DNA from: Pseudomonadota bacterium
Lineage (GTDB): Bacteria > Bdellovibrionota_F > JAHFAK01 > JBDREC01
DNA: 64,000 nt
Assembly: GCA_043820105.1 (NCBI GenBank)
Contig: JBDREC010000076.1
Coordinates: forward strand, 1 to 64,000
Direction of reading: 5' to 3'
In this document: positions 1 to 64,000 of the stretch, in pieces
How positions within the stretch are numbered: the first letter of the stretch is position 1
How the letters are laid out: every line of letters starts with the position of its first letter
The notes under the pieces: model-generated
Database searches by the model: none
Told to the model about the DNA's origin: nothing
What the model saw: only the letters and a program-made list of their open reading frames with translations
Position numbers and translations under genes: made by a program

Positions 1-112
1 AAGCCTTACTACCTCACAAAATAAAATCACCTCTTTAGTAATCAAAATATATTTAGCAAAGTCTTTTAAAATCAAAACAGAGCACCGCAATATGGTTTCA
101 TGAAAATACGGC

Positions 113-412
113 TTGCAAGATGGGTTTGCTAGCCGCTTACAGATTAACTCGCAACAAGCTTTTGCCAATGACATAAATGGGTTTAAAATTATAGGCTATG
201 TTCCTGATCAGGACACCTACTCCAGTGCTGCAGTTGATTGCTGGGATGGAGGAAGAGGACACAGTGAATCTGGACATTGCAGCGTTCAAATTATTAACGA
301 TTTGGATGCTGATGGAACAGTAGCAAGATATGACCAGGAATTTAAGAGAGATGTAAATAATACTGCCAATTGCTATAAAGATGGAGCTGTTATTACTATT
401 AATGAGGATTAA
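113..412 (+). CDS. Hypothetical protein or gene fragment (Cys-containing, possibly the C-terminal part of a secreted protein)
   Basis: 99-codon ORF with TTG start and no clear RBS; in-frame stop at 101-103; no family recognised. Confidence 0.3.
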   Translation: MQDGFASRLQINSQQAFANDINGFKIIGYVPDQDTYSSAAVDCWDGGRGHSESGHCSVQIINDLDADGTVARYDQEFKRDVNNTANCYKDGAVITINED

Positions 413-438
413 ATAGAGAACTAGAGCGCAAGGGAATT

Positions 439-539
439 AGCTTGTAGCTGGAAGCTGGTAGCTTGTAGGAAAATGCAGGCTGGCATCCGGACTTGATTCG
501 GGATCCTTTGAGCTAAATTCGTACAGCATACAGCCTACG
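439..539. repeat. Cluster of heptamer tandem repeats plus a palindromic element
   Basis: (AGCTKGW)x4 at 439-468; TGGCATCCGGACTTGATTCGGGATCC at 481-506; GTACAGC-like units at 521-539. Confidence 0.7.
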
Positions 540-600
540 GTGTCGTTTATTCTTCTTCCTACTCAATATAGTTTTATAATTTTAAAAATTCGCATATTAT

Positions 601-628
601 TTGACTTTTTTTAATAAGAATCTATTAT
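601..628 (+). promoter_or_regulatory. Sigma70-like promoter with no downstream ORF
   Basis: TTGACT (601-606), 16 nt, TATTAT (623-628). Confidence 0.45.
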
Positions 629-634
629 AGTAAA

Positions 635-747
635 ACAAATATTGTGAATATCCCTGATTAAATACTTAAGTAAAGGTATTCTCTATGGGGAGCCTCCATC
701 CATACAATTTGAACTACCAACATCTGTTCTAAAACTGCAATATTTGT
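635..747 (+). ncRNA. Candidate ~113-nt structured sRNA
   Basis: Starts at the expected TSS of the 601 promoter; 635-646 pairs with 736-747 (12 bp including G-U); internal hairpins. Confidence 0.3.
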
Positions 748-762
748 GCAAATAATGTTCTG

Positions 763-2190
763 CTAAGATTTAATAAAATTTACAACTTTTTCAACTATTT
801 CCTGAGATGATTTTACGCAATCATTGATTCCAACACCACGCAAAACATTTCCAGTCAAAAATATTCCATGATTTCGGCTAGCTACTGTTTCCAAGTTATC
901 CACAAGCACTTCATGGCCCACTAAATATTGAGGTATAGCCTTTTCATGCTTGAAGATCTTTACAAACTCAGGCTTGCAAGCCTTTAAACCCATTGTTTTT
1001 TCCAAAGCTTCTAAGCTAATTTGAATAAGCTCATCATCAGGTTTTAAGGCAAGTTCATTTGCTCTGGCACCACCTAACATATTGCGAATATAGACTTTTT
1101 CAGCTTTAACTCTGTGTTTGAAAATCGATGAAGTCCACAATGTTCCAAGCATCTTCATTTTTTCTTTAGATGGTATCAAATATCCAAATCCATTTAGTGG
1201 GTGTGGAAAACTTTTTTTATCAAAACCCATTCCAACTATTGAAAGGGAAGCGTATGGAATCTTAGTAAAATCTTCAAAAGATTCATCTAAATATTTTAAT
1301 GCATCAAATGCAGCATAACCTGGGATTGCTGAGATTATAATATCAGCTTCGAAACTACCTCCGTCTTGAAAGGTGATTGTATAGTTGCTGCTTTCTGTTT
1401 GCTGCTTGCTGGTGATTTTCATTGCTCTGGCACCGAGCTTAGGCTTAATTTCTAGTTTATTTTCGAGGGCTTGTATAAGTTCTTCAAGACCACCTTTAAA
1501 TGAAACTAGTCTTCCTCCAGGGCCAGACGGACTTGATTGCATCTCCTTATCAAGCCCCTCTTTCTTTCTTTCCTTTGCTTTTTTCGAAGCTAACTTCATC
1601 ATAGCTTTGATGAGTGAACCATATTCATATTCGAGTTCATAAATTCTAGGAAAAGAAGATTTTAATGACATTGTCTCAGGATTTCCAGCAAAAACTCCTG
1701 AAACCATTGGATCAATTAATTTTTCATATAATTCTTTTCCTAACCTCCGTACTGCAAATTCTTTTAAGCTTTCATCGTTTTCAAAATGATATTTTTTAAC
1801 AAATGGTTCCCAGGCAACTCTGGCTTTTGCAAGAGGTGATAATAATGAACAGCTTAAGAACTGTGGAGCTGATTTTGGAAGTTTATGAAGCTTGCCTTTT
1901 GAATAAACAAATCGCTCTCTAGATTCATCATTTGATGATAATATATTTTCATAAATCCCTAAATCTTTACATAAATCAATTGTGTAAGGCTTTGAATTCA
2001 AAAAGCCATTTGTTCCATATTCACAAAGATATCCTTCCTCCGTCTTAAAGCTTTTGATTTTTCCACCAAGTCTATTATCAGATTCAAAAACATGGATTTG
2101 TGCTTTTATTTCGTCGTTTTTTAGTCTTTCTTGTAATAAAAAGGCTGTGGATAAACCAGAAATTCCACCACCTAGAACTGCTATTTTCAT
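763..2190 (-). CDS. hemY: Protoporphyrinogen/coproporphyrinogen oxidase (HemY family, FAD-dependent)
   Basis: N-terminal GGGISGL Rossmann motif, RLGGKI, AIPQY..GH, GVGINDC; heme operon context. Confidence 0.93.
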   Translation of the reverse strand: MKIAVLGGGISGLSTAFLLQERLKNDEIKAQIHVFESDNRLGGKIKSFKTEEGYLCEYGTNGFLNSKPYTIDLCKDLGIYENILSSNDESRERFVYSKGKLHKLPKSAPQFLSCSLLSPLAKARVAWEPFVKKYHFENDESLKEFAVRRLGKELYEKLIDPMVSGVFAGNPETMSLKSSFPRIYELEYEYGSLIKAMMKLASKKAKERKKEGLDKEMQSSPSGPGGRLVSFKGGLEELIQALENKLEIKPKLGARAMKITSKQQTESSNYTITFQDGGSFEADIIISAIPGYAAFDALKYLDESFEDFTKIPYASLSIVGMGFDKKSFPHPLNGFGYLIPSKEKMKMLGTLWTSSIFKHRVKAEKVYIRNMLGGARANELALKPDDELIQISLEALEKTMGLKACKPEFVKIFKHEKAIPQYLVGHEVLVDNLETVASRNHGIFLTGNVLRGVGINDCVKSSQEIVEKVVNFIKS

Positions 2191-3272
2191 TTTCTATTTT
2201 TCCTCTCTAGTGGGTTGAGTAATTTTGAATTTTGAATCTTGAATTTTGAATTAATTCTCCACCTCCGTACTGCATTCTTCCTGCATTCTTCTTCTCTGTT
2301 TTCCTTTTTTTGTTTACTTTTTCCTTCAATTTTTTCAATCACCAACTCACATAAAGCCTCAATAAACATCATTGAGTCATTTAAAGACTCAACACGAGCA
2401 AAATTCAAAATTCCACTTGCCCTTGCGACTTCTTTAAACTCAATATCAATTTCGTATAAAGTCTCAAAATGATCAGAAACAAAAGAAATTGGAACAACTA
2501 ACATATCCTTAAGGTTTTTATCCCCAAGCTGCTTTATTCTATCCTTTGTACTTGGTCCAACCCATTTTGCTGGTCCTGACCTACTTTGATATGTAAGTTC
2601 TGTATGGTAATCAGAATAATGATTTGATAAACTTCTAAAAGTTTTTTGAGTTTGAGAAATATAAGGATCCCCACCAGTCACAAAAGATTCAGGAATTGAA
2701 TGAGCTGAAAATAAAATAAATGGTTTATTTTTCATCTTAGAAATCGATGCATTTATCTTTTCAACCCAAGAGCTGATAAACAATTGATTATTATAATAAT
2801 TATCTACTATTTTTATTTTATTTGAGTTATCCACATGCTTTTTTAACTCAATTAAACAAGATCCTGTAGTTGTTTTTGAAAACTGTGGAAAAAGAGGCAA
2901 GATTACAACCTTGCCATATTTTTCAAAATCATTACAAACATCTTTGATAAATGGAGCTGAATATCTCATTGCATAAATTACATCTACTTCAATGTTTCTT
3001 TGTAATAATCTTTTTTCCAAAGCTTTAGCCTGACATTTGGTTTGTTCAAGAAGGGGAGATTTTCCACCAATTTTATTATATTTTGGAATAACCTCCCTAG
3101 ACCTTGTTTTTGCTATGAATCGAGCTAGATATTTTTGTAAAAAAGCAGGTCCAAGACGAATAATTTCACGATCAGAAAACAAATTGAACAAAAAAGCCTG
3201 AATCCCTTCAATACTTTCAGGAGCACCAAGATTTAGCAAAAGAACTGCAATTTTTTTATTATCATTTTTCAT
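2187..3272 (-). CDS. hemH: Ferrochelatase
   Basis: LLLNLGAP, GGKSPL, AMRY, FSAHSIP, SFVSDHFETLYEID; repeat-derived C-terminal tail. Confidence 0.95.
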   Translation of the reverse strand: MKNDNKKIAVLLLNLGAPESIEGIQAFLFNLFSDREIIRLGPAFLQKYLARFIAKTRSREVIPKYNKIGGKSPLLEQTKCQAKALEKRLLQRNIEVDVIYAMRYSAPFIKDVCNDFEKYGKVVILPLFPQFSKTTTGSCLIELKKHVDNSNKIKIVDNYYNNQLFISSWVEKINASISKMKNKPFILFSAHSIPESFVTGGDPYISQTQKTFRSLSNHYSDYHTELTYQSRSGPAKWVGPSTKDRIKQLGDKNLKDMLVVPISFVSDHFETLYEIDIEFKEVARASGILNFARVESLNDSMMFIEALCELVIEKIEGKSKQKKENREEECRKNAVRRWRINSKFKIQNSKLLNPLERKNRK

Positions 3273-3277
3273 GAAAA

Positions 3278-4354
3278 TTAATTATCTCTTATTATGTCTA
3301 TTAAATATTTCACTTTATCTGGATCCGTATTTGGCAAAATTCCATGCCCTAAATTAAATATATGACCTTTAGCCATTTTACCTTGCTCTATAATCTTTAA
3401 AACCCTATCTTTAATAATCTCTTCTGAAGCAAATAAAACTGTTGGATCCAAATTCCCTTGAATAACAACATCTTGACTAAGTCCGTCTTGTAATTTCTCA
3501 TTCGCCGTACGCTGTACGCTGTACGCTGTACGCACCGCAAGTTTCTCTAGTGCCAGGCTCAAATCTAGATGCCAGTCTACTCCATAGACATCAGGATTAA
3601 TTTCAGTGAAAGTTTCCAAAAGAGCATAAGAATGATTTGCATAATGAATTCCTGGGACTTTATTTACAGACTTAAATATCTTTTTTGTATATGGCAAAAC
3701 GTATTCTTTGTAATCTTGACTTGTTAAAATTCCTGCCCATGTATCAAAAACCTGAAAAAGATTTATTCCAGAATCGATTTGAGCATTTAGATAGGCTATC
3801 ACAGCTACAGTTAATTTATCCATCAAGCCATGAAAAGCCTGTGGATAACTATACATAAACTCCTTAATTTTAGCAAAATTCTTAGAAGATCCACCTTCAA
3901 GCATATAGGTTGCTAATGTAAATGGAGCTCCAGAAAAACCAATCAAAGCGGTTTCAGCAGGAAGATTTTCTCTTATCAATTCAATAGCTTGCATAACGTA
4001 TTCAAGCTCTTCATTAGGATTTATTTCCCTCAAAAGCTTAAGTCCGTCTTGTGTATTTAGTAGTGGATTTTTAAAGACAGGACCCTTGCCCTCGATAAAT
4101 TCCAAATCCATGCCCATTGCCTCAGGAATCACTAGAATATCTGAAAATAAAATTGAAGCATCAAAGCCAAATCTTCTAATTGGTTGTAATGTGACTTCAC
4201 ATGCAATTTCAGGATTTTTATACATTTCAGTGAAATTGTATTTCTTTCGAATTTCTCTGTATTCTGGCAAATATCTTCCAGCTTGTCTCATTATCCAAAT
4301 CGGAGGTGAATCAAGTTTTTCACCATTTATTGCTTTAATAATTTTATAATCCAT
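3278..4354 (-). CDS. hemE: Uroporphyrinogen decarboxylase
   Basis: PIWIMRQAGRYLPEY, ILFSDIL, QGNLDP, HIFNLGHGI. Confidence 0.96.
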   Translation of the reverse strand: MDYKIIKAINGEKLDSPPIWIMRQAGRYLPEYREIRKKYNFTEMYKNPEIACEVTLQPIRRFGFDASILFSDILVIPEAMGMDLEFIEGKGPVFKNPLLNTQDGLKLLREINPNEELEYVMQAIELIRENLPAETALIGFSGAPFTLATYMLEGGSSKNFAKIKEFMYSYPQAFHGLMDKLTVAVIAYLNAQIDSGINLFQVFDTWAGILTSQDYKEYVLPYTKKIFKSVNKVPGIHYANHSYALLETFTEINPDVYGVDWHLDLSLALEKLAVRTAYSVQRTANEKLQDGLSQDVVIQGNLDPTVLFASEEIIKDRVLKIIEQGKMAKGHIFNLGHGILPNTDPDKVKYLIDIIRDN

Positions 4355-4426
4355 CTATTTTTCCTTTAATTACAATATTTATTTGGTCACCAGATCGCCA
4401 GAGCACCAGTCACCAGGTAAATTAAT

Positions 4427-5443
4427 TCAAAATTCAAAATTCAAAATCTCCTTAGCACCCTTATCAAATAACTTCTTTGCTAATTCAACTCCAAGAGATT
4501 GATAATAATTCATTTTTTTAACATCTGTTTTCCAATTTACAGCAATAGAATCCTCAATCATCTTCTTACCATCAATACTCAAAACTCTTGCTCTGGCACT
4601 AATATTTGAATCTTCTATTATAGCCAAACAGGCAACAGGAACTTGGCAAGAGCCACCAATTTCCTTCATAAATGCTCTTTCAATCAAAACTTCATTATAT
4701 GTTTTTTCATCATTCAAGTTATCCACAGCCTGTCTTATCTCATTGTTATCACACCTAATTTCTATACCTACTGCACCTTGAGCAGAAGCTGGAAGCAAAA
4801 TTTCAATTGGAACTGTGGATAAATTTAAATCCTTTAAACCAAGTCTATTTAATCCAGCTTGTGCAAGAACAATTGCATCAAGTCCGTCTTCTTTTAATTT
4901 CCTTAATCTTGTATTAACATTCCCTCTTAAATCACTTATTTCAAGATCAGGTCTGTAGCTTAGTAATTGGGCTTTCCTTCTTAGGCTACTAGTCCCTACT
5001 TTGGCATTTTTAGGTAATACCTCTAAACTACCATTCTTTGTGGATCCTGAATCAAGTTCAGGATGACAACACGCCGTACGCTGTACGTTGTACGCTGTAC
5101 TAAATACCAAAGCATCTCTTGTATCTTCTCTTTTTAAAATTGAAGCAATTTCCAGACCTTCGGGTAATTCTGATGGAACATCTTTCATGCTATGAACAGC
5201 TAAATCGATTTCTCCATTTAGCAAACAATCTTCAATTTCTTTAACAAAGAGCCCTTTTCCGCCAACTTTAGCCAAGGATACATCCAGAATTTTATCACCC
5301 TTTGTTTTGATAATTTTTAGGCTAATCCTGGCCTGTGGATAAACCTTTAGAATCAAGTCTTTTACTATTTCAGATTGTCTCAATGCCAATTTACTGCCAC
5401 GAGTTCCAATAGTTATGTTCACTCTGTACCTTTTTTTCCTCAT
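4427..5443 (-). CDS. hemC: Hydroxymethylbilane synthase (porphobilinogen deaminase); GTG at 5422 may be the true start
   Basis: IGTRGSKLAL, GGKGLFVKE, AVHSMKDVP, GTSSLRR, GGSCQVP. Confidence 0.96.
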   Translation of the reverse strand: MRKKRYRVNITIGTRGSKLALRQSEIVKDLILKVYPQARISLKIIKTKGDKILDVSLAKVGGKGLFVKEIEDCLLNGEIDLAVHSMKDVPSELPEGLEIASILKREDTRDALVFSTAYNVQRTACCHPELDSGSTKNGSLEVLPKNAKVGTSSLRRKAQLLSYRPDLEISDLRGNVNTRLRKLKEDGLDAIVLAQAGLNRLGLKDLNLSTVPIEILLPASAQGAVGIEIRCDNNEIRQAVDNLNDEKTYNEVLIERAFMKEIGGSCQVPVACLAIIEDSNISARARVLSIDGKKMIEDSIAVNWKTDVKKMNYYQSLGVELAKKLFDKGAKEILNFEF

Positions 5444-5544
5444 TAATTATTATTTATTATTTATTAATTATTGATTATTTTGCCCTCTTCTTTAAAATAA
5501 ATAATAAGCAATAATTAATAATTAACAATTAATCTACATTTTCC

Positions 5545-6597
5545 CTAAAGTGCTTTCCCATAATCGCAATAAGGCTCCTCTTCCAAATAATCCCCGCTTA
5601 TTGCATAAGCTCTTGCCCGACACCCACCACAAATATTTATATAGCGACAATGTCCACAATTTCCTTTATAATCTTTAAAATTTCTTAAGCTCTTAAAAAG
5701 CTCTGCATTTTCCCAAATATCCTTAATATTTTTTTCAAATACAGATCCAGCTGAGAGTGGAAAATATGAGCAAGGATAGACTTCACCTTTATAATTTACA
5801 AAACAAATTGATTGGGCACAAACACATCCTTTTCCGCCACCTGGGCCAAACATTAATGATTTTTTTTGGGTTTCAGCTCCATCTTTTGCCTCTTCTTCTT
5901 TTCTTATTCTATAATATTGAGGAGCACACGTTGGCCTTACAATCATTTCCTTTTCATTTTTCTCTATTTGATAATGCCAGCGTAGTATGTCTTCATAGTC
6001 ATCTTTTGAAATAAGTTCATTTAAAACCTCTTTGCCTCTTCCAGTTGGAACAATTAAAAACATATACCAAGCTATGGCTCCCAGATGCTTAGCCAACTTA
6101 TAGGTATTTTCTATTTCAGACTGATTTCTGGTTGTAAATGAGGAGTTAATTAAGAATTTAATATTATGTTTTTTAAATAATTCGGCTGCTTTTATTGAAG
6201 ATTCAAAAGCACCTTCAGATTTCCTAAAATCATCATGAATCAAAGCACTTGAAGCATCAAAAGATAATGAGGCTATTTTTATGCCAGATTTAATAATTTT
6301 TTCACAAATTTCATCACTGACTAATGTGCCATTAGTGGCCATAGCCATATTCAGCCCTTTTGAACTTCCATAAGATGCTATTTCAAAAATATCCTTTCTC
6401 AATAACGGCTCACCACCAGTTAACACCATTGTTGGATTTGAAAAAGATGATATGTCATCAATAAGCTTAAAGACATCAACCTTTGAAAAATGGCTATCAC
6501 TTGCCTCATCAAAAGAGGAAGACCTACAATGAATGCATTCTAAATTGCACCTACGGGTGGCTTCCCAGGCTATCCACTTTAATTCATAATCTTTCAT
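5545..6597 (-). CDS. Radical SAM/SPASM heme-biosynthesis protein (AhbD/NirJ-like)
   Basis: CNLECIHC (CxxxCxxC), [10 protein letters not shown]-terminal SPASM cysteines (CGHC...CGGCRARAY...PYC); first gene of heme operon; ATG at 6597. Confidence 0.8.
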
Positions 6598-6771
6598 GCT
6601 TGTCCAATTACTTGGGAACACTAAAAAATACAAGCAAAATGTTTGCTCAAACAATTAATTTCAATTCAAAATCCAAAATTTAAAATTCAAAATTATTTTC
6701 CCCGATTTTGCTTGATATTTAAGTTTAAGTAAATATGTTAGCGCTAATTTTGTACTACGTACAGCGTATAG

Positions 6772-8214
<1,443 letters not shown>

Positions 8215-8393
8215 TTAATTCAAGATTCAAGATTCAAAATTCAAAATTCAAGATTACATTTCAAATTTGAAAATTCAAAATTATAATATACCAAATTCTA
8301 CAAAATATAAAAATCTAGACATCTTTTTTGTATTCAGTATTCTGTATTCAGTATTCAGAAATTACTGTTATGAGTTAATATTAAGGCAAACAA

Positions 8394-11369
8394 ATGAAAG
8401 ATTTTAAAACATTATTGAAAGAACAGGGTTTTCAAAAGCGCTTTCAGGAATTCCATAATTTAATGAGATATAGAGTCAAAGAAGTTTTGATTGTTTCAAG
8501 TTTATATGACTCTTTTATTTTAGAAGAAGATGGTCAATTCTATGATCAAATCTTTTCTGAATATCATGATCTTAACCTAAGTCAGGCTCCTATTGTAACA
8601 AGAGTTTCTAATGCAAAAGAGGCTCTTAAAATGCTAAAAGAAGAAAAGCGCTTTGATCTTGTTATTACTACCTTGAATCTCAAAGATATGGAAGCAAAGG
8701 AGTTCGCAAATAAGGTTAAAACCTTAGGTCTTGATATACCTGTTGTTCTTCTTACTTATAATACAAGAGAGTTAAATGAAATCAGCAAAGAATCACAAAA
8801 CCACCTATTTGAGAAAGTATTTTTATGGCAAGGTGATTTTAGAATATTTATTGCCATCATAAAATTTATTGAAGATAAAAAAAATGTTGATCATGATACT
8901 AAGACCGTTGGTGTTCAAAGCATTATATTGATTGAAGATAATGTGCATTATTATTCTTCATTTTTACCTCTTATTTATGATCAGCTCTTTTTACACTCAC
9001 AGAGTTTAATTTCTGAAGGTATTAACGTAGCTCAAAAACTTCTAAGAATGAGAGCAAGACCTAAAATCCTTTTATGCAGCAACTATGAAGAAGCTGAAAA
9101 TTATTATAATAAATATGAATCATGCATTCTTGGTGTTATTTCTGATGTTGAATTTCCACGAAATGGTGTACTTGAAGAAGATGCAGGCCTTGTTTTTGGA
9201 AAACAAGTTAAATCATCACACTTTGATATACCAATACTTTTGCAATCAGACTCTCCGAAATGGAAGGAACATGCAAATAATATTGGTGCTTCATTTTTAT
9301 TAAAGTCTTCCAATACACTGCTTCACGAACTCCAGGAATTTATGAAAACACGTTTTGGTTTTGGTGATTTTGTTTTTCGAAAACCAGATGGCAAAGAAAT
9401 TTCAAATGCTCCAGACCTAAAAGCTTTAGAAAAAGAACTTTATGTAATATCAGATGAATCCTTAAGTTATCATGCAGCAAGAAATCATTTTTCTACCTGG
9501 TTAAAATCAAGAACAGAATTTTACCTGGCACTGAAACTAAGACCCCGTTCAGAAGATGATTTTGTAGACTTAGATTCAATGAGAAGGCATATTATTAGTT
9601 CTTTAAGAGACTACAGGCAGCAAAAATCAAGAAGCATAGTTTCAGATTTTGATCCAAAGACATTTGACATCTCATCAAGTGTTGCAAAAATTGGTGGTGG
9701 ATCTTTAGGTGGAAAAGCAAGAGGTCTCGCTTTTGTCAATACCCTAATTAGCAATTTTCATATAAGACATATTTATAAAGGAATTCAAATTTCCATCCCC
9801 CCTGCGATTGTACTGGGAACAGATGTGTTTGATCAATATATGCAAAACAACGATTTGCTTGATTATGCAATAGAGCAAAAAAAAGATGAAAAAATTCTCA
9901 AAAAATTTCTTAAAGCAAAATTTCCAAAACAAATTAAAAAACAGTTACAAAACTATTTAGAACTAATTGATTATCCATTAGCAGTTAGATCATCATCACT
10001 CTTAGAAGATTCTAAGCATCAACCATTTGCAGGAATTTATGAAACCTACATGATCCCCAATAACCACTATGACATTAATATTCGCTTAAAGCAGCTAGTT
10101 AGAGCTATAAAGCAAGTTTATGCATCTGCTTTTTCTTCAAGATCAAAAGCATATATAAAAGCAACTCACTACAGGCTTGAAGAAGAAAAAATGGCAGTTA
10201 TTATTCAAAAGCTAGTTGGCTCTAGGTTTAATGACAGATACTATCCTAATTTTTCAGGTGTAGCAAGGACTCACAATTTCTATCCAAGGCCTCCTGCCCT
10301 ATCTTCAGATGGAATAGTATCTATTAGTCTTGGCTTAGGTGAAATGGTTGTTGGTGGTGGACCTGTAATGAGATTCTGTCCCAAATATCCCAATCATGAC
10401 CTTCATTTTGCCAACATCGAAGACATGCTTGAATATTCACAAAAGGATTTTTTTGCTTTAAAACTTCCAGATCCAAAAGCTGAAATTGATCCTAATGAGC
10501 TCGAAACAATTAAGCTTGGAAAATATAGTTTAAAAGAAGCTGAAACTGACGGAAGCCTTTCATATATTGGATCCAGCTACTCTCCTGAAGATGATAGATT
10601 AAGTGAAGGAGTTTCACGAAATGGTGTTAGAGTCATCACTTTTGCACCAATTTTGAAAGGCAAAATGTTTCCTTTATCTGAAATTGTCCAATTAATTATG
10701 GACATGGGATCCTGGGGGCTTAATTCACCCGTTGAAATTGAATTCTCAGTTAATCTTTCAACTCCAGCAAATACCAACAAGAAATTTGCTATCCTACAAA
10801 TAAGACCACTTGTTAAAAGCCATGAAGCGGAAGAACTAAATGTTGAAGAAAAAGATAAATCCAAGATTCTATGCAAAAGTGCAAATGTTTTAGGAAATGG
10901 AAAAATTCAAGAAATTTATGATATAATAACAGTTGATCCTGAAAAATTTGATAGAGCAAAAACAAAAGAAGTTGCAACAGAAATAAGTCAACTAAATTCA
11001 AGACTTGCTTCTGAAAATATTCCTTATATGATTTTTGGTATGGGAAGATGGGGATCATCTGATCCATGGTTAGGTATTCCAGTGACATGGGAACAAATTA
11101 ATGGAGCCCATGTAATGATTGAAACAGGCTTTAAAGATATAAAAGTTGATCCCTCCCAGGGTAGCCATTTCTTTCAGAATCTAACATCTTTTCAAATTGG
11201 ATATTTTACAATTAGTCCCAAAACAACTGAGGACTTCGTTGATTGGAATTTTTTAACAAAAGAAAAATCAATATCAGAATTCCAATACATAAAACATTTA
11301 CGCTTTAAAAAACCATTAATTGTTAAAATGAATGGACAGACAAATAAAGGAATAATTTTAAAACCTTGA
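8394..11369 (+). CDS. Receiver-like domains fused to a PEP-synthase/PPDK N-terminal (nucleotide-binding) domain
   Basis: Receiver-like N-terminus; GGKARGL, PLAVRSSSLLED, FAGIYET, GRWGSSDPWLG, SQGSHFF. Confidence 0.8.
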   Translation: MKDFKTLLKEQGFQKRFQEFHNLMRYRVKEVLIVSSLYDSFILEEDGQFYDQIFSEYHDLNLSQAPIVTRVSNAKEALKMLKEEKRFDLVITTLNLKDMEAKEFANKVKTLGLDIPVVLLTYNTRELNEISKESQNHLFEKVFLWQGDFRIFIAIIKFIEDKKNVDHDTKTVGVQSIILIEDNVHYYSSFLPLIYDQLFLHSQSLISEGINVAQKLLRMRARPKILLCSNYEEAENYYNKYESCILGVISDVEFPRNGVLEEDAGLVFGKQVKSSHFDIPILLQSDSPKWKEHANNIGASFLLKSSNTLLHELQEFMKTRFGFGDFVFRKPDGKEISNAPDLKALEKELYVISDESLSYHAARNHFSTWLKSRTEFYLALKLRPRSEDDFVDLDSMRRHIISSLRDYRQQKSRSIVSDFDPKTFDISSSVAKIGGGSLGGKARGLAFVNTLISNFHIRHIYKGIQISIPPAIVLGTDVFDQYMQNNDLLDYAIEQKKDEKILKKFLKAKFPKQIKKQLQNYLELIDYPLAVRSSSLLEDSKHQPFAGIYETYMIPNNHYDINIRLKQLVRAIKQVYASAFSSRSKAYIKATHYRLEEEKMAVIIQKLVGSRFNDRYYPNFSGVARTHNFYPRPPALSSDGIVSISLGLGEMVVGGGPVMRFCPKYPNHDLHFANIEDMLEYSQKDFFALKLPDPKAEIDPNELETIKLGKYSLKEAETDGSLSYIGSSYSPEDDRLSEGVSRNGVRVITFAPILKGKMFPLSEIVQLIMDMGSWGLNSPVEIEFSVNLSTPANTNKKFAILQIRPLVKSHEAEELNVEEKDKSKILCKSANVLGNGKIQEIYDIITVDPEKFDRAKTKEVATEISQLNSRLASENIPYMIFGMGRWGSSDPWLGIPVTWEQINGAHVMIETGFKDIKVDPSQGSHFFQNLTSFQIGYFTISPKTTEDFVDWNFLTKEKSISEFQYIKHLRFKKPLIVKMNGQTNKGIILKP

Positions 11370-11591
11370 TTTGCTAGTCTTTTTAATCAGGAACTGGAAT
11401 AGAAATAGGAGAAGTCAGGTCATTTCTTGATATTATACTGATTTTACTAATAAAATCTATGAAATTGCTGTTTTGCGTGTTTATTTTAGCTTGCTTATGC
11501 ATCTTATTGTCCCCACAATTAAGTTTCTTTAGGTTTCATACAAGCAAGCCCCTAAATTTGAGGCTTTCTTGTAAATCTATAGATATAAAAA

Positions 11592-11607
11592 AGCAAGTTC
11601 TTTGCCA
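11592..11607 (-). promoter_or_regulatory. Possible sigma54 promoter
   Basis: TGGCAA-AGAAC-TTGCT on the minus strand, correct -24/-12 spacing. Confidence 0.4.
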
Positions 11608-11803
11608 AAATTTCATGTTTTTTATTTTTCTTTCATTTCAACAGGTTATATCATGCTAGCCTGAAACTATTAATCTAAAGGTGGGAGTTTTGCCTTTTTA
11701 CGTAAATTTTTTCAGGGAAATTTCCTAAATTGTGACAATTATTGAATGTCTTTTACAATAAATATATGTTATAGTTAAATAAGTTACCTGATTTTAGGAA
11801 GGG

Positions 11804-11962
11804 ATGGTAATGGAAAGAATTAAAAGTCCAAAACCCCAAAATATAACTGATGGCTTAATAAATTCAGATTATTCGCTAAATCGTCAACAAAATCCATACC
11901 TAAAAGAAAATCCCTTACAAAAGGAAGTGCCGAATAAAACCGGCAGGATCAGCAACAATTAA
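11804..11962 (+). CDS. Small protein 1 (50-52 aa; MVMERIKSPKPQNITDGLINSDY...KTGRISNN)
   Basis: RBS AGGAAGG; shares motifs with the next two ORFs; below the ORF-track cutoff. Confidence 0.55.
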   Translation: MVMERIKSPKPQNITDGLINSDYSLNRQQNPYLKENPLQKEVPNKTGRISNN

Positions 11963-11987
11963 TAATGACCAGAAGGAGAGTGACAAA

Positions 11988-12146
11988 ATGTATAAACCAA
12001 AAGAAAAGCGTCCTGAAATTGAAAGTTTAGTAGATGGTCAATTTGAATCAGAAGATGACTATCATAAAACAGGACCTCAACCACAACTGAATAAAAGAAT
12101 ATTCAAAAAGAAAAAACCGAAATTACCCACAAAAGGGAGAGTCTAA
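11988..12146 (+). CDS. Small protein 2 (52 aa; MYKPKEKRPEIESLVDGQFESEDDY...PTKGRV)
   Basis: Strong RBS AAGGAGA; paralogous motifs. Confidence 0.65.
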   Translation: MYKPKEKRPEIESLVDGQFESEDDYHKTGPQPQLNKRIFKKKKPKLPTKGRV

Positions 12147-12273
12147 AAGCAAATTGCATGCTTATGAATTCTGGCTTGATTTAATTTTTTACTAAAAGAA
12201 ACCAATATGAATGTAAGAGATAGAAACAAATGGCATAATCAAAATTTAGCTTAAATAAAAAGGAGGATTAATT

Positions 12274-12444
12274 ATGGGTTCTAAAAGATCTAAGAAAAGC
12301 GAAGTTGCACCACTTGTCAATGGACTTTTTAAAGGCGAGGCACCTTATATCACCGATAGTGAACATACATTGGGAAACTCCTCACAACCAACCCGGGGTG
12401 CAAATGCAAAAATAGACATAAACGAAAGACCAAAAGCATTTTAA
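12274..12444 (+). CDS. Small protein 3 (56 aa; MGSKRSKKSEVAPLVNGLFKGE...ERPKAF)
   Basis: RBS AAGGAGG; paralogous motif; in-frame KKGRVKK follows the TAA. Confidence 0.65.
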   Translation: MGSKRSKKSEVAPLVNGLFKGEAPYITDSEHTLGNSSQPTRGANAKIDINERPKAF

Positions 12445-12611
12445 AAAAAAGGCAGGGTTAAAAAATAAGCAAGGTCTCTTTTTTTTATTATCTGGCTTGA
12501 TTTACCAGTATTAATCTTTTATATATTTAATGATATATTAAGATCGTTTTATTTTGATCAATAAAATAGATCCAGTTGTTAAAGGAAATATTTTATTTTA
12601 TAAAACTTTCA

Positions 12612-13061
<450 letters not shown>

Positions 13062-13085
13062 ATTTTTAGAAATCTTATTTTATAA

Positions 13086-13640
13086 TTAAAACAACTTATC
13101 TAGTTCTTTTTTGCTTAGCTCAAATACTTTTGCTTTTGTACCCTCTTTAATAAATTCATATGAAATTATTTCTTCTCCTATACATCTAATACATAGCTTT
13201 TCTTTCACTCGAATAGCTCCAATATTCTGAATAGGTGTTTTAAAAATAATTTTCTTTAATTTAAATCTGTAAAAAAATATTTTGAATGCGATAGGATATG
13301 TATATGTACAAATTCCCTTTCTACGAAATTCCTTTTTCCAAATGTGGGCATGAAAAATTGCAGAATCATCCTCTTTAGAAATATGAATTAGGTGCACTCC
13401 AATGGGTTTATCCTTGTATTGGATAGTTAAGTAAGTACTTTTGGAATCTGTAGTATTGTCGCCTTTTTCACATATATCTTGAAGCACTTTCTTTGTTTCT
13501 TTTTCTAGGCGCATTTTTGATGAATCTACACCCAAAGATTCAACATATCCAGCTTCTGAGCGATACCAATAATCAAGAACATATTGGACATCTTCTTTAT
13601 TAAAATCCCTAATTTCAATATTTTTGATATTTATTTTCAT
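13086..13640 (-). CDS. GNAT family N-acetyltransferase (RimJ/RimL-like)
   Basis: HIWKKEFRRKGIC acetyl-CoA motif A; N..AIRV.EKL motif. Confidence 0.7.
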   Translation of the reverse strand: MKINIKNIEIRDFNKEDVQYVLDYWYRSEAGYVESLGVDSSKMRLEKETKKVLQDICEKGDNTTDSKSTYLTIQYKDKPIGVHLIHISKEDDSAIFHAHIWKKEFRRKGICTYTYPIAFKIFFYRFKLKKIIFKTPIQNIGAIRVKEKLCIRCIGEEIISYEFIKEGTKAKVFELSKKELDKLF

Positions 13641-13725
13641 TTTATAATTCTCTTAGATTTTTCCATACAACTATTTAAAATTATGTTTTATTTTTGTGCT
13701 AGAATATTCAAATCAATTATTAAAC

Positions 13726-14574
13726 TTACTCCTTTTCTAAATTTTCAAAATAATCAATAATCCCCCTAAATGTCAAATCAAAATCTAAATCATCCTTTAA
13801 TCCTGCAATAGCACTTTTCCAACCAAGCTTTAATAATTCTACGTCTATATCTTTTAGAATAGAACTTAGATTTTCAGGTAATATGTCATTCCTGGCTTTG
13901 AAAGTGGCAGCGATGGCTTGGTTTAGAACATTTAAATTACACTTTGGCAAAAAATAATATAGATCAAAAATATCTTTTGACCTTGAATTATCATAACTTC
14001 GTGCAAATAGGGCATGAATTTTTTCAGCACATGTTGATTCAATCGTGTAAACTAACCATGACAAGGATTCTTCGCCTAATATAGATTTTGTCTCTATTTT
14101 TTTAGGAGCAGGAACAACAATATCTCCTGTCCCAATATCAAAGTGAATATTTTTAGCAATTTTAATGTTCTTTGGAATTTCACCAATTCCACTTCTAAAA
14201 TAAAATCTAATTCCTCCGCATTCTCCTGAAGTTACTAGGTCAGATTCTTTCTCATATTTATACCACACTCCATCATCAATATCAGCTTCAATAACTTTAA
14301 TTATTAAGGATGATATATTTTTAATATTTAAATTGTTTATGATAGCATCTATATCAATTGTATATCTAGGAGAATTATAAACTCGAAGCCCAACATATCC
14401 ACCTTTAAAAATAATTTTCCCTGCTAACTTTCTGTTTTTTATTAGCCTTGCAACCATCCTTTCAAGCAAAAATGTCATTTCAATATTATGATATGGAACG
14501 TTTTGATTATTAGCAATATTTGAAAGCCTTGCTTTGACTGAAATTGCGATATTTTGTTTATTTACTTTCTTCAT
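13726..14574 (-). CDS. AbiEii-family nucleotidyltransferase toxin (type IV TA)
   Basis: IFKGG, RYTIDID, AEKIHAL, SRSKDIFD. Confidence 0.88.
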   Translation of the reverse strand: MKKVNKQNIAISVKARLSNIANNQNVPYHNIEMTFLLERMVARLIKNRKLAGKIIFKGGYVGLRVYNSPRYTIDIDAIINNLNIKNISSLIIKVIEADIDDGVWYKYEKESDLVTSGECGGIRFYFRSGIGEIPKNIKIAKNIHFDIGTGDIVVPAPKKIETKSILGEESLSWLVYTIESTCAEKIHALFARSYDNSRSKDIFDLYYFLPKCNLNVLNQAIAATFKARNDILPENLSSILKDIDVELLKLGWKSAIAGLKDDLDFDLTFRGIIDYFENLEKE

Positions 14575-15164
14575 AGATTAGTCTCAATTGATCCAATAAT
14601 TGTTTCCCAATATTTTTTAATAACATTTTCATAACCAAGTGCTTTTGCCATTTTCATGATTTTTGAAAGATTTGTTTTTTTCTCATTTATTGCTTTTAGA
14701 ATCGCTGAAATTGAAGTTCTTATACCTATCTTACTTGAATACCGTAGAGATTCTACAAGTGTTCTTTCAATATTTGTTATTTTGTAATATTTTTTATTTT
14801 CAACGCCTATCATAGATATTTTTTTAGCTCGTATAAGTCTATACTTTGAATCAGTAGTTTTTATATTATGAGGTACAGTTATCCATATCTGCGATGGAAC
14901 TTGTTCGATAAGCCCATGATAGAAAAGAGCTGTAAATCCAGCAATAATAGATTTATTACCAAATTTTTTGTATGAAGTGATAAAATCTCTTTCTTCTATA
15001 GATATATTATTACAACCTGGATGGATATAAAGCCCTCTTGAGAGCTTAATAATTTCCTCTTTTTGGTACATCCTGTAAAGAGTAGACCAAGATATTCCAA
15101 GCTTCTTGGCATCTTCTATACAAAAAACACCCAGATTTTTAAGTTTTTCTTTCTTGTTTTTCAT
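14571..15164 (-). CDS. AbiEi-family antitoxin / transcriptional regulator
   Basis: N-terminal wHTH with LSRGLY, TALFYHGL, ITNIERTLVE; overlaps the toxin start. Confidence 0.85.
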   Translation of the reverse strand: MKNKKEKLKNLGVFCIEDAKKLGISWSTLYRMYQKEEIIKLSRGLYIHPGCNNISIEERDFITSYKKFGNKSIIAGFTALFYHGLIEQVPSQIWITVPHNIKTTDSKYRLIRAKKISMIGVENKKYYKITNIERTLVESLRYSSKIGIRTSISAILKAINEKKTNLSKIMKMAKALGYENVIKKYWETIIGSIETNL

Positions 15165-15193
15165 AATTCCTAATTTTCAATATTATTTTCCGA

Positions 15194-15239
15194 TGAACAT
15201 TTACAGACATTAATATAACAAAATGTCCAATATTGTTCA
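15194..15239. promoter_or_regulatory. Imperfect inverted repeat upstream of abiEi (possible autoregulatory operator)
   Basis: TGAACA..GACATT / AATGTC..TGTTCA; AbiEi proteins are known to bind promoter inverted repeats. Confidence 0.4.
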
Positions 15240-15264
15240 AGTAATTTTTTGCTTTTTGTAATTA

Positions 15265-15452
15265 AATTGTTCTCCACCCAATTTTACACAAAAAATTGTT
15301 CTCCACTTTAATTCAAGCGAAATTGGTTCTATAAAATTTTCATGATTTCTTTTAATGGATTTTAATGACTTTCTAAGCCGCTAATATTTCAGGGAAATAT
15401 TGGATGACCTCTTTTGAGAATTGGAGAACAATTTTAGGGTTTGTTTCCCTTA
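15265..15452. repeat. L element copy 1 (188 bp)
   Basis: Two direct TTGTTCTCCAC (15267, 15296) and an inverted TGGAGAACAA (15422); highly similar to 16985-17172. Confidence 0.85.
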
Positions 15453-15557
15453 GCCTCCATCAGCAAAAGTAATTTTCTTAACAAAAATTACTTACGGGTG
15501 AAGTAAATTCACCCTTTGCTATAAGTCAAGGGGAGCTAGCTCCCCTTAACAATCCCC
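15453..15557 (+). repeat. R element copy 2
   Basis: GCCTCCATCAG...AAGGGGAGCTAGCTCCCCTTAACAATCCCC. Confidence 0.9.
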
Positions 15558-15611
15558 TTTTTATTGTAAGATAAAAATATTCCGTTGTAATTAAATGTTC
15601 TGTCACTTATT

Positions 15612-16808
15612 TCAAATCTGTTTTCTTTTTATCACCATATTTGTCACTACTACTTTGTTTGCAAGCATATCGTTTTCTTCTTCTTGTTTTTTAATATAAT
15701 CTTCAAATAATCTTCGCTTGTCTGGATACTTTTCGATTAATTCGTTACAACGGTTTTTTAAATTTTCAAATATGAAATCATCTTGTTCTATTATATCGTC
15801 ATTTCTAATAATATCATCTTCTATTAATTGCATTTTGGCTAAATTTATCTGTTGAAGAATTTCATGTTGTTTAAACAATAATGGATGTGTGAAATCACTT
15901 TGGTCTTCAATATATGCATCATCTATGATTATAATTCCAGATTTTTTCAGATAATTTGATAATTCTAAGAAATTTTTCAGAAATTTATCCCAGTTTTCCA
16001 TTTTCATAATTATCTGCTTTTCAGCTCTGTTTTCTGCTAAATCAAGATATGCTCCAACAATCCTGTTTAATTCTTTGATATGATTTTCACTTAAATAGTT
16101 TTTGGCAATTGTCACATCGGACTTTAATATCTTTCCATCAGGAGCTTGCTTCCAGTTTGTTAATCCTAAATAAAGTTTATTAGTATCACAAGATTCATAT
16201 ATTATTTCAGCTGCTGTTTTTCCAGTAATTGCCCAGTGCAGTTTGTTTTGAACAGTTGCAAAAAACTCTTTCGTAATCGGTGCATTTTTATCATAATCTG
16301 CTGATAAGGAATAAATATCTGTGATTTTTTGGTAAAACCTTCTCTCACTTGCCCGAATTTCTCTGATTCGTTCAAGTAACTCATCGAAATAATCTTTTCC
16401 AAATAACTGATTGCCTTGCTTTAATCTTTCATCATCAAGAACAAATCCTTTAATTATAAATTCCTTTAAAGTTTTTGTAGCCCAGATTCGAAATTGCGTG
16501 GCTTGATAGGAATTGACTCGATAACCAACAGAGATAATTGCATCAAGATTGTAAAATTTTACAGGTTTGTCTGAATTTGGAATGTGCATTTTTTGCACAT
16601 TGCTTTTTTCTTCTAATTCGTTACTTTCAAATATATTTTTCAAATGTTTTGTAATCACACTTCTATCAACTTGAAAAAGCTCCCCCATCGCTTTTTGTGT
16701 TAACCATAAATTTTCATCTTTTATTAATGTCTCAACATTAATATGTCCCTCAGCTGAAGTATAAAGTAGAAAGTTTGCTTGATTTGGTATAACTTCCTTT
16801 TGTTCCAT
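15612..16808 (-). CDS. RhuM-family protein with an apparently unrelated C-terminal segment
   Basis: WLTQKAMGELF, YNLDAIISVGYRVNS, FRIWAT, LLERIREIRASERRFYQK; ATG 16808. Confidence 0.85.
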   Translation of the reverse strand: MEQKEVIPNQANFLLYTSAEGHINVETLIKDENLWLTQKAMGELFQVDRSVITKHLKNIFESNELEEKSNVQKMHIPNSDKPVKFYNLDAIISVGYRVNSYQATQFRIWATKTLKEFIIKGFVLDDERLKQGNQLFGKDYFDELLERIREIRASERRFYQKITDIYSLSADYDKNAPITKEFFATVQNKLHWAITGKTAAEIIYESCDTNKLYLGLTNWKQAPDGKILKSDVTIAKNYLSENHIKELNRIVGAYLDLAENRAEKQIIMKMENWDKFLKNFLELSNYLKKSGIIIIDDAYIEDQSDFTHPLLFKQHEILQQINLAKMQLIEDDIIRNDDIIEQDDFIFENLKNRCNELIEKYPDKRRLFEDYIKKQEEENDMLANKVVVTNMVIKRKQI

Positions 16809-16984
16809 TTTAATAGTTATCTCCAAAGGTATAAATGGTGATTAATTGTTTAGATATTTATTAGATCAATAGGCATAATTTTTCAACAACTTTATTTTAT
16901 ATAACTTACTTTTATTCAATTCTCACATGTTTTAAATTTAATTCCTGAATTCTAGAATTTAAATAATATCCATCCTTAATTATT

Positions 16985-17172
16985 AATTGTTCTCCACCCA
17001 ATTTAACACTAAAAATTGTTCTCCACTATAAATCTATCTAATTTGGTTCTATTAATTTTCGGTATTTCTTTTTATGGGATTTTCATGGCTTTCTAAGCTG
17101 CTAATATTTCGGGAAAATATCGGATGACTTCTTTTGAGAATTGGAGAACAATTTTTGGAGCTGTTTCCCTTA
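16985..17172. repeat. L element copy 2 (188 bp)
   Basis: Same layout and length as 15265-15452. Confidence 0.85.
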
Positions 17173-17277
17173 GCCTCCATCCGCAAAAGTAATTTTCTTA
17201 ACAAAAATTACTTACGGGCGAAATAAATTCGCCCTTTGCTATAGGTCAAGGGGAGCCAGCTCCCCTTAACAATCCCC
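17173..17277 (+). repeat. R element copy 3
   Basis: GCCTCCATCCG...AAGGGGAGCCAGCTCCCCTTAACAATCCCC. Confidence 0.9.
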
Positions 17278-17378
17278 ATTACAATAAGCTAAAAGTACTT
17301 TTAATTTTTCAAATGACAAATCAAAATATATGAATTAATTTAAATAAAAGATGACTCATCAATCTAAATGGAGATAAA

Positions 17379-18224
17379 ATGCAAATTACAGTACTAACAG
17401 ATAATAATGTGTTAAACAATAAGCCATGTTTTGGAGAAGCGGGATTATCTTTTTTTATTGAATTAGATGATAAAAAGCTTCTATTTGATTTTGCTTATTC
17501 AGATATTTTTCTTAAAAATGCAATTACATTAGGTATTGACCTGAAACAACTTGATTACGCAGTTGTTTCGCACGGTCACCTAGACCATATGTGGGGTATT
17601 GGGCATTATTTGCAATATTTAACTAACAAAAAATTACTTGGAGATAAAATTAACAACCCTATATTTATAGCCCATCCTGATGTTTTTATCTCAAAGAAAT
17701 TTGACAAGATAAATTTAAATGAAATTGGCTCTTTAATATCAAAGGAAAAACTGAATCTACATTTTGAATATAATCTAACAAAAGAACCTTTTTGGATTAC
17801 AGATAAGCTTGTTTTTTTAGGAGAAATAGAAAAAAAATATTCATTTGAAGGTAAAATTCCAATTGGAAAGAAATTCATTGATGGTCAGATGGTTGATGAT
17901 TATATGCCTGATGATTCCGCCTTGGCCTATAAATCATCAAATGGTGTTATTGTAATTACTGGATGTTCCCATTCTGGAATATGCAATATTATTGATTATG
18001 CAAAAAAAGTCTGCAATGACAATAGAGTCAATGACGTTATCGGGGGATTCCATTTACAAAATCCTAAGGATGAACTCTTGGAAGGTACTTTAGAATATTT
18101 TAAAAATTCAAATATCCCGGTAATACACCCATGCCACTGCACAGATTTAAAATCGAAAATAAAATTATCTGAAATTATAAATGTAGAAGAAGTTGGTAGT
18201 GGTTTCAAAATGATTGTCGAGTAG
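17379..18224 (+). CDS. MBL-fold metallo-hydrolase
   Basis: SHGHLDHMWG, TGCSHSGI, GGFHL, PCHCT. Confidence 0.88.
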   Translation: MQITVLTDNNVLNNKPCFGEAGLSFFIELDDKKLLFDFAYSDIFLKNAITLGIDLKQLDYAVVSHGHLDHMWGIGHYLQYLTNKKLLGDKINNPIFIAHPDVFISKKFDKINLNEIGSLISKEKLNLHFEYNLTKEPFWITDKLVFLGEIEKKYSFEGKIPIGKKFIDGQMVDDYMPDDSALAYKSSNGVIVITGCSHSGICNIIDYAKKVCNDNRVNDVIGGFHLQNPKDELLEGTLEYFKNSNIPVIHPCHCTDLKSKIKLSEIINVEEVGSGFKMIVE

Positions 18225-18274
18225 AAATATAATTAAATCTAATAGAGATAATCTAAGATACTAGCCCATAATTC

Positions 18275-18331
18275 AAACCACCAAGCTCAACTCCATCTCC
18301 ACGGGTTCTACAATTGAAACTGCGCCTCCAT
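18275..18331 (+). repeat. Second-class junction, copy 1
   Basis: AAACCACCA...CCACGGGTTCTACAATT...GCGCCTCCAT; homologous to 20889-20945. Confidence 0.75.
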
Positions 18332-18447
18332 AAAATTAATTTCACTAAGTTGTATCGAACTAATATAGTTTGTAATATTAAGCGGTTATCTGTTGGCATA
18401 AAAAGTTCGATGATGAATTTTTAAAAAATTTTTCTGTATTACAAATT

Positions 18448-19786
18448 CTATTTCCTTATTTTCCAATGACCTGTTTTCTTACTACCAATAAATTCAATTT
18501 TATTTTCATTCTTTAATTGAGTAATAGCTCGTTCTATGGTTTTTTCATTAACTTTCAACTCTTTTGCTAATGATTTATTTGTGAAGGATTCTTTATTTTT
18601 TATTTTTTTATATATTATTTCCAATCTTTCTTTTTTACCGACATTTTTACCGACATTTTTACCGACATTTTCATCTATTATACTTCTTTTAAAAACAACT
18701 AAAAACCCTGTTTTTATTTCTTTGAAATCAACCTTAACATTCTGTTTTTTGCATTCTTCATATATTCTCTTTAATCCAGAACCCCATTTTTCTATTTCTC
18801 CTGATTTATAAAGAACTTCAGCTATTAAAGGATTTCTTAAAACAGAACGTTCATTGCCTTTGATAAAATCCTTGGGGCTTAATCCTTCAGGAAATTCACC
18901 AGGATTATAGATCTCTAACCTATCTTTAAATATTGCAATTTCATTTCCTTTGGGATTATTATAATCTCTATGACATAAAGAATTAACAAGTGCTTCTCTA
19001 ATTGCTCTTATTGGAAATTTCTGGAATCTCTTCTCGATTCAGTTTTCCAAACTGAACATTCCAATTTATGTGTTCTTTGATATAAGATTCAGATTGCTCA
19101 AGCAAATTAAAAAGATTACCTTTAAGTTGTTTAATATCAATAAATGTAAGTTTATCAGCACCCGCAAATACAGCTGCTTGAACATCCAAGAAATTGTCTT
19201 TTATAAATAATATTTCAGCAGCTTTTAAAATCTTCTTACCTTTTAAAAGATCTAATTTATTTAATGTGATATTTATATTTGTAAATTTAAAACTAATTCT
19301 TCCAGCATTATTAGCTTTTTCAATATAATTCTTAAGATCCTCTTTATTTATACTTTGAATACTTTTCTCAGATATTTTCCTATCCCAACTCAGCTCTTTT
19401 TGATTTTTCTTTAAAATAAGTTTTTCTAATTCTCTGGCACTTAATTGTCTATCCTCATCAGATACTCTCATATAAGCTCTACCATAAGCGAGATAGGGTA
19501 TTTCATTTCCAGAAAACTCAATCCTTATACAGTTTTTGCCTTCAATCACTTCTTTTCTAATTTCAGGATAAATCTTTGGTTCAATATGATCCGATATGGA
19601 CTTAGATATGTCTCTTAATGTTTTATCTGTTATTTCTTGACCTACAACAGTTCCATCATTTTTTATACCAAAATACAGTTCTCCCTTATTATGCTTATTC
19701 AATATTGAAACAATTGATATTATTCCTTCCTTTAATTCAGATGATGATTTTTTAAGCTCCAATTTTTCTGCTTCTTTTAATTTCAT
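18448..19786 (-). pseudogene. Schlafen/AlbA_2 + ATP-binding (RecG-C-like) + HTH protein, frameshifted near 19018
   Basis: LELKKS...GELYFGIKNDG; after one extra base the frame continues PIRAIREALVNSLCHRDY...RNPLIA...IEKWGSG...(NVGK)x3...GSKKTGHWK* ending at 18448. Confidence 0.8.
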
Positions 19787-20024
19787 ATTAACCTTTATCA
19801 ATCATTAAATTATTAAATAAAAGTATAACATAACAATTATTTTATCAATCTTTTCTGACGAATTAGATAATTGTAAAAAAACAAATATGTTAAAATAATA
19901 TTAGGGAGGAAAAATCTTTCCTCCCTGTTCCTCCCCTTTGAAAATCAAGCAGCAATCAACCTCTTAATATCATTGAACTCTACAAACTCATTTTGAAGGA
20001 GGAAAGTTCGATATGCGTGTACTT

Positions 20025-20130
20025 GCCTCCATCAGTTTGGATAATTTTCTGAACGAAAATCATCTACGGCAGAAGTAAATTCTGCCTAAACTATCAGTCA
20101 AGGGGAGAGCTTCTCCCCTTAACAATCCCC
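20025..20130 (+). repeat. R element copy 4
   Basis: GCCTCCATCAG...AAGGGGAGAGCTTCTCCCCTTAACAATCCCC. Confidence 0.9.
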
Positions 20131-20193
20131 ATTAAAGATATCGAGTACTGTTCTGTAGGATTTGGTCCAATTGAAGCGGCTTTTCCTCTGCAC

Positions 20194-20769
20194 TTATAGC
20201 TTAATTTCCAATTGATACAATCTAGCTGAGCAAATGCATGGCTGTTTTTTACACCCTGGACATTCAAAAGGATGTTCTTCTGTATCCTTCTTATAGAATC
20301 CAACAACTTCTTTGATTTCCTTAAAACCGAGTTTTCGAAAAACTCTATCGGATGTGTGTTGTAAATTGCTTAGCCAAGCAACACCTAAAATAATATTGCA
20401 TTTTTCAGTTTCTAGCCACTTTATCCGTTTTTTTGATAACATTTGCCCAATTCCCTTGCTCTGTAAATTCTCTCGAACACACAGAGAACATAAAGAACCG
20501 ACTTTCTTTTTATTTAATCGAGATTCAATATTTTTATCAAAGGGTAAGTAGTAGGAAAAATTATTTATTATTTCTGCACAGCCAATTCCTACAAGTTCTT
20601 TGCCTAAGAAAGCACCTAAAACAAGAGCAGACTTGCTCTTAATCATGCTTTTAAGGTAATTTATATTAAATAAGCCTATGCCTTGGGTCCTATTCATTAA
20701 CTCAATCGCTTGTTTTAACAACTGAGATTCGTTTGAGGTTAGTTCTCGTATCTCTACGTTCATTTTCAT
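20194..20769 (-). CDS. GNAT family N-acetyltransferase with C-terminal Cys cluster
   Basis: LCVRENLQSKGIG motif A; FRKLGF; CPGCKKQPCIC. Confidence 0.75.
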   Translation of the reverse strand: MKMNVEIRELTSNESQLLKQAIELMNRTQGIGLFNINYLKSMIKSKSALVLGAFLGKELVGIGCAEIINNFSYYLPFDKNIESRLNKKKVGSLCSLCVRENLQSKGIGQMLSKKRIKWLETEKCNIILGVAWLSNLQHTSDRVFRKLGFKEIKEVVGFYKKDTEEHPFECPGCKKQPCICSARLYQLEIKL

Positions 20770-20888
20770 CCCCCATTACTATGTAAAATTTCTATAAAAA
20801 TAATCATTGAGAAACTATAATGTTTACCTAATGTGAAATCAAGTTGAACTATTTTATCAATAACAATGAACCAAAAACATAAAATATT

Positions 20889-20945
20889 AAACCACCATCT
20901 TCAATTTCAATCCCACGGGTTCTACAATTCGTCCTGCATCTCCAT
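20889..20945 (+). repeat. Second-class junction, copy 2
   Basis: AAACCACCA...CCACGGGTTCTACAATT...GCATCTCCAT. Confidence 0.75.
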
Positions 20946-20958
20946 AATAATTTGATTT

Positions 20959-21870
20959 TTATATCCAATCTTGATTCTTAACTTCCCATGTTTTATTAAA
21001 TAATGATTTTATAATTAACGATTCTACAATTGGCAGAAGAAATTGTTTTATTTTTTTCATAACATTTAAAAATGAATCATCAGATTCCAGTTTTGATTTT
21101 CTTAAAAATGCTTTCCATTGGATTTGTTTATTTCCATCAGATGTAAAAACATCTTCAAACAACGACATTGCATCTTCGATATTAAGTTTTCTTTTCTTAA
21201 AAGTAGCACTCATTGCTTCTTTTAATTTAATACTATTAAAAGATACATTTTGAGAAAGATATAAAATATCATAAAAATCTTTAAGGCGACTATTAAACAA
21301 ATATAGTTTCACCATAGCTTCAAATTTCTCAGCTACAACAGTTTCCCAGCTATAAGCTACAATTTTAGGAGCTTTTAAATCAAGAATCGTTGGATAGTTA
21401 AATACTATTGGCTTTGGTTTAACTGAATCTTTAAATCCAATATCAATTTGCATTTTTGATCTCGCTGAACCAAGGCTTGCATTAAATTTAACTCTAAGCG
21501 AATTAATTAAATTATCTTCTCTAATATTCATAGAACTTATAGTTTCAGAAAGAAAAATCACACCATCTTCTACTGGAATTTCACAAATTGCTTTGATCAT
21601 TCTTTTTGCTGTCTCATGGTCAAGATTTTCCCGCTTTAATAAAAAATCAATGTCTTGTGTTGGTCTTGATTTTGCGATATTTAAACTAAGAAGTAATGCT
21701 CCGCCTTTTAAAATTAGATCGTTTTTATATTTAGAAATAGAAACTCGATATAAAAATCTTTCTTGAAAATAATATATTAATATCCGATTAAAAATGATTC
21801 CATGTTGTTTTGAATAATTTAAAAGTTTAGCTCTGACAGAAGCAGCATGGTCTTTTATTTCTTTTTTCAT
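20959..21870 (-). CDS. AbiEii-family nucleotidyltransferase toxin
   Basis: ASVRAKL, ILKGGALL, RPTQDIDF, AEKFEAM, NSRLKDFYD. Confidence 0.9.
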   Translation of the reverse strand: MKKEIKDHAASVRAKLLNYSKQHGIIFNRILIYYFQERFLYRVSISKYKNDLILKGGALLLSLNIAKSRPTQDIDFLLKRENLDHETAKRMIKAICEIPVEDGVIFLSETISSMNIREDNLINSLRVKFNASLGSARSKMQIDIGFKDSVKPKPIVFNYPTILDLKAPKIVAYSWETVVAEKFEAMVKLYLFNSRLKDFYDILYLSQNVSFNSIKLKEAMSATFKKRKLNIEDAMSLFEDVFTSDGNKQIQWKAFLRKSKLESDDSFLNVMKKIKQFLLPIVESLIIKSLFNKTWEVKNQDWI

Positions 21871-22466
21871 TAAAGATTTGCCTCAATATATGGTTTCATA
21901 ATATTAGCCATTTTACATATCCTGGCTTGATCCATGAGTTTTTTTAGGTTCATTTTTTCTGTCTTAAGATAATTATATAGAACTTCCTTTGCAGTATCAT
22001 CGCCTAGTTTTCTCCTAAATCTAAAAGCGTCACATATAGATTTTTCAGGAGAATAAATTCTAAAACTGTTATTTTTTATTGAAACTTTTTCTATGCCCGC
22101 CTCATATTGTTTTTTGGAAAAATGAAAAACCTGAACAGGAGGAAAATTTAGTTGCGGAGTATGATAACCCTGAGGAATTGCGATCATAACATCTATTGGA
22201 ACAAATGTTGTTAGCTCATAATAATGAAGAGCTGAATATAGACAAATAACTGATTTTGGTATTGCTTTACACACATCCATAAAATCTTGATCATTAGAAT
22301 ATATATCATTCTTTATTCTATAAAGACCTCTTTTAATTTGCTCAATCTGTCCTGTCTTAATGTGAAATTTAATCTGGCTATAGGAAATACCATTTCTCAG
22401 AATTTCAGTTGTGGTAGCATAACCATTATTTAGTTTCATGAATTTTATTAGAATTGATTCTTTCAT
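21870..22466 (-). CDS. AbiEi-family antitoxin
   Basis: IKRGLY, ICLYSALHYYELTT, YSPEKSICDAFRFR. Confidence 0.88.
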   Translation of the reverse strand: MKESILIKFMKLNNGYATTTEILRNGISYSQIKFHIKTGQIEQIKRGLYRIKNDIYSNDQDFMDVCKAIPKSVICLYSALHYYELTTFVPIDVMIAIPQGYHTPQLNFPPVQVFHFSKKQYEAGIEKVSIKNNSFRIYSPEKSICDAFRFRRKLGDDTAKEVLYNYLKTEKMNLKKLMDQARICKMANIMKPYIEANL

Positions 22467-22560
22467 ATCACAATTTCCAGCTATATTTATTAATAAGTAT
22501 AGCCTGTTTATGACTATATGTAAAGTATAAAATACTAAATTTTAGCAATATCCAATTACA

Positions 22561-22603
22561 AATTGTTCTCCACCCAATTTTGTACAAAAAAATGTTCTCC
22601 ACT
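22561..22603. repeat. Truncated L element copy 3
   Basis: AATTGTTCTCCACCCAATTT...TGTTCTCCACT, cut off next to the IS66 remnant. Confidence 0.75.
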
Positions 22604-22990
22604 TATAATTCACTCAAGTTGACATTTAAGCTTTTATGGGTAATAGAATTTGGACCTCCGTACAGAGTTATCATCACGTCGTTTGTAAGCTTTTTGGGCC
22701 ACTTAAACTTATCTTCTTCCAGGCGCTTGTACCAAAGTGCAAACCCCGTTTGATCCCAATAAAGCACCTTTAATCTTGAACGATTCTTGTTGCAAAATAT
22801 AAACAAGTACGCTGCAAAGATATCCAGCTTCATCTCTTCTGCAACTATACATGAAAGTCCATTTATCGACTTCCGAAAATCAACATAATGTTTGTATAAA
22901 TAAATTTTCCTGAACTTCCCTAGGTGTAACATGCTTACCTTCCTTGTGCTATCAAGTTATAGAGAAATTCAGCTAACCATCTTACCTCCA
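22603..22990 (-). mobile_element. IS66 remnant: accessory protein TnpB/Orf2 (22603-22932, aberrant C-terminus) and possible tnpA tail; no tnpC
   Basis: VDFRKSINGL, LFIFCN..RSRLKVLYWDQTGFALWYKRLE..KFKWP. Confidence 0.85.
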
Positions 22991-23030
22991 AATAAAGCTT
23001 GAAGGTCAATATGCTTAAAAAATAATTAGC

Positions 23031-23071
23031 AAAAAACAAAAAAGGACCTACAGGCAACCTGCAAGTCCTTT
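23031..23071 (-). terminator. Intrinsic terminator downstream of tRNA-Phe
   Basis: Minus strand AAAGGACTTGCAGG-TTG-CCTGTAGGTCCTTT followed by a T-run. Confidence 0.7.
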
Positions 23072-23079
23072 AACTTCAA

Positions 23080-23152
23080 TGCCGAGGGACAGAATCGAAC
23101 TGCCCACACGGGGATTTTCAGTCCCCTGCTCTACCGACTGAGCTACCTCGGC
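23080..23152 (-). tRNA. tRNA-Phe(GAA)
   Basis: GCCGAGGTAGCTCAGTCGGTAGAGCAGGGGACTGAAAATCCCCGTGTGGGCAGTTCGATTCTGTCCCTCGGCA; CCA not encoded. Confidence 0.97.
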
Positions 23153-23183
23153 ACTTAACTTTTTATTATTTAATAAAAAGAAT

Positions 23184-23218
23184 GCGCGCAATATGGTAAA
23201 TTTTTGAAGGCGTGTCAA
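23184..23218 (-). promoter_or_regulatory. Sigma70 promoter of tRNA-Phe with GC-rich discriminator
   Basis: TTGACA-17 nt-CATATT-GCGCGC on the minus strand. Confidence 0.65.
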
Positions 23219-23304
23219 ATAAAATGTTAACTTAAGTCACCTTGACTTTAATTTTTTGTTTATATATATGCATTAAACTTTAAATTTATATTAAAAGGTT
23301 GAAA

Positions 23305-24975
23305 ATGAGAAGCCTGAATAAAGGAATTATAACTTTTATTATATTAATTTTTTATATTGGATCCGTATTTTCTCAAAGTTACTACTCAACAAACAAAGGA
23401 TCTCAAAGCACAAATGAGCATCAAGCAAATGCAAATCCCTCGACATATAGACCAAAAGCATTAGGCTCACAACCATTTTCAATGCAAGACTCAACAAAGT
23501 CAGACTCTGTTTTTGATAATGCTACTGGTTTAGAATATACCCCACTTGAAAAACCCATTGATCCTGATAAATATAAAGTAGGCGTTGGTGATAGACTTGA
23601 GCTTCATCTTTGGGGAAAAACAAATATTAAGGGATTATTAATTGTAGGTCCTGATGGCAAAATTCGTTTGCCCAAAGGTGGTTATGTTATAGCTTGTGGA
23701 GAAACACCCGAATCACATAAAACTTTAAGCCAGATAAATCTCGAAGTAAAAAAAATACTTTCAAAATATTATATTGATGTTAATTTTGAACTTTCGCTAA
23801 ATATGCCAAGAACTTTCTTGGTAAAAGTTGTTGGCGCCATAGTAGATCCGGGCATTTATCAGGCGCTTCCTGTTGAAAGAGCCAGTGAAGTAATATTTAG
23901 AGCAGGTGGCCTGAGCCCAAATGGATCCATGAAATATATTGAACTAAGAAGGAATGGTCATAGTGAAATAATAGATTTAGAAGCTTTTAACTTTGGAGCT
24001 AAAACGGCATATAATCCTTATATTCAGGAAGGTGATATCATCTATGTTCCAATAATGGCAAACGTTGTGTCTTTATATGGGGAAATAAATCGCCCTGGCA
24101 ATTTTGAATTTGAAGGAGAAATGAGACTATCCACAATTGTTGAAAGAGCTGGTGGCACCAGCACAAGACTATCTCACCTAAAACCCATTAAAATATCAAG
24201 ACTCTGGTCAGACAGAAAAGAAAGACAAATTATTGAAATTGATACAGCCTTGTTTTTATCAGGTGACCCTAAATATGATTCCTTTGTAAAAGCCAATGAT
24301 AGAATTATTTTTCCTTCTTCTGAAGCCATCCAAAGAATGGTTGCAGTAAATGGAGCTATTTTAGGAGGCATCAGCTTTGAGGAAAAAGCTTCCGGAAACT
24401 ATGAGGGAAAGCCTGGGGAAGAAAGAGAAGGCCTCTATCCGCTTGATGATGGTGAGACTGTAACAGATATTATTAAAAAAGCGGGAGGCATTACTCCTTA
24501 TGCAGACCTAGAGAATGCTTTTATAGTAAGACGCGAAATACAAGGTGATAATATTGAAGTAAAGACTATAAAAGTAGATTTACATAAGATTTATATTGAA
24601 AAAGATTATACATATGATCCTCTGCTTGAACCAGGAGATATCCTAACAATCCCTTCAAAGAGGAGTCACATCTATGTAACGGGAGAGGTAAAGAGCCCAA
24701 AACCTATTCCTTATAGACAACAACTTACAGCTATGGAGTATATTGGGGCTGCAGGAGGACTCACAAACAGAGCAAAGTTTGGTGCTGCCGTTGTAATTAA
24801 AGTAGATGGAACAGAAATCGACCTGGATGATAATCCAGTCTTAGAACCTGGAGATGTAATCTTTATTCCGGAACAATTATTTAAATTCTGGCAAGACTGG
24901 ATAGCAATTACAACTTCTCTGACCTCCCTGGCTCTGTCAATTTTAGCTATTACAAATTCGATTTCTTCTAATTAA
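23305..24975 (+). CDS. SLBB-domain polysaccharide export protein (Wza/KpsD-like)
   Basis: Signal peptide; YKVGVGDRL poly_export motif; repeated V.GE...PG...AGG / L.PGD.I.IP SLBB units. Confidence 0.82.
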   Translation: MRSLNKGIITFIILIFYIGSVFSQSYYSTNKGSQSTNEHQANANPSTYRPKALGSQPFSMQDSTKSDSVFDNATGLEYTPLEKPIDPDKYKVGVGDRLELHLWGKTNIKGLLIVGPDGKIRLPKGGYVIACGETPESHKTLSQINLEVKKILSKYYIDVNFELSLNMPRTFLVKVVGAIVDPGIYQALPVERASEVIFRAGGLSPNGSMKYIELRRNGHSEIIDLEAFNFGAKTAYNPYIQEGDIIYVPIMANVVSLYGEINRPGNFEFEGEMRLSTIVERAGGTSTRLSHLKPIKISRLWSDRKERQIIEIDTALFLSGDPKYDSFVKANDRIIFPSSEAIQRMVAVNGAILGGISFEEKASGNYEGKPGEEREGLYPLDDGETVTDIIKKAGGITPYADLENAFIVRREIQGDNIEVKTIKVDLHKIYIEKDYTYDPLLEPGDILTIPSKRSHIYVTGEVKSPKPIPYRQQLTAMEYIGAAGGLTNRAKFGAAVVIKVDGTEIDLDDNPVLEPGDVIFIPEQLFKFWQDWIAITTSLTSLALSILAITNSISSN

Positions 24976-26647
24976 AATCTGGATCAATTTTCCTTATCTC
25001 CTTTAAAACATAACGACGATTATCTTTAAGTTTATCAATAATAGGAGAATATGTATATTTAGCAATAGCCTCATTTATTAAATAATAAATTTCAATAAGC
25101 TCTTTGAGCTTCTTTTTTGCATCAGTAATTCTTTCACTTGCTAAAAATCTTTTGGCAGCGCTTGTTCTAATATCTTTAGTAATCTTATCATCTAGCTTAA
25201 ACATTATATTTTTTGCGTCACTTTCAAAATCTGTACCAATTAGTAATTCCACTCTATTCCTAACATTAATAAGTTCATCCATATTTTTAAAATTATCAAT
25301 TTTCATGGAAGCTTCTTCAATAAGCTCATAAGCCTCATCACTTGACACTTGCACATCTTTAACGCTTTTTCCCTTTTCTATAATTGATTGCACTTGATTT
25401 TCAAGGGCTTTTGATGGCCAAATATATGCATATTTATCTGCAAGATCTTTAGCTTTGCTAATTCTATGTTTTATATCCTTAATCGAATTAAGTTCTTTTA
25501 TTTCATTATTAATTTCATTTGTTAATAATGGATTAATCTTTTCTAATATGCTTTTTGCTTTTTGTGAATAAGCACTACTTGGATAGTCGTCAATAATTTC
25601 ATAACAAGCAAGTGCTGAAGACAACAAATCCTTTCCTGAAATAGCTGCAATTTCAGCCTCAGACAGCTTCATAGCAGCCTTATAATCGCTGATATCACTT
25701 TCACTGATTTGGGTGTTTTTATGAAGCTTGTCAATTATATCATTTGTAATTTTTATATTATAATTCTGCAGCTTCATCATATCTTTGAAGTTTGTATTGA
25801 TCTTTCTTCTATCGTCGCTTTCTAAAGAAAGGTAAACAAGGTAATAATAAATTAGTACAGAGTTCAAATTATAGTTGGTAGAATACGTTGAATTTTTTAA
25901 CCACTTATATGCTTCTTCAGAACTTCCATTTTTAGAAAGTGAAATCCCGTACATAATAATAATATCAGAAGGTAAAATTGGTAAAAGTTCATTTATTTTT
26001 TTGTCATTAAAATATCTTATAAATTCTTGATAATTATTAGTACCATATATTGATCTTAGCTTAAATAAATCAGCTTGCATTTTCTCAGAAAAGGCAAAAT
26101 AGTCATCTTCAACAATCATCTTCCTAGATACAGTCGCGCTATCTTTGTTTTCAATATTTAATCTAAATTTTTTGGCTAGTTCTACAAAAGAATCGTCATA
26201 AATTACTTTTGAAGATTGAGTCAGTAGAGATAATAAAGTTCGAGGTTCTAAGTAATTTTTTCGAAGACTGCCTTCAAGCAATTCACTGATCTTAGTTAAA
26301 TGATCTATCCGATTTTGCAAATCTTTTACAAGCAAACCAATCTCTTGAAAATCAGAGCGTGAATAAGCAACATCACTAACTAGCATTTCTTCTAAAACTA
26401 AATATTCTTTTTTTAATTTGCCAATTTGTTCCTCAAGCATGGCTTTATTAATTAAAAACTCTTTTGTATATCCTAAAGAAAAAGCCTCTTTTTGTTTAGA
26501 TTTTTTTTCTTCGCGAACCTCTGGCTTTGTAACCACTGGAGGCTTATAAAAGCACGAAGTAAAAAATAGTATAAAAATAAGATTAATAGGTAGAAATAAA
26601 TTCTTTATAAATCGGCGTAAATAGCCTTTTAGGTTTTTTTTCATCAT
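24968..26647 (-). CDS. Helical/TPR-like lipoprotein
   Basis: Basic N-terminus, hydrophobic stretch and FFTSC lipobox; YPSSAY TPR-like motif; the upstream part of the listed ORF is PBP overlap. Confidence 0.6.
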   Translation of the reverse strand: MMKKNLKGYLRRFIKNLFLPINLIFILFFTSCFYKPPVVTKPEVREEKKSKQKEAFSLGYTKEFLINKAMLEEQIGKLKKEYLVLEEMLVSDVAYSRSDFQEIGLLVKDLQNRIDHLTKISELLEGSLRKNYLEPRTLLSLLTQSSKVIYDDSFVELAKKFRLNIENKDSATVSRKMIVEDDYFAFSEKMQADLFKLRSIYGTNNYQEFIRYFNDKKINELLPILPSDIIIMYGISLSKNGSSEEAYKWLKNSTYSTNYNLNSVLIYYYLVYLSLESDDRRKINTNFKDMMKLQNYNIKITNDIIDKLHKNTQISESDISDYKAAMKLSEAEIAAISGKDLLSSALACYEIIDDYPSSAYSQKAKSILEKINPLLTNEINNEIKELNSIKDIKHRISKAKDLADKYAYIWPSKALENQVQSIIEKGKSVKDVQVSSDEAYELIEEASMKIDNFKNMDELINVRNRVELLIGTDFESDAKNIMFKLDDKITKDIRTSAAKRFLASERITDAKKKLKELIEIYYLINEAIAKYTYSPIIDKLKDNRRYVLKEIRKIDPDFN

Positions 26648-29600
26648 TATCACAATCGCCATAATATTCCTCATATACATTAGCCTCAGTTTTTGGGTCC
26701 ATAAATTGACCATTAATAATATTGACAGGCAACTTACAACGATCAGAAGACAATGGCAAGAATTCAATTTCTCGTGCCCCCTCAAAAGCATAATCATAAG
26801 GATTAATATTTTTTGAATAATTATCTGATGAAACTACATAATTTGCAAAATTTCCCCATATAGGCATTGCTCCTGTGGCGCCACTTATTTTAAGTTTTTT
26901 ATTTGCCATTCTTTTATTGTTATCATAACCCATATAAGAAGCAACAACCAGGGTTTCATTGGCATTTAAACTGTTTTTTGATTTTAAATAGGGGATAAAC
27001 CCTGCAAAGGTAGAATTAATATAATTATTAGTTGTTCCTGTTTTTCCAAAAAATGGAACACTTATAAATAGGCTGCTATCTGCATCATCCAGGGAAAGTT
27101 TAATTTTATTTTGCCTATCAAGCCTTATTCCTGTGCCATATTTAACAACATTTCCAAGGATTTGGTTTATTAGGTCCACCAAACGATAATCAACAACATT
27201 TACTGATCTTTCTTGATTTCTATATATTACATTACCATTCCTATCTTCAATTTTACTAATTAAAGTTAATGACCAATCAATATCATCAGCAGTAAAATAA
27301 CGAACCCCTCTTGTCATCGTTTGATATGCTAAAGCAATTTCATCTAAACTAACTGAGTTAGAACCAAGCGGAAAAGATAAAACTTCATCAAGCCTTGTTT
27401 TAATACCAAGTCTATAAGCAAGATTTACCACATACTTAAGAGCAAGATAAGTTCTAAAATCTTGATGATAATAAAGAGCTTTAAGAGAATAATAATCATC
27501 ATTTATTAAGTCCGCGAAGAGGGTTTTTAAATTTTCGTCTATTGTAAAAATGCTTGAAAGTTTTACTCTGCCATCAATATAGATATCCTCAACATTATAT
27601 TCGTCTAAAACCTGCTGTATGGAAATTGGATAGGAAGTCACAATATTTAAAACCTTAGTTTCTTTGCGAAGTTTATCATAAAAATCTGTTTTAAATATAA
27701 TGTTTCTTTGCAAGTCATCATCAACAGCAATCTCAAGCTTTAATTGCTTATTATTTGATTTTTCAGATTTATAATCTTGAATTGCCTTTACAATTTCATT
27801 TGCAGCGTTTTTATATCTTATATAATTATCTAAAAGGAAGGGTATTTTTTCACTAGATTTATTATATTTTTCTTCATATTTTTTTTGCTTTAACTTTCCT
27901 CTAACAGATAATTTTTTTAAAGCATCTAGTTCTGCTAAAATATTTTCAATTTCTTCATTAAAACCTGTGCCATAAGCTAAAGACTTTATATATCTAGCCT
28001 CTTTTTCCCTGCCATCAAACACATATTCAGGATATAATTCTCTAATGGCTATATTAAATAGCTTTGGAGTGAATTTTTCTTTAGAAATTAAAATTCCATG
28101 TTTATCTCTTAGTCTATTAAAATATTCTCGATCAGATTCGGTATTATTTTTTGCCAGATCTAAAAGTCCACAAAGCTTGATAAATTCGTCAAAGTTTAAG
28201 TAATCTAATAAATTATACAAAAGGTAAACTGTTGCCAAATTTTCAGATTTAACACCAGCCCATGAAATTGAAACCTCATCAGTTTGTGGAGCGTGATCTG
28301 GCTTGGGAATGTAAAATTGATTTTGAAATGGAAAAACCGTGCGAATATTTGGAATCATATCTATATTTGACCACCCAAGTTGAAAGGCAGCTAAGTAAAC
28401 TAAAAGTTTAAAAACAGATCCTGGCTGGCGTTTAGCCATTATAGCGCGGTTGAAATCCTTATTATCGTAGCCTCCAGCTATAGAAACTATTTTATTTCCA
28501 TCTATAGCTATCAATCCACCATCAAGTTTTGTATCCATCCTTAAATTATAAAAAGGAAGTTCGCCCTCAGTGTTATGCCTTGCAAGCGATACAAGTATAT
28601 TGTCACCCTTTTTAAATTTCTTTAGAAAACTTTTGAAATTATGTTCATTAGCACTAACCCAAATGCCATTCTTATTCTCCAAATCACTTTGGGTGAATTC
28701 TAGTAAAGATTCTGGATCAATTAATCCCTGCTCATCATCTAAGTTAAATAGTATAGTCTTTTTATCTTCTTTTTGATCTAGCACATAGTTATTATTTAAA
28801 ACAGTTGCGATTTTTATTTCTGCAAGCCTGGGCTTATAATCTTTTATTGGTTTTTCATAAGAGTTTAGTTTTACTTCAGCCAATTCTAAACCCTTTCTCA
28901 AACTTTCAACAGCAGCTTGTTGTAAATTATAATCAATTGTGGTGAATATTTTTATTCCAGAAGTTGAGATATTTTCAATGCCTGCTTCATTCAAGAAATC
29001 TTTGATTTTATCAGATTCTAATTCCTTAGAAACCATATCAATTAAAATATTGTTTTCATAAGAAAATCTACCAAAATTAAAATCAATCTCTGCCTTTAAA
29101 GCCTCTTCCATTTCTGCTTTTGAAATAGCATTTACTTTATACATATTTCGAATTACATAATTTTTTCTTTCAACGGCTCTAACATAAGCTTTTTTTTTAT
29201 TTTCTTCAGTGGAATAAAAATCAGGATTATATCTATTCGGACCCTTAAAGGCTCCGGCAATAAAGGCTGCTTCAACTAAGGTAAGATCTTTTGCTTCCTT
29301 GGAGAAAAAATATTTAGATGCAATATGCAAACCGCGACCATTACTATTTACAAAGAACTGATTAATAATGAATTCCAGGATTTCATCTTTTGAATAAATA
29401 TGCTCCATCCTTATGGCGTTGATCATCTCCATAATTTTTGGCGTAAAATCTCTTTTACTTCTAAAAGTAATATTCCTTATTGCAAGCTGTGTTAGTGTAC
29501 TTGCACCCTGTACGACTTTTCTTGCTTTAAAATTAACCACAGCAGCTCTAACCATGCCTTTAAAATCAAGGCCAAAATGAGAATAGAAATTTTTATCTTC

Positions 29601-29897
29601 AGATGCAATTAAAGCTTTTTTAAAAACATCCGGTATTTCATCAAATGATAAATACTTTCTGTGGCTTTTACTAAAATATACTCCCATCAAATTATGACCA
29701 TCATTAAAATAAATTGGGCTTTCACTTGAAATTGTGGACATAATATAGCTTCTTTCCAAAACTTCAGGCTTTGCCTTTATTATGAAGATATAATAAGATA
29801 AAATAGATGCTAAAATTAATAAAAACAGAAATATGGAGCCTAAAAGTGATAATCTAATAATCCATTTTTTAAATTTCTTTTTTGTTTGTATTTTCAT
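26583..29897 (-). CDS. Class A penicillin-binding protein (PBP1A-like) with large insertion
   Basis: SEDKNFYSHFG, QGASTLTQ; transpeptidase RQPGSVFK, SEN, GKTGTTN. Confidence 0.9.
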   Translation of the reverse strand: MKIQTKKKFKKWIIRLSLLGSIFLFLLILASILSYYIFIIKAKPEVLERSYIMSTISSESPIYFNDGHNLMGVYFSKSHRKYLSFDEIPDVFKKALIASEDKNFYSHFGLDFKGMVRAAVVNFKARKVVQGASTLTQLAIRNITFRSKRDFTPKIMEMINAIRMEHIYSKDEILEFIINQFFVNSNGRGLHIASKYFFSKEAKDLTLVEAAFIAGAFKGPNRYNPDFYSTEENKKKAYVRAVERKNYVIRNMYKVNAISKAEMEEALKAEIDFNFGRFSYENNILIDMVSKELESDKIKDFLNEAGIENISTSGIKIFTTIDYNLQQAAVESLRKGLELAEVKLNSYEKPIKDYKPRLAEIKIATVLNNNYVLDQKEDKKTILFNLDDEQGLIDPESLLEFTQSDLENKNGIWVSANEHNFKSFLKKFKKGDNILVSLARHNTEGELPFYNLRMDTKLDGGLIAIDGNKIVSIAGGYDNKDFNRAIMAKRQPGSVFKLLVYLAAFQLGWSNIDMIPNIRTVFPFQNQFYIPKPDHAPQTDEVSISWAGVKSENLATVYLLYNLLDYLNFDEFIKLCGLLDLAKNNTESDREYFNRLRDKHGILISKEKFTPKLFNIAIRELYPEYVFDGREKEARYIKSLAYGTGFNEEIENILAELDALKKLSVRGKLKQKKYEEKYNKSSEKIPFLLDNYIRYKNAANEIVKAIQDYKSEKSNNKQLKLEIAVDDDLQRNIIFKTDFYDKLRKETKVLNIVTSYPISIQQVLDEYNVEDIYIDGRVKLSSIFTIDENLKTLFADLINDDYYSLKALYYHQDFRTYLALKYVVNLAYRLGIKTRLDEVLSFPLGSNSVSLDEIALAYQTMTRGVRYFTADDIDWSLTLISKIEDRNGNVIYRNQERSVNVVDYRLVDLINQILGNVVKYGTGIRLDRQNKIKLSLDDADSSLFISVPFFGKTGTTNNYINSTFAGFIPYLKSKNSLNANETLVVASYMGYDNNKRMANKKLKISGATGAMPIWGNFANYVVSSDNYSKNINPYDYAFEGAREIEFLPLSSDRCKLPVNIINGQFMDPKTEANVYEEYYGDCDNDEKKPKRLFTPIYKEFISTY

Positions 29898-29988
29898 TTT
29901 GGAGATTTTTCAATTTTTTTAATGTGGGTATTAATATTAAGGTATGATTAAAATGTAAAGAAATAAGAGAGTAAGGGAACAAGGGAAC

Positions 29989-30026
29989 AAAAAAAGCTGA
30001 CTGGCGAATTTGCCAATCAGCTTTTT
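29989..30026 (-). terminator. Intrinsic terminator (potentially bidirectional) ending the large ncRNA
   Basis: Minus strand AAAAAGCTGATTGGC-AAATTC-GCCAGTCAGCTTTTTT. Confidence 0.8.
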
Positions 30027-31166
30027 ATTCTTTACAAATTATAAAGGCAGGAAAAAATAACTTAAGTAGCATTTCCTCTTCAAAGATCATCCTTTATTAA
30101 GCTATTTAATTTTTTCCTTTGTAGTTTGACCCACTAAGGTAATTTTAAATCCTCTCACAGAGTTATAAGGCTCTTTAGAGTTTTATATGTAAACAAAGTA
30201 TATAATTTTCTGGTTAATTATCACCCTATTTGGTGTTTTAACACCTGTTAGGGTTTCCCTTGTTTACCGTCTGCTAGATGTTTAACCACCTAACTATCCT
30301 CTTATGAGCTTTTACTCTCTCTCAGAGTGTTTGCCTAACAAAGTCTCAAAGCCTCGCAGCTTCTTTGACCTTTCATCGAGGTTTGCGGCCTTATAACGTT
30401 TTCAGTATTTTAAGGACTAACTTACAAGCAAGTTTACCTGGCTTACTTTTTGTAGCTTCCATAGGTTTTGACTAACCTTTCGAAGTTTAATCTTTCCTTA
30501 AAAGACCGCTTAGTGTTATCGCAACTAAGCTACGCTTATAGGCTTTACCTTTCAAAGCTTTGCCAATTAATAAGTCAAGTTAGTTCATCACTAACTTATG
30601 CCCTTACGCTGTTATTCTCAATATTTGCAAAAAACTAGTTGCCCGGTTTTTTGAATATCAATGCATCAACCATAAGGCTTTAAACCGATTAACAAGCTTC
30701 ATACCTCAATTAGCTTCTGGCTAATTAAAACATGATTGCTTTCTTAGGCTTTTCCTCTTTAAGGTTTTCGAAATAAGTCCTTATAGATTAGCCTGTTAAG
30801 CTTATCCTCCTCTTGTGGTCTTTTCAACAAGCTATATCGCTATAACTTCCTAACATGTAACCTTTAGAGTTTTACATAACTCATTTCTAGTTAGCTTATT
30901 TTGTATTTCTACAAAATAAAACTAACACCCTTTTTGAGGTTTTTGGCCTCCTAAAACCTAACATGCTCAAATATGCTAAAGTCCAAAGATCATTTTTTCT
31001 CCAGGTCGTATTAATAAGTATTGCTACTTACCATTGACTGCCTTTAAGGACTTTACTTAGCAGCTTTCTGACACATTTTATTTTGATAGTCCTAAAAGAA
31101 CAATCAAAACCAGTCAGGCTGTTTAGGGTTGGCTCACTCTACCATTGGCTATTTTTCCCTGCCTTG
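29990..31166 (-). ncRNA. Putative large (~1.15 kb) structured non-coding RNA
   Basis: No ORF of 60 aa or more in six frames; promoter upstream and terminator downstream; 18-bp 5'/3' closing helix; many GNRA-capped hairpins with G-U pairs only on the minus strand. Confidence 0.75.
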
Positions 31167-31172
31167 TAAGAA

Positions 31173-31203
31173 AGCTTATAAAGAAGCAAAACTCTTTTGT
31201 CAA
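31173..31203 (-). promoter_or_regulatory. Sigma70 promoter of the large ncRNA
   Basis: TTGACA (31203-31198), 17 nt, TATAAG (or TAAGCT at 19 nt). Confidence 0.65.
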
Positions 31204-31554
31204 TAATTATTTCAAAATAATTTCACATTTTTGTCACATCTTAATAATTCCAAGAACTTATCATATAATATTTTTTTAACAAATTCGTGACTTTAAAATC
31301 ATATTGCAAATTCATAATCTCAATTCCTCCACACACATCGCAGCAAACGACAGTATGTCAAGCAACATCACACACAACACAGGCCTACAACACCAGAAAC
31401 ACGGACAACCAGATCAATCATTACCTGATTCTCTGCATCTACAACATATTACAAAAAAACACAAAACCATATATGTTTTAATTTTTTTTTCAGATAAGCA
31501 ATACTAAAAAAACAGGCCGTGCCCTGTACCCTGTACGCTGTACGCTGTACGCAA

Positions 31555-32208
31555 CTAAGATCTAACTAACTTTTTATAAGAAAACCACCAATCATAGCTA
31601 TTAGCCCCAAGGATTGTACCCTTAACAGAATCTTCATCAGATGGTGGATGGAGCAAAACGCCCTCTCCAACCAATTCATTAATCGGCCAATTAGCAGGCA
31701 TATCAACCTTATTAGCATCTACCACTGTCAGAGCCTTAACAGCTCTATAGATTTCTTCAACATTTCTGCCTAATTCTTTAGGATAATGAAAGATAGCCCT
31801 AACCTTTGCTATTGGGTCAATAATAATTACTGATCTTGTTGCTATTTTATTATCTGCTTCTGTTATAAAACCCAAATCCCTGGACACATCAGCAAAGGGA
31901 TCAGAAAGAATTGGAATTGTGATATCTGTTTTTAATTTATCCCTCATCCACCCTGTCCATTTAAGGATTGATGTCATCTTGCTACTACAAACACCTAGCA
32001 AAGAACATCGAATAGCATTAAATTCTGGCAGTCTCTTTTGAAAAGAATAAAGTTCCGTAGTGCAAACAGGATCAAATTCAGAAATAAAGTTTACGACAAC
32101 TCCCCACTTAGCATGGAATACATTAGGAAGTTGAACCATGCCAGTTGTAGTTTCAGACCTTATGCCTGGAAATCTTGATCCAATTTTTACAATCGTTTTT
32201 TCGTCCAT
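31555..32208 (-). CDS. Peroxiredoxin (Prx6/archaeal-type-like) with atypical active site
   Basis: PVCTTEL, ATRSVIIIDP, YPKELGRNVEEI, PANWP, DWWF. Confidence 0.8.
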   Translation of the reverse strand: MDEKTIVKIGSRFPGIRSETTTGMVQLPNVFHAKWGVVVNFISEFDPVCTTELYSFQKRLPEFNAIRCSLLGVCSSKMTSILKWTGWMRDKLKTDITIPILSDPFADVSRDLGFITEADNKIATRSVIIIDPIAKVRAIFHYPKELGRNVEEIYRAVKALTVVDANKVDMPANWPINELVGEGVLLHPPSDEDSVKGTILGANSYDWWFSYKKLVRS

Positions 32209-32223
32209 AATTTTTATCCTTTG

Positions 32224-33330
32224 TTATTTTTCACTTTTTGTTAAGTATTTGTTTAAAAAGGAAACCTCATCAATCTGGGCTATAAACTCTGAGACAGAAA
32301 GCCCCTCTTCAGGATAATTCCATATTATCTTAATATAATCTGGCAGAATATCCAGATTATTCTTCACTCTATTTAAAGCCATTTCAGCGTCTTCAGAAGT
32401 AACATCCCTAAAAAAAACTAAAAAAGTATCATCAGCAATTTCAATAAGCTGATCTCTAGGATATCTAATAATGTTCTTTAGGACTTTAAAACGGCTTGGC
32501 AAGTTATCATTATTTTCAAGAAGATTCCTAGACCAAGAAATTTCAAGAATAGAAAAACACATGTGTAAACGTGATGCTCTTTCTATTTCAGAATTTAATA
32601 TATCCTTTATAAAGTTTTTATCCAAATGATTTGGAATTTCAAAAATAAAGCTAAAGCCTATGTCATCTTTAATATCAACAATACCACCATGAGTCCTTAC
32701 AAGCTTATAAGCGTTATAGAAATTAAGTCCCATCTCACCCTTTGTAACATTAGGAGAAGTAAATTTTTCAAGTAGTTTTTCCTTTAAGCTTTTATCTATA
32801 TCAATATCTAGACTTGATATAGCAAAAATCCATGATTCTTTTTTAATGTCTTCAGTACAATTTATTTTTATTTTTGCACTATCATTAACAGTATATATAA
32901 AAGTATCAAGAACTTTTGAAAATATATCAGTTAATATTGTAAGGTCTGCAAAGAGTAAGCCAGCTGTTTTTTGCACATTAATATCAATTTCAATATTTTT
33001 ATTTTTGATCTGATTTTTGAATTTATCCAGGGCTCTATTAATAAGAAAATGTATATCAATACTTTCTTTTCTTGGCAAACTTGCTTGAGTTTTTAAATAA
33101 TCAGAATCAAAAACAGAATCAATTGCGCTTGTTAATATATCAATGCTTGCTCTTGCAATTTTAAGATATCTTTCAAAAACATCCTTATCAGTTGGATTAA
33201 TTGCACCATCTACAAGGCCATCAACAAATGATTTCAATTTTGTTACAGGAGTTCTAAACTGGTGAGATACCTGAGCAATAAATTCATCCTTCAATTTTTC
33301 AAATTCTTCATTTGCTTTTTGATCAGGCAT
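32224..33330 (-). CDS. HisKA + degenerate HATPase + degenerate GGDEF-like protein
   Basis: VSHQFRTPV H-box; eroded N/G boxes; EIERASR...FS GGDEF-like N-terminus without GG(D/E)EF. Confidence 0.65.
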   Translation of the reverse strand: MPDQKANEEFEKLKDEFIAQVSHQFRTPVTKLKSFVDGLVDGAINPTDKDVFERYLKIARASIDILTSAIDSVFDSDYLKTQASLPRKESIDIHFLINRALDKFKNQIKNKNIEIDINVQKTAGLLFADLTILTDIFSKVLDTFIYTVNDSAKIKINCTEDIKKESWIFAISSLDIDIDKSLKEKLLEKFTSPNVTKGEMGLNFYNAYKLVRTHGGIVDIKDDIGFSFIFEIPNHLDKNFIKDILNSEIERASRLHMCFSILEISWSRNLLENNDNLPSRFKVLKNIIRYPRDQLIEIADDTFLVFFRDVTSEDAEMALNRVKNNLDILPDYIKIIWNYPEEGLSVSEFIAQIDEVSFLNKYLTKSEK

Positions 33331-33484
33331 TTTTAAACAATTTAGCTATTAATAAAAAATGATTTTACTCTGATTTTAGCTTTAATGTCAATTTAAAGAT
33401 AGTTAAAGCTAGCCCTATAAAGCCTTGACACATTTTCTTGTTTAAGTTTTAAATTTTTTATTCTAATTTTACAAAGTAAATACA

Positions 33485-34738
33485 ATGATAGATTTTTTTA
33501 AAATTATTTTAATGGACTATGGACTTGATAAACTGTTAGCTGATATAATTGTGAGATCTTGTGCCTTTGTATTAATCATTATTATCTCATTTATTGCTGA
33601 CATGCTTTCTAAAAAATTTATTGGCTCTATGACTGCAAAGCTTGCACAAACAACGGAGAATAAGTGGGATGACATCCTGATTAAAAGAAAAGTATTTAAC
33701 CGTTTATCTCATATGGCTCCAGCATTTATTCTATACATGGCCATGCCTTTTATTCTCAAAGGATATCCAACATTCATATCAGCATTAAATGTGCTAGTTT
33801 TAATTTATGTTATATTAGTTTCAATATTTGTCATTGATTCTTTATTGAATGCACTCCTTGATATCTATTCACATTTTAAAGTTTCAAAAGAAATTCCACT
33901 AAAAGGTTTAATTCAGATCTCAAAAATAATTATATTTTTTCTTGGCGCTATATTAATAATTTCAATAATAATTGGTAAATCACCATTTTACCTGCTTAGT
34001 GGCCTAGGCGCACTAACTGCTGTCTTATTATTAATATTTAAAGATTCCATTCTTGGATTTATTGCAGGAATTCAACTCGCTACAAACAAAATGATCGCTG
34101 TAGGTGACTGGATTTCAATGCCGCAATATGAGGCTGATGGAGATGTAATTGATGTATCTTTAACAACTATAAAAGTTCAAAACTGGGATAAAACAATTAC
34201 AACAATTCCGGCTTATGCACTTATTAGCGAATCCTTTAAGAACTGGAAAGGCATGGAAGCCTCTGGTGGCAGAAGAATTAAAAGAAAAATAAATATTGAT
34301 GTTAATACTATTAAGTTTTGCACTGAAAAAATGTTTACAAAATTTAAGCAAATAGAACATCTAAAGCCCTATCTTGAAAAAAAAGAAAAAGAAATAATTC
34401 AATATAATACTGACAACAAAGTTGACTTATCTTGTAGTGTTAATGGCAGAAGACTTACAAATATTGGCACCTTAAGAGCCTATATTGGAGAATATCTAAA
34501 AAAACATCCAATGATAAATCAAGATATGACTTTTTTGATACGACATCTTCCTGTTGAAGAAAATGGCTTACCCCTTGAAGTTTATGTTTTCTGCAAAGAC
34601 AAAGCCTGGGCAAATTATGAAAGCATAATTGCTGATATTTTTGATCATATATTGGCTGTTATCCCAGAATTTGATTTAAGAATTTTTCAAACTCCGAGTG
34701 GTTTTGATTTTAAAGCAGCGCTAAGTGGTAAGCAGTAG
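33485..34738 (+). CDS. MscS-family mechanosensitive channel (YbdG-like)
   Basis: GDWISMP, VQNWDKTITTIP, GGRRIKR, GLPLEVYVF. Confidence 0.9.
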   Translation: MIDFFKIILMDYGLDKLLADIIVRSCAFVLIIIISFIADMLSKKFIGSMTAKLAQTTENKWDDILIKRKVFNRLSHMAPAFILYMAMPFILKGYPTFISALNVLVLIYVILVSIFVIDSLLNALLDIYSHFKVSKEIPLKGLIQISKIIIFFLGAILIISIIIGKSPFYLLSGLGALTAVLLLIFKDSILGFIAGIQLATNKMIAVGDWISMPQYEADGDVIDVSLTTIKVQNWDKTITTIPAYALISESFKNWKGMEASGGRRIKRKINIDVNTIKFCTEKMFTKFKQIEHLKPYLEKKEKEIIQYNTDNKVDLSCSVNGRRLTNIGTLRAYIGEYLKKHPMINQDMTFLIRHLPVEENGLPLEVYVFCKDKAWANYESIIADIFDHILAVIPEFDLRIFQTPSGFDFKAALSGKQ

Positions 34739-34925
34739 ATATTAAGCGGTAAGTGTGAATCCCTACAGTTTCTGATCGCCAAGCATGGGGCATACATCAC
34801 TAAATCCACACCTCAACAATAGTACCAAAGAATTCATTTGACATAAACACACACCTCCTGTATATTGCGCCGTGTCATCAAGGTTTTTATCCTTTATGGC
34901 GCGAATTAAAATTGGGAGAAATATT

Positions 34926-37262
34926 ATGAACAATTATAAATCTATAACCTATCTTATTATTATTTTCATTTTTTTTGCCTTAAATAATATATTAATTGCA
35001 GACACGAACTGTTTTGAACTAGTAAAAGATATCTTTTCTGTACATGCAGGACAGCGTACAGCAGATGATTTTGGTTTGAATAAGGGAAAAATAAATAAAT
35101 TTCTTCAAGACCCAAATTATTTCAAAGAAATAAATAATAATAAATATCCTGAACTTCAAAATTGCCAAAACTCAGTATTACTTGATAATTTATATTCCCT
35201 TGTGCAGGACAAATTAAGCATTTGGATAAGGCTCGCAGAAGAATGTGAAAAAGAACCTTGGTATTCTTATTGCAGTCACCTGGAAACTTATATTGATACA
35301 GATTTAAATCTACAAAATAAAATAGCACAAAATAGAAATAGTGAGGAGTTTAATGAGATATTTGATAAACTAGATATATATGAGGAAGAAATTGCAATAG
35401 TGGATACATATAAAGAAGAAGCGACCCTTAATGATATAGAACCAATAAAAATAACCTTAGAAGAACTTGAAATAGTACCACAAAAAATTGAAGATAATAT
35501 AGAAACAATTTTCACTCAAGCAGAAATTGTTGATGATATGAACTTTGAGCTTTGTCTGGCAGAAGCGAAGGACAAAGGACTTTTTGGAAGTCATAAATAT
35601 AGTTTTGGTAGCAAGGTTTTTGACGAAATAAATTGGTTTAAGATTCTTGGCACAGACAAAGAAACAAAATCAAAAACCCATTATACTCCAGAAATCATTA
35701 ATCTGCATCCGTATTGTTATACACCAATAATTAAGTATTTAACCAGCAGAAGTCTTGAATGGCACAATTATAAAAGCAAAGTATGCCTAAGCAAAAAAGC
35801 TAATGGTGATTCCTATTATTCAATAACACATGATCGAAATGGCGGGTATATAATTGGAGCTGACTTAAAAGATGTGCAGGTTGATAATTCTAAAATAAAC
35901 AATGTTTACAAAGGATCTGAGTTTGATTATCACTGCGGATATTTAAATATGGGAATTGAATTCCTCAAAGACATAAATGCAAACCCAATTAAAACCATTA
36001 CTAATTCATTTTTGTTGGAGATTGATAATAAGTATGCAGATTCAAAATTCCCATTAATTGATTTTTTAAGCACAAATATATTTTTTGATAAATTTAATTT
36101 TGAATACTATGATTTTGGAAATAAATTATTAAGAAAAATAATGCTTTTTAAGTTTGATCAGCTTGTTGGTAATAACTATAACAGCCTTAAACTTGAACTT
36201 AATGAAGCACAGTTTTTAAAGACAAGTTTTAATGAATGTCTGTATGAAAACGATTCTATTGAAAATCAAAAAAACTGTCTTGCTGGGATTAAAACTTTAT
36301 TATCAAAAGAAAACAAGCCAACTATGATAGCAAAAGCACTTGCCAACAATGGCGAAAACATACTTATTGCAGTAAATAAATTCAACATCCAATATCCCGA
36401 ACAAACTAACAATCTTTTATTATTATCAAATGATACCAATGAAAATTCACAAATCTATTTTAAATTATTAAAATATGATCCTATTAGTGCAAATGAATAT
36501 TATAAAATTTCAGAAACAGATACTGCTGCAGCAACTGTCTATTTAGATCTCTTGGAAAGAGAATTTACTAACCAGGCTAATGTCTTTAGTACATATGGCT
36601 TTTATGAAGAATTGAAAAAATATCATGACTTATTGATAAATAGAAATAATCCCTTAGCTGCTTCGAGCTTTATGAAGATATTTATTCAGAATCTTGAATT
36701 TAGTGAAACAGCTTCTTTTGCAGCTGGTTATTACACAGCAGTAACACATTCAGAATTACAGGGTAATGACCTAATTGAAAAGCATTACTATGAGCTATTT
36801 TTTCATAAAGCAAGCCTTGATTATTTAAGTTTACTATTAGGAAACGAACACGGAAATCGAAACTATCAAATCTACTTAGCTGAAACTTATTACGATTTAA
36901 TTGTGATAGACAAAGACAAGTTAAGAGCTAACAGATATTTCATTGCACTTACAAATGGGATTGTAGTGGAAATGCCATACAAACTAAATCATGAAGAATT
37001 ATCACTAATAAATAACCTTGCACAGACCTATAAACGTGATTTTTGGTCAACATATGATGAGCAATGGACTATAAGCAATCCAGATATACACAAAAAAATT
37101 ATAGTTTCGTTTTGCAATGAAGGCAACCTAAATGCAAGTAAAATTGAAAAAATAGAAATGGGTTATGAAATCATTTTTTATAAAAAAGCTTTTAAAGATT
37201 TTGCCTATTATTACCAAAAAGCCCTTAACAAAATAACTAAGCGAATCACAGCAAGCCTTTAA
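34926..37262 (+). CDS. Hypothetical secreted protein
   Basis: Signal peptide after ATG 34926; TTGACA-17-TATATT promoter upstream; no family recognised. Confidence 0.65.
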   Translation: MNNYKSITYLIIIFIFFALNNILIADTNCFELVKDIFSVHAGQRTADDFGLNKGKINKFLQDPNYFKEINNNKYPELQNCQNSVLLDNLYSLVQDKLSIWIRLAEECEKEPWYSYCSHLETYIDTDLNLQNKIAQNRNSEEFNEIFDKLDIYEEEIAIVDTYKEEATLNDIEPIKITLEELEIVPQKIEDNIETIFTQAEIVDDMNFELCLAEAKDKGLFGSHKYSFGSKVFDEINWFKILGTDKETKSKTHYTPEIINLHPYCYTPIIKYLTSRSLEWHNYKSKVCLSKKANGDSYYSITHDRNGGYIIGADLKDVQVDNSKINNVYKGSEFDYHCGYLNMGIEFLKDINANPIKTITNSFLLEIDNKYADSKFPLIDFLSTNIFFDKFNFEYYDFGNKLLRKIMLFKFDQLVGNNYNSLKLELNEAQFLKTSFNECLYENDSIENQKNCLAGIKTLLSKENKPTMIAKALANNGENILIAVNKFNIQYPEQTNNLLLLSNDTNENSQIYFKLLKYDPISANEYYKISETDTAAATVYLDLLEREFTNQANVFSTYGFYEELKKYHDLLINRNNPLAASSFMKIFIQNLEFSETASFAAGYYTAVTHSELQGNDLIEKHYYELFFHKASLDYLSLLLGNEHGNRNYQIYLAETYYDLIVIDKDKLRANRYFIALTNGIVVEMPYKLNHEELSLINNLAQTYKRDFWSTYDEQWTISNPDIHKKIIVSFCNEGNLNASKIEKIEMGYEIIFYKKAFKDFAYYYQKALNKITKRITASL

Positions 37263-37287
37263 TCTGACCTACAAAAACTTACTATTG

Positions 37288-38208
37288 CTATGGATACAAA
37301 TAAATATGATCAAACATAAGTCCTGAGCATTCCATTTCACCATTTTCAATAGCTTCAAAATATGCATAAAAATCACCGCACTCTGAATACTCTGAACTTG
37401 GATAAAGCCAAGAATTAGGAATTATCGCGATTCTTAAATAATCATCTGTATCAACATAACAAGATGGAATATTTGAAAACATTTTTCGATTTGTAACAGG
37501 AATTCTATCACTTGATAAAGCTGGTAAAATCATATCAACAGGCAAAAGTCTACTTCCCCCTGTAAATCTATCAATATCTTTGCTCAACTTATTAAGACAT
37601 TTCATTTCAAGATTTTGAGCTATACAAACTTTTTGTTTTTTTCTACATTCCTTGTAGAATTCCTGGCCTTGGTTTAAAGATTTAGCAATACAAAATTTTG
37701 CATCTGCATGACATTTATTATAACCATCAACAGATTTAATTAAAGAGTGTCCATCCCCTCTTGTTAGAGGAATCTCAACAAGATAACTTTCAGCCCCATA
37801 CAAATAATCTATATAATCTGAATATAATACATGAGTTTGAATATATTTTAATTCATCATCCAAAAGTTCATTAGGCAAATAACGTGGGTAAACAGGAGGT
37901 TTTTCAGCATTAGAAACTTCTTCTTCATAATCATAATAATCCTCATCATAATCCAAAACCTTAATATTTTTTATTCTACTAAAATCAATTTCAGGACCTG
38001 CCCCTGGATCTGAAAAGGAATCTCCATCAAAAGGTATAGAAACATCGTCACTATTAAAAAATCGAGTCTTAGAGTTAAGTTGAATACCTGTTAATTTTGC
38101 TTCAAATAGATCCACATCATCTGCAAGAATTTTTTCCTGAAAACTTATTAATGTAATAAAAATGAAGATAACAAGAGTAACAATAACGTGAATTGAATTT
38201 TGCTTCAT
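37288..38208 (-). CDS. Hypothetical secreted Cys-rich protein
   Basis: Signal peptide, acidic stretch, several Cys; no family recognised. Confidence 0.6.
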   Translation of the reverse strand: MKQNSIHVIVTLVIFIFITLISFQEKILADDVDLFEAKLTGIQLNSKTRFFNSDDVSIPFDGDSFSDPGAGPEIDFSRIKNIKVLDYDEDYYDYEEEVSNAEKPPVYPRYLPNELLDDELKYIQTHVLYSDYIDYLYGAESYLVEIPLTRGDGHSLIKSVDGYNKCHADAKFCIAKSLNQGQEFYKECRKKQKVCIAQNLEMKCLNKLSKDIDRFTGGSRLLPVDMILPALSSDRIPVTNRKMFSNIPSCYVDTDDYLRIAIIPNSWLYPSSEYSECGDFYAYFEAIENGEMECSGLMFDHIYLYP

Positions 38209-38513
38209 TCTTGCCCCCAGCAATGCATCATTTCATAATATAACCATTTATTGCAGTTTTTATGCCATTTTTATATTATTAAATTCATTTATTATTTCAA
38301 GGTTTTAAATATTAGCGATTTTTAAAGGTGAGATACCGAATTCCCATTTTTTTATATTTTGGGGATCTTAAAACCTCAAATAATCAAGATCCGGGATGCT
38401 TTAAAAATTTAAAAAAAACATTACAAAGACAAATTTATTTCCCTATTTTATTCCTTGCCAGAAAAGATATAAATAGTTAAGTTCACCTAAGTTCAACTAT
38501 TTGAATCAAATAA

Positions 38514-39269
38514 ATGAAAATTACTATTCTAGGTTGTGGTACAAGCACAGGCGTTCCAATGCTTGGCTGCAATTGCAATATTTGCTCATCAAATAATTCT
38601 AAAAATAAAAGAACCAGGTCTTCTGTTCTGATTCAAAATAATAATAAAAATATATTAATAGACACAGCCCCAGATCTTCGTTTTCAGGCAATTGCAAATA
38701 AAATTCTTAACATTCACGCTGTTCTTTATACACATGATCATGCTGACCATACACATGGAATTGATGATTTAAGATCATTTAACTTTATTCATAAAAGCAT
38801 GATTGGCTGTTATGCTTCAAAGAAAACAATTTTAACAATTAAAAATAGGTTTTCTTATATTTTTGATAAAAGATTTGACCCATTAAAGCCTAATCTAAAA
38901 ATGATAGCCATTGATAAGCACTTTGAACTTTTTGATCTTAAGATAACTCCAATTCCACTTCAGCATGGGGATGATAATATCTTTGGTTTTAGAATAAATA
39001 ACTTTGCCTATTTAACAGATTGCTCAGGCATAAATGAATCATCTCTAAAGCTCTTACAAAACCTTGAGTTGGTAATTATTAGCGGCCTTCGTTTAAAACC
39101 ACACAAAAAGCATTTTAGTATAGAGCAAGCCACAAATATGATAAAAAAATTAGGTGCTAAAAAAGGTCTTATAACACACTTAAGTCACACTTTAGATTAT
39201 AATGAGATTAGCAAGACCCTTCCTGAGAATATTAATCTTGCCTATGATGGCTTAGTCATCAAGCTTTGA
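38514..39269 (+). CDS. MBL-fold hydrolase (PhnP-like)
   Basis: LGCGTSTGVP, CNCNIC, THDHADHTHGIDD, YLTD, THLSH. Confidence 0.88.
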   Translation: MKITILGCGTSTGVPMLGCNCNICSSNNSKNKRTRSSVLIQNNNKNILIDTAPDLRFQAIANKILNIHAVLYTHDHADHTHGIDDLRSFNFIHKSMIGCYASKKTILTIKNRFSYIFDKRFDPLKPNLKMIAIDKHFELFDLKITPIPLQHGDDNIFGFRINNFAYLTDCSGINESSLKLLQNLELVIISGLRLKPHKKHFSIEQATNMIKKLGAKKGLITHLSHTLDYNEISKTLPENINLAYDGLVIKL

Positions 39270-39737
39270 AACAAGTATTTTAGTGCCTTCTACTTTTATA
39301 ACTTTAATTTTTGTGCCTACTTCTAAAAATTCTGATTCTGAGATAACATCATATCTGTTTCCATCAATTTCAGCGATTCCAGATGGTCTTAAAAAAGAAG
39401 TAACAATGCCTTCCTTTTTTAAAAGCAGTTCAAGACCTGGTTTTCCAAGCTTATCGGCGCATTTTGCTTCTTGTCTTTGCTCAAGAACAAATTTCTTACT
39501 AGCTCGAGACTTTAAAAATATTACAACAAATCCAATGGATAAAACTATTGAACAAAAAGTTAATAAAATACCTGGCAACTGACCGAATTCAGTCCAGGTA
39601 AAAAAGCAGCCCACAGAAACAGCCATTATTCCTCCGACTCCAAAAAAGCCAAAACCAGGGATTAAAAAGACCTCTAAAAATAAAAGAGCGAAACCAAAGA
39701 CAAGAATTATTGCAATAAAAAAAGCCATATCAAACAT
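39252..39737 (-). CDS. Short NfeD-family membrane protein
   Basis: LEVFLIPGFG TM segments; LRPSG OB-fold. Confidence 0.85.
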   Translation of the reverse strand: MFDMAFFIAIILVFGFALLFLEVFLIPGFGFFGVGGIMAVSVGCFFTWTEFGQLPGILLTFCSIVLSIGFVVIFLKSRASKKFVLEQRQEAKCADKLGKPGLELLLKKEGIVTSFLRPSGIAEIDGNRYDVISESEFLEVGTKIKVIKVEGTKILVSKLDD

Positions 39738-41127
39738 TATTTATTCTCCTTTTTCTTACAACAAATTTTGTTCCTTCAATTTTTATTAATTCTATTTCTG
39801 ATCCTTCTTCAATAAAATCACCTTCTGTAACAACAGAATATTTCTTTTTATTAAATATAGCTGTTCCAGCTGGTCTCAAAATTGTTTTTGCTCTTCCTAT
39901 ATCACCAACTTCTATTGCTTCTATACCTTCTATTTCCATATTTTGATTATCTAGATCTTTTGCCTTATCAGCATTTCTTGATAAAATTCCAGCCTGCAAA
40001 ACAAGCCTTTTTCCAAAACCTGTTTTGGGAAAATATTTTATTATTAACAACATTCCAATAAAGGTAAAGATTACTGCAAAACCCACTTGCAAAAAAGCAG
40101 CTGAAATATCAGGCATTGAAACAGGAAATTTAGTGTCCATTAAACTTAAAATTAAACTTATAACAACACAAAATATTCCTGATATTCCTGCGATTCCAAA
40201 TCCAGGAATAAAGAATATTTCAGCAAGCAACAAAGCCACTCCTAATAAAAACAAAAGAATCTCTTCCCAGCCAACAAGGTTAATTGTATAATGCCCAAAG
40301 AAAAATAAAATTAAAGCTATAGTTCCAGCAGTGCCAGCTATCCCCCAACCAGCTGTTTTAAACTCTAAAAAAAGTCCAAGAAAACCAATGCTCATTAACA
40401 GGGAACTAACTAGAGGATGTGTAATAAAGCGAATAAACTCTTCTGCCCAATTTGTTTTATTTTCTTTAATAATTCCATTTTCAAAGCCAAGATTTGTTAA
40501 AACTTCCTGCTTTGTTTCAGCTATAGTATCAATAAATTTAATTTTGATAGCATCCTGGGTGGTTAAGGTTAATAGCTTTTCCTTTTCTATAACATCCTTT
40601 ATTTCAACATCAGAATCAACCATTGCTTCAGCGATTTTTGGATCCCTGCCCTTTTTCTCTGCTGTGGCTCGCATTTCTGATCTAAAATAAGAAACCATTT
40701 TCTCGCCAACTGGTTTTGCCTCCTGGCTAGGTCCTGTCATAATTGGAGTAGCAGCTCCAATCGTACCCCCGGATGTCATTGCTATTTTATCACAGGCTAT
40801 TGAAATTAAAGCTCCAGCAGAAATAGCCCTTGGATTAATAAAAGCAATAGTAGTTAGCTTTGTATCCATTATTGCATCTCGAATTTCAACAGCGGCGTCT
40901 AACCTTCCACCAAAAGTATTAATGTCAAAAATGAGTCCTTTTGCACCCTCTTCCTGAGCCACTTGAATAGTTCTTTTAATAAAAGGCAAAAGCCCTCTAT
41001 CAATCATTCCATCAACTTTTATTAAATAAAAAACTTCTTGAGAATTTTGAGCATAAGAATGCTTAATTAAATTAAGGGAAAAAATAATAAGAAAGGTACA
41101 AAAAAGAAACTTAAAATATTTTTTCAT
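39730..41127 (-). CDS. nfeD: Long NfeD (ClpP-like protease domain + TM + OB-fold)
   Basis: INTFGG, AISAGALI, IAEAMVD, EIFFIPGFG, LRPAG. Confidence 0.88.
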   Translation of the reverse strand: MKKYFKFLFCTFLIIFSLNLIKHSYAQNSQEVFYLIKVDGMIDRGLLPFIKRTIQVAQEEGAKGLIFDINTFGGRLDAAVEIRDAIMDTKLTTIAFINPRAISAGALISIACDKIAMTSGGTIGAATPIMTGPSQEAKPVGEKMVSYFRSEMRATAEKKGRDPKIAEAMVDSDVEIKDVIEKEKLLTLTTQDAIKIKFIDTIAETKQEVLTNLGFENGIIKENKTNWAEEFIRFITHPLVSSLLMSIGFLGLFLEFKTAGWGIAGTAGTIALILFFFGHYTINLVGWEEILLFLLGVALLLAEIFFIPGFGIAGISGIFCVVISLILSLMDTKFPVSMPDISAAFLQVGFAVIFTFIGMLLIIKYFPKTGFGKRLVLQAGILSRNADKAKDLDNQNMEIEGIEAIEVGDIGRAKTILRPAGTAIFNKKKYSVVTEGDFIEEGSEIELIKIEGTKFVVRKRRINNV

Positions 41128-41295
41128 TCTTACATACTTACTAAAAAAATGGATATTACAATATTATTAGCAATAGAATAAATTAAAAAGCAAATATTAA
41201 AACCTAGCCAAATTGACACCATTTTTGAAAAATGAAAAGTTAATGCTATTTATAATTATACAATAATTTCTACATATTATGCTAAAAACTATATC

Positions 41296-41311
41296 TGGCA
41301 CATATCTTGTA
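41296..41311 (+). promoter_or_regulatory. Possible sigma54 promoter
   Basis: TGGCAC-ATATC-TTGTA; 14 nt identical to the site at 54284. Confidence 0.5.
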
Positions 41312-41352
41312 AACCTTAAAAACCATATAAAATAACATAAAGAACCATAATT

Positions 41353-42693
41353 ATGAAAAAGCTTGGAGCATACTTAATTTCCTTATTTCTCATTTTTTCA
41401 AATCTGGTTTTAGCTGAAACTGGTTTTGAAAATGCAGAAGTCTCAACTGAACACATCTTCACACAAGATGAATTATTAATTACCAGTACCATGATATTAG
41501 AAGCTGTAAAAAATAAGCACTCTGCTTCTGTTGAATTTGATAATGGCTTACTGGTTCAAGTCCTTTATAGCCGAGATTTCATGACTCTGAATATGACTCA
41601 TTCTTTTGATTTTGTGAGTGACTTTTTTGAACTAACTTTCAATGCTGAAGCTCACAGCCTATTTCAAACAGAAAGATTTGCAGTGCTTGTTTCATATCCA
41701 ATAATGGGACACTTTATTGTGGGAGCAGGACAAGGCCTCGCTACCCATAAAACTTATTATGAAATTCACAATATGAATGATATGTATGGCCTACTAACAT
41801 CACCCTTAATACCACAAGATATTAAAGATTCTTTAGAAGCTGAAGGGGTTTTTGATTATATTTCTCTTCCAGACAACAATGAGCTTTCAAGCAAAAACCC
41901 AGTTACCTACTTTGGTCTTGGAGTAAGGTTTAATGAAAATAATCAGATTTATATTCAGCCTGGTTTTGTTTTTGGAGATAAAACTCGAATTGATACAATT
42001 GACTTAAACATAAAACTTGGTGGCGAAAAGGCAGGTTTCATTTTTGATTTTCAAAGAACTGAAATGGCTCACAGAGTGAGGGAAATTTTCCCAACAGAAG
42101 ATCTACCTGCAGGAAAACTTTTTAACTATGCTGACCTAAAGCTTTCTACAATGACCATGGATACATCAATTTTCTTTGAAAACAAGAATAAAACAAGAGT
42201 GACCTTAGGCTTTTATGGAGATTATTATCCTGATTTTGCAAAAGCCCGTATTTATGTAAAATCACGAATTCGAGATAAAGTTACTTTTCAGGTAGGCATG
42301 AAGTTTATTTTCAACTATATGCCAATCCCAACAAGCATTGACTTTACAGGTGAATCAGGGACTCAAGTTTTTGTAGAAAATCCAACGCCTAAATGGTTAA
42401 ATTATGACAGCCACCTTTTTGTTGGAGGCGGCTACAATTTTAACATCAATCCTAACTTTAGAATAGAACCCTCAGGCTTGTTAATTTTCCAAGGTCCAAA
42501 CAATTTTGATGCAGAACCTGGAAAACCTATTGGTGGGGGTGGAAGCCTTGATCTTGCCTTCCGTCCAAATGGAAGAAATTGGTGCTCAGGTGGTATTGAT
42601 GTAATAGCTTTTGATCCTGCTGCAAATGGAAAAGCAAATGTGGCTGTAATTGGACAATTTTCTGTTCAATTTGGGAAGAGTCCGAATAGCTAA
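41353..42693 (+). CDS. Hypothetical outer-membrane beta-barrel-like protein
   Basis: Signal peptide; alternating aromatic/Gly strands; C-terminal QFSVQFG. Confidence 0.55.
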   Translation: MKKLGAYLISLFLIFSNLVLAETGFENAEVSTEHIFTQDELLITSTMILEAVKNKHSASVEFDNGLLVQVLYSRDFMTLNMTHSFDFVSDFFELTFNAEAHSLFQTERFAVLVSYPIMGHFIVGAGQGLATHKTYYEIHNMNDMYGLLTSPLIPQDIKDSLEAEGVFDYISLPDNNELSSKNPVTYFGLGVRFNENNQIYIQPGFVFGDKTRIDTIDLNIKLGGEKAGFIFDFQRTEMAHRVREIFPTEDLPAGKLFNYADLKLSTMTMDTSIFFENKNKTRVTLGFYGDYYPDFAKARIYVKSRIRDKVTFQVGMKFIFNYMPIPTSIDFTGESGTQVFVENPTPKWLNYDSHLFVGGGYNFNINPNFRIEPSGLLIFQGPNNFDAEPGKPIGGGGSLDLAFRPNGRNWCSGGIDVIAFDPAANGKANVAVIGQFSVQFGKSPNS

Positions 42694-42948
42694 ATTTTTG
42701 GCTCATCTCCAATTTGAGTACCCACAAAGAATAATTTTTTTAAAAAAATATAAAACATTGTTCCAACTATTCTATGATATTCAAATTAAAATAAATATTT
42801 CTATATATGAAACCACTGGATTAATCTTAGAATTATGATTAGGATTAAGATGAGGCTAATGATTTTTGCGCTCTTCTTCTCAGATTTAACTGAAAACTGC
42901 TGCTCTATTGTTTAAGTACTCAAATTGGAGATGAACTTTAATTATTAT

Positions 42949-43824
42949 CTATTCATTAGGCATCTTGTTCCCAAAATACAAAGTTGTATGTGGAAAAGGA
43001 ATTTCTATGCCTTCTTTATCAAATCTATTTTTAACTCTCCTTCTAAATTCTCTGGCCACTTCCCATTGAGTCATTTGCTCTGTTTTAAATTTGCATCTTA
43101 TTATAACAGCAGAATCAGCAAAATCATTAACACCCATTACTTCAAAAGGCTCAATGATTTTATCTTTAAATTTTTCATCGGTTTTCAACTCATCACCGAT
43201 TTCCTGCAACACAAGCATAACATGATCAACATCTTCTTTATAAGCAACTCCTATATCCAAAATTGATGAGGACCATTCCTTGGTCATGTTTGTGACCTGC
43301 TCAATAGATCCATTTGGAATTATATGAACATTACCATGGAGATCTCTTAAAATAGTTAATCTTAAGCTCATGCTTTGGACCTGACCACCCAGGTCACCGA
43401 TTTTCACAATATCTCCAACACTAAAATGATTTTCAAACAAGATAAAAAATCCGCTAATAATATCTTTAACAAGGCTCTGTGCTCCAAAACCAACTGCTAA
43501 ACCAACGACTCCGGCACCAGCCAGTATTGGTGCTATGTTTATTCCCATTTGCCCAAGCACAATTATTATTGCTAAAAAGATAAAGGTAACAGTAACAACA
43601 TTTGTAATTATTTTTGTTAAGGTAGTAATTCTTTTTTTTCGTTCAGCTTTTGCTTTTTCTGTTTTTTTAATAAGTAACTTTTCAATTTTTCTGGACAAAA
43701 GCTTAATTAAAAAAATTAAAACAAAGAAAAACAAAAATGCAAATATTGCCTTTATCCCATACTCAACAAGCCAGGTTACTAGCTTTTCGTAATTTAAAAG
43801 CTCCAGTATTTTTTGAAAGTTCAT
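42949..43824 (-). CDS. MscS-family mechanosensitive channel (YbiO-like core)
   Basis: LAGAGVVGLAVGFGAQSLVKD, HIIPNG, GIEIPFP. Confidence 0.9.
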   Translation of the reverse strand: MNFQKILELLNYEKLVTWLVEYGIKAIFAFLFFFVLIFLIKLLSRKIEKLLIKKTEKAKAERKKRITTLTKIITNVVTVTFIFLAIIIVLGQMGINIAPILAGAGVVGLAVGFGAQSLVKDIISGFFILFENHFSVGDIVKIGDLGGQVQSMSLRLTILRDLHGNVHIIPNGSIEQVTNMTKEWSSSILDIGVAYKEDVDHVMLVLQEIGDELKTDEKFKDKIIEPFEVMGVNDFADSAVIIRCKFKTEQMTQWEVAREFRRRVKNRFDKEGIEIPFPHTTLYFGNKMPNE

Positions 43825-43833
43825 TATATTCTC

Positions 43834-44904
43834 CTATAACCATTTTTTTTTCTTAAAATAACAAATCATGCCTGCAAAACATATTATCATGATTGTCCAG
43901 ACTCCAAAATATCCATATTTCCACTTAAGCTCAGGCATAAATTCAAAATTCATACCATAGATCCCAGCAATAAAAGTCAATGGTATAAAAATGGTTGCTA
44001 TAATAGTCAACACTTTCATGACCTGATTCATTTTATTAGAAACAGCTGACATATAAATATCAAAAATATTGGATAAAAGATCTCTAAAAGAATCAAGTGT
44101 ATCTAAAACTGAATTTGTATGATCATAAAGATCTCTCAGATAATGTTCAACATCAATAACAATAAAATCGAGCTCAGATTTATTAAAAGAATGAACAAGT
44201 TCACGAATAGGAGCGGATACTTTTCTTAAATATAAAACATCTCTTCGATATTTGTGAATTTGGCTAAGGTTTTTTTCAGAACATGAAGATGATATTTCTT
44301 CTTCTAAAAGTTCTAACTTGTCGCCGATTTTTTCAAGCACAAGAAAATAGTGATCAACAATAGAGTCCAGCAAAGCATAAGCAAGATAATTTGTTCCCAT
44401 TTTTCTTATCTTACCCTTGCTGTTTTTAATTCTGTTTCTTACATATCCAAAAACATCTTCTTTTTCTTCCTGAAAAGTAATAACAAATTGCTCCCCGCAA
44501 ATAATACTGAGCTGTTCTGATTTCAACTCTTCTGAGATTTTATCAAAACTAACAATTTTTAATACTGCATAAAAATAATTTTCATATTCTTCAAACTTTG
44601 CCCTTTGATTAGTGCTTAAAATATCTTCAAGAACAAGGTTATTTAAATTAAAAATTGATCCCAATTTTTCAATAAGTGGAACATCATGAATACCATTAAT
44701 ATTTATCCAGGAAACTGTTTTACTATTTTTATATTGTGCAATAGCTCCAATATCATCAATTTCAATTTCTTCATATTTTTCCTGATCGTAATCAACAAGT
44801 GTAAGAGAAACCCTAGGCTTTTCCTCTGTTTGCTTTCCAAAGTGGACCAGGCTACCTGGTGGTAGACCTATTTTTTTGGAAACACGTTTATATAGTTTTG
44901 GCAT
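43834..44904 (-). CDS. corA: Magnesium/cobalt transporter CorA
   Basis: GLPPGSL, PLTFIAGIYGMNF, MPEL. Confidence 0.94.
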   Translation of the reverse strand: MPKLYKRVSKKIGLPPGSLVHFGKQTEEKPRVSLTLVDYDQEKYEEIEIDDIGAIAQYKNSKTVSWININGIHDVPLIEKLGSIFNLNNLVLEDILSTNQRAKFEEYENYFYAVLKIVSFDKISEELKSEQLSIICGEQFVITFQEEKEDVFGYVRNRIKNSKGKIRKMGTNYLAYALLDSIVDHYFLVLEKIGDKLELLEEEISSSCSEKNLSQIHKYRRDVLYLRKVSAPIRELVHSFNKSELDFIVIDVEHYLRDLYDHTNSVLDTLDSFRDLLSNIFDIYMSAVSNKMNQVMKVLTIIATIFIPLTFIAGIYGMNFEFMPELKWKYGYFGVWTIMIICFAGMICYFKKKKWL

Positions 44905-44916
44905 AAAACCTCCTAA

Positions 44917-47130
44917 CTATTTTGAAACAAACATTTTGTAAAACTCGATATCTTCTGAGGCTAAAGTAATCATCGTAGGCGGGAAATATTTAGTCTTCTC
45001 AATTAAATTGTCATAATAGATGCTATATTCCTGATCAGTTTCTTCAGGGCCTGGTTCACGCATACCAATAAATACGAGTGAAGCACCAACTGTAGATTCT
45101 TGCATAAGATGAAATACATCTGTATCTTTTTTTATGATTACCTCTGAACTTCCTTCTATCCTGGCTGTTTCCAAAAACTCATTCAATCTTTTTTCAGCCT
45201 CTACAATTTCTTCTTCTGTATTTACTATTGTTTTTAAAACAAGTGGACAATCTTCCCATTCTGGATCTTGTTTTAGCAAATATGCGATCGCCAGCATTAA
45301 ACCAGCGTTTTGTTTTTGCAAACCCCACCATATTTCAATCCTGGTATTCTCCTTTTCTTCAATAGATTGAATATCACCCTTTCTGAATATTAAAAGATTT
45401 CTTTGTCGTTTATTAATTAATCGTATTAATTTGGCATATTCAAGAAAGTTTTCTTCTTTTTCAGTCTCACCCATAATAAATGTATTAGGCATCAGTGGTC
45501 CAAAGCCAAAGGTTTTAACAATTTCCTTTGCACCTTCAATATATGAATCTGCTAAATGAATACTAACAAGGGCTGAAATTCCCTTTTCCTTCAAATACTG
45601 CCTTACAGTATCTCTTCCTGTTTCTATTCTTTCCAAAGTCATCTCATTTTCAGGCAATATGGTAACAAGGGTTAAAAAGCCTTTGCCATGAGTAATATTA
45701 TCAGCCATTTCAATTAAATGCCACCGTGCGGTTGGAGATCCGGATAGAGCCAACATATTAGGTCTCCAGGTTCGCTTGTCTACCTGTTTATCAGCGAGTT
45801 TTGTAACTGCATATTGAGCAAGCAACATTAATATGCCTCGCTTTAAATCACCCCAATAAGATTTTATTCTTCTTCTTTTCATTAAGGAAAAAACTACTAA
45901 AGCAATCAATATTGCCATAAAAGTCGCCCCAGGATTAATCATGAACATTACAGCAAAACATGAAAATCCACCTATAAAAGATAAAATCCAGTGAACGCGA
46001 AACTTTGGCCTCCATGATGGAGAACCAATTAGATTTTCTAAAGATGCTGAAACATTAAGCAGTCCATAGGATGTCAGGAAAAACATTGATAAAACAGGAG
46101 CAATCAAGTTTAAATCACCCAAAACAATCCCTATTAAAGCAACAAAAAATGTAATGCCTGTAGCTATTCTTGGATCATTTCCCTGTCCATATCCTCGTCC
46201 AACTATTGCAGGTACTACTTTGTCTTTTGCAAGGGCCTGCATTGTCCTTGGAGCACCAAGCAGCGAGCCCATTGCACTTGATAAAGTTGCACCCCATACT
46301 CCCAGGAGAATCAACAGTGGCCACCTTGAAATGTCTTTCATTACAAAGGAATTAGTTAATAATAGATCCCTGTCTTTTACAATAATATATAAAAAAATCG
46401 GAATAGCTATGTAAACAAGATAACTTGACACAATCGCAGACAAAGTTCCGCGGGGAAGACTTTTAGATGGATCCTTTAAATCTCCACTCATAGAAAGTCC
46501 AGCCTCTATACCTGTGACCGCTGGAAAAAACACAGCAAAAACTACCCAAAAAGATTTTGTTTTTGGCACAATAGCCTCAGCTGAAACAGCAGGTATCTGC
46601 TCAAAACCAGCAAAAAAAGATATAAGAGCCAAAATAATAACAGCAAATATTATAAACTGAGATTTCAGAGCAAGACTTGCTGAAAAATATGCAAGGGCTG
46701 TTAATATTATGAGAGTAATTATTCCAATTAACCTTAATGGCAAAAAGGGAAAAACTGCATTTAAAGCTTCAGAAAAACCTGAAATATAAAAGGATATTCC
46801 TACTGCTTGTGCAAAGTATAAAGGAAGCCCAATGGCAGCACCTGCTTCAAGACCAAGGGATCTTGAAATTATAAAATAGGCGCCACCACCACCAACCTTC
46901 ATATTTGTAGCCATAGCTGAAATTGATAAACCAGTTAAAAAGGTAATTGAAGTGGCTAGGGTTACAATAATTAAAGTCTTAAAAAGACCCACATTTCCCA
47001 AAACCCAGCCAAAGCGCAAAAACATAATTACTCCAAGTATGGTCAAAATACTTGGAATAAAAACGCCTTTAATGGTTCCAAACTGATAGCCTCTGGTTTT
47101 CGTTTCAGAGACGTTTATAGGTGCTGTCAT
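44917..47130 (-). CDS. Cation-chloride cotransporter-like (SLC12/APC) permease
   Basis: FGTIKGVF, ILGVIMFLR, GGGAYFIISRSLG, FFPAVTGI, SGDLKDP, WRPN and cytoplasmic C-domain. Confidence 0.85.
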   Translation of the reverse strand: MTAPINVSETKTRGYQFGTIKGVFIPSILTILGVIMFLRFGWVLGNVGLFKTLIIVTLATSITFLTGLSISAMATNMKVGGGGAYFIISRSLGLEAGAAIGLPLYFAQAVGISFYISGFSEALNAVFPFLPLRLIGIITLIILTALAYFSASLALKSQFIIFAVIILALISFFAGFEQIPAVSAEAIVPKTKSFWVVFAVFFPAVTGIEAGLSMSGDLKDPSKSLPRGTLSAIVSSYLVYIAIPIFLYIIVKDRDLLLTNSFVMKDISRWPLLILLGVWGATLSSAMGSLLGAPRTMQALAKDKVVPAIVGRGYGQGNDPRIATGITFFVALIGIVLGDLNLIAPVLSMFFLTSYGLLNVSASLENLIGSPSWRPKFRVHWILSFIGGFSCFAVMFMINPGATFMAILIALVVFSLMKRRRIKSYWGDLKRGILMLLAQYAVTKLADKQVDKRTWRPNMLALSGSPTARWHLIEMADNITHGKGFLTLVTILPENEMTLERIETGRDTVRQYLKEKGISALVSIHLADSYIEGAKEIVKTFGFGPLMPNTFIMGETEKEENFLEYAKLIRLINKRQRNLLIFRKGDIQSIEEKENTRIEIWWGLQKQNAGLMLAIAYLLKQDPEWEDCPLVLKTIVNTEEEIVEAEKRLNEFLETARIEGSSEVIIKKDTDVFHLMQESTVGASLVFIGMREPGPEETDQEYSIYYDNLIEKTKYFPPTMITLASEDIEFYKMFVSK

Positions 47131-47146
47131 AATTTTCCGATTAAGT

Positions 47147-49723
47147 TTATTTAATAACAATTAGTTCACTTTCTGTATTATAGTCAACTGAAAGATTGGA
47201 TTTGTTTGATAAGTTATTACTAATAATCTCAATTGCCAGCTTATTCTCAATTTCCTTTTCAATGAGTCGTTTAAGTGGTCTTGCTCCATAGCTTGGATCA
47301 TAGCCTTTGTCTGAAAGATAATTAATGAGGTCTTGACCAAAGGATATGGTCAGATCTTGTTCACGTAATCTCAGAGCAAGCTTTGCAAGCTGAAAATTCA
47401 CAATTTCTTTAATATTATCTTTTGAAAGTTTGTCAAAAATTAATATATCATCAATTCTGTTTAGAAATTCAGGTTTAAAATTTGCTTCTACAATTTTCAT
47501 AACATCTTTTTTTATGTTAGATAAAGTTTCATGCATGTTTTCTTTTATAAGTTGAGATCCAATATTTGACGTCATAATTATAACAGTATTTTTGAAATTA
47601 ACTGTCCTACCCTTACCATCTGTTAAACGACCATCATCAAGAATTTGCAGAAACACATTAAAAACTTCATGGCTGGCTTTTTCAACTTCATCAATCAATA
47701 TCACAGAATATGGTTTGCGTCTTACTGCTTCAGTTAAATAACCACCTTCTTCATAGCCCACATATCCTGGAGGGGCGCCAATTAAGCGGGCAACTGAATG
47801 CTTTTCCATAAATTCAGACATATCAATTCTCACTAAAGCATTTTCATTATCAAACAAATTTTCAGCAAGGGCTTTAGCTAGCTCTGTTTTTCCTACACCA
47901 GTGGGCCCTAAAAATAAAAATGAGCCAATTGGACGGTTTGGATCACCAATTGAAGCCCTGGCCCGCCTTACAGCATTTGAAACAGATGCAATCGCATGAC
48001 TTTGGCCTATAACCCGCCTTGAAAGATTTTCTTCCATCTTTAAAAGCTTATCAGACTCTGCTTCAACCAAGCTGGATACCGGAATTTTTGTCCACTTAGA
48101 AACAATGCTTGCAATTTCGTGTTCATCAACCTCATCTTTTAAATATTTTGATATGCTTTGCACTTCTTCAAGCTTTTCAGATACTCCTTTTAATTTTTTT
48201 TCTAAATTAACAAGCTGACCGTATTTAATTTCTGCCGCTTTTTCAAGGTTTCCGCTTCTTTGGCAGCTTTCCATTTCCTGTTTTGAGCTTTCCATTTTTT
48301 CTTTAATGCCTGAAATATTATTAATAAGTTCCTTTTCATTTTGCCACTTCACTTTCATGGCATTTACTTTTTCTGTTTCTTCTTTTATTTCCTGATTTAT
48401 TTCATCCAATCTAATTTTAGCTTTTTTATCCTTTTCCTTTGAAATAGCTGCTTTTTCAATATTTAAATTCTGCAGTTTTCTGTCTATAAGATCAATTTCA
48501 TGGGGAACAGAATCAATTTCAATTTTTAATTTACTCGCTGCTTCATCAATTAAATCAATTGCCTTATCAGGCAAAAACCGGTCTGAAATATATCTATCAG
48601 AAAGCTTGCAGGCAGCCACAATGGCAGAATCCTTTATCTTAATACCATGATGAACTTCATATTTTTCCTTAAGGCCTCTCAATATGGCAATGCTATCATC
48701 TAAACCTGGTTCTTCTACCTCAATGGGCTGAAACCTTCTTTCAAGAGCAGCATCTTTTTCGATATATTTTCTGTATTCATCCAATGTTGTTGCTCCGATA
48801 CAATGCAACTCTCCACGAGCGAGCATTGGTTTAAGCATATTCGATGCATCCACCGCACCTTCGGCTGCCCCAGCGCCAACAATTGTATGCAATTCATCAA
48901 TAAACAAAATCACATTGCCATCTGCGTCTTTTATCTCTTTTAAAAGTGCCTTTAGTCTGTCTTCAAACTCACCTCTGAATTTAGCTCCAGCAAGCAAGGC
49001 TCCAATATCCAGGGAAACAATTCTTTTGTTTTTCAATGCCCCAGGAATATCATCTTGAACTATCCTCATTGCAATGCCTTCAACAATGGCTGTTTTTCCA
49101 ACTCCAGGATCACCAAGTAAAACCGGATTATTTTTTCTCCGCCTGGAAAGAACCTGTATGGTTCTTAGAATTTCCTCATCCCTTCCAATGACAGGATCAA
49201 GCTTTGACAATCGAGCCCTTTCACATAAATCAATAGCGTACTTATCAAGAGCCTGATATTTTTCTTCTGGATTTTGATCCTTTACCTGATGAGAACCTCT
49301 AATATCTATTAAGGTTTTAAAAACTTCTTCCTGCGACAAGCCCAGGTCCTTAAAAATATTATCACTAAATTCCAATAAAGCTAAAAACATATGTTCTGTT
49401 GAAACAAAAGAATCTTTTAATCGATCACGTGAGTTATTAGCAAATTCCAATACTTTCCCGCTTTTTCTGGATAAATGAATATTAGTTAATGAAGATGAGG
49501 CAGCGGATGGTAATTTGTCTAATTTATCAGACACCTTTTTTAATAATTCTAGCCTGCTAATCCCAAACTTTTCTAATATTTGAGAAACTATTCCATCTTT
49601 TTGTTCAACTAAAGCATATAGCAAATGATCAGGTTCAATCTCCGGATTCTTCCGATATTGTGCTATTTCATTAGCTTTAATTATAACTTCTTGCGCCTTT
49701 ATAGTTAACTTGTTAAAATCCAT
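47147..49723 (-). CDS. clpB: ATP-dependent chaperone ClpB
   Basis: Two AAA+ modules ([16 protein letters not shown]), long M domain, RIDMSEF. Confidence 0.95.
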
Positions 49724-49801
49724 AGTCTTTCCTTTTTAGCTAAACATTGACATATATAATCTAAGTACATTATTGATTTTTTCAAGATGCTTTTGAATAT
49801 T

Positions 49802-51346
49802 TTATTTATCTTCACTAATATTTATTTGATTTTTACCCTCTTTTTTAGATTTATGAAGCATTTCGTCTGCTTTTTTTATAACCTGATTTAACTCACAACC
49901 CTGTTTATAAGCTGAGAGGCCAAAACTAAGTGTTAAATTTATTTCATTATTATGATAAGAGAAGCTATAGTTGGCAATGATTTCTCTTACTTTTTCCAAA
50001 ACTTTATAAGAGCTAGCAATATAAGTATCAGGAAGAGCGATTAAAAATTCCTCACCGCCCCACCTGGAAATCAAATCAATATTTCTGAAATTTTCTAAAA
50101 AAATATCAGCTATTTTCTTTAAAACATAATCACCAGCTTCATGACCATATTTTGTGTTAATGCCTTTGAAGTCATCAATATCTCCAAGAGCAATTGATAT
50201 AGTTTTTCCAGTTCTTGAGACCCTATTTATTTCATGCTTTAATTTATCCAAAAATGACCTTCTGTTTAAAAGTTTTGTTAGAGGGTCAGTATTGGCGAAT
50301 TCAAGAAGAGTCTGTTCATATTCATGCCCCTTTAATTTATAAAAAGTAATAATTAAAGATAAAACAAAGATGAAAAAAGTGATAAAATAAAAGGAATAAA
50401 ATAGTCTCTTGCTTTTTTGAAAAAATATTTCTTTAACTTTATTCCCTGGAATATAATAAATAAAATGCCAGTTATTTTGACTTGTAACAATATTGCTTAA
50501 ATTAATTTCAACAAAAGGATTAATTTTTTCGTTGATAAAAATGTCGTTGAAAAAGGTATCTGTAATTTCAATAATTTTAATTTTAGATTTAATTTCTTTT
50601 AAGTCATACACTTCCCTTGCATCATTATAAATAATTTTACTGTTTTCATTTAAAATTAATAGTCTCCCATGATAATCTTTTGTAATTCTAGCCAATTTCT
50701 TATAAGCTTGAATATCTTCATATAAAAGGTCTACATTAAATCTAAAAATTGTTGTTATATTCTCTTTTAGAACGGGATCCAAGGTAAATGTATAAAAATA
50801 TAACCATTTAACTTCATCAAAATGAATATTACTATCTTCTGCAAGATCTTCACTATAAAAAAAGACCTTATCAAAACAAAGCTCCTTATTAGAATTTTTA
50901 ATAAATTTGTTCAAAAAATCAAACTCAAGTTGTGCATTTGAAAAAACAGGGATTCCTTCTTTATAGTGAATAGACAATATTTCTTCATTGCTTGCAAACA
51001 GCTGAGAAATAAGATCAATATTAGTATTTTCTATTAAAAAGTGCGAAAAAGTATTCTTTAATATTTCATACCTCACCTTTGTATTTTTAATATTCTTCAT
51101 AAGAACATTTTGTTCTTTTACTAAATACCCAAGTTCAAAAACAGTTTTTTTAAATTTATTATTTATTAGAATTTGAATTGAGCCTTTTAGATTTTCTGTT
51201 CGAGACCTAATTAATTCAAGTTCTAAGCTACTCTTTTGATATATAGTATATGAAAAAAACAAAAGGCTTAGAAGCATAATTGGTAGAAATATTTTAAAAA
51301 ATACTATTATATTTTTAAAAAGTTTAACAATATATGATTTGTACAT
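49802..51346 (-). CDS. Membrane sensor diguanylate cyclase
   Basis: Two TM helices around a periplasmic domain; TDPLTKLLNRR, intact RWGGEEF. Confidence 0.88.
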   Translation of the reverse strand: MYKSYIVKLFKNIIVFFKIFLPIMLLSLLFFSYTIYQKSSLELELIRSRTENLKGSIQILINNKFKKTVFELGYLVKEQNVLMKNIKNTKVRYEILKNTFSHFLIENTNIDLISQLFASNEEILSIHYKEGIPVFSNAQLEFDFLNKFIKNSNKELCFDKVFFYSEDLAEDSNIHFDEVKWLYFYTFTLDPVLKENITTIFRFNVDLLYEDIQAYKKLARITKDYHGRLLILNENSKIIYNDAREVYDLKEIKSKIKIIEITDTFFNDIFINEKINPFVEINLSNIVTSQNNWHFIYYIPGNKVKEIFFQKSKRLFYSFYFITFFIFVLSLIITFYKLKGHEYEQTLLEFANTDPLTKLLNRRSFLDKLKHEINRVSRTGKTISIALGDIDDFKGINTKYGHEAGDYVLKKIADIFLENFRNIDLISRWGGEEFLIALPDTYIASSYKVLEKVREIIANYSFSYHNNEINLTLSFGLSAYKQGCELNQVIKKADEMLHKSKKEGKNQINISEDK

Positions 51347-51360
51347 TGTTACTATCCTGC

Positions 51361-52503
51361 TTAAAAATGTCGTCTAGAATCATTTTCCACCATTTTTTCC
51401 CACAACATTTGTCTTATGTCTTTTATTCTATTTTGGCTTCTTTCCTGCTCTTTAGTATTTCCAGCTTTTCTATAGACTTCTTCTAGTTTAATTAGTGCTG
51501 GCAAATATAATGGATTTTTTGTTAAGCATAATTGAAATTGGACAATTGCTTCATCGAAAAAACCTTCTTTTAATAATTCCATTGCTTGTTTGAAAATATC
51601 TGCAATATTGTTCAATTGTAATTCGAGTCTAAGTCTTAAAGCTTGCTCTGATTTCATCGCTATTATAGAACAGGGCAAAGTTCTTATTACTTTTTCAGCA
51701 ACAGATCCAATAATCATTGTTGGATCTAGAGTCTGCCCTAACAAACCCAAGATTAGCAAATCATGTTTGTTTTCTTTAATTTCCCTAACTATTTCAAATG
51801 AAGGCTTTCCAAAAATGAGTTTATTTTCTACATCAAGGTCTTCCAATATAATATTTGTTAAAAATTCATTTAATTTTGCTTTTGTTTCCTCTTTTATATT
51901 TTCTTTAGATTTAGTTATAAATTCATTTATATGGTCCCCCAGGTAGTCTAAAATATTTTTTTCAATAACAGTCAAAATAGTAAGTTTGGCTTTAAATTTT
52001 CTAGAAAGAAATATTCCACTTTTTAAAGCCCTTTTAGATGATTCTGATAAATCAACTGGTACGAGTATACTCTTAATTCCTTGATCATAATCATCTTTTA
52101 CTACCCACACTGGTTTATAGGCGTTTCTTACTAACTTTTCAGCTGTTAAACCAAGATTAAGAAAACTTTTTGTATCATGATTCCCTGAGCCGACAATTAT
52201 AATATCGATATCATTAATATCTGCTTCGTGACATATATGAAAAATTATTTTTCCTTCTTTAATAATGATATTATTAAAATTAACACCATTTGCTTCAATT
52301 ATATCCCTAATATTTGTTAGCTTATCAAAAGCAACTTCAGATACTTTGTTTTTATCATACCTGTTTCCATCTAATTTTGGCAAAACATGTATCAAATAAA
52401 TCTCTGAATCAAATTTCTTAGCTAGAGCAATAGCATGCTTCATAGCAATTGTTGAAGATTCTGAAAAATCTGTAGCTAGTAATATTTTACTTAACACTTT
52501 CAT
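51361..52503 (-). CDS. Tandem universal stress protein with C-terminal TPR
   Basis: ILLATDFS and ILVPVDLS; IGSVAEKV; TPR-like tail. Confidence 0.88.
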   Translation of the reverse strand: MKVLSKILLATDFSESSTIAMKHAIALAKKFDSEIYLIHVLPKLDGNRYDKNKVSEVAFDKLTNIRDIIEANGVNFNNIIIKEGKIIFHICHEADINDIDIIIVGSGNHDTKSFLNLGLTAEKLVRNAYKPVWVVKDDYDQGIKSILVPVDLSESSKRALKSGIFLSRKFKAKLTILTVIEKNILDYLGDHINEFITKSKENIKEETKAKLNEFLTNIILEDLDVENKLIFGKPSFEIVREIKENKHDLLILGLLGQTLDPTMIIGSVAEKVIRTLPCSIIAMKSEQALRLRLELQLNNIADIFKQAMELLKEGFFDEAIVQFQLCLTKNPLYLPALIKLEEVYRKAGNTKEQERSQNRIKDIRQMLWEKMVENDSRRHF

Positions 52504-52561
52504 TTTTTTATCCTTTTAACATAAGAAATTATTTAATTTGCAGTAAGACATTTTATCGTGT

Positions 52562-52577
52562 TGCGAAAACTGTGCCA
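52562..52577 (-). promoter_or_regulatory. Possible sigma54 promoter for the usp gene
   Basis: TGGCAC-AGTTT-TCGCA on the minus strand. Confidence 0.45.
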
Positions 52578-52775
52578 AAATAAAAACATCAACAGTTTGT
52601 TTTTATAAGATCTTAATTTTGTTTAATTTATTTTATCTTTAATATACCAGAAGTCATTAAAATAACTTTGTCAATTGCGTTTAATATTCATTTTTTGTAA
52701 AATAAGAAATTTGACTTCTTAATTTTAAAATTATATTGTAAATTCATTATTGAAATTATATGGTTACTAAAATCC

Positions 52776-54194
52776 ATGAAAGAAATCCTCTGTGCAATCA
52801 AAGATGAAGAAGCTAAAAAACAAATAGCTGATATTTTAAAAGATACTTATCACATTGATTTTGCTACAAATAAAGAAACAAGTGTTAATAAATTTAAAAA
52901 GAAAAAATATGATCTGCTTTTCATAGATATTGAATTTTTAACTGCAACAATTGAACGCCCAATAAAAGAATATTATATAGATGAAATTCAGGAATTTTTT
53001 AATATAATCCCTGCAATTGGAATAATTGTTTTTGCTTCTCAAAGCAATACAAGAAAAGCTGTATATGCTGTCAGAGGTGGGGCAAGTGATTATATTAATT
53101 ATCCGATAGAAAAAGGTGAGCTTAAACTTGTAGTTGATAGTATACTTGAAACCCATAGAAGAGACGAAGAACTTGACTATTTAAGAGACCAATTCTGGCA
53201 AAATGAACAATCAAGCATTATTAAAACTAAAAGTCCAAAAGTAAAAGAAGTTTTGTCGAAACTGACAGCTGTAGCTCCAACTATTTCAACTGTTTTATTA
53301 ACCGGTGAAACAGGTACTGGTAAAGGAGAAATGGCAAAACTCATTCATAAACACAGCAACCGAAAAGATGGACCTTTTATAGCTATTCATTGTGGAGCCA
53401 TTCCTGATACTTTATTGGAAAGTGAGCTCTTTGGACATGAAAAAGGAGCTTTTACAGGAGCACAAGAAAAAAAAATTGGAAAATTTGAGATTGCAAAAGG
53501 TGGAACAATTTTCCTTGATGAAATTGGAACCATCTCTTACCAGGCTCAAATAAAGTTATTACAAGTGCTGCAAGATAAAATTTTCACAAGAATTGGTGGA
53601 ACAGGTGAGATTAAAACTGATGTTAGAATTATAACAGCCACAAATATTGACCTTAAAAAACTAAGTGAAAATGGTAAATTTAGAACAGATTTATATTATA
53701 GAATTAATATTTTTCCATTGGAAATACCTCCGTTAAGGCTAAGAAAAGAAGATATTCCTTCACTAATAAGCTGCTTTTTAGAAAGACTTAATTCGCGGAG
53801 TGCAAAAACCATTAAAAAATATCATCCTCAGGTTTTAGAAGCTTGTGTTGACTATTCCTGGCCAGGAAATATAAGAGAACTGGAAAACATGATTGAAAGA
53901 TCTTATATTTTGGAAAATTCAGATACCTTAAGACCTGAAAATCTACCAATAGAACTTTTTCCATCTCATAATTTAAAAACAGAAACTAAGTTAAACACCC
54001 AAATACCATTAAATATGCTTAGAGAAAAAGCCACAGATGATATTGAAAAACAATATATCAAGGAAATATTAGATGAAACAAAAGGTAAAATTGCTCTAGC
54101 ATCTCAAAAGGCACAACTCACAACAAGACAATTTTATAATTTAATGCAAAAACACCAAATTAACAAAGAAGAGTTCAAATTCAAGAAATTATAA
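52776..54194 (+). CDS. Sigma54-dependent enhancer-binding response regulator (NtrC/AtoC family)
   Basis: Receiver; [36 protein letters not shown]; Fis-like HTH. Confidence 0.92.
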
Positions 54195-54283
54195 TTCCTA
54201 AATTTTAATTAAACATTGAGAAATCACATTTCTGTTTTACCTATACCCTGAAATTTTTGCCAATAAAAACCAACCATTATCTT

Positions 54284-54299
54284 TGGCACATATCTTGCT
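54284..54299 (+). promoter_or_regulatory. Sigma54 promoter
   Basis: Consensus TGGCAC-N5-TTGCT directly downstream of the enhancer-binding protein gene. Confidence 0.75.
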
Positions 54300-54434
54300 G
54301 TTAATAATATTAGTTGTTGCAAGGTTTAAGTGAAATCCCTCCCCGGTCTTGCAGCCTTAATTTTGTGAAAGCACTTTTTTAAAAAGTGTTACACTAAATT
54401 TTGCAACAACTGCATAAATTAAGGAGTTAATAAT

Positions 54435-54584
54435 ATGCATCCACTAGTAAAAATTTTTTCGCTTTATTTGTTATTTATATTTTTAATTGCATCTTCAATA
54501 ATAACTTTTACTAATTGTAAAACAACAAATGATAAAAGTGATAATTGGCTTAACCCTAAAATGCAAAATTACATGCATAAATAA
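54435..54584 (+). CDS. Small 49-aa membrane protein or lipoprotein
   Basis: RBS AAGGAG; MHPLVKIFSLYLLFIFLIASSIITFTNCKTT..., hydrophobic helix then Cys. Confidence 0.55.
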   Translation: MHPLVKIFSLYLLFIFLIASSIITFTNCKTTNDKSDNWLNPKMQNYMHK

Positions 54585-54595
54585 ATTAGGAAATT

Positions 54596-54868
54596 ATGCT
54601 TTTTTTAAACCTTATAAAAAATAATAGGCAAAAAACAAAAAGCGTTATTGGACTTGTGATACCAAGCAATTGGGATGCAAACAATAATATAACAGGAGTA
54701 AGCATTCTGACTGATTTGGAAGAAGAATATATCGTAAATAATCAAAACACAAATCTTTTAAATGAAACTAATAATAAAATAAAAGCAAAAGGCTTAATAA
54801 CACCCATAGGTGCAGGTAAATCTAAAATAAATATAATTAAGTATAAATTAATCCGAAAATTTAAATGA
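54596..54868 (+). CDS. Hypothetical small protein
   Basis: 90-aa ORF in the operon (GLVIPSNWD...EEEYIV). Confidence 0.55.
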   Translation: MLFLNLIKNNRQKTKSVIGLVIPSNWDANNNITGVSILTDLEEEYIVNNQNTNLLNETNNKIKAKGLITPIGAGKSKINIIKYKLIRKFK

Positions 54869-54881
54869 GATAAAAGAAGAA

Positions 54882-56003
54882 ATGAAGGAGGCGTTAAATC
54901 CAATGAATAAATATAATGATGAGATTACCAATGAACAAACAAATAATTTACTAGATGGAGCAAGTGGGAATTTCATCTCCCTGGAAAATGATATAGATTT
55001 AATAAAAAAAATCGCAGCTGATAAAAACTTACCCTTAGATGAACGAATTGAAGCCTTTGAAGATATTTTTGAATCTGAAGTTGGAGACACAAGCATGGTA
55101 AGAGCCAGAAATCTTGAAAGAGAATTTGGACTCCGACAAATTTATTTAAAATTTGAAGGAAACAATCCTTCTGGAACACAAAAAGACAGAATAGCTTTTG
55201 CACAAGTCATGGATGCCTTAAGAAGAGGTTTTGATGCTATAACTGTCGCTACATGTGGCAATTATGGAGTGGCTGTTGCTTTTCCATCCTCTTTAATCGG
55301 CATAAAATGTATTGTGTTTATCCCTCAAAACTATCACAGCAAAAGACTTTTTGAAATAGAAAAATATGGGGCTGAAATAATAAGAGTAGATGGTGATTAC
55401 GAAATGACTGTAGAAGCTTCCCAAAAATATGCTCAGGACCATGAAATCTATGATGCTAATCCAGGAGGAGCTAATACTCTGCTTCAGCTAAAATCATATG
55501 GAGAAATTTCATACGAAATATATGATGAATTGCGTGATGCTCCAAGCATTGTTGCTTGCCCTGTGTCCAATGGCACCACTGTGGCTGGCATATATAAGGG
55601 TTTTGTAAGTTTGTTTAGAAGGGGCAAAACCTCAAAACTACCTAGAATTGTAGTTGGATCTTCTTATAAAAAAAATCCAATTATTCAGGCTTTTCTCAGT
55701 AACAAAGAAAAGTGTGAAGACCTAATTCCAGTTAGGATAAAAAGCACTCAAGTAAATGAGGCCTTAATAAATTGGCACTCAATTGATGGAGACTATGCAC
55801 TGGAGGCAATTAGAACTTCTTCTGGATGGGCGGGAAATGTTTCAGATAAAAGCTTAATAAAGCATTCAAAATTAATAAGAGAGCTGGAAGGACTTAATGT
55901 ATTACCAGCTTCTTGCGCTGGCTTAGTAAGTTTAATAGAAAGTCACAATATTAAACCATTAAGAAACGATAGATATGTTGTCGTTTTAACGGGAAGGAAA
56001 TAA
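54882..56003 (+). CDS. PLP-dependent enzyme, threonine synthase-like (fold type II)
   Basis: LKFEGNNPSGTQKDR with PLP lysine; ATCGNYG; PVSNGT. Confidence 0.85.
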   Translation: MKEALNPMNKYNDEITNEQTNNLLDGASGNFISLENDIDLIKKIAADKNLPLDERIEAFEDIFESEVGDTSMVRARNLEREFGLRQIYLKFEGNNPSGTQKDRIAFAQVMDALRRGFDAITVATCGNYGVAVAFPSSLIGIKCIVFIPQNYHSKRLFEIEKYGAEIIRVDGDYEMTVEASQKYAQDHEIYDANPGGANTLLQLKSYGEISYEIYDELRDAPSIVACPVSNGTTVAGIYKGFVSLFRRGKTSKLPRIVVGSSYKKNPIIQAFLSNKEKCEDLIPVRIKSTQVNEALINWHSIDGDYALEAIRTSSGWAGNVSDKSLIKHSKLIRELEGLNVLPASCAGLVSLIESHNIKPLRNDRYVVVLTGRK

Positions 56004-56007
56004 GTTT

Positions 56008-57111
56008 ATGAACAATAGAATCCCAAATACAATTATTTACTGTGAAAAGGCACTTAAAACAACAAATGGTAAAACTGCACATGGATTACTCAGAAGATCT
56101 AACAGATACAATATCGTAGCAGTTGTAGATTCCTTGTGCAAAGGCAAAGATTCAGGAATTATCCTTGCTGGAATTAAGAATGACATTCCAGTTTTTGCAA
56201 CCATTCAGGATGCTTACAATTATTCTTTTGAAAAGCAAAAAAAAGCCTCGCATATGGTAATTGGTTTGGCACCTGATGGGGGACGATTTGCAAAAGAAAA
56301 TATCCAGGACATTTTTGAAGCGATAAAATTAAAATTAAATATTCATTCAGGATTACATGATTACATCTCTGAAAACAAGGAAATGAATAAATTTGCCCTT
56401 GAACATGGTGTAATCCTTTATGATATCAGAAAACCAAAACCAATAAATGAACTGCACTTTTTTGATGGAAGAATTAATGAGGTTGATTCTCTTAAAATTG
56501 CAATCTTAGGAACCGATTCGGCCATTGGCAAAAGAACCAGCGCCTGGATAATCCACGATAAGTTGAATCAATTAGGAATAAAAACCGAAATGATCGGCAC
56601 TGGGCAAACTTCATGGATGCAGGGGGCAAACCACTGTATTATAATTGATTCTTTAGTTAGTGATTTTATGTCCGGGGAGATTGAAAATGTAGTCTGGACA
56701 GCCTGGAAAAAAGCAAAACCAGAAATCATCTTAATTGAAGGACAGGGAAGTCTTTTAAATCCAGCATATCCAGGTGGCTTCGAAATATTAGCAGCTGGCA
56801 GACCTGATATAATAATTTTACAGGAAGCTCCAGCGAGAATAATTTACGATGGCTTCCCGGATTATAAAAAGCATGAACTAGCAAGACAAATAGAAGCTAT
56901 TGAAATTATATCAGGCAAGCGCGTTGTGGCAATCACAATTAATCATGAGAATATAAAAACAGAAGATATACCTTCTGTTTGTCAGGTAATTCAAAATGAG
57001 ACCCAGCTGCCAACATTTGATGTATTGGAAAACGGGGCAGAAGCTATAGCACAAGAAATTGAAAAATATTTAATAGCACATAAAAGGAAAAACAATGAAG
57101 GCCTTAAGTGA
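56008..57111 (+). CDS. DUF1611 family protein
   Basis: GKTAHGL, SGLH, GTDSAIGKRT, TGQT, EGQGSL. Confidence 0.85.
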   Translation: MNNRIPNTIIYCEKALKTTNGKTAHGLLRRSNRYNIVAVVDSLCKGKDSGIILAGIKNDIPVFATIQDAYNYSFEKQKKASHMVIGLAPDGGRFAKENIQDIFEAIKLKLNIHSGLHDYISENKEMNKFALEHGVILYDIRKPKPINELHFFDGRINEVDSLKIAILGTDSAIGKRTSAWIIHDKLNQLGIKTEMIGTGQTSWMQGANHCIIIDSLVSDFMSGEIENVVWTAWKKAKPEIILIEGQGSLLNPAYPGGFEILAAGRPDIIILQEAPARIIYDGFPDYKKHELARQIEAIEIISGKRVVAITINHENIKTEDIPSVCQVIQNETQLPTFDVLENGAEAIAQEIEKYLIAHKRKNNEGLK

Positions 57112-59422
57112 TTTTGTAAATCTGGATCAATTAACAATAGAAGCTCCAGTGATAGAAGATAATAGGGTTTGGTCAAATTATAATATTACAGATGGCTCAA
57201 AAACCGATACAATTAAATTATGCTATAAATATGAAAATAAAAAGCAGTTTTTGAATCTTGAAAATGCGAATACCCATAATCTTGCCTCAATGATCACTGC
57301 TCAAGTTGCTATTAATTATGGTCTGTTTTTCAAAACTATCTTTTTTAAGGGTCTTTTTGATGAGACAGATAAAAAGTTTATTTTAGATGTTTTTGAAAAC
57401 ACATCCAGGGAAATTTACGTTAACAAACTATTAAAAGGAAATTTGTTTTTAACAGAAAGCTTTAAACATGTTGAATGTCAAAAACTGAAAAAATATACAC
57501 AGGCGAAAATTGTTTTTGAATCTGATGCAAAGAAAGACTCTAAGCTCTCATGGCAATTATGGAACACAGACAAATCAAAGTACGCCATTTTATCAAGTGG
57601 TGGTAAAGACAGTTTGCTCACCTATGGAATTCTTAATGAATTAAACAAGGAAACTTATCCCATATTCATAAATGAATCCGGAAGGCATTGGTATACTGCA
57701 ATAAATGCATACAAACACTTCAAAGAAAATATTCCAAATACCCAAAGAGTCTGGACGAATGCAGATAGAGTTTATAATTGGGTTTTAAGACACCTTAGCT
57801 TTATTAAGAAAGACTTTGCAAACATTAGATCCGATGGCTATCCGATCAGGCTTTGGACAGTAGCTGTTTTTTTATTTGGAGCTTTACCAATCTTACATAA
57901 TAATAATGTTGGGAGACTTTTAATAGGCGATGAATATGATACAACTATGAAATCAAAATACAAAGGTATCACGCATTACGCAGGCTTATTTGACCAAAGC
58001 CGATATTTTGATATTTTACTTTCCAGATACTTTTTAAGAAAAGGATGGATGATTAGTCAGTTTTCAATTCTTAGAAATCTTTCTGAAATTTTAATTCAGG
58101 GAATTTTATATAAAAGATATCCCTTGCTTTGCGAAAAACAGGTATCCTGCCACGCAGCTTCAATAATGAACAATATTGCATGTCCCTGTGGCAAATGTGA
58201 AAAATGCAGAAGAATTATCAGTATGCTTTTATCAGTTGATGAAAATCCAGAAAAACTAGGCTATACCAAAGAACAAATTAAAAGATGTTTGAAATCAGTA
58301 AATCTAAATTCAATCCATCAAGAAAAAGAGGCAGTAAAACAGCTTATAATAGATCTAGAAAAGAAAAATATCATAAAATTCAATGCTAAAAACTTAAAAG
58401 CTCATCCTGAAGTATTTAAACTTAGGTTTGATCCTGATAAATCTCCAATCGAAACTATCCCAAATGATTTGCGAAAAGATGTATTCAAAATATTTCTTAA
58501 ATATTCAAATGGGGTTTGTAAAAAAGCAAATAAAACCTGGGATAATTTTGATCTTTTTAATGACTCTGGCTTTAATAAAAGATATCCGTTTGAATCTGTA
58601 TTTAAAACAAAGAAAGAAAAAATATATGTTAAATTAAAAAAAGAATCTTATTTATTAGGAGAATTAACCTGGCTTGAAGCAAAGCTTCGATTTCTCAAAG
58701 TTGATATTGCTTTATTACCAGTAGGAGCCATTGAACAGCATGGCCCTCATCTTCCACTTGACACTGACTCTTTTGATGCAAATTACCTGGCAAATGAAGT
58801 TGCGAATTCCTGTTCTGATCCCAAACCCCTGGTGCTACCCTTAATCCCATATGGCATTTCATATCATCATGATGACTTTCCAGGAACAATAAGCATTTCA
58901 AACAGAACATTATCAAATTTAGTTTATGATATCGGAATAAGCCTTGTAAAAAATGGAATTAAAAAACTAATTATAATTAATGGTCATGGAGGGAACACCC
59001 CTTCCTTAAATTATGCAGCTCAACAGTTAAACAAAAAAACAAAGGCCTTTGTTTGTGTTGATTCTGGTGAATCAAGCGATGTCGATATTTATAAATTAAT
59101 CGAAACACCCAATGATGTTCACTCAGGTGAAGTGGAAACCAGCACATCATTAGTAACAAGGCCCCACTTAATTAACAGGAAACTATTTAAAAAATCCATA
59201 CCCAGGTTTACTACAAATTATTTAGATTTTACAAATAACAGGTCTGTAAGGTGGTATGCTCATACAAAAAAATTCTCCGAAAATGGTGTAATCGGTGATC
59301 CAACTAAAGCCAGTGAAGAAAAGGGAAAAAAGATTTGGCAGATTATGATTTCTCACTTAGTTTCAATTGTTGAAAATGTAAAAAAAATACCTTTAGATGA
59401 AATATATCAAAAGAAATACTAA
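57095..59422 (+). CDS. Fusion of a PP-loop (QueC-like) domain and a creatininase-family amidohydrolase
   Basis: SSGGKDS, SCH...CGKCEKC; C-terminal GAIEQHGPHLPLDTD, NGHGGN, HSGEVETS. Confidence 0.8.
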   Translation: MKALSDFVNLDQLTIEAPVIEDNRVWSNYNITDGSKTDTIKLCYKYENKKQFLNLENANTHNLASMITAQVAINYGLFFKTIFFKGLFDETDKKFILDVFENTSREIYVNKLLKGNLFLTESFKHVECQKLKKYTQAKIVFESDAKKDSKLSWQLWNTDKSKYAILSSGGKDSLLTYGILNELNKETYPIFINESGRHWYTAINAYKHFKENIPNTQRVWTNADRVYNWVLRHLSFIKKDFANIRSDGYPIRLWTVAVFLFGALPILHNNNVGRLLIGDEYDTTMKSKYKGITHYAGLFDQSRYFDILLSRYFLRKGWMISQFSILRNLSEILIQGILYKRYPLLCEKQVSCHAASIMNNIACPCGKCEKCRRIISMLLSVDENPEKLGYTKEQIKRCLKSVNLNSIHQEKEAVKQLIIDLEKKNIIKFNAKNLKAHPEVFKLRFDPDKSPIETIPNDLRKDVFKIFLKYSNGVCKKANKTWDNFDLFNDSGFNKRYPFESVFKTKKEKIYVKLKKESYLLGELTWLEAKLRFLKVDIALLPVGAIEQHGPHLPLDTDSFDANYLANEVANSCSDPKPLVLPLIPYGISYHHDDFPGTISISNRTLSNLVYDIGISLVKNGIKKLIIINGHGGNTPSLNYAAQQLNKKTKAFVCVDSGESSDVDIYKLIETPNDVHSGEVETSTSLVTRPHLINRKLFKKSIPRFTTNYLDFTNNRSVRWYAHTKKFSENGVIGDPTKASEEKGKKIWQIMISHLVSIVENVKKIPLDEIYQKKY

Positions 59423-59435
59423 TTAAGGATTAGCA

Positions 59436-60506
59436 ATGATAATAACTGACATTGAAATAATACCATATAATTTTAGACTAAAAGAGCCTTATGAAATAGC
59501 TTATGAAAAAATTGAATCCACAGATAATATTTTTCTATTATTAAAAACAAATAAAAATATAACAGGTTATGGTTGTGCTGCTCCCGATTTAGCAATAACA
59601 AAAGAAACTAAAGAAACAGTTGTGAACTTTTTAAATGGTAAAGCTCGAGATTTCCTTAAAAACAAAGATCCTTTAAGATATGCCTTTTTAATGGATAGCT
59701 TAAAAAATATGGATAAGAATAATTCATCTGCTTTAGCTTCTGTTGATATGGCTTTATTGGATATCTTGGGTAAAATTTCTAACCTGCCCTTATTTAAACT
59801 ATTTGGAGCATACAGAACAAGCTTTCCAACAAGTGTTACAATTGGCATAATGAACATCCCTGACACCTTAAAAAAAGCAACTGGCTTTATTAAGGATGGC
59901 TTTAAAATTATTAAATTAAAGGGGGGTAAAAATATTGAAGAAGATATTGAAAAAATTATTAAAATAAGAGAGCTTGCAAAAGATAAAATTGCGATAAGAT
60001 TTGATGCTAATCAGGGTTATTCATTAGAAGATGTTAAGACTTTTTTTAATAAAACAAAAAATGCAAAAGTTCAATTAATCGAACAACCATCCCCAAAACA
60101 CAATGATTATCAGCTTGGGGAATCTACGAGAAGTGTTGATATTCCTATTATGGCTGATGAGAGTCTTATGTCCTTAAAAGATGCGTTCCGTCTAGCCAGG
60201 AAAGATATTGTAGATATGATAAATATAAAATTAATGAAAGTTGGGGGAATTATTGAAGCTGTAAACATCAATGCTGTAGCCAAATCAGCTGGATTAGAAG
60301 CGATGATTGGCTGCATGGATGAATCTTGCTTATCAATTTCCGCGGCTTTGCATTTTGCTCTTTCAAGACCAAATGTAATTTACGCTGACTTAGATGGACA
60401 TCTGGATTTACTAAAGGATCCTTTTGCAAATTCTATTATCCTTAAGCATGGGATATTATATCCCACGGATAAACCAGGACTTGGCTTGAATATAAGCGAT
60501 TTTTAA
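59436..60506 (+). CDS. Dipeptide epimerase-like enolase-superfamily protein
   Basis: KLKGG, RFDANQG, IEQP, MADES, NIKLMK, DLDG. Confidence 0.88.
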   Translation: MIITDIEIIPYNFRLKEPYEIAYEKIESTDNIFLLLKTNKNITGYGCAAPDLAITKETKETVVNFLNGKARDFLKNKDPLRYAFLMDSLKNMDKNNSSALASVDMALLDILGKISNLPLFKLFGAYRTSFPTSVTIGIMNIPDTLKKATGFIKDGFKIIKLKGGKNIEEDIEKIIKIRELAKDKIAIRFDANQGYSLEDVKTFFNKTKNAKVQLIEQPSPKHNDYQLGESTRSVDIPIMADESLMSLKDAFRLARKDIVDMINIKLMKVGGIIEAVNINAVAKSAGLEAMIGCMDESCLSISAALHFALSRPNVIYADLDGHLDLLKDPFANSIILKHGILYPTDKPGLGLNISDF

Positions 60507-60617
60507 TCATTTGGTTTAGACAATGATACATTTACATTTAATTAGCTTCTTTGCTTTATAATTTTTATCATATATAGTGTTTTCGAATATATTTTTATTT
60601 TAAAGGAGGTAATAATT

Positions 60618-62975
60618 ATGACAGATACAAAATCAAATTATGAAATTTTGCTTATGGATAAATATTGGCGGGCTGCAAATTATTTATCAGTTGGACAAAT
60701 ATATCTTTATGACAATCCTTTATTAAAAGAGGAGCTTAAACTTGAACATATTAAACCTAGATTACTGGGACATTGGGGAACAACACCTGGGCTCAATTTT
60801 ATTTATGTACACTTAAATAGAATTATTAAAAAATATGATCAGGACATGATATATATTGCTGGCCCAGGTCATGGTGGACCAGCGCTTGTGGCTAATACTT
60901 ATCTAGAGGGAACATATTCAGAATATTATCCGAAGATTAGCCAAGACACTTTAGGCATGAAAAAATTATTTAAACAGTTTTCATTTCCAGGTGGAATACC
61001 AAGTCATGTTTCACCAGAAACTCCTGGCTCTATTCATGAAGGTGGTGAACTTGGTTATTGCTTAAGTCATGCATTTGGGGCAGCCTTTGATAATCCAGAT
61101 TTAATTGTAGCCTGTGTTGTTGGAGATGGTGAAGCAGAAACTGGACCTTTAGCAACAAGTTGGCATTCCAATAAGTTTTTAAATCCAAACATTGATGGCA
61201 CAGTGTTGCCAATATTGCATCTAAATGGGTATAAAATTCACAACCCTTGCATTTTAGCCAGGCTTCCACAAGATGAGCTTGAAAAGCTTATGCAGGGCTA
61301 TGGATACAAACCTTATTTTGTTGAAGGTGAAGATCCCATAACAATGCACAATTTAATGTATGAAACATTAGATAAAATCATGCATGAAATAAATACTATA
61401 AAAAAAGAAGCGAAAACTTCGTTAAAAATTAAAAGACCTCAATGGCCAATGATTATTATGAAAACTCCAAAAGGTTGGACTGGGCCTAAAGAGATCGATG
61501 GAAAAATGTCAGAAAATTCTTTTAGATCTCACCAGGTTCCTTTTTCAGAGATGAGTAAAAAGCCAGAGCAAATAAAGCTCTTAAAAGATTGGATGCAAAG
61601 TTATAAACCTGACCAACTTTTTGATGATAATGGATCTTTAAATAGTGCAATTGCGAAGCTCGCTCCAACTGGTGAAAAACGAATGGGTGATATTCCACAT
61701 ACCAATGGTGGCCGACTTTTAAAAGACCTCAAAATGCCTGACTTCAGGGAATATGCAATTTCTATGGAAAACCCGGGTCAAACCCTTGGCGAAGCAACCA
61801 AAGAAATGGGAAAATTCTTAAGAGATATTATGAAATTGAATAAAAATAATTTTAGAATATTTGGGCCAGATGAAACTCAATCAAATAGACTTGGCTCTTT
61901 ATTTGAAGTTACAAACAGAACCTGGATAGATGATATAAGAGATTATGATGAGCATTTATCCTCTGATGGAAGAGTAATGGAGATTTTGAGTGAGCATACC
62001 TGTCAGGGATGGCTAGAAGGCTACTTATTAACTGGAAGACATGGCTTGTTTTCCTGTTATGAAGCTTTTATTCATATTATTGATTCAATGTTTAACCAGC
62101 ATGCTAAGTGGCTTAAGGTTACTAATGATGAAATACCATGGCGAAGGCCAATTGCTTCCTTAAATTATCTATTAACTAGCCATGTCTGGAGACAGGATCA
62201 CAATGGCTTTAGTCACCAGGACCCCGGATTTATTGACCATGTTATTAATAAAAAAGCTGACATTGTTAGAGTCTACTTACCACCTGATGCAAATACCTTA
62301 TTATCAGTTACAGATCATTGTTTGAAAAGTAAAAATTATATAAATGTAATTGTTGCAGGAAAACAACCTGCATTACAATATTTGAATATAGAGGATGCAA
62401 TTAAACATTGCACAAAAGGAATTGGAATTTGGAAATGGGCCAGTAATGATATAGGTTGTGATCCTGATGTAGTCTTAGCGTGTGCTGGCGATGTTCCAAC
62501 TCTTGAAACTTTAGCAGCAACTTCAATTTTGAGAAACAAGTTTCCTGAATTAAAAGTTAGAGTAGTTAATGTAGTTGACCTGATGACTCTGCAACATGAA
62601 AAAGAACATCCCCATGGATTGTCTGACACAGAATTCGATTCGATTTTCACAAAAGATAAGCCTATAATATTTGCTTATCATGGCTATCCATGGTTAATCC
62701 ACAGACTTACATATAAAAGAAACAACCATAAAAACTTACATGTAAGAGGTTATGTTGAAGAAGGAAAAACAACAACTCCTTTTGACATGTGTGTCTTGAA
62801 TCACATAGACAGATTTCACCTGGCAGATGATGTAATAGATAGAGTTCCTAAACTTGAAACAAAAGGAGCTTATTTAAAACAAGAAATTGATAATAAGCTT
62901 ATCGAACATAATGATTATATAATAAAACATGGGGTAGATATGCCTGAAATTAGCCAATGGAAATTTGATATTTAA
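60618..62975 (+). CDS. xfp: Phosphoketolase (XFP family)
   Basis: [44 protein letters not shown]. Confidence 0.95.
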
Positions 62976-62999
62976 TAAAAACAGCAAGAACAAAAATAC

Positions 63000-63770
63000 T
63001 CAGGAAACTTGAGTTTTAATACTTAAGATCGCCACTTTTAATATTTCTTTTAGACGATTTAATTTATTGTCAAACATTTCACCTGTCCATTCGTCCATAA
63101 ATATCTTTTTAAACTCAATAGAAATAGAGCAGCAATTATTAGGAAAATTTTTATGTATCCACTGAGACATATAACCACCCATAAATATTTTATTTTCAGC
63201 TACAACTAAATTTCTTTCAAAAAAACTTTCGTTTTTTAAGGTGCTAATAAATGGATCAAGAAGGTGGCTCCAGTTATTCCTATTCATTGAAGCAGTGCCA
63301 ATATTAATATCTGGATACTTTTCTCCCTGTAAATACTCATAAGATTCGTGATTTCTTCGATAATTATATGAATGAATATCTAAAATAATAACTTTTCCGT
63401 GCTCTTTAATCTTCTTCTTAAGAAAATTTGCTAATTTATCATAAAAATATATATGCTTATCATAAGATAATTTGAGCAATTTTTGAGGCATGCTTTTCTT
63501 CCAAACATCCAGTCCCCACGAATCATGAGAAGTCTTATAAACACAATTTTCAAGGGGTCTGTTTAAATCAACTTCAAATCGTGACGTGTTTACTAAAACT
63601 CTATTCAGGCAAAGATCAGTAAATAGATTAGTAAAAGGATCCTCTTCTCTTAATCTATCTTCTTCAGATATTTGTAGATATGGCCACAATTCTCTTCTAA
63701 TGTGGTGCCCTGAATGAATTGCTGTAGCGATAAATATTGATGGAGAAGATTTAAATTCAAAATCTTTCAT
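63000..63770 (-). CDS. N-formylglutamate amidohydrolase family protein
   Basis: AIHSGH, REEDPFT, SRFEVDLNR, DIHSY, FMGGY, IEFKK. Confidence 0.85.
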   Translation of the reverse strand: MKDFEFKSSPSIFIATAIHSGHHIRRELWPYLQISEEDRLREEDPFTNLFTDLCLNRVLVNTSRFEVDLNRPLENCVYKTSHDSWGLDVWKKSMPQKLLKLSYDKHIYFYDKLANFLKKKIKEHGKVIILDIHSYNYRRNHESYEYLQGEKYPDINIGTASMNRNNWSHLLDPFISTLKNESFFERNLVVAENKIFMGGYMSQWIHKNFPNNCCSISIEFKKIFMDEWTGEMFDNKLNRLKEILKVAILSIKTQVS

Positions 63771-64000
63771 AAAGTTGCCATTTCAACATTGTCAAAATTT
63801 CTTTTGTAATATTTCATATATTGAGCTTTTTGTTCTAATACATGTATAAGCTCAATTGAAAAATTTACTTTTTCAAATTTTTGAGCTGAACCAAAACCAC
63901 CTGGAGAAAAAACATTTATTTCCATTAGCTTATCACCAACAATATCAAGGCCAACCATGAACATACCATCAAAAACCAACTTTGGTCTAACAATATCCAC
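63767..64000 (-). CDS. Glutathione synthetase-like ATP-grasp protein, C-terminal part (runs off the window)
   Basis: VGLDIVGDKLMEINVFSPGG. Confidence 0.75.
   Translation of the reverse strand: MDIVRPKLVFDGMFMVGLDIVGDKLMEINVFSPGGFGSAQKFEKVNFSIELIHVLEQKAQYMKYYKRNFDNVEMATL

Follow-up and report, generated by a model that had tools for sequence, protein, structure and literature searches.

The window, that is, the whole 64,000-nt stretch of DNA that was analysed, holds on its minus strand, from position 31165 to position 30044, a stand-alone RNA gene of ~1.12 kb with its own promoter and terminator. A transcript ending at the U-run of the terminator is predicted to be ~1,177 nt long, and the sizes found among the paralogous genes range over ~0.95–1.15 kb. 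The features of the locus are as follows:

31204 to 31293, minus strand: upstream control region, kept in all four copies of the gene (alignment of the four upstream regions)
31175 to 31203, minus strand: sigma-70-type promoter, with TTGACA (31203–31198), 17 nt, and TATAAG (31180–31175)
30044 to 31165, minus strand: structured RNA, ~1,122 nt when measured between the outermost bases of helix P1, with ends by prediction
31148 to 31165, minus strand: 5′ strand of P1, pairing over 18 bp with 30044–30061 (−27.5 kcal/mol, duplexfold), with two non-Watson-Crick pairs, both G-U
30945 to 31134, minus strand: 5′ arm D0 (RNAalifold, three-sequence alignment), with a GCAA/GUAA hairpin that is of the GNRA type in all three AT-rich homologues
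30754 to 30939, minus strand: arm D1, closed by CCUC-AAA-AAGG and CCUU-AAA-GAGG
30547 to 30749, minus strand: arm D2, closed by GCCU-AAG-AAAG and CUUU-GAA-AGGU
30388 to 30543, minus strand: arm D3, the module with the strongest conservation, closed by GCCU-AUA-AGCG and CGUU-AUA-AGGC
30075 to 30381, minus strand: arm D4, an extended stem in which 3×3 loops are nested
30170 to 30309, minus strand: inner module of D4, homologous to D3 (D3 model, 38.1–39.1 bits; E 7.6e-8 and 4e-8)
30044 to 30061, minus strand: 3′ strand of P1, pairing with 31148–31165
29989 to 30026, minus strand: intrinsic terminator, an 11-bp G+C-rich hairpin with an A-U extension (−24.6 kcal/mol), followed by U7

Much of this had been anticipated in a first-pass annotation of the same DNA, and its description holds: the promoter letters are exactly those that it gave, the terminator and the 18-bp end-to-end helix are real, and all five of the GNRA hairpins that it listed are present, with loops GCAA (31024–31021), GAAA (~30910–30907), GCGA (30840–30837), GCAA (30642–30639), and GCGA (30357–30354). 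Its statement that no ORF of 60 aa or more occurs was likewise borne out, the longest ORF overlapping positions 29990–31203 being 56 aa. Every ORF of at least 30 aa in this interval lies on the plus (antisense) strand, and with genetic code 4 the sense strand is still without an ORF of at least 40 aa. A consensus scan for promoters and terminators listed neither element; its rule demands a −10 hexamer ending in T, and the hexamer here ends in G.

Copies, control regions, and homologues

The genome holds four copies of the gene, namely that of the window (contig C76), one at C4:54487–55708, and a near-identical pair broken at contig ends, with 5′ parts on C97 and C28 and 3′ parts on C87 and C15. 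The two members of the pair are 98.7% identical over 231 nt at the 3′ end and ~98–99% identical over the 5′ part, as against 85% over ~300 nt upstream, and their similarity stops directly past the terminator. Four dispersed copies, two of which are so much more alike in the RNA than upstream, with a likeness that ends where the transcript does, could be taken as the trace of a mobile or selfish element RNA, such as an ORF-less group II-like intron, a retroelement template, or a transposon guide RNA, copied via transposition. This explanation is nevertheless very improbable. No transposase, reverse transcriptase, integrase, or phage gene was found at any locus, there is no group II match, no host gene is interrupted, and the copies bring their own promoter and terminator. 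Moreover, a blastn search of 50,697 phage records and a search of a plasmid collection gave no match, and viral contigs gave none with either 20-mer or 21-mer patterns, in agreement, as are the ordinary neighbouring genes, with the chromosomal, non-phage setting that had been proposed. The remaining paralogues are 57–70% identical and yet keep the fold, indicating long-term selection on the RNA and not recent spread.

The upstream control region contains TGTGAC (31238–31233) and, after a 5-nt gap, TGTGAAA (31227–31221), with two more TGTGA-like words farther upstream. The pattern TGTGAC-N4-6-TGTGAAA-N12-30-TTGACA has four matches in the 3.8-Mb genome, which are exactly the four RNA genes. The TTGACA-17-TATAAG promoter precedes all four genome copies and is identical on C4, C97, and C28, and the terminators of the C4, C87, and C15 copies, and of both copies in the more distant genome G145 (see below), consist of other hairpin sequences followed by U-runs. 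The gene is thus its own transcription unit, with a dedicated promoter region exclusive to the four copies and an intrinsic terminator at each copy.

Homologues were found on one metagenome contig (L006), in a 56%-GC genome of the same class (G003; covariance model, 76.6 bits, E 2.6e-14), and at two loci of a 66%-GC genome from another phylum (G145; 45.1 and 43.8 bits), the two G145 copies being 75% identical to one another over 1,038 nt. D3 is the segment that finds both G003 and G145, and an nhmmer three-sequence profile misses G003, which the covariance model finds. The model search, with a 156-nt model, covered ~155 genomes; among the ~147 genomes of other families, G145 was the sole match of the D3 covariance model. 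Nothing matched in the two smaller genomes that belong to the same order, even at E up to 1, and the RNA is therefore not essential to the lineage. Seven sequences, two of them incomplete, are known in all; their sources are one metagenome contig and three genomes. The four paralogues, the repeated modules described below, and the occurrence in a second phylum go beyond the first-pass annotation.

An exact 20-mer scan of genome contigs gave 0 matches. Matches of a 21-mer pattern (with one N) in L007 and L008 were put down to chance, nhmmer giving them no support, and a 38-nt BLAST match in G023 (E 8.4e-4; 40 other genomes searched) was also taken as chance, that search yielding nothing else useful.

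Predicted fold and its conservation

The modelled fold consists of the 5′/3′ closing helix and five arms around a central A-rich junction. Its minimum free energy (MFE) is −335.0 kcal/mol, compared with −248.4 ± 8.2 in 40 dinucleotide shuffles (z = −10.6); for the antisense strand, z = −4.75. The strand is also indicated by the G-U pairs, which make up 42 of the 327 pairs of the consensus fold in the window copy and would be A-C if read from the opposite strand. A closing helix can be drawn as well in single-sequence folds of C4, C97/C87, L006, G003, and G145, and the assessment of P1 and of the arm-closing loops across the two phyla is based on such folds.

The arms have a common closure, composed of 4 bp, a symmetric 3×3 loop (outer A-A or G-G), and 4–5 bp, in which both strands read YYYY-RNR-RRRR. 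Eight conserved two-fold-symmetric 3×3 purine loops are present. Purine-flanked 3×3 loops number six in the native MFE structure, as opposed to 0.87 (maximum 4) across 30 shuffles, and the same element occurs five times in the MFE structure of G003 and five times in that of G145. An apparent A-A to G-G exchange was also noted in the 3×3 loops.

At least two modules of ~150 nt are homologous to each other, namely D3 and the inner module of D4, as is the module at the D2 position in G003, and the RNA has thus grown through internal duplication. The C4 counterpart of the inner D4 module scores 31.5–36.2 bits with the D3 model. Within D3, a block of 51 nt differs by one base between the two full-length paralogues. 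Loop–loop complementarity extending over 5 nt or more was not found to be conserved among the three AT-rich sequences, so that nothing points directly to pseudoknots or kissing loops.

Covariation was assessed by counts of double changes against shuffled and slid controls. With RNAalifold on three sequences, double changes were seen in 126 of the 327 predicted pairs. When the MFE structure of the window copy was placed on the alignment, 108 of 380 pairs showed compensatory double changes, versus 48.9 ± 5.4 in shuffles (0 of 500 reaching the native count) and 22–38 when slid, with 83.3% versus 73.2% of cells paired. For D3 across six sequences, double changes were counted in 32 of 47 pairs and 94.9% of cells were paired, compared with 18.6 ± 2.6 pairs in shuffles and 7–9 when slid, these figures being favoured by the fitting of the D3 alignments to the model's own structure. 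Covariation between the phyla is that of D3; MAFFT aligned G003 poorly to the AT-rich copies. The fold is maintained by selection over a range of 34% to 66% G+C and across two phyla.

Transcript accumulation and the downstream gene

The first-pass annotation had made its case depend on covarying homologues and on a transcript. Besides the homologues, with their strong compensatory change relative to controls, a transcript was also encountered, in assembled contigs from which strand, ends, and true level are not readable. Three groundwater metatranscriptome runs (X1–X3) from two studies contain 70–77% of the words of the stretch; the parts uncovered in the DNA run X4 and the small-share runs X5–X13 were left out of account. 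Contigs with 0 differences from the window span positions 30089–31139, and thus only the RNA, at a word depth in X1 of 1,740–4,030, and the flanks (29000–30052 and 31223–32500) have depth 0, save for one unlike contig at 0.6–1.1. At least 11 distinct X1 contigs span the conserved D3 block, where the summed word depth is ~86,000, mostly from other family members. The RNA accumulates far above the neighbouring mRNAs in environmental RNA.

The neighbouring genes are ordinary chromosomal ones, encoding PBP1a, a peroxiredoxin, transporters, and metabolic enzymes. The PBP1a gene (29897–26583) is co-oriented with the RNA gene and starts ~90 nt downstream of the terminator, and the C87 copy also precedes a co-oriented gene; this arrangement would suit a cis-acting leader or long 5′ UTR, giant and riboswitch-like, controlling PBP1a via the terminator. 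Such a role is largely refuted by the remaining evidence. The RNA contigs end within the RNA and the PBP1a side is at zero depth, the next annotated-looking gene is convergent at C15, G003, and G145-C80, and the four copies have a common promoter region but no common downstream gene; indeed, the neighbours are unrelated at all seven loci, without any gene in common. The copies in the window and in G003 each have an AhpC/TSA-type gene as a neighbour, which was treated as coincidence.

Possible role and relation to known RNAs

A cmscan search with all 4227 Rfam 15 families found nothing at gathering score in the region, and terminator-like noise only at E up to 10. GOLLD (RF02032) was absent from the region at E up to 10 and from the genome at E up to 1. 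Neither ROOL (RF03087) nor OLE (RF01071) was detected in the region by cmscan, which was the main test; genome searches were negative too, but 14 control genomes were also blank for ROOL and the control genomes likewise for OLE. No intron model was among the region matches at E up to 10, group-II-D1D4-1 (RF01998) was absent genome-wide at E up to 1, and the gene, with its own promoter and terminator, interrupts no host gene and contains no internal ORF. The earlier view that hallmarks of rRNA, RNase P, and introns are lacking agrees with these results. A divergent replacement of rRNA, RNase P RNA, or 6S RNA is not indicated, since the canonical genes are present elsewhere in the genome (RNase P type A, 241 bits; 6S, 65 bits; 23S, 2,801 bits) and the region matches no such model. 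In the literature on such large RNAs no description was found, motif-catalogue supplements (e.g., PMC5737381) being outside that search. Rfam 15 should include catalogue motifs such as those of PMC5737381, and none matched.

With more than 500 nt, no ORF, covarying helices, and conserved blocks, the RNA has the features of the large "ornate" bacterial non-coding RNAs, a loose descriptive group and not a homologous family. Of the two possibilities left by the first-pass annotation, a new class is supported, and a large member of GOLLD, ROOL, or OLE is not. Overall, the gene at 31165–30044 and its three paralogues probably encode a non-coding RNA that had not been catalogued before and would rank among the largest such bacterial RNAs known. 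To our knowledge, few bacterial RNAs are as large and as complex, the examples being the rRNAs, group II introns, GOLLD, ROOL, and OLE; each of these has proved rewarding to study, and the new RNA is longer than the last three. It is well supported by compensatory changes over 34–66% G+C, by four paralogues, by a second phylum, and by very high environmental RNA levels, and its design, in which modules are duplicated internally and one symmetric loop recurs, is unusual. At ~360 kDa, it offers structural biology a natural multi-domain target, for which several diverged sequences are ready for in-vitro transcription. It is also a major unexplained groundwater transcript, from phyla with almost no genomes (four and one in the set searched).

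With respect to function, a ribozyme, whose catalytic core would be held in place by the large, conserved, multi-domain fold (for example, in the almost invariant internal loops of D3) and would act in trans or on the RNA itself, has in its favour the size, the complexity, and the long near-invariant loop and junction stretches, which are arguments used for other large RNAs; 13 of the 63 unpaired positions of D3 are invariant across three lineages, and the predicted domains radiate from a helix-closed central junction. It is unlikely all the same, as no Rfam ribozyme model is similar, the contigs carry no sign of processing and no joint in the window copy (the joints listed being those of diverged relatives, not cuts), and repeated modules with eight symmetric loops suggest multivalent binding or packing over a single active site.

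Those repeated, evenly built loops could equally serve as binding sites for an abundant dimeric protein, the RNA then being a sponge or titrator comparable to CsrB/RsmZ for CsrA or 6S RNA for RNA polymerase. Diverged paralogues under a shared promoter architecture are typical of sponge RNA families, and here several diverged paralogues with one dedicated promoter architecture are combined with very high abundance. We rate this possibility a shade above the ribozyme, and still as improbable: the consensus fold has 18 hairpin loops, and GGA occurs in none of them in any of the three sequences, so the RNA is not of the CsrA-binding type; ordinary 6S RNA is present in the genome; no candidate protein-partner gene is linked at any of the seven loci; and covarying long-range helices, GNRA loops, and conserved junctions exceed the needs of known sponges. 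The sponge overlaps with the protein-binding branch of the preferred explanation.

Our best guess is that the RNA functions as a stable trans-acting RNA or ribonucleoprotein particle, and not as an antisense regulator, leader, or mobile element; the step from the predicted fold to a stable, compact particle acting in trans is a tentative one, to which we give slightly less than an even chance. GNRA loops, A-rich linkers, and the repeated symmetric loops might provide tertiary, and possibly quaternary, RNA–RNA contacts, or alternatively the loops might be repeated sites for a dimeric protein. In its fullest form, the proposal, put forward with comparable reserve, is that the RNA founds the largest ornate non-ribosomal, non-intron class of bacterial RNA, a ~1.1-kb "covalent oligomer" of four to five copies of an ancestral ~150-nt module with two-fold-symmetric purine–purine closing loops, which would be packed round a central junction as an RNA-only or RNA–protein particle and expressed from a dedicated regulon-like promoter, to levels that few other transcripts of these rare, uncultured groundwater phyla would reach.

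In 23S rRNA, a 5′/3′ helix closes a wheel of domains. The new RNA resembles 23S rRNA and group II introns in having several domains off a central junction, a likeness of general architecture only, and differs from them in the absence of a model match, an interrupted gene, and an intron-encoded protein. OLE is a single-copy RNA of Bacillota extremophiles that is linked to oap genes; the new RNA is similarly ornate, chromosomal, and very abundant, but it is present in four copies, is not linked to a protein gene, and belongs to other phyla. PMC12054373 and PMC12265935 describe OLE as a very abundant chromosomal RNA of ~600 nt that works as a ribonucleoprotein particle, and PMC12286853 describes an OLE dimer in vitro. 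ROOL, another large ornate RNA, forms an RNA-only octamer via A-minor contacts and kissing loops, without a known protein partner in the account given in PMC12286853. Its model, at 574 positions, is about half the size of the new RNA, and it differs further in its phage or prophage context and its multiple pseudoknots, none of which could be shown in the new RNA. GOLLD, many members of which exceed 800 nt, forms an RNA-only 14-mer cage and is encoded in phages and prophages near tRNA islands, according to the same account (PMC12286853). The new RNA is like GOLLD in being very large, ornate, and ORF-free, with many covarying helices and high expression in some conditions. Unlike GOLLD, to which it has no sequence or structure match, it is flanked by housekeeping genes at its seven loci and has no counterpart in the phage collections; it also exceeds GOLLD in length, occurs in multiple copies, and consists of repeated modules within a 5′/3′ closing helix. 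On the particle view, the RNA would be a covalently linked pseudo-oligomer of one module, and the particles that OLE, ROOL, and GOLLD form would be its counterparts.

A multi-copy transcription unit and its expression

The RNA is an independently transcribed, abundant and multi-copy molecule, with an elaborate fold under selection in two phyla. In the minus-strand reading of 29800–31400, TTGACA (31203–31198), 17 nt and TATAAG (31180–31175) are followed by a purine-rich stretch dense in hairpins, and then by a G+C-rich hairpin with U7 (30026–29989) folding at −24.6 kcal/mol, exactly the promoter and terminator proposed by the first-pass annotation. A simple consensus scan missed both, the promoter because the −10 rule of the scan demands a final T, the base here being G. 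The further claims of that annotation, that the region lacks an ORF of 60 aa or more and that its ends pair, were also borne out: the longest overlapping ORF is 56 aa, all ORFs of at least 30 aa lie on the plus strand, reading TGA as Trp yields no additional sense-strand ORF over the RNA region, and the ends pair over 18 bp (−27.5 kcal/mol). Compared with 40 dinucleotide-shuffled sequences, which average −248.4 ± 8.2 kcal/mol, the full 1,122-nt RNA has a minimum free energy (MFE) of −335.0 kcal/mol, a z of −10.6; for the antisense strand, z is −4.75.

The source genome (G000; 3.8 Mb, 113 contigs) contains four copies, found by BLAST and then nhmmer, two of them being near-identical and both interrupted by contig ends.

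RNA copies in G000 and neighbouring genes
C76, 31165–30044, minus strand: full-length window copy; between 1-Cys peroxiredoxin (31555–32208) and PBP1a
C4, 54487–55708: full-length copy, identity 70% in BLAST and 67.3% across the alignment; MFS transporter and sodium:solute symporter
C97, contig start: 5′ part of a broken copy; pilin-like gene and prismane protein
C28, contig start: 5′ part of a broken copy; acyl-CoA synthetase-like gene
C87, contig start: 3′ part of a broken copy; aminotransferase and PRA isomerase
C15, contig start: 3′ part of a broken copy; unknowns

Similarity within the broken pair begins about 300 nt upstream (85%), rises to about 98–99% within the RNA and ends right after the terminator. 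About 130 nt upstream are common to all four copies and comprise TGTGAC-N5-TGTGAAA, about 20 nt and TTGACA-17-TATAAG; across the genome this arrangement is seen four times, at exactly the four RNA genes. The terminators differ in sequence, and all are G+C-rich hairpins followed by U-runs.

In a word index, the RNA stretch occurred in metatranscriptomes of groundwater, namely three runs belonging to two studies (shares 0.70–0.77), and in a likely DNA run with a share of 0.37. The runs were compared over 29000–32500, counting contigs with 0 differences, which reveal no strand, ends or true level.

RNA contigs in the metatranscriptome runs
X1: 30089–30196, 30167–30849, 30821–30880 and 30851–31039; word depth 1,740–4,030
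X2 (a small run, 15 million letters): 30135–30971; depth 30
X3: 30355–31139; depth 20

The portions of PBP1a and of the peroxiredoxin gene that fall in this interval have depth 0 in X2 and X3 and are covered in X1 by a single unlike contig at depth 0.6–1.1, while the DNA run has a depth of about 3 over the RNA. With RNA depth far above that of the DNA run and flanks near zero, DNA carry-over cannot account for the signal. Summed depth reaches up to 26,828 per bin in the conserved block of the D3 arm. At position 30472, 11 X1 contigs carry the base of the C4-type copies (depth 79,202 of 86,040), and loose contig ends spell the C4 sequence, indicating that other family members are present and jointly more abundant.

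Architecture, homologues and covariation

The closing helix P1 (31165–31148 with 30061–30044) bounds a junction with five radiating arms, separated by linkers of 3–7 nt, mainly A.

Arms of the consensus fold
31134–30945, minus strand: D0
30939–30754, minus strand: D1
30749–30547, minus strand: D2
30543–30388, minus strand: D3, the best-conserved arm
30381–30075, minus strand: D4

The consensus fold has 18 hairpins, with 4, 2 and 6 GNRA loops in the three sequences and GNRA in all three at two positions; the window copy has an extra GAAA loop masked by the consensus register. An element of about 4 bp, a 3×3 loop (4×3 in one case) and about 4–5 bp recurs at eight positions, each strand being pyrimidine-rich, then R-N-R, then purine-rich (CCUC-AAA-AAGG / CCUU-AAA-GAGG; GCCU-AUA-AGCG / CGUU-AUA-AGGC); by inspection, not statistics, the outer loop positions oppose A-A or G-G in most listed examples. 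The native MFE structure contains 6 purine-flanked 3×3 loops; 30 shuffles averaged 0.87 and never exceeded 4.

Homologues, whose recovery the first-pass annotation had called for, were found by pattern and covariance-model searches. Searching with a pattern of 22 nt taken from the block of highest conservation retrieved a 1,110-nt metagenome contig (L006), homologous along its whole length at 57% identity. A 156-position D3 covariance model, searched in the window's phylum (n = 4 genomes), matched G003, a genome of the same class (56% GC; 76.6 bits, E 2.6e-14), and nothing in two same-order genomes. A second model including G003, run on 151 genomes that mostly represent one family of the domain each, added one genome with two matches, G145 (66% GC), the sole representative of its phylum in the set; a third, including the G145 loci, found no further genome in the same sample. 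The G145 loci are 75% identical to each other over 1,038 nt, are ORF-independent, and both finish in terminator hairpins and U-runs. Single-sequence MFE structures of G003 and G145 contain five purine-flanked loops each, G+C-rich (e.g., CCCC-AGG-AGCG / CGCU-GAA-GGGG).

Conservation between the G145 copies extends upstream of the RNA for about 200 nt (L018:880–1085 and its L019 equivalent; columns 1–200 of their alignment A8), where the motifs differ from the TGTGA repeats in G000. In both genomes the family appears to carry a control region of its own. Just 3′ of one copy lies a long palindrome (L018:2096–2223). Either strand of it matches several microRNA precursor models from plants and animals at 30–41 bits, below cut-offs, and it was rejected as a microRNA in favour of a large hairpin or repeat.

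The D3 model also matches inner D4 of the window copy (30309–30170; 38.1–39.1 bits, E 7.6e-8 and 4e-8) and of the C4 copy (31.5–36.2 bits), and in G003 a module immediately 5′ of D3 (35.3 bits, E 3.2e-7), with fainter echoes in the remaining arms. The RNA has therefore expanded through duplication of a module some 150 nt long.

Covariation, named beforehand as decisive for the RNA, is present in the three-sequence full-length alignment and in D3 across six sequences. RNAalifold on three AT-rich full-length sequences gave 327 pairs, 126 of which have both sides changed with the pair kept in at least one sequence; 42 of the 327 are G-U in the window copy, which fixes the minus strand as claimed. 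To keep the test free of circularity, the 380-pair MFE fold of the window copy by itself was placed on the alignment: 83.3% of cells were paired and 108 pairs had double changes, versus 73.2 ± 0.8% and 48.9 ± 5.4 in column shuffles (0 of 500 reaching either native value) and 22–38 double-change pairs when 3′ partners were slid by 1–3 columns. In D3, whose six sequences come from three genomes plus the metagenome contig, 94.9% of cells were paired and 32 of 47 pairs had double changes (26 of 47 with four sequences; shuffles 18.6 ± 2.6, slid controls 7–9), these alignments being fitted to the model and thus biased in its favour.

Genomic surroundings

The loci have varied neighbours, including a divergent redoxin (L012:3–761) in G003 and acyl-CoA dehydrogenase and amine oxidase in G145. 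A leader or a mobile element is very improbable: several downstream genes are convergent, counting out leader function, and no mobility or phage gene recurs among the loci. Phage, plasmid and viral collections likewise held no match, in agreement with the non-phage context first proposed, and no RNA-binding gene recurs beside the copies across the examined loci.

The window peroxiredoxin has its own terminator-like site (31527–31512). An AhpC/TSA-family gene adjoins the RNA both in the window (upstream, same strand) and in G003, probably by coincidence, since it is absent from the other five loci. Downstream, a 609-aa ORF without a Pfam match (24968–26797, minus strand) overlaps the 1,104-aa PBP1a ORF (26583–29897, minus strand) by about 215 nt; its true start is probably later than listed.

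Relation to known RNAs and possible role

When the whole window was searched with cmscan against the 4227 families of Rfam 15, only two matches emerged, neither at the RNA gene.

Rfam matches in the window
12612–12966, plus strand: full-length tmRNA, 211.8 bits
23080–23152, minus strand: tRNA, 66.3 bits

A permissive scan of the RNA region gave weak matches only, all well under gathering scores and most overlapping the terminator hairpin, and nothing relevant in Rfam matched the homologous loci of other genomes. Models for GOLLD (RF02032) and group-II-D1D4-1 (RF01998) had no genome-wide match at E up to 1, nor did those for ROOL (RF03087) and OLE (RF01071), to which control genomes were equally silent. 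Ordinary RNase P RNA, 6S RNA and 23S rRNA are present elsewhere in G000; the 23S rRNA match (G000:C90:97911–101635, outside the window) spans 3,725 nt versus 2,925 model positions, indicating some 800 additional nt in the gene, which may be intervening sequences. In the portions covered, searches of the literature on ornate or otherwise large RNAs of bacteria, on new classes of RNA and on RNAs in groundwater metatranscriptomes returned no description of the RNA, and an index of other DNA stretches contained nothing similar to it. We place the RNA in a class of its own among the loosely grouped large ornate RNAs, the second of the two alternatives originally offered.

We tentatively favour a particle or scaffold, in which the RNA would act in trans as a stable folded particle, and its repeated modules and two-fold-symmetric loops would either form packing contacts or bind a dimeric protein at recurrent sites. 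A pure protein sponge is unlikely, and its CsrA type is excluded because hairpin loops lack GGA; a ribozyme appears a little less probable again. In the particle or scaffold reading, packing contacts may be intramolecular, or intermolecular as in OLE, ROOL and GOLLD, for which Kretsch et al. showed RNA-only dimers and cages whose stability comes from A-minor contacts, kissing loops and an A-A helix (PMC12286853). At 1,122 nt, the RNA is larger than all three, whose models have 616, 574 and 416 positions, respectively, with GOLLD members themselves exceeding 800 nt (PMC12286853).
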